Positions 1 to 20,000 of a DNA stretch of 20,000 bases are shown one piece after another. The stretch lies in the IMG/VR virus record IMGVR_UViG_3300020036_009184; one strand, written 5' to 3'. This DNA is from an uncultured virus (IMG/VR IMGVR_UViG_3300020036_009184) (lineage: Duplodnaviria > Heunggongvirae > Uroviricota > Caudoviricetes). The notes under the pieces were generated by a model. It was not told the origin of the DNA. It was given only the letters and a program-made list of their open reading frames with translations, and made no database searches. The position numbers and the translations under genes were made by a program. The stretch's first letter is position 1, and each line of letters begins with the position of its first letter.

Positions 1-120
1 GATGTTGTGGTGGATGGTATGGAGTTTCGTATTCGGGTTGTGGGTGCGGTGTATGAGAGTATTGGAATTATGTTCCCCGGCCTTCCTATCCTGATTCAGT
101 ATAATGAGCGGCCGTTTTAG
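1..120 (+). CDS. 3' end of a hypothetical protein (truncated by the window edge)
   Basis: Frame 1 is open from base 1 to TAG at 118-120 (...DVVVDGMEFRIRVVGAVYESIGIMFPGLPILIQYNERPF*) and co-oriented with all downstream genes. Confidence 0.5.
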   Translation, partial: DVVVDGMEFRIRVVGAVYESIGIMFPGLPILIQYNERPF

Positions 121-167
121 AGATCGTCGCTCCTGCGCAGTATTTTGGGCCTTAAATCGAATTATAG

Positions 168-503
168 ATGGATATTCCGACATTGACAATAAGACCATTG
201 GTGAAGCGGGTTGATATTATCGCTTTTTTCAAGGATGTGCTACCTGGTGCGGGAGTTACGGGGTATTGTGAGGTAATGGTGAAGCGGAGTTTGTATCGGA
301 ATATCCGCCTTTGTTTTGGGAGGTTGTTTGGTGGTGCTATTGTGAGTGAGCAGGATAGGTTCTGGTGTAAGATTGGTGGGGTGAGTTATCTTGTTGTGGC
401 CTTTCATGGTGGACATAGAGATGTTGTGGTGTTGGGACATTCTGTCTTTATTGAAATGGAGAAAGTAGTTTTGAAGAAAAAAAATGGGAATGAAGCACAT
501 TAG
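168..503 (+). CDS. hypothetical protein
   Basis: 111-aa ORF with no recognisable motif; its last 18 nt overlap the 5' end of the tRNA-like element at 486. Confidence 0.55.
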   Translation: MDIPTLTIRPLVKRVDIIAFFKDVLPGAGVTGYCEVMVKRSLYRNIRLCFGRLFGGAIVSEQDRFWCKIGGVSYLVVAFHGGHRDVVVLGHSVFIEMEKVVLKKKNGNEAH

Positions 504-635
504 GATGTGCCCTGTATGAAAGTCGATAGTTGTCGCCATATTGTTTATCGAGAACGATATTTTGGGCAACATTCCTGGGGAACAGGATTTAGGCAGGCCG
601 TCAGATGGTAGCCGGTTCGATTCCGGTCATTTCCA
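486..635 (+). ncRNA. tRNA-like RNA 1 (150 nt) with a structured insert in place of the anticodon loop
   Basis: Acceptor stem GGGAATG(486-492)/CATTTCC(628-634) with G3.U70 and discriminator A635; D arm GCAC-ATTAGGAT-GTGC(495-510); T arm GCCGG-TTCGATT-CCGGT(611-627). There are 100 nt between the D and T arms. Confidence 0.75.
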
Positions 636-674
636 CAAATAGGTCCAACGCATAGAGTTTTTGTTGGACTGGTA

Positions 675-817
675 GCGATGGTGGCGGAATGGCAGACGCG
701 CTGTAAGTACCCTAAAAGAAACGCATAGAATGGGGGAACTCGGTAGACATACTGCAAGCGTGAGCAGTAGGACTTTGTAAGTTTAAATCTTTGCAGGTTC
801 GAATCCTGCCCATCGTA
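675..817 (+). ncRNA. tRNA-like RNA 2 (143 nt, tRNA-Leu-type body) with expanded anticodon/variable region
   Basis: Acceptor stem GCGATGG(675-681)/CCATCGT(810-816) with A817; Leu-type D arm TGGCGGAATGGCAGACGCG; T arm GCAGG-TTCGAAT-CCTGC(793-809). About 92 nt lie between the D and T arms and there is no canonical 7-nt anticodon loop. Confidence 0.8.
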
Positions 818-830
818 CATCCATAAAAGA

Positions 831-948
831 GTACACTGAGAGTATGTTTGAGTCCTAGATGCTACCGAATAACCTGGTCGGTCGGGAAACGCGGGAAGGA
901 TGTTGATGGCAAATGGTAGGTGTACGTTGAACAAGAGCCGGTAACGGC
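831..948 (+). ncRNA. candidate structured RNA downstream of tRNA-like RNA 2
   Basis: Helices GTACAC(831-836)/GTGTAC(920-925) and CTACC(862-866)/GGTAG(915-919), plus a GNRA hairpin GCCG-GTAA-CGGC(937-948), in a region with no + strand ORF in the track. Confidence 0.35.
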
Positions 949-955
949 ATAGAAC

Positions 956-994
956 GCCTTGGTGTTTTTATCTTAGGTTGACCAAGGCACTTTT
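956..994 (+). terminator. possible intrinsic terminator closing the RNA cluster
   Basis: Inverted repeat GCCTTGGT(956-963)/ACCAAGGC(981-988) followed by ACTTTT. The loop is large and the U tract is short. Confidence 0.45.
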
Positions 995-1020
995 AAGAAT
1001 CAATTCAATTATCATAAATT

Positions 1021-1278
1021 ATGGCACAACAAGTATTTGCGTTTTCAAAAACGATTCCGGTTAAGACTACGACTGGCTGTATCGAGGTATTGCTGTCAAA
1101 GCAACGCGACGATGAAGGCGATAATTATGTGCAGATTCTGGCGTGGCACAAGAATGCTGACGGTGAGTTCTTTTCGCAGGAAGAGTCTGTGATTATTGAC
1201 GAGTTTATGATTCCGTGTTTTATCATGGACTTTTCCGAGGGTAGTGCTCAACGATTTGTTCAGGAGTTTCAATTTTGA
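1021..1278 (+). CDS. hypothetical protein (acidic)
   Basis: 85-aa ORF with ATG after an AT-rich leader typical of Bacteroidota initiation regions. Confidence 0.75.
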   Translation: MAQQVFAFSKTIPVKTTTGCIEVLLSKQRDDEGDNYVQILAWHKNADGEFFSQEESVIIDEFMIPCFIMDFSEGSAQRFVQEFQF

Positions 1279-1283
1279 TCACG

Positions 1284-1577
1284 ATGAAACGAGTAATCCT
1301 TACTATTCCAGCCCGGGCGAGAAAGCCTTACGAGTGCATGGCTGGCGCTGTTATCAAGTTGCATCTGGAGGGCCTTATTCAGACTGCGGCGCTGACCATT
1401 GACGAGTATGATGCTATCGCCGAATTAAAGGCGAATAACTGGATGATTGTGCCTGGCCAGGTATATGAGCGCCGGAATACCATTGATGAGGGTCCGCCGC
1501 GTAGGTTGTTTACCTTTCTTTGCTTACCTCAGATAGATGCTATCTGTGTAAAATATAACCTTTATTCAAACAATTGA
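1284..1577 (+). CDS. hypothetical protein
   Basis: ORF 1275-1577; ATG at 1284 preferred. Tightly packed with neighbours; has ARKPYEC and CLPQIDAIC Cys motifs. Confidence 0.7.
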   Translation: MKRVILTIPARARKPYECMAGAVIKLHLEGLIQTAALTIDEYDAIAELKANNWMIVPGQVYERRNTIDEGPPRRLFTFLCLPQIDAICVKYNLYSNN

Positions 1578-1580
1578 GTG

Positions 1581-1817
1581 ATGAAAAAACTTACAAATGC
1601 CTTAGTTTTGATTGGCGCGGTGTTCGTCATCATCGCCCTGTTGTTTTCGGGTATCGCCAGATCGGTGTTTTATAAGGCGCTAGAATCCGGCCAACCTGTG
1701 CCACAAAGGTTTGATACGGCACTGTTTTGCAGCAACTCGTTTTTAGTGATAGGTTTTGGTTGCATCGGACTCGCTCTCCTAGTGGCTGTGTGTTATTCCT
1801 TTTCAAATCGAAAATAG
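1581..1817 (+). CDS. small membrane protein (two predicted TM helices)
   Basis: Two hydrophobic stretches, ALVLIGAVFVIIALLFSGIA and FLVIGFGCIGLALLVAVCYSF. Confidence 0.7.
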   Translation: MKKLTNALVLIGAVFVIIALLFSGIARSVFYKALESGQPVPQRFDTALFCSNSFLVIGFGCIGLALLVAVCYSFSNRK

Positions 1818-1819
1818 TT

Positions 1820-2299
1820 ATGGAACATTGTTCATACGAGTTATCTACCCAACTGCGAGATGCAGGTTTTCCACAACCGGAGCCGCAGGCGGGGCAGGTT
1901 TGGTATAGCGGTACATTCAAAACGCCATTTATCATTATTTTTGATAAAGAGGCGCTGGATAAGAGGTATAGAGAACATGGGTATCACAAAAAAAACAAGG
2001 AACGGGGAAACTTTGAAGGCTTTTGTCGGATATCCTCACTGACTGACGGCAGTGTAGGCGATATAGGGTTGGCGAATTGCGTGTATGCTCCTACGGCATT
2101 GGATATACTCAAAGAACTAGGTGGTCAGTACCCTCCGTTCGTTTATTACGGCAAAATTGCTGATCTATGGTCGTGTCTGGATAGGGAGCCGCTTATTCTG
2201 TCGTCGAATAAAATCATGCAGTCGCCAATTGGGTTTTCTGGCAAGTCGGCTGTTGTGGCTATTTCGAAATTCTGGCTTCACAAAAATAAAAAATCCTGA
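1820..2299 (+). CDS. hypothetical protein, paralog of 2302-2718
   Basis: ATG at 1820 just after the upstream stop. Shares SY...LRDxGFPQPEPxxGQxWY and CVYxPTxxDxLxxL motifs with the next gene. Confidence 0.8.
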   Translation: MEHCSYELSTQLRDAGFPQPEPQAGQVWYSGTFKTPFIIIFDKEALDKRYREHGYHKKNKERGNFEGFCRISSLTDGSVGDIGLANCVYAPTALDILKELGGQYPPFVYYGKIADLWSCLDREPLILSSNKIMQSPIGFSGKSAVVAISKFWLHKNKKS

Positions 2300-2301
2300 T
2301 T

Positions 2302-2718
2302 ATGCTCAGTTACAAAAAGTGTATTGAACTCAGGGATAATGGATTCCCGCAACCGGAGCCAGCGTTTGGCCAGTTTTGGTATGCTTGGGAAGGTATTACG
2401 ACCGTTGGTGAGGTATTTGAAACTGAGCAGGGGATACTTGTTGGCGTACATCCAATGGGCGGTGGATTTCTTGTAGAGCCAATAAACATTTGCGTCTACA
2501 GCCCTACTGTTGAAGATATGTTGTCGATGTTGAGCCCTGGTTATTGCTTGGAAAGGGTGGTTGGTTCTGGGTGGGCTGTGATTTACTGGAAAGTAAACAA
2601 AGAGCGCGTAGTAATACAGATGGGGGGCAGCCCTATTGATGTATTGGCAAAAGCATGGGTTAATCGCCGTGATATATTTGAAGATAATGGCCGGCAGGAA
2701 GGTGGCGCCGATAAATAG
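2302..2718 (+). CDS. hypothetical protein, paralog of 1820-2299
   Basis: MLSYKKCIELRDNGFPQPEPAFGQFWY...CVYSPTVEDMLSML...SPIDVLAKAW aligns by eye with the upstream gene. Confidence 0.8.
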   Translation: MLSYKKCIELRDNGFPQPEPAFGQFWYAWEGITTVGEVFETEQGILVGVHPMGGGFLVEPINICVYSPTVEDMLSMLSPGYCLERVVGSGWAVIYWKVNKERVVIQMGGSPIDVLAKAWVNRRDIFEDNGRQEGGADK

Positions 2719-2731
2719 CCTGATTGTCGTT

Positions 2732-2800
2732 GGCGCTATGGTGTAATGGTAGCACGCTCTCTTAAATGAGGGAAGTCCAGATTCGATTTCTGCTGCGCTG
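2732..2800 (+). tRNA. degenerate tRNA (Gln-like body), anticodon undetermined; possible pseudo-tRNA
   Basis: GGCGCTA-TG-GTGT-AATGGTA-GCAC-G-CTCTC-TTAAAT-GAGGG-AAGT-CCAGA-TTCGATT-TCTGC-TGCGCTG. D arm and T loop are intact; anticodon loop is 6 nt, the T-stem base has a C:C mismatch, and the acceptor 3' strand is one base short. Confidence 0.65.
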
Positions 2801-2824
2801 CAATATTTGTTTTTAATGAGGTAA

Positions 2825-2903
2825 GGTCGTCTTGCTGGTGCTCCGATTTATCGCAGCCGTCCGTAATGCACTGCGGATTCCGTGCCTGGACGGTGAGATG
2901 ACC
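2825..2903 (+). ncRNA. candidate structured RNA
   Basis: 13-bp helix GGTCGTCTTGCTG(2825-2837)/CGGTGAGATGACC(2891-2903), including G.U pairs, with internal TCCGTA/TGCGGA and alternative GCCGTCC/GGACGGT helices. Confidence 0.4.
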
Positions 2904-2939
2904 GAAGCCTTAAAAAATGTTCCGATGGGGAAGAAAAGA

Positions 2940-3107
2940 ATGTTTGAAGTTGGAGAGATAGCCTTACGGGCCAATCGCTCCGTAGAGCCCATGCGGTGGG
3001 TGGTATTCACTGTCAATGAAACGTATTTGCCGTTGATAGAAGAGAATCCTGCCGATTATAAGAAAATTCGTAAAGTAAAAAATGATGATCGTATCTCTCA
3101 CAGGTAA
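2940..3107 (+). CDS. hypothetical protein (start uncertain: 2898, 2925 or 2940)
   Basis: Part of ORF 2832-3107. ATG at 2940 has an A-rich leader and avoids the structured element; the end overlaps the ruvA start. Confidence 0.55.
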   Translation: MFEVGEIALRANRSVEPMRWVVFTVNETYLPLIEENPADYKKIRKVKNDDRISHR

Positions 3108-3678
3108 ATTCGCCGCAATATCCCCATCCATGGTCGTTCTTGACGTACATGGTGTAGGCTATGCTGTCAATATTCCGCTATCCACCTTCTCAGAGATTGA
3201 GGGCCATGCCGAAGGACGGCTGTTGATATACCATCGCTTTTTGCAAAACGGGGAACAGTCTTTGTACGGTTTTTTTTCAAAAGAAGAGTCGCAAATGTTC
3301 GGGCACTTACTCGGAGTATCCGGCGTCGGTGGCTCGACCGCTCTTCTTATGCTGTCTGGAATGTCCGTGGAAGACCTGCAGCACGCTATCGCAACAGAAA
3401 AGGTGGCCGTGCTGGAGAAAATAAAAGGTATTGGCAAAAAGACGGCGGGGCTTATCGTCCACGAACTGAAAGATAAGTTCCCGAAAACGGAGCGAGGGCC
3501 AAATATCGAAATGTTTGTTGCCGATACCGAGTTGCGAGACGCTGCCGTAGATGGATTGCAGGCTTTGGGCTTCAAAAAAACCGAAGCACTGAAAGTGGTG
3601 GAATTTGTTTTGTCAAAAACTCCGGACGCCTGCCTATCCGACTTGATCCGCTCATCCCTTCAACAAATGTCAAAATGA
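3082..3678 (+). CDS. ruvA: Holliday junction DNA-binding protein RuvA
   Basis: OB domain (VVLDVHGVGYAV...LYGF), two HhH motifs (LLGVSGVGGSTAL and LEKIKGIGKKTA..IVHELKDK) and domain III (DAAVDGLQALGFKKTEA); 198 aa. Confidence 0.95.
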   Translation: MMIVSLTGKFAAISPSMVVLDVHGVGYAVNIPLSTFSEIEGHAEGRLLIYHRFLQNGEQSLYGFFSKEESQMFGHLLGVSGVGGSTALLMLSGMSVEDLQHAIATEKVAVLEKIKGIGKKTAGLIVHELKDKFPKTERGPNIEMFVADTELRDAAVDGLQALGFKKTEALKVVEFVLSKTPDACLSDLIRSSLQQMSK

Positions 3679-3755
3679 CCCTCCTGTACTGTTTTCTCGT
3701 AGTCTCCACCCTTTTTTGCTTCTTTTACACCCCAAAAACGAATACTGAGTCATGA
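3675..3755 (+). CDS. 26-aa hydrophobic micro-protein (below the ORF track threshold)
   Basis: MTLLYCFLVVSTLFCFFYTPKTNTES*. ATGA overlaps with ruvA upstream and with the 3752 ORF downstream fill the gap exactly. Confidence 0.6.
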   Translation: MTLLYCFLVVSTLFCFFYTPKTNTES

Positions 3756-4105
3756 GAAAACTTATTCTGCCTACAGGCGCCGGAAAAACGGATCGACTGA
3801 TCAAGGCGTCGGCTTCAACCTGGTGTTATATGGTTGTTCATACCATTGAAGACGCGGTGCGGGTGAGCCGGCGAGCATTGGAATTAGGCCTGGATATTCC
3901 GCACCCTGTCACGTACTGGGAGTTCAAACAAGGTAATTATTACGCCAAAGGGATCAAAGGTTTTTTGATCGATAATGCGGATATGTTACTACAATACCTA
4001 TCTACCGTCCCTGTTGTTGGTATTTCGATCAATAATGATTCATTGTGCGAAATACAATTGACCGAGGATCAACAAAAGGCACTTCAACCTCTTTCAAGTA
4101 ACTGA
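3752..4105 (+). CDS. small P-loop NTPase-like protein
   Basis: Walker A-like LPTGAGKT at the N-terminus and Walker B-like FLIDNAD; only 117 aa. Confidence 0.65.
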   Translation: MRKLILPTGAGKTDRLIKASASTWCYMVVHTIEDAVRVSRRALELGLDIPHPVTYWEFKQGNYYAKGIKGFLIDNADMLLQYLSTVPVVGISINNDSLCEIQLTEDQQKALQPLSSN

Positions 4106-4108
4106 GCC

Positions 4109-4381
4109 ATGAGATATTTTTCAATCTGCCTATGCGTAACCCTGTCTACCGGTGTGAATATCATCGGTGATATGCTGGTGCAGTCTATGGATGGGAAATA
4201 CCCGTCTATGTTCAATCTGAAAGCCGTGTGCGCGAAAAAGGCCGGCACGCCAGAAAATCCAGCGATCAATGTATCGGTTATGGGTATCACTGAAATGACG
4301 GAACAGGATTACAATGACTACATCACGCCGATGCCGAATATCGCACCCGGCTCTCTTGTTTCACCTTTTTCTCAAAATTAA
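4109..4381 (+). CDS. hypothetical protein
   Basis: 90-aa ORF whose stop overlaps the next start (TAATG). Confidence 0.7.
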   Translation: MRYFSICLCVTLSTGVNIIGDMLVQSMDGKYPSMFNLKAVCAKKAGTPENPAINVSVMGITEMTEQDYNDYITPMPNIAPGSLVSPFSQN

Positions 4382-4815
4382 TGTGGGCAATCTCTATACG
4401 ACAACCAAATGCCTCCCTTATTGCCAGCGGGAAGAAGAAATACTTGGAGATGCCCGGGTATGCTTGGCAGCGGGGGCCTATTTTGATACATGCCTCCAAA
4501 TTTAGGGATAACTCATTGTTTGTTTCGTATGATATTGATAGCGAAGTGCTGACGCTGCGTAATCAGGTAGCGCCAAAGAAATACCGGGTGCCGTGGGAGT
4601 TATACGTCGCAGAAAAATGCGCTCTTTGTGTTGCAGACCTGGTAAATATCAAAGAGTTTTACGACAAACCTGACCTCATACGTGGCGCGTGTTGTGATTG
4701 GTTGCCAAATGCCTGCCTGTGGGAGTTTGAGAATGTTCGATTGGTAGAGCGGGTAGATGCGAAGTTGACTGGTGGTTTTATTCAAGTAGATGATTCACTC
4801 ATAAAATACCTGTAA
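4381..4815 (+). CDS. ASCH-domain protein (PUA-like, predicted RNA-binding)
   Basis: AISIRQPNASLIASGKKKYLE...W.RGPILIHASK and a C-terminal W.FENVR match the ASCH signature (SIxQPxAxxIxxGxKxxExR). Confidence 0.85.
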   Translation: MWAISIRQPNASLIASGKKKYLEMPGYAWQRGPILIHASKFRDNSLFVSYDIDSEVLTLRNQVAPKKYRVPWELYVAEKCALCVADLVNIKEFYDKPDLIRGACCDWLPNACLWEFENVRLVERVDAKLTGGFIQVDDSLIKYL

Positions 4816-4819
4816 AATA

Positions 4820-5086
4820 ATGAATATTCGAAATGATTCAGCCGGTGCGGTATCGCATGAACACATTCTTAGTAAGGGATTTAGGGTTTTTGAAACCATG
4901 AAAGGGAATGATATGGGGCAGATGGAGTGGGAGATACCGCAATACTCAAATGGAAGTATAGTAATTACTGGTGGGTACTGGAATTGGGTCGTAAAAGATG
5001 CCGAGGGACAAGCGCTTTGGGAGGGATGGTGGAACTCAAATGATGAGTTTGATGAAGTCATGAACACACTAAATAGCAACCTATAA
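4820..5086 (+). CDS. hypothetical protein
   Basis: 88-aa Trp-rich ORF, coupled to the next gene by TAATG. Confidence 0.7.
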   Translation: MNIRNDSAGAVSHEHILSKGFRVFETMKGNDMGQMEWEIPQYSNGSIVITGGYWNWVVKDAEGQALWEGWWNSNDEFDEVMNTLNSNL

Positions 5087-5382
5087 TGGAAAAGTACAAT
5101 ATCCGTAGTCCGCATCCAGTCCGTATCTCTCAAATGAGAGTTGGGGACATCGGCTTTATTGGCGGAGGGTCTTGGCATAAAGTAAAGGGGGCCTTTTTTA
5201 CGGCTTCTGACCGGTTTTTATATCCCGAGGACGAGACGCACGTCGTTATGGTTAAAAAGACTGTGGATGGCCTATTCTGCGCTCCTATACCCTGGATGGA
5301 GAAACTTGTGGCGGAGAATAAAAAGGATCTTGATCAAAATATTCGCTGGGTACGGTTCGTGCCTGTAAAAACTGAAAAATAA
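5086..5382 (+). CDS. hypothetical protein
   Basis: 98-aa ORF in the tightly packed + strand operon. Confidence 0.7.
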   Translation: MEKYNIRSPHPVRISQMRVGDIGFIGGGSWHKVKGAFFTASDRFLYPEDETHVVMVKKTVDGLFCAPIPWMEKLVAENKKDLDQNIRWVRFVPVKTEK

Positions 5383-5383
5383 A

Positions 5384-5719
5384 ATGGGCATAAACTTATT
5401 TGTCAAAAAAGTTATCGGCAAAACAACGGAAGAATTATGGAATGGCAAAACTGTGCCTTTTTATGAAACGGAAGCGCTAGAGACATTCGATTCCATCCGT
5501 CATTCTGGAGACCGCGAGTTTGTGGTTGAAAATGAGTTTGTGTTTATGGATGACCAGAACCCTGTTGAAGAGCAAGAATTGGCTCGGCCAAAAGATTTTG
5601 CAAAATGCAGGGAGTGGGTAAAAAACACACGGTATCCAGAAGGGAATAAGAATAGACTGTTAGGAGCATTAGATATGCTTGAAAACGACGAAAGCCTTGT
5701 GTTTAAATGGTCTTGGTAA
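5384..5719 (+). CDS. hypothetical protein
   Basis: 111-aa ORF with 1-nt gaps on both sides; MGINLF N-terminus and aromatic C-terminus (FKWSW). Confidence 0.75.
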   Translation: MGINLFVKKVIGKTTEELWNGKTVPFYETEALETFDSIRHSGDREFVVENEFVFMDDQNPVEEQELARPKDFAKCREWVKNTRYPEGNKNRLLGALDMLENDESLVFKWSW

Positions 5720-5720
5720 T

Positions 5721-6362
5721 ATGGAGTTTTATTCAGAACCGCCAATCGTAACCTGCGATGTCTGCCAGTACCAGTACATGCCGGCAAAGAGTAAGCGCGA
5801 GCAATGCTGTCCAAACTGCGCGCATATCGAAAAGTATGGAGAATCGATCTTCGCAATGAAAAAGCGGAAGCAAAAAGAACAGCACGAAAAGTGGCGGAAA
5901 AAGGCCCAAGAAAAGCGAAAACTCAATCCACCAACACCGCGTCCGAAAATAGCAATGCGCTCGGAGAAAGGTAAGGTGATCGCCAGGAAGGTGGCGGAAA
6001 TGAAGGCTGAGGTAAAGATGGAGGCGCTGGATGGAGAATACGCCGAGTGTAAAGGATGTGGCCGTCATTTTCAGACAATAGATGCCAGCCATAAGGTTCC
6101 GCTATCGCAAAGTATAGCCTTGGCGGCGAATCCGGAGAACATTACACTACTATGCCGGGATTGTCACATGAAATGGGAAAACGGAACCGTGCCACAAATG
6201 ATCGAACTGGATTGCTTTGTTGATGACATGCACTACCTGTTCGATATGGATCCGGAGCGGTTCTGGAAGATATTCTATCGGTGCACCGATGAATGGGAAA
6301 AGTCTCCAACACCCAAACTCGGGCGTATTATATCAAAAATGGAAGCATTTGAAGGCAAATAG
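5721..6362 (+). CDS. Zn-binding HNH endonuclease
   Basis: ATG at 5721. N-terminal CDVC...CCPNC zinc ribbon, a basic helix, then CKGC...DASHKVPLSQ...ENITLLCRDCHMKW HNH motif. Confidence 0.85.
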   Translation: MEFYSEPPIVTCDVCQYQYMPAKSKREQCCPNCAHIEKYGESIFAMKKRKQKEQHEKWRKKAQEKRKLNPPTPRPKIAMRSEKGKVIARKVAEMKAEVKMEALDGEYAECKGCGRHFQTIDASHKVPLSQSIALAANPENITLLCRDCHMKWENGTVPQMIELDCFVDDMHYLFDMDPERFWKIFYRCTDEWEKSPTPKLGRIISKMEAFEGK

Positions 6363-6364
6363 CG

Positions 6365-6372
6365 TATATTTG
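6365..6372 (+). promoter_or_regulatory. Bacteroidota sigma-A -7 promoter element upstream of the chaperonin operon
   Basis: TATATTTG matches TAnnTTTG in the 49-nt intergenic gap; a TTTG lies upstream at 6348-6351, closer than the usual -33 spacing. Confidence 0.6.
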
Positions 6373-6411
6373 CCCTCTCGAAATATGTTTTGAACATCAA
6401 AAATCATTAAA

Positions 6412-8145
6412 ATGAGTAAAATTATTCAATCCCATGCGCTGTTTGCCGAGGCAATCACCGAAATGCGGGACCTGGTTGCCTCTACAATGGGGCCATTCGG
6501 TTCTCCTGTTATGCTGACCAGGCAAAACCAGCCGGCGCTTATCTTCCGCGATGGCGCCCAGGTCATTCGTTCCTACATGCCCGCCGACGCGATCAAAGGG
6601 AATGCTATTGGCCGTCTACGCGATGCTGCCGAAGCAACCCTGAAAGCCGCTGGCGATGGCACCAGTACGACGACTGTACTACTGGCAACCCTCTACCTCT
6701 CCGCGATGGAACAAATTACGGAGTACGAAAAAGCCGGCCAATCTGTTGTGCGCCGCCTGGTTGCTGACCGTATTGTTGAAATTCTCGGCCAAATGGAGAA
6801 ATACCTGGTCGAAAACGCAATCCAGGTCATGGATCCGGACGGCAATATCGACATGGGGCTTTTGCAAAAAGTTGCAACCATTTCAGCCAACAACGATGCC
6901 GCTATCGGGGAAATCGTGGCAAATCTGGTGGCCCAGATTGGCTCCGATGGTTCGGTGCAAGTCGAATACTCGAAATCCGGCGAACTGGAAACCGAAAAAA
7001 TCCCCGGCTACGTATTCCCGGGCGGTTTGTATCACCCATACTTCCTCCAGCAAGGCCAACGCCAGGAAGAGTGGATTGATCCGTATATCGTACTGGTGAA
7101 CGATTCCTTGGTTGCTATGAGTGATCTGAATGCGATCACAACACCTTTCATGGATAATTCCCTAAAACAAAATGAGGGCCGTGGCCTGGTGTTGGTTTGC
7201 AGTGACCTGAATGGAGTCGCCCTCGGGACTGCGATCAGCCGGCAAATGAAGGGTGGTGGCCTTATGCCGCTTATCTGCGTTCGCCCTCCACGCGGCATTG
7301 ATGTCAACCAGTTCTTTGAGGACTTATCAGCCCTTACCGGGGCAAAAGTGTTCTCCAAAGACAAGGGAAGCCTGCTGAAAGACTTCAAATGGCAGAAGGA
7401 TATTGGTACCTGCACTCGTATTATGTCTTCCCTGCAAAAAACGACCATCGTTTATAATCAGCCCGAAGGTCCGACCAACAAACCGACACTTTCTGGCCTG
7501 CTGGAACGCCTGGCGTCCGAATACAAAGAAGCAGCAGTTGAAGATCAGCCAATAATCCGGGAGCGTATCAATCGCCTGAGCGGTTCGGTTGGTATTATCC
7601 GCATCCCGGGGCTTACCCAGGCAGCTGTGGTATGGTCTAAAGAAATTGTCGAGGACTCGTACCTGGCGGCACAATCCGCGCTGAAATACGGCGTACTTCC
7701 CGGCTGCGGCAAAGCGCTCCTGAATGCTTTTGATCACGTTGTTGATATGAATGTGGTTATCTCGCAAGAAAATGAGGATCTTATTGCTTCACTGTCAGTG
7801 TCCGGCGCTGTAGGCGAACTCATTCGTTCCATTTTTGCCAATGCGGGCACGAAAAAACATGCCAGTGACTCAATTATCAGCCTTTTGGGTGGTGCGGATT
7901 TTGGGGAAACCATCTCCGTTTCCCCCGAATTTGTTTTCTGGAGCCGCCGCGTTGCTGACGAAATTGCAGTGGCGCCCGGGCAGCCGGTAAACTCCATTGC
8001 AAAACTCGAAGAGCACTGTATTGTCGATGCTGTCGATGCCGGTATCCTTGATTCCGCACACGGCGTAATCTCTGCTGTTCGTCATACGGCCTCCGAAATT
8101 CACCTCTGGATCACAACACGAAACTGGGTCAAAGAAGATGCATAA
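6412..8145 (+). CDS. groEL: divergent group I chaperonin (GroEL/Cpn60-like)
   Basis: TMGPFG, FRDG, AGDGTSTTTVL (GDGTTT), VATISANNDAAIG, EDLSALTG, RERINRLSG, IVEDSYLAAQSALKYGVLPGCG and GILD motifs in GroEL order; 577 aa; no GGM tail. Confidence 0.92.
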   Translation: MSKIIQSHALFAEAITEMRDLVASTMGPFGSPVMLTRQNQPALIFRDGAQVIRSYMPADAIKGNAIGRLRDAAEATLKAAGDGTSTTTVLLATLYLSAMEQITEYEKAGQSVVRRLVADRIVEILGQMEKYLVENAIQVMDPDGNIDMGLLQKVATISANNDAAIGEIVANLVAQIGSDGSVQVEYSKSGELETEKIPGYVFPGGLYHPYFLQQGQRQEEWIDPYIVLVNDSLVAMSDLNAITTPFMDNSLKQNEGRGLVLVCSDLNGVALGTAISRQMKGGGLMPLICVRPPRGIDVNQFFEDLSALTGAKVFSKDKGSLLKDFKWQKDIGTCTRIMSSLQKTTIVYNQPEGPTNKPTLSGLLERLASEYKEAAVEDQPIIRERINRLSGSVGIIRIPGLTQAAVVWSKEIVEDSYLAAQSALKYGVLPGCGKALLNAFDHVVDMNVVISQENEDLIASLSVSGAVGELIRSIFANAGTKKHASDSIISLLGGADFGETISVSPEFVFWSRRVADEIAVAPGQPVNSIAKLEEHCIVDAVDAGILDSAHGVISAVRHTASEIHLWITTRNWVKEDA

Positions 8146-8488
8146 ACTGTCAGATTACAATCTCGTCCCCAAACACCTCTTGGTGCTTCCTCAATTTGAT
8201 GACCATTCAGGATCAGTGCTGCAGGTGTCTTCCGTGAATAAGGAATTGTCCATCGGCCAGGTAGTCAAGCATAATTCCGGCAGGTTTATCCTGTATTTTT
8301 ACCCACACGCCGCCGATCACAGCGTGCCGCATGTTGTCCCAGACGATAAGGTTTTCAATATCAGTTACAAACGCGCTGCCAGCCAATCCATCAAACTGGT
8401 TGATGAAAATGGTGACGAAACAGAATACAAGGTGGTGCATGAAGACGATATAACCGGATGGTTCACATCATCTGAGATAACAGCATGA
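8138..8488 (+). CDS. single-domain co-chaperonin (GroES/Cpn10-like)
   Basis: LVPKHLLVLP...SGSVL...IGQVV...EYKVVHEDDI follows the GroES pattern (PLxDRVxV..GGIxL..GxVV..EYLIxxExDI); overlaps the groEL stop. Confidence 0.7.
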   Translation: MHKLSDYNLVPKHLLVLPQFDDHSGSVLQVSSVNKELSIGQVVKHNSGRFILYFYPHAADHSVPHVVPDDKVFNISYKRAASQSIKLVDENGDETEYKVVHEDDITGWFTSSEITA

Positions 8489-9270
8489 TACCGAATACAA
8501 ACTATGTCCTGGTGCGACCGATAGGTACACCAGGACATCATCATAAGTCAGGACTGCTCGTTGCCGAGTTTGCTGAGACGCATCTTTTGAAGCCCTGTTT
8601 CGGGGTCGTAGAGGCCGTATGCGACGACTTGTATTATGGTGGTCACGAAGCCTTGGCGCTAGGCAAAGATGTCGCTGGCGACAATCTGGAGCGCGTGCGG
8701 GCTATTAATGAGCGGTCATTGAGTTATGATGTGGATATGGAAGTGAAGGTCGGCGATATCGTATTATTTCGCTACATCGTACACATGGATGAAGATGTAA
8801 CGCTGCCCGATGGCCGGATGTTGATTCGGTATGATGACCTGATTGTAAAAATAGCCGATAGGTGGTCAATTGGTGATTTAAGGTGGGATGATAATGACGG
8901 CGCCTTTTTTGTAGCAATTGGAAGGCAGAAGCATCGCCTTCTGAATCCACCTAAAATACAGCCCCTTAATGGCGCAATTCTTGTGGAAATGCGCGATGTT
9001 GGTAATGAGTCCGGGGTACTGGACAGTGGAATGGAGAAAGAGGTTGGGTGGGGCACGGTGGTATCGGAAGGTATGTTGGTGCGCAGTTATTTACTGTGGC
9101 CGGAAAAAGGTGGCGACTTTGACGTATCTTTGGCAGGCAAAACGATCTCTTTCAACCATAAAGCGGCTGTTCGGATTGAAGAGGATACGTTTCGCTTATT
9201 GAACACTGAAACAAAATACCCGTTATATTACCTATACCGGGCATTTGTAACCGGATACTTGGATGGCTGA
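8485..9270 (+). CDS. tandem double-domain co-chaperonin (Cpn20-like, 2x GroES)
   Basis: Domain 1: PNTNYVLVRP..KSGLLV..GVVEAV..EVKVGDIVLF..LIRYDDLI. Domain 2: IQPLNGAILVE..ESGVL..GTVVSEG..GKTISF..LYYL. Confidence 0.8.
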   Translation: MIPNTNYVLVRPIGTPGHHHKSGLLVAEFAETHLLKPCFGVVEAVCDDLYYGGHEALALGKDVAGDNLERVRAINERSLSYDVDMEVKVGDIVLFRYIVHMDEDVTLPDGRMLIRYDDLIVKIADRWSIGDLRWDDNDGAFFVAIGRQKHRLLNPPKIQPLNGAILVEMRDVGNESGVLDSGMEKEVGWGTVVSEGMLVRSYLLWPEKGGDFDVSLAGKTISFNHKAAVRIEEDTFRLLNTETKYPLYYLYRAFVTGYLDG

Positions 9271-9889
9271 AATAAAGATGAAATTCGACCCTTTTGAGGT
9301 CCCTATGGGTATGGCGATATGGGAGCATTACAAGCCGCTCAGTCGCCGTACCCATTTGTCGTCTATGCCAAACTTCCAGAAAGTTGGCGAAACATTAAAG
9401 CCTACCAAAAAGGATTTGTCACTTTTGGTAGGCTTCGTCATTCTCCTGGTGGACCCACATAGCCCGTATTACGACGAGCGAGACTTCGAGGAAAGGGAGC
9501 GCGGATGCCTGGATGCTCTGCATATAAAGCCGGAAAGTTTGGTGTGGGAAGTGATAACTGGTAATCACTGGTGGTTTGGCGAAGTGCTGACGGCGTACTT
9601 CAAGATGATAAACAATGCGAAGTTCGAGACGTGGTTTGCTCTCAAAATGCACGCGCACTTCCAAAAAGCACTGGTCCGGGCGCCGGCAAAGCCTGACGAG
9701 AAGGACGAAATGACCAAACTTCGGCAAACTGCTGCCACTCAATTGGTGAAACTGGACGAGGATATCGAGAAGATCGAGCGCGGGCTATTTCCGGACGCCT
9801 TTGTGAAAGAGATTATTAACGACACAGTTACTGCTGACTCTATTGTTGGATGGGCCGAGCACTTCGCCCTGGCCGAATCTGAATTTTGA
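9263..9889 (+). CDS. hypothetical helical protein; possible terminase small subunit
   Basis: 208 aa with a C-terminal coiled-coil-like segment, sitting upstream of the TerL module. The TerS assignment is positional inference only. Confidence 0.4.
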   Translation: MAEIKMKFDPFEVPMGMAIWEHYKPLSRRTHLSSMPNFQKVGETLKPTKKDLSLLVGFVILLVDPHSPYYDERDFEERERGCLDALHIKPESLVWEVITGNHWWFGEVLTAYFKMINNAKFETWFALKMHAHFQKALVRAPAKPDEKDEMTKLRQTAATQLVKLDEDIEKIERGLFPDAFVKEIINDTVTADSIVGWAEHFALAESEF

Positions 9890-9907
9890 TAAATAAAATA
9901 CTGAATC

Positions 9908-12900
9908 ATGCGTTTTTTATTTTCCCTGATACTTACCCTCTTTGCGATTACCGCGCAATCCCAGGTGATGAAACTCACCTCGGCAGGCAAATCTATCTCG
10001 ATTTCGATTGACGATATCGTTTTTGTTCGCGCCGGCACGCCGTCTGGCAGCGTCATTACTTATGGCCAAACTCAGGCGCGATTAAACGTCTCGCAGACAA
10101 TGAGTGCCATCCAGAGCGCATCGTGCTCAAACCTGGTATCGCTCAGTGTTGTTGAAAACATATCCGGCCAGCCACAATCTACAACGCTGCTTTTCAATGT
10201 CAGGATGATCGCCGAGGTTATCCCAGACGTGAATAATAAGGCGGTGATGACGATACGCACCAGTCCCAGAGTAAAATATACAACGGTATCCTCCTATACC
10301 TCCGTGACTAACACGATTTCTGCTTGTATTACTGGCGGAGGTGGCGGTGGCTCTGTGGTGACGGACGCTACACTGTCCGGCGACGGATCAGGCGGCGACC
10401 CATTGAGTGTTAATCCGATAGGAACGTCGCTGATCGAGAATAATGCCGTCACAAATGGGAAGTTGGCCACTATGCCAGCGTTGACAATCAAAGGTAATAA
10501 TACCGGTGCGACAGGCGCCGCATTAGACCTGACAAAAGTGCAGGTACAGTCAATGTTGTCTGTAGACGACCTCATTACATTGACTGGTGTAGCGGAAGGT
10601 AATACAAATTTGCTGACGTTTACCGGTACGATTATCCCAAACAACTCCACTATCAAGGCGGCACTCCAGGCATTGGAGACAGCGGTCGAGATTATTGGCG
10701 ATACAATTACGGTTTCGGATAGTCCGAAGATTGATCTGACGATGCTCAACCGGAATATCACAGCAACGCTGGTGCCTGGCGGCGTAGCGTTGACCGATAT
10801 TGCGGCCAGTGGCGCCTCAAATGGGCAAATAATCAAATTCAATGGCACAAACTGGGTCGTTGGCTCAGATGTTACCGGTAGCAGTATTGATAGTTCGTTC
10901 CAAAAACTGGCAGGTATTGTCGCTGGCGGTTATGCCAACAAGCGATACACCGATAATAAATGGAGCCGTGGTAAAATGCTGATTGGGTTCAATCCGACCG
11001 ATTATGGCTCTTTGGATACTCTGGGGCAGATCGTAATTGCTCCACCAGCAACCGGCACAACAACTGCAATTCTTTTTAAGCAAGCAGGAGCCGCAAATAG
11101 CATCTTGAAAACAGATGGCTCGAATCCATTTGAACTGGATGGGCCATATACGATTGTCAAGAGCACTGGCGCAAGCCCTGTTTTGTTGAAGATGCAAACA
11201 GCATCGGTTGGGACGTATAACATGGATTACAATAGTGCTCTTTTCCGGATCAACAATGAGGGCGCAAGTAGAGCAATGCTGGCAATCCATACGAGCGCGG
11301 CGAACAACGCCCTGTTTGTTGATGCGAACACCAATCTGAATGTTGGCGGCAACTCGATTAGTGTTGCAAAGATTGGGGCCTTTACCTCAAGTGGCGCTAC
11401 GGCGTCAATGTTAGGGATGGTGAATAGTACCGGCACGTCTCGATTCTTCCGGTCAAACGCTACACCCGAAGGTGCAATTACGGGCATTGTTGGCGATTGG
11501 GCGTTCTCCACAACAGGCTTATTTGCCAAAATTACCGGCGCGGGTAATACTGGATGGGGCGAGTACATGAACTTAAAAAAGAATCACGGAGCTACAAACG
11601 GACAGTTGTTAAAATGGAACACTGTAGCATCTGCTTGGGTGCCGGCAAACGACGACGGGAATACATATACTGGAGGTATCGGCATAAGTGTCATTGGCAC
11701 TGTCATAAACAATGATGGCGTAACTTCAATAAACGGAGAAATTGGCGACGTTGTGGATTATGTCAAACTTACTGACCCTGTTGGCACGACTGGCGGTGAC
11801 GTATCGGGGACGATCGACGAAATGATTGTCATTGGTTTACAGGGGACGCCGGTTGACGGCACGGTTCCGACATTGGGCCAGGTGCTGGCTTTTGATGGCA
11901 CGAACTGGATACCGACAACTACCGGAAGCGGCGGCGGTGGCATAACAAACTTCACAGGGGCGCAGGGAGCGGCGCCCGGTGCCGCCGCAAGTAGCCATGA
12001 TGGCGAAACTTTTAGAAACGATGTTTATGGCGAGTTATGGGGGTCAAATGGCTCGGTATGGTATCCTTTTTCGTATGGCGGGAAGGAGTGCCAGGATACG
12101 GTATTGGTATCCGCTATCACGGTGCAGCCCGGAGGTTCTGTAACAACGGGATCTCCGCTTGTTCGTAGTTCTTTGGGTGTATGGGAGCACTTGTACAACT
12201 ATGCTACCCCGAATACAATCCCGGATGGTGTTGTGACCGATGTTGTATCTGGCCCTCGGGCGATTATCCAGTATTGTGGTGTCAGAAAAGGTAGTGGTGC
12301 CACGCCAAACAGTTCTTACTACGTTGACCAGTCTGCTAATACAGGCTTTACCACAACTAAGCCGGCTTCAAATATTCGACCGCTAGGGAAAATCGCTTCA
12401 AATGGGGATTTTCTGGTAAATGCCGGACTGCTTTTTTCTAAAGACAACTTTCCTGGGATTATCAAGAACGGGTCATTGTCGGGTTCTGGTATTGTCGGCG
12501 ATACGCTTCGTATTTCAACCGGAGACAAAGGAGATGTGGATGTAACTTCGTCTGGAAATGTTTGGACATTGGATACCAATGCGGTGAATACGGTAAAAAT
12601 ACTTGATGCGGCAATAACAATGGCGAAAATCGCACAGGCAGGAGCTACAACCGGGCAAGTAATTAAGTGGAATGGCAGTGCCTGGGCTCCGGGAATAGAT
12701 GGTGGAGGGAATGATAGCACCCTTGCAGATAATGGTGTTTCTCTGTCAGGGAAAACGGTACAATTAGGCAATGCAGCGGGCGGGACAACATCTCAGTTTA
12801 CCGCCAATAGATATTTACCTCAAAATAACTTTGGTCTATTTGTAGGAAACAATGCAATGACATCGTATGTAAGAATCTCAGGGGATAGCGCGTCGACAAC

Positions 12901-14857
12901 GGGGATTCTTAATTTCAGCTTCCCGTCCAGTCCCAATACTGCATACACGAAAGTGATAAATCCAATTATAAAAGGTACGCAGAACACAGCATTTTATGAG
13001 GGTATATCGTCTAATGCGCAATCAGGAAATTCGCCTAACGCCGTATATATGGCAGGGTGGAATTTAAACCCCGGAGGATCAAAAATTGAAGCAGGAAAGC
13101 CATATATCGGAGAGTCGTGGGAAAGTAATTATCGACCGAGCGCACCGACCGTATATCCAAGGTTTGTAGAAAAGCATGAAATATATATGCCTTCGTATTC
13201 AAACACTCAAAGGCGATTGAGTAGTTATACGATTAACGAATCCGCAACCGGTGCAAACTTTATTGACTACTACCACACTGTTGACGCATTTAAAATACGA
13301 GACACGTCTGGAGTCGACTATTTTCGCATTACAGGAAATAACAGTTCTCCGACAGGGCGTTTTTCATCCCTAATTCAATCGGCAGGGAACAGGGCATTGT
13401 CTTTAACTGTGGACAGTACATTGAATACATTTGTAATAACAAATAATTCGCTTGCTGCGACCAAATCAACAAGCAATTTTGTTTTTTCCGGGTTCAGAGA
13501 GTATAATTTCAATGACTATTTAGGGAGGTCAATATTGAGATCAGTCACAAGTGCGGGAGGTAATAATGTAGAGATGGGTAGCACTTCTTACGCGACAGAA
13601 CACCACCTTAGAACAAACAGCCTGTTTGGAGCGTATGGGGTATATATTGAAGCCGATGTAAATACGCAAACATCGCTAACAACAAGGGGAAATCTATTTG
13701 TAAAATCAGCAACAAATCAGACTATTTTCGGACAGCGTTCGGATATAAATATGGGGTACATGGCAAATACGGGATCATTTGCCATTCGAACAAATGCGTT
13801 ACAAGTTGGGCCATCTGCCGGGACATCACTTCCATTGGGTGTTACATTACAAGTAAACTCCAATCTTGCCAATACATCTGCATTGCAGCGCTGGCAAACT
13901 ACCACAGACAGCGCAAAGATATTCCTTACCTCAAAGGACCCCAACTCTATCCTTACCGGGCGCGTAGGCGATTTCGCCTTTGGCACAAATGGAAAATGGT
14001 ATGGTAAAGTCACAGGAGCAAATACGAATACAGGTTGGGGAGCATTTCTTAATCTGGTGGATGCGAATTCGGCAACAACTGGTCAGGCGCTAAAGTGGAA
14101 CGGTACTGCATGGGCGCCAGCAACCGATGTAAGTTTGGCCAATACAGATCAAACATTGACAGCGAACCGGGCCATTGCATTGGGTACGAATAGTCTAACT
14201 GTTTCTTCGTCAGTAGTTGCAGATCAAAGCATCACTGCGACATTCAATAATGATGGAATTGTAATGTCTGCCGTTGACGCCTCGGGTGCCGATGATATCA
14301 CAGGTGAAATATTCCTGTCAGGCGCTTTCGCCTCTATTGGTGTAGACAATGGCGTGTCGGCTACTTCGTACACGAACTATCAGGACGCTAGTTCAACTTG
14401 GAAGTGGAATGATATTACCATTACCCTAGATGCTGCCAACGGTATCTCGATTGCCAATGCCGACACGAATGATGGCATGAAATATACGGCCAATAACGAA
14501 AACGCCATATTGCTGACAGATAGAAACGTCCCGGATATGAATACAGTGAGAAGGAATAATCGGGAACGATTCACGGATGTCACATCTACGACGTCTCCGG
14601 TGGATCTTACCTCGACAAATAAAGACAACCTGATCAACCAGGGCGGGACCCAGACGACTTTTACCTTCAATCTGCCGGCAACCCCTGGTGATGGACAGAT
14701 TTGCGAACTGACCTTTTCAAATATTGTTACGACGCTCACAATTGGTGCTCAGGGCGGTATCACGATATTGGGCACCGCTCCTACTACCGCTGCGGTCGGG
14801 ACTCGCCTGGAGTACAAATATTACGCAACAATAACCTCTTGGATTCGAGTACAATGA
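9908..14857 (+). CDS. 1649-aa tail-fibre/adhesin-like protein with an N-terminal signal peptide
   Basis: G/T/S/N/A-rich; five GQxxxW/F-N/D...W fibre repeats, poly-Gly hinges and a duplicated ...GNTGWG block; N-terminus MRFLFSLILTLFAITAQS-Q. Confidence 0.75.
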   Translation: MRFLFSLILTLFAITAQSQVMKLTSAGKSISISIDDIVFVRAGTPSGSVITYGQTQARLNVSQTMSAIQSASCSNLVSLSVVENISGQPQSTTLLFNVRMIAEVIPDVNNKAVMTIRTSPRVKYTTVSSYTSVTNTISACITGGGGGGSVVTDATLSGDGSGGDPLSVNPIGTSLIENNAVTNGKLATMPALTIKGNNTGATGAALDLTKVQVQSMLSVDDLITLTGVAEGNTNLLTFTGTIIPNNSTIKAALQALETAVEIIGDTITVSDSPKIDLTMLNRNITATLVPGGVALTDIAASGASNGQIIKFNGTNWVVGSDVTGSSIDSSFQKLAGIVAGGYANKRYTDNKWSRGKMLIGFNPTDYGSLDTLGQIVIAPPATGTTTAILFKQAGAANSILKTDGSNPFELDGPYTIVKSTGASPVLLKMQTASVGTYNMDYNSALFRINNEGASRAMLAIHTSAANNALFVDANTNLNVGGNSISVAKIGAFTSSGATASMLGMVNSTGTSRFFRSNATPEGAITGIVGDWAFSTTGLFAKITGAGNTGWGEYMNLKKNHGATNGQLLKWNTVASAWVPANDDGNTYTGGIGISVIGTVINNDGVTSINGEIGDVVDYVKLTDPVGTTGGDVSGTIDEMIVIGLQGTPVDGTVPTLGQVLAFDGTNWIPTTTGSGGGGITNFTGAQGAAPGAAASSHDGETFRNDVYGELWGSNGSVWYPFSYGGKECQDTVLVSAITVQPGGSVTTGSPLVRSSLGVWEHLYNYATPNTIPDGVVTDVVSGPRAIIQYCGVRKGSGATPNSSYYVDQSANTGFTTTKPASNIRPLGKIASNGDFLVNAGLLFSKDNFPGIIKNGSLSGSGIVGDTLRISTGDKGDVDVTSSGNVWTLDTNAVNTVKILDAAITMAKIAQAGATTGQVIKWNGSAWAPGIDGGGNDSTLADNGVSLSGKTVQLGNAAGGTTSQFTANRYLPQNNFGLFVGNNAMTSYVRISGDSASTTGILNFSFPSSPNTAYTKVINPIIKGTQNTAFYEGISSNAQSGNSPNAVYMAGWNLNPGGSKIEAGKPYIGESWESNYRPSAPTVYPRFVEKHEIYMPSYSNTQRRLSSYTINESATGANFIDYYHTVDAFKIRDTSGVDYFRITGNNSSPTGRFSSLIQSAGNRALSLTVDSTLNTFVITNNSLAATKSTSNFVFSGFREYNFNDYLGRSILRSVTSAGGNNVEMGSTSYATEHHLRTNSLFGAYGVYIEADVNTQTSLTTRGNLFVKSATNQTIFGQRSDINMGYMANTGSFAIRTNALQVGPSAGTSLPLGVTLQVNSNLANTSALQRWQTTTDSAKIFLTSKDPNSILTGRVGDFAFGTNGKWYGKVTGANTNTGWGAFLNLVDANSATTGQALKWNGTAWAPATDVSLANTDQTLTANRAIALGTNSLTVSSSVVADQSITATFNNDGIVMSAVDASGADDITGEIFLSGAFASIGVDNGVSATSYTNYQDASSTWKWNDITITLDAANGISIANADTNDGMKYTANNENAILLTDRNVPDMNTVRRNNRERFTDVTSTTSPVDLTSTNKDNLINQGGTQTTFTFNLPATPGDGQICELTFSNIVTTLTIGAQGGITILGTAPTTAAVGTRLEYKYYATITSWIRVQ
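10811..14128 (+). repeat. dispersed protein-level repeats in the fibre gene
   Basis: GASNGQIIKFNGTNW (~10811), GATNGQLLKWNTVASAWVP (~11588), PTLGQVLAFDGTNWIP (~11867), GATTGQVIKWNGSAWAP (~12641) and SATTGQALKWNGTAWAP (~14069). Confidence 0.85.
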
Positions 14858-16944
14858 AGATGTATATTAAACGGTTCACTCAGCGTCTGACAACGCAAAT
14901 TGACGGGTTTGAAATGCCCTGTCAGTTGCCAGACATGCCTCCCCAAAAGGAGATGGTGAACTATGGGCTTCCGATACATCAACAAAAATTCTATCGGACG
15001 GAAGTCCCGTACGATATACGGACCTGGGAGAGTAAAAAAGAAGAAGCCTTTGTCGCAGCAGAATGGCACAAACGCCTCAATGGAGTCTGGTTTTTGATCA
15101 AGGGGAAACCGGTGTATATCACTGGGCCGGCGTATGTTTTCTTCAATTATTGGCATACGGAAGCGGGCCCCCTGCCGACATTCAGGATGGAAGCGGTTGA
15201 GTATTTCCAGGTGTGGGATATGGTGCTGCGAGATAAGTCCTGCATGGGCTTGCTGGATATCAAATGCCGCCGTCTTGGCGACACAGAGAAGGCTTCGTTT
15301 TGTGGGTGGGAATTAATTACCAGGTATCGGAATAGTTGGTTTGGAATGCAGAATATCTCCGACGATGACGCCTGGGAGAATTTTCAGCGGGTGGTCATGT
15401 CGAACCGGTCTATGGTTTATTTCTTCAAACCGGTGCCATTTGAATCAGACATGCCACAAAGCATACTGGAGTTCAAGTTCCCGAGACAGAGGATTACCAA
15501 CAGAACCAGGGAGAATATCAACTACTCATTTGCTGAGATGCAAAAAGAGTTGAAATCAAAAATTGACTTCAAGGCAACAGTGCTGAAAGCGTATGACGGT
15601 AAACGTCTGCGTTATTACCATTTGGATGAACCGGGAAAGGTTGATCCAAAGAAGATGCACGTTTATAAGCAGTGGGAGATCGTAAAGGTATGTCTCACGC
15701 TGTTTAACGGCAAAGTCATTGTCGGGAAAGGGGCATTGACGACTACAATCGAGCACTTCAAAGATGGCGAGTCAGTCGCTATCATGTCAGACTTGTGGGA
15801 CCAGTCTGATCCAACACTAAGGAACGAGAACGGGCAGACCACAACCGGCCTATGGCGGGTGTTTCGCGGATATAAACTGGCCGCAGAAGTTGACGAGTGG
15901 GGCTATCATTTGGTAGAAGAGGCTACGCAGCGCCGGCAGGCTACAATCAAAGACCTGGAGAAAAAACGTCGCTTTGACGACATTACGACATTTAAGCGAA
16001 AGTATCCAGCCAATATTCAGGAAGCCCTGGTGCCGCCAGAGGACGACTGCATCTTGTCCCCTTATCTTATCGACGAACAGATCAATGAAATCTCGCTACG
16101 AACAGATGCTGGCGACCACTGGCCTACTCGCGCAGTAAAGGGCAATCTGGAATGGAAGTTTGGCTTCGGCTCCGAAGTGGTGTGGGTGCCGAGTGAGCAT
16201 GGGCGATGGTTGATTTCTGGCCATCCTCCGGTAAAAAATCTTATCCAGCGCCGGGGCGGTCTGCCGTTCCCGGGGAATACGGTTCACTTTGCTGGTGGCT
16301 GTGACCCTATCGACCACATGCAACCCAAAACGAATGCGTCGAACGGCGCCATCGCTATTGCGGCAATACCGGATATGCTCAGGGAGAATCAATCGTTATT
16401 TATCCGCGACGAGCATGGTAATATCACCAATACGGATGTAATGATCACGAATCGTTGCGTCTGCACCTATGCTTACCGGCATGAAAATCCGTATGACTAC
16501 TATGCTGACGTATTGAAAACGTGTTTGTACTACGGCTGTCAGGTAAACATCGAAACCCAGAAGCCTGGCCTAATTGCTTGGCTGTCGGAGAAGGGGTATA
16601 TGGGCTATCTATCAGTTCGCCCTGTGCTGACAGACTCGAAAGGAATGACCAAACCGAATCGTCGTCAAACAAGCAATATCGGCATGCACGCGAACACAGA
16701 AACGATATTGTCATACGTTGAAGCCATAAAACAGCACAATATCTCGTATATTGGCACGCATACACATCTTGACCTGCTCAAAGATATGCGCCAATACAAC
16801 GGGAAAAAGGACAATAGAACAAAGCGCGACTTGACCGTTGCCTGGGGTCATGCGCTCACTTTGGCAAATTCTGTGGCATATCTGACTGAAAAGACCAACA
16901 AAAAAACGGAACAGTGGGGGGCCCCGTTCCGAAACTATAACTGA
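14854..16944 (+). CDS. terL: terminase large subunit
   Basis: ATG at 14854 in an ATGA overlap. EWHKRLNGVWF..YITG..Y..NY N-terminal block, KCRRLGDT Walker A region, YYHLDEPGK Walker B, TTT coupling motif, and RNase H-type nuclease with GGCDPID, NIE and RDLTVAWG. Confidence 0.9.
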   Translation: MKMYIKRFTQRLTTQIDGFEMPCQLPDMPPQKEMVNYGLPIHQQKFYRTEVPYDIRTWESKKEEAFVAAEWHKRLNGVWFLIKGKPVYITGPAYVFFNYWHTEAGPLPTFRMEAVEYFQVWDMVLRDKSCMGLLDIKCRRLGDTEKASFCGWELITRYRNSWFGMQNISDDDAWENFQRVVMSNRSMVYFFKPVPFESDMPQSILEFKFPRQRITNRTRENINYSFAEMQKELKSKIDFKATVLKAYDGKRLRYYHLDEPGKVDPKKMHVYKQWEIVKVCLTLFNGKVIVGKGALTTTIEHFKDGESVAIMSDLWDQSDPTLRNENGQTTTGLWRVFRGYKLAAEVDEWGYHLVEEATQRRQATIKDLEKKRRFDDITTFKRKYPANIQEALVPPEDDCILSPYLIDEQINEISLRTDAGDHWPTRAVKGNLEWKFGFGSEVVWVPSEHGRWLISGHPPVKNLIQRRGGLPFPGNTVHFAGGCDPIDHMQPKTNASNGAIAIAAIPDMLRENQSLFIRDEHGNITNTDVMITNRCVCTYAYRHENPYDYYADVLKTCLYYGCQVNIETQKPGLIAWLSEKGYMGYLSVRPVLTDSKGMTKPNRRQTSNIGMHANTETILSYVEAIKQHNISYIGTHTHLDLLKDMRQYNGKKDNRTKRDLTVAWGHALTLANSVAYLTEKTNKKTEQWGAPFRNYN

Positions 16945-16946
16945 CC

Positions 16947-19334
16947 ATGACAAACGAAGTTGAAAAGCCTAAAAGTCTAGCCCTGTTTGGGGATAAATAC
17001 GTTTCCGACTACAAAGAAGGAACGGTAAAGGCGCCGGCCGATGTTCGCCCGGAAGCGGATGATCCACAATTTTACCTTGACTTTGCCAACTGGGCATATA
17101 GCCGGTACTGTAATGGCTTTACGCAGGTACTCCCTGGTGGGTATATGCCGAACATGAATGCGGACCGGTCAATCACGGAACTTCGCCTGTACGGCCGGGG
17201 TCAGCAGCCTATCGAAAAATATAAGGCACGTATTGATGTGTCAAAAATCGAGGGGCTGGATGGCAAAAAGCTCGGACTGGTCAATATCTCCTGGGATCAA
17301 CACCGGGTATATCCTAAATTCCGGGAGATAATCATTGATCGATTAATGTCGGTCGAGCATGAGCCGACTATTGTTGCCATTGACTCCCCATCGCTCAGGA
17401 AAAAGCAATTGCAGTATGCTTCCGACAAACTGGCGGCAATGGGGCAATCAAAAGCCTTTTTCCAGCAGATCGGAATGAAGCCAGACGGGCTCAATGAGGA
17501 TATTGACAAAATGACGCCGGCCGACGTAGAGGTGATGAACCAGTTGGGCGGATACCGGGTTGCTGTGGAGATTGCAATGAAGGAAGCCGCGATGGCATCT
17601 ATCCAGTTCTCGAATTATGATCCGGAATTACGCCGGCAATTGACCGAGGACCAGGTAGACTTGGGCATCCATGGCACGCACCAGAAGTTCGATAAGGCTT
17701 CTGGCCGGCAGATTATCGAGTATATCGACCCGGCAGGGCTGATTATGCCGATATCGGAATATGACGATTGTCGGGATATTGATTATGCCGGCTTCTTGAA
17801 AAATAGAACAATCAGTTACTTGCGACAATGCTCCGACCTCACTGAACAGCAGTTGATGGAGATCGCAAAACAGTATTCCTCTGTGGGCGCCAATGGCCTT
17901 TTCACAAAAAGTCAGGATGGATTCGCTTTCTCTTCCCGGGGGAACTACGCGCAGCGCTTTGCCGGCACCACGCCATACGATCAATTCCAGATTCAGACCA
18001 TGACATTGTACTTTGTCGCTCTGGATGTGGAGCGCTTTATTGTTGGATACCGGCCGGAAGGTAATCGGATCTTTGACAAAGTAAAGCGGGATGCGGAATT
18101 GAATGACCGGGATGAGAAGCGCGGCAAAGGCGTGCAGGACAATGTGATCCAGTACGTGTATCGCTGCGAATGGATTGTCGGCACTAATACGGTATTCAAC
18201 TATGGTGTTGAAGATGTCGTGGTCCGGGAAGGTACACCTGGAGCGATGCGAGCGAAACTGCCCATTGCCGTTTATCGCTCGAACCAGCCATCTGTCACAG
18301 CAGCCTGTGTAGGCGCCATAGACGACCTGCAGTTGGCAGTGTATTAGAAGCGCCACGCTTTATCGGTTATGCCTCCGGCCCCCAATGTGGCCATTGACAC
18401 GGCTATTATGGAAGACTCTATGCAGTTGGGAGCATATAAACTGGACCCGATTGATATGATCGACATCTATGCCGTCAAAGGCTATCTATTTTACCGGTCA
18501 AAATCCGAGTATGGATTACCGGGCGATGGAGCGAGTAACCGTCCCCCCATCACACCTCTGGGTGACAATACAGAAAAGTACCTCATTGCAATGCAAAGTG
18601 AAATGCAGGCTGCAATCCAATCGCTCCGCGAAATATCGGGCGTAAATGAATTGACGGACGGAACAGGTAATCCCCGGGATGTTCTGAACCAGGTAGCAGC
18701 CAGTTATGAGCAATCGAGCAATCGAAGCATTTCCCGACTTTATACGGCGATGACCTCGCATTACAAAAGCATGGTGAATCTCCTGGTCCGTGGATACCAG
18801 TCGGTGTCTGCATACGGGGGCCGGAACATCCATTACCTCCCTATTGGTACAGATGTTGTCCGGATGGTACAGATGTATCCGGAATATTCGATGAACGAGT
18901 TGGATATCTCAGTTAAGCCAGGGTTTGATAAGAGCCGGCGCGATCTGACATTCCAGGCATTGATCAGTAATCGGGATCAGCAGAAGATTACCGAGGATGT
19001 GTACCTGACTGTGCTCAACATCATCCAGACTGGCAGTATTGAGCAGGCGCAATTTGTCCTTGCCAAAGCGGTGGCTGACAAAGCAAGAGAAGATCAGGCA
19101 AACCAGATTGAATTGATGCGCCAGCAGAGTGCTGCCCAGGCAGAACAGGCGCAACTTACAGAACAGGCGAAACAGCAAACTGTGGCGATGGAAGGAGATG
19201 TGAAATCAAAACAGATCGTTTTGGAAGCCCAGGAAGAACGGGAAACAGAGAAATTGAAAAGCCAATTGCGCATCGCAGAGATGCAAATGCAGTCTACAAT
19301 GACACAAAATCAACCACTTGGCGCAACAGGTTAG
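16947..19334 (+). CDS. portal protein interrupted by one in-frame TAG (18345-18347)
   Basis: ORFs 16947-18347 and 18369-19334 share a frame and are separated only by one TAG; joined length is 795 codons. Follows terL; has LRLYGRGQQPIEKYK, NISWD..PKF..I, REISGVNELTDG and a Gln-rich coiled C-terminus typical of crAss/Flavobacteria-phage-type portals. Confidence 0.85.
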
Positions 19335-19354
19335 GTGATTTAACAATAATAGTA

Positions 19355-19362
19355 TAATTTTG
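19355..19362 (+). promoter_or_regulatory. Bacteroidota sigma-A -7 promoter element
   Basis: TAATTTTG(CA) matches TAnnTTTG in the AT-rich gap after the portal, about 30 nt before the next ATG. Confidence 0.65.
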
Positions 19363-19393
19363 CACTCAAACACACACCAAAAAGTATAATAAC

Positions 19394-20000
19394 ATGCTAA
19401 TTGACAATCCTAATTCCGAACAACAAGTGGAAGCGCCACAATATCTGAGCGCACAGGAACTTATTCAATCTGACCAAGGCGGGGCGCCGGGGACAGAAGA
19501 TCAAGCGCCTGTGGTCGAGGAAATTGCAGGTATTCCAAAGGATCAATTTTACAACGCTCTCCGGGCTGAGTTCGGAGACGATGCTACTGTTGAAGCCTTA
19601 AAAGCCAATCGTGACGCTGCCGGCCGCGCATCGCAATTGGAACAGAAAATTCGGGAATACGAGGCAAGTGCCAAAATATCTCCATACGCGAATCCCGCTG
19701 TCGAGCGCATCAATAATTTGATGAAGGAAGGCAAGGGCATTAGCGAGGTGGCGAAGTATTTGGAATTATCCTCGCTGGATCTCACCACAATGCAGCCGAT
19801 TGAAGTGATTCGTCGGCATTATGCGTTGAGTCAGCCCGGTATTCCGGCTGATTTGATTGACGGCCTGATCGAAAATGATCTAGGCTTTGACCCCTCTGAC
19901 CCAGAGGCTGAATTAACGAGTGCTCAAAAAGCGAATTTGTGGAAGAAACAGCAAGACGCCGTATCCTTCCTCAGAGATCAGCAGTTGTCAGCGGATAATC
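19394..20000 (+). CDS. probable capsid scaffolding protein (truncated by the window edge; not in the ORF track)
   Basis: Open from ATG 19394 to the end (MLIDNPNSEQQVEAPQYL...KYLELSSLDLTTMQPIEVIRRHY...). Acidic, low-complexity N-terminus and then helical; directly follows the portal. Confidence 0.6.
   Translation, partial: MLIDNPNSEQQVEAPQYLSAQELIQSDQGGAPGTEDQAPVVEEIAGIPKDQFYNALRAEFGDDATVEALKANRDAAGRASQLEQKIREYEASAKISPYANPAVERINNLMKEGKGISEVAKYLELSSLDLTTMQPIEVIRRHYALSQPGIPADLIDGLIENDLGFDPSDPEAELTSAQKANLWKKQQDAVSFLRDQQLSADN

Follow-up and report, generated by a model that had tools for sequence, protein, structure and literature searches.

The closest described systems are the tRNA-like stable RNAs of phages T5 and T4. 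In the T5 record (NC_005859), 'tRNA-like stable RNA with unknown functions' is the annotation given to both RNA1 (144 nt) and RNA2 (125 nt), and in the T4 record the tRNA cluster ends with rnaC (species 1 RNA, 139 nt) and rnaD (119 nt). Those sections of PMC3014915 (2010) and PMC9697503 (2022) that treat RNAC and RNAD state their roles as not known, and the latter detects RNAC by Northern blot. No Rfam 15 family falls on the T4 or T5 tRNA-like stable RNAs. When folded, T5 RNA1 shows a D arm of the leucine type and a long helix at its centre, followed by a hairpin and then the T arm; T4 rnaC has a long rod together with a UUCGAAU T arm and the hairpin that precedes it. An anticodon-less tRNA shape is also found in the tRNA-like domain of tmRNA, which is charged by AlaRS according to the part of PMC3985003 that describes it.

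The locus described here lies near the start of a 20,000-nt window, the whole stretch of DNA that was analysed, from IMG/VR virus record IMGVR_UViG_3300020036_009184. This contig derives from a tailed phage, has almost all of its ORFs on the + strand, and encodes a GroEL (phrog_5725, 2.5e-70), large terminase, portal, HNH nuclease and RuvA-like protein. Its terminase shares ~25% identity with Flavobacterium and Cellulophaga phage terminases, and its GroEL has a counterpart of 94% identity on a 5.3-kb contig (L032) of a Saprospiraceae MAG. That contig ends before the RNA region, and the rest of the MAG contains nothing resembling window 1-3200. Megablast of window 1-6000 against cultured phages gave no match, and the ORF at 1275-1577 and the GroEL, used as single-protein queries, retrieved no related loci in viral contigs; a GroEL alignment search recovered 30 distant viral loci (23-27% identity) plus L032. 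At the protein level, P0002-P0009 are GroEL relatives of 40-50% identity.

Within this contig, element 1 is a new, alanine-type form of the kind of phage RNA represented by T5 RNA1/RNA2 and T4 RNAC, a kind already described but still without an explanation. It sits in a phage tRNA-cluster setting, with a twin (element 2) 39 nt downstream and of the same build, and a tRNA at 2731-2801, all on the + strand. The features of the region are as follows.

466..473, +, promoter-like box TAGTTTTG, a match to TAnnTTTG, 12 nt upstream of the first base of the RNA
486..635, +, element 1, a tRNA-shaped RNA with an alanine-type upper half (from sequence, MFE fold and ARAGORN with introns allowed)
511..597, +, central domain of element 1, in place of an anticodon arm (MFE and centroid folds identical)
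598..610, +, variable-arm-like hairpin of element 1, 13 nt: CCGU (598-601), CAG, AUGG (605-608), plus UA
636..674, +, spacer with a 9-bp hairpin (642-650/662-670), z -2.53
675..817, +, element 2, the twin RNA, with a leucine-tRNA-like upper half (from ARAGORN with introns and covariance model R1)
956..988, +, terminator-like hairpin GCCUUGGU...ACCAAGGC followed by ACUUUU, z -2.28

Element 1 is 150 nt long. Its ends form a 7-bp acceptor stem (GGGAAUG 486-492 with CAUUUCC 628-634, including G488.U632), followed by discriminator A635 and then CAA. A D arm (495-510) has the stem GCAC 495-498/GUGC 507-510 and a loop with GG (G18 G19), and a T arm (611-627) reads GCCGG-UUCGAUU-CCGGU. The domain between them is built on a central helix in which CCUGU 511-515 pairs with GCAGG 593-597 and, past an A516/G592 mismatch, 517-520 pairs with 588-591. 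This helix of about 10 bp is capped by a three-way junction whose arms are hairpin 1 (529-570) and hairpin 2 (573-587, UCCUG 573-577 with CAGGA 583-587). A sequence-only reading of this DNA had proposed the acceptor with G488.U632 and A635, a CCTGT(511-515)/GCAGG(593-597) pairing with ACAGG(582-586) as alternative partner, a two-hairpin insert followed by a variable-arm-like CCGT-CAG-ATGG, and a real D stem of the kind that tmRNA lacks; all of these coordinates check against the sequence, and the MFE fold has exactly this structure.

Unconstrained folding of 486-638 returned this structure as both MFE and centroid, at -50.1 kcal/mol versus -39.6 +/- 3.7 in 200 dinucleotide shuffles (z -2.86), none of which (0/200) folded as well; the fold is a nested MFE, a method that cannot show pseudoknots. 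Every stem is intact, and the centre is almost fully paired, the longest single-stranded run being 8 nt. The stretch 511-610 alone, comprising the central domain, the short hairpin and two linker bases, folds with a z of -1.9. Several positions of the tRNA core are unusual: position 8, a near-universal U in tRNA, is A (A8 A9), residue 26 is absent, and U15/A48 stands in place of A15/U48, with a Levitt-type pair possible between A610 (position 48) and U500 (position 15). Either A8 or the absent residue 26 could perturb the core.

The description of element 1 as anticodon-less is borne out by a search of 506-612, which contains no anticodon-type hairpin (5-bp stem, 7-nt loop, U33, purine 37) with one mismatch allowed. 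The proposed comparison with the Rfam tRNA model (RF00005) came back negative, with no match on 486-638 at the gathering score or at E<=10, and default ARAGORN does not call element 1, its only call being 2731-2801. With introns allowed, ARAGORN places two calls here, 39 nt apart, versus a single call across 33 other loci totalling 558,923 bases; because the same setting is so sparing elsewhere, two adjacent tRNA-like calls are not a chance result.

Element 2 has the acceptor GCGAUGG/CCAUCGU, A73, the D arm GCGGAAUGGCAGACGC and the T arm GCAGG-UUCGAAU-CCUGC, with a 92-nt centre (700-791) between D and T arms. A 22-nt run of its D arm recurs unchanged in tRNA-Leu genes annotated in several cultured phages, and a word spanning the junction of D arm and centre gave 0 matches. 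The centres of elements 1 and 2 show complementarity to the rest of the window at chance level, 11 nt or less, and no similarity to the 157 loci compared.

We searched IMG/VR for a D arm of the leucine type separated by a gap of 75-105 nt from a T loop. At least 120 loci match this one narrow pattern, and the matches listed hold 85 distinct leucine-type elements, or 86 with element 2. Their upper half, which resembles tRNA-Leu, is constant, whereas the centre, of 72-102 nt, is hypervariable. Because centre lengths crowd at the lower bound of the pattern, the true range is wider, as adjoining copies with 50-110 nt centres confirm. The search pattern left the acceptor sequence free, and AGUCAGG occurs there in 56 of 86 elements; all seven acceptor pairs form in 73, six in 6, and four or fewer in 7. 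Most of the 86 have an A directly behind the acceptor, with CA next. Family elements lie among ordinary tRNA genes of the same orientation, a single locus often carrying two or three elements, and the ordinary tRNAs listed from these clusters that lack an encoded CCA have N73 followed by CA in 10/10 cases. No constant neighbouring protein emerged, the largest cluster occurring in 11 of 120 loci among the matches listed, and BLAST of one member (L034) against cultured phages gave unrelated T-arm matches only.

Alignment A2 of this family holds 72 rows, one per centre prefix, kept after rows with fewer than six acceptor pairs had been dropped, a choice that favours the percent-paired figure; it shows changes on both sides in all 7 acceptor pairs and in 2 of 5 T-stem pairs. 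Both-sided change cells number 96, versus 12.3 +/- 3.2 in shuffles, none of which (0/500) reaches that count; sliding the partner column gives no more than 23. The 86 centres sort into 66 classes with no detectable similarity to one another, 52 of which have a single member, and only the first and last one or two positions are conserved. They fold better than shuffled versions on average (mean z -0.81, n=85; 41% below -1), and helices within classes carry compensatory changes (L059 versus L079/L130, L050/L126, L051/L056, L063/L151), an observation resting on few multi-member classes. Compensatory changes in acceptor stems and centres therefore point to selection on the RNA. A canonical anticodon hairpin appears in 3 of 86 centres, versus 3.1 +/- 1.8 after shuffling.

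A covariance model, R1, built from 72 metagenomic family rows ties this family to the coliphage RNAs. Element 2, which is not in the model, matches at full length (68.7 bits, E 1.9e-14), as do T5 RNA1 (33.4 bits, E 4e-6) and T5 RNA2 (25.4 bits, E 3e-4); T4 rnaC matches partially (15.5 bits, E 0.066). Element 1 (486-636) does not match R1 at E<=10: it has the architecture in common and a different scaffold, so its link to the T5 and T4 RNAs is one of architecture and context rather than sequence homology.

Like T5 RNA1 and RNA2, element 1 is encoded among phage tRNA genes and in their orientation, falls in the 120-150 nt class (125-144 nt for the T5 pair), and keeps acceptor stem, D arm and T arm around a long centre that replaces the anticodon arm, with a hairpin before the T arm; a hairpin at this variable-arm site also occurs in T4 rnaC, T5 RNA1 and L059. 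It differs from the T5 RNAs in its alanine-type upper half, with G3.U70 and another D arm, and in its centre, a three-way junction with no sequence similarity to the centres compared. T4 RNAC and RNAD are likewise stable small RNAs at a tRNA cluster end and on the tRNA strand, but RNAC has no clear D arm and no G3.U70. RNAC also has an imperfect acceptor stem with UA as its last bases, and RNAs of the T4/T5 kind therefore need not be charged. In the literature on phage tRNA introns and tRNA-like inserts, we found nothing describing an RNA of the element 1 type; theta-ribozymes, as far as the sources consulted describe them, are elements outside tRNAs.

The upper half of element 1 carries the complete alanine identity set, G486-C634 (G1-C72), G487-C633 (G2-C71), G488.U632 (G3.U70) and A635 (A73), extending the G3.U70/A73 pair that had been singled out from the sequence. 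Its 3' 30 nt are identical at 29 of 30 positions to a true tRNA-Ala(UGC) in locus L001. The 18-nt D arm recurs in two IMG/VR loci, L156, where it is part of a normal tRNA-Thr(GGU), and L157. In L157, positions 1494-1567 form a 74-nt tRNA-like gene that ARAGORN does not call, directly after a true tRNA-Ala(UGC). This gene begins GGGA and ends UUCC-A-CCA, and at the site of the anticodon arm it forms no more than 4 bp around a 6-nt loop. Relative to element 1 it shows compensatory changes at 5:68 and 6:67 and an A.A at 7:66, and it keeps G3.U70, so that the pair is conserved in the sole relative found (n=1); the same alanine set occurs in L157:1494-1567 and in two true tRNA-Ala genes. A 22-nt T-arm/acceptor word of element 1 has one other record in metagenome contigs, a normal tRNA-Ala, and a 24-nt word from the same region has 0 matches in viral contigs. 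The exact scaffold of element 1 is rare.

Acceptor identity set and T arm are common to element 1 and tRNA-Ala, a class I tRNA; element 1 differs in lacking an anticodon arm and residue 26 and in having a 13-nt variable-arm-like hairpin, A8 and another D arm. AlaRS reads G3.U70 in the acceptor helix, and alanine identity (G3.U70, A73) is independent of the anticodon. Leucine identity is so too, bacterial LeuRS reading A73 and the architecture of the D and T loops. Because both identities are anticodon-independent, elements 1 and 2 are plausible substrates of AlaRS and LeuRS, respectively, and it may be no accident that both upper halves are of this type. Judged from its sequence, element 1 can probably be charged by AlaRS; that it is in fact alanylated in the cell is a tentative proposal, falling somewhat short of probable.

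Could the locus instead be a dead tRNA-Ala gene broken by insertion, or a recombination module that acts at the DNA level and has no RNA function? The near-identity of the 3' end to tRNA-Ala would fit such a reading, as would patterns of exchange. Phage mosaic joints coincide with leucine-type elements: where a locus pair is similar in one flank, the centres are unrelated in 12 of 32 cases, versus 0 of 45 for pairs with both flanks similar. Related contigs show comparable breaks at this locus: contig X3 matches window 118-699 and 792-1570 with 94 other letters in place of 700-791, the centre of element 2, and contig X9 equals window 637-808 exactly and departs from 636 back, right after element 1. 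Against this reading, however, the stems of element 1 have all survived and its fold beats 200 of 200 shuffles, and its D arm is unlike that of tRNA-Ala, so that a tRNA-Ala gene with a simple insertion does not account for it. The compensatory changes in family acceptor stems and centres also argue for selection on the RNA, and counterparts in T5 and T4 accumulate as stable RNAs (T5 by annotation, T4 RNAC by the Northern blot reported in the relevant part of PMC9697503). We consider decay or a purely DNA-level role improbable.

The contigs also bear on conservation. X3 differs from the window at 8 positions in 118-699, of which the 6 that are located all lie at or before 377, while the two without a listed position could fall inside element 1; in 792-1570 it has 33 differences. 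On this distribution, element 1 is at least as conserved as its surroundings, and probably more so. In X1, which is labelled as a wastewater metagenome and may be the sample of origin, 8 contig pieces fall in the first 3 kb of the window, 7 of them at >=99% identity. In X20, an RNA library, contigs cover 121-440 and 680-737, not element 1. The four runs examined are contigs, probably of DNA; X3 and X9 are labelled as probably DNA.

A second alternative is an intron-containing tRNA gene, in which a centre of 59-77 nt would be excised by a ribozyme, or by an endonuclease of phage or host together with a ligase, to leave an ordinary decoding tRNA; the sequence-only reading had named precise excision as an outcome that would refute its proposal. 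ARAGORN with introns allowed indeed models element 1 as tRNA-Pro(GGG) with a 59-nt intron (486-636, score 103.0) and element 2 as tRNA-Gly(ACC) with a 61-nt intron (675-818, score 104.5), and excision in the Pro model would yield a loop, CUGGGGA, carrying C32, U33 and G37. These calls do not depend on the centres, however. After shuffling of the centre, element 1 was still called as an intron tRNA in 70 of 300 cases, 36% of which reach the real score, and element 2 in 284 of 300. Across the family, 74 of 86 real elements were called versus 68-79 of 86 shuffled ones, with mean scores of 106.4 and 105.7. Because shuffled centres are called too, the intron call reflects the arms only. The predicted anticodons of the family spread over 17 specificities (16 amino acids and one stop-codon call), with Leu anticodons in 16 of 74 real versus 94 of 733 shuffled calls, and in the Pro model 24 nt of element 1 stay unpaired as a variable region beneath an acceptor of the alanine type.

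Nor was a route of excision apparent. Strict BHB motifs number 1, versus 2.3 expected in shuffles, and do not lie at the borders. An Rfam scan of 1-3200 at E<=10 found no group I intron or small self-cleaving ribozyme, and at 200 nt or more, group I introns are far longer than the centre of element 1. RNA ligase, kinase and splicing endonuclease domains are absent from the window ORFs. X3 replaces the whole of 700-791 in element 2, the would-be anticodon stem included, and none of the four runs contains a contig joint skipping 516-592, contigs being a weak test of splicing. With excision thus finding no support, we regard an intron-containing decoding tRNA as decidedly improbable.

The remaining suggestion, that element 1 is a miniature tmRNA or SmpB-dependent ribosome-rescue RNA, draws on its lack of an anticodon, its tmRNA-like G3.U70, A73 and A8, and the sole Rfam signal on element 1, an alignment of tmRNA (RF00023) to both ends of 486-638 (20.2 bits, E 1.8e-5 in a 3.2-kb search), but is exceedingly improbable given that this score lies far below the gathering score of 47 and covers the acceptor and T-arm ends only (96 nt for 310 model positions), that ARAGORN calls no tmRNA, that element 1 has a true D stem, under half the size of tmRNA, no mRNA-like domain and no single-stranded stretch beyond 8 nt, that no frame of the three across its centre encodes a short tag with a hydrophobic end before a stop, and that its twin has the features of leucine rather than alanine tRNA.

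On balance, and on sequence evidence, element 1 is moderately likely to be a non-decoding, tRNA-shaped small RNA of the T5/T4 stable-RNA class that follows a tRNA-type processing route. The two RNAs would be transcribed as a short unit running from the promoter-like box at 466-473 to the hairpin at 956-988. TAGTTTTG matches the Bacteroidota-type -7 promoter box (consensus TAnnTTTG) and could serve as the promoter of this unit. TAnnTTTG matches are weakly enriched in the window (20 versus 13.2 +/- 3.5 in shuffles), and further ones precede the tRNA at 2731 and the GroEL gene. At the other end, a consensus scan did not list the 956-988 hairpin, and the stretch 820-956 folds no better than shuffles (z -0.12).

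From such a transcript, RNase P and the tRNA 3'-end machinery would release both RNAs, acting on an N73-CA trailer like that of the true tRNAs in related clusters; CCA would then be added, and the products would accumulate as stable L-shaped RNAs, neither of them capable of reading a codon. The centre would be the working, or cargo, part, shown on a nuclease-resistant and correctly processed tRNA scaffold, with an effector, protein-binding or decoy domain as the favoured possibilities, and the constant halves may double as homology for exchanging centres between phages. A loose analogy is offered by mascRNA, the tRNA-miRNA units of gammaherpesviruses and the laboratory 'tRNA scaffold', in which a tRNA-like fold recruits RNase P/Z processing and stabilises an attached RNA; those cases are eukaryotic or artificial, and in most of them the RNA is attached outside the tRNA fold rather than replacing the anticodon loop.

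More speculatively, elements 1 and 2 might belong to a widespread and uncatalogued phage system of cargo on a tRNA upper half, in which upper halves of anticodon-independent identity would be processed, CCA-tailed and aminoacylated as tRNAs are, would present swappable centres, and charging would be part of the function; we rate this as doubtful. If it held, charging might capture EF-Tu or a synthetase, or turn the RNA into a decoy for tRNA-directed host defence nucleases, and the constant halves would be recombination arms for exchanging centres.

Collectively, our results indicate that the T4/T5 kind of RNA is not a coliphage curiosity, since it is found here in an uncultured phage whose GroEL is near that of a Saprospiraceae MAG. 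Two different tRNA upper halves stand side by side in this phage, and the leucine type is abundant in viral metagenomes, with centres that are hypervariable yet structured. The alanine-type version offers a direct handle on whether an anticodon-less phage RNA is charged by AlaRS, and on whether charging matters.

A family of tRNA-shaped genes with a near-constant, leucine-type upper half (acceptor stem, D arm and T arm) was found in at least 120 phage loci from IMG/VR (L034-L153), reading AGUCAGG-UG-GCGGAAUGGUAGACGC ... ACAGG-UUCGAAU-CCUGU-CCUGACU-A-CAA. The centres between the D and T arms span 72-102 nt and are hypervariable, falling into 66 classes across 86 centres among the matches listed, and loci frequently carry multiple copies interspersed with ordinary tRNAs. 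A covariance model built from 72 IMG/VR rows of this family, with the window's own copy left out, matched window 675-817 at 68.7 bits. The RNA genes and the spacer at this end of the window are as follows:

Window 675-817 (+): element 2, the twin of element 1, a tRNA-shaped RNA with a leucine-type upper half and a 92-nt centre
Window 636-674: spacer between elements 1 and 2, with a 9-bp hairpin (z -2.53)
Window 2731-2801: tRNA labelled tRNA-??? by ARAGORN, with a two-base anticodon; 31.5 bits against Rfam tRNA

Two metagenome contigs, probably DNA, match this region. X9 is identical to the window over 637-808 and diverges upstream of 637. X3, from a relative, carries 94 other letters in place of window 700-791, within element 2, with a match on both sides, and 541 other letters in place of the 1,182-nt stretch 1571-2752 (ORFs 1578-2718), which is a second mosaic swap near the RNA genes. 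Window 6412-9270 and 9908-14857 hold a phage GroEL (577 aa), a 261-aa ORF two genes after it that matched Cpn10 weakly (E 0.0011, below the cut-off), and a 1,649-aa ORF that matched none of the PHROGs or Pfam families.

Further short genes occur in other loci:

L118:144-218, L146:545-625, L133:169-237 and L145:299-372 (coordinates in script orientation): short genes, 69-81 nt, with the family acceptor (AGUCAGG/CCUGACU) and odd anticodon loops
L157:1494-1567: tRNA-like gene, 74 nt, with the D arm of element 1, G3.U70, A73 and an encoded CCA

One loop type among the first four is 8 nt long, CUUUAAAA; ARAGORN reads the others as 2- or 4-base anticodons or a stop-codon reader. The L157 gene immediately follows a true tRNA-Ala(UGC), received no ARAGORN call, and has a 4-bp arm with a 6-nt loop. 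In the window 2731-2801 tRNA, two acceptor pairs are mismatched and stem CUCUC/GAGGG closes the 6-nt loop UUAAAU; a loop of this length is common to both genes.

GC-rich stretches of ~130 nt also lie between tRNA genes in L156:1120-1450 (minus strand). One terminates in a T-arm-like GUGAG-UUCGAAU-CUCAC that ARAGORN assigns to part of a tRNA-Thr(CGU), and these stretches are possibly further embedded RNAs.
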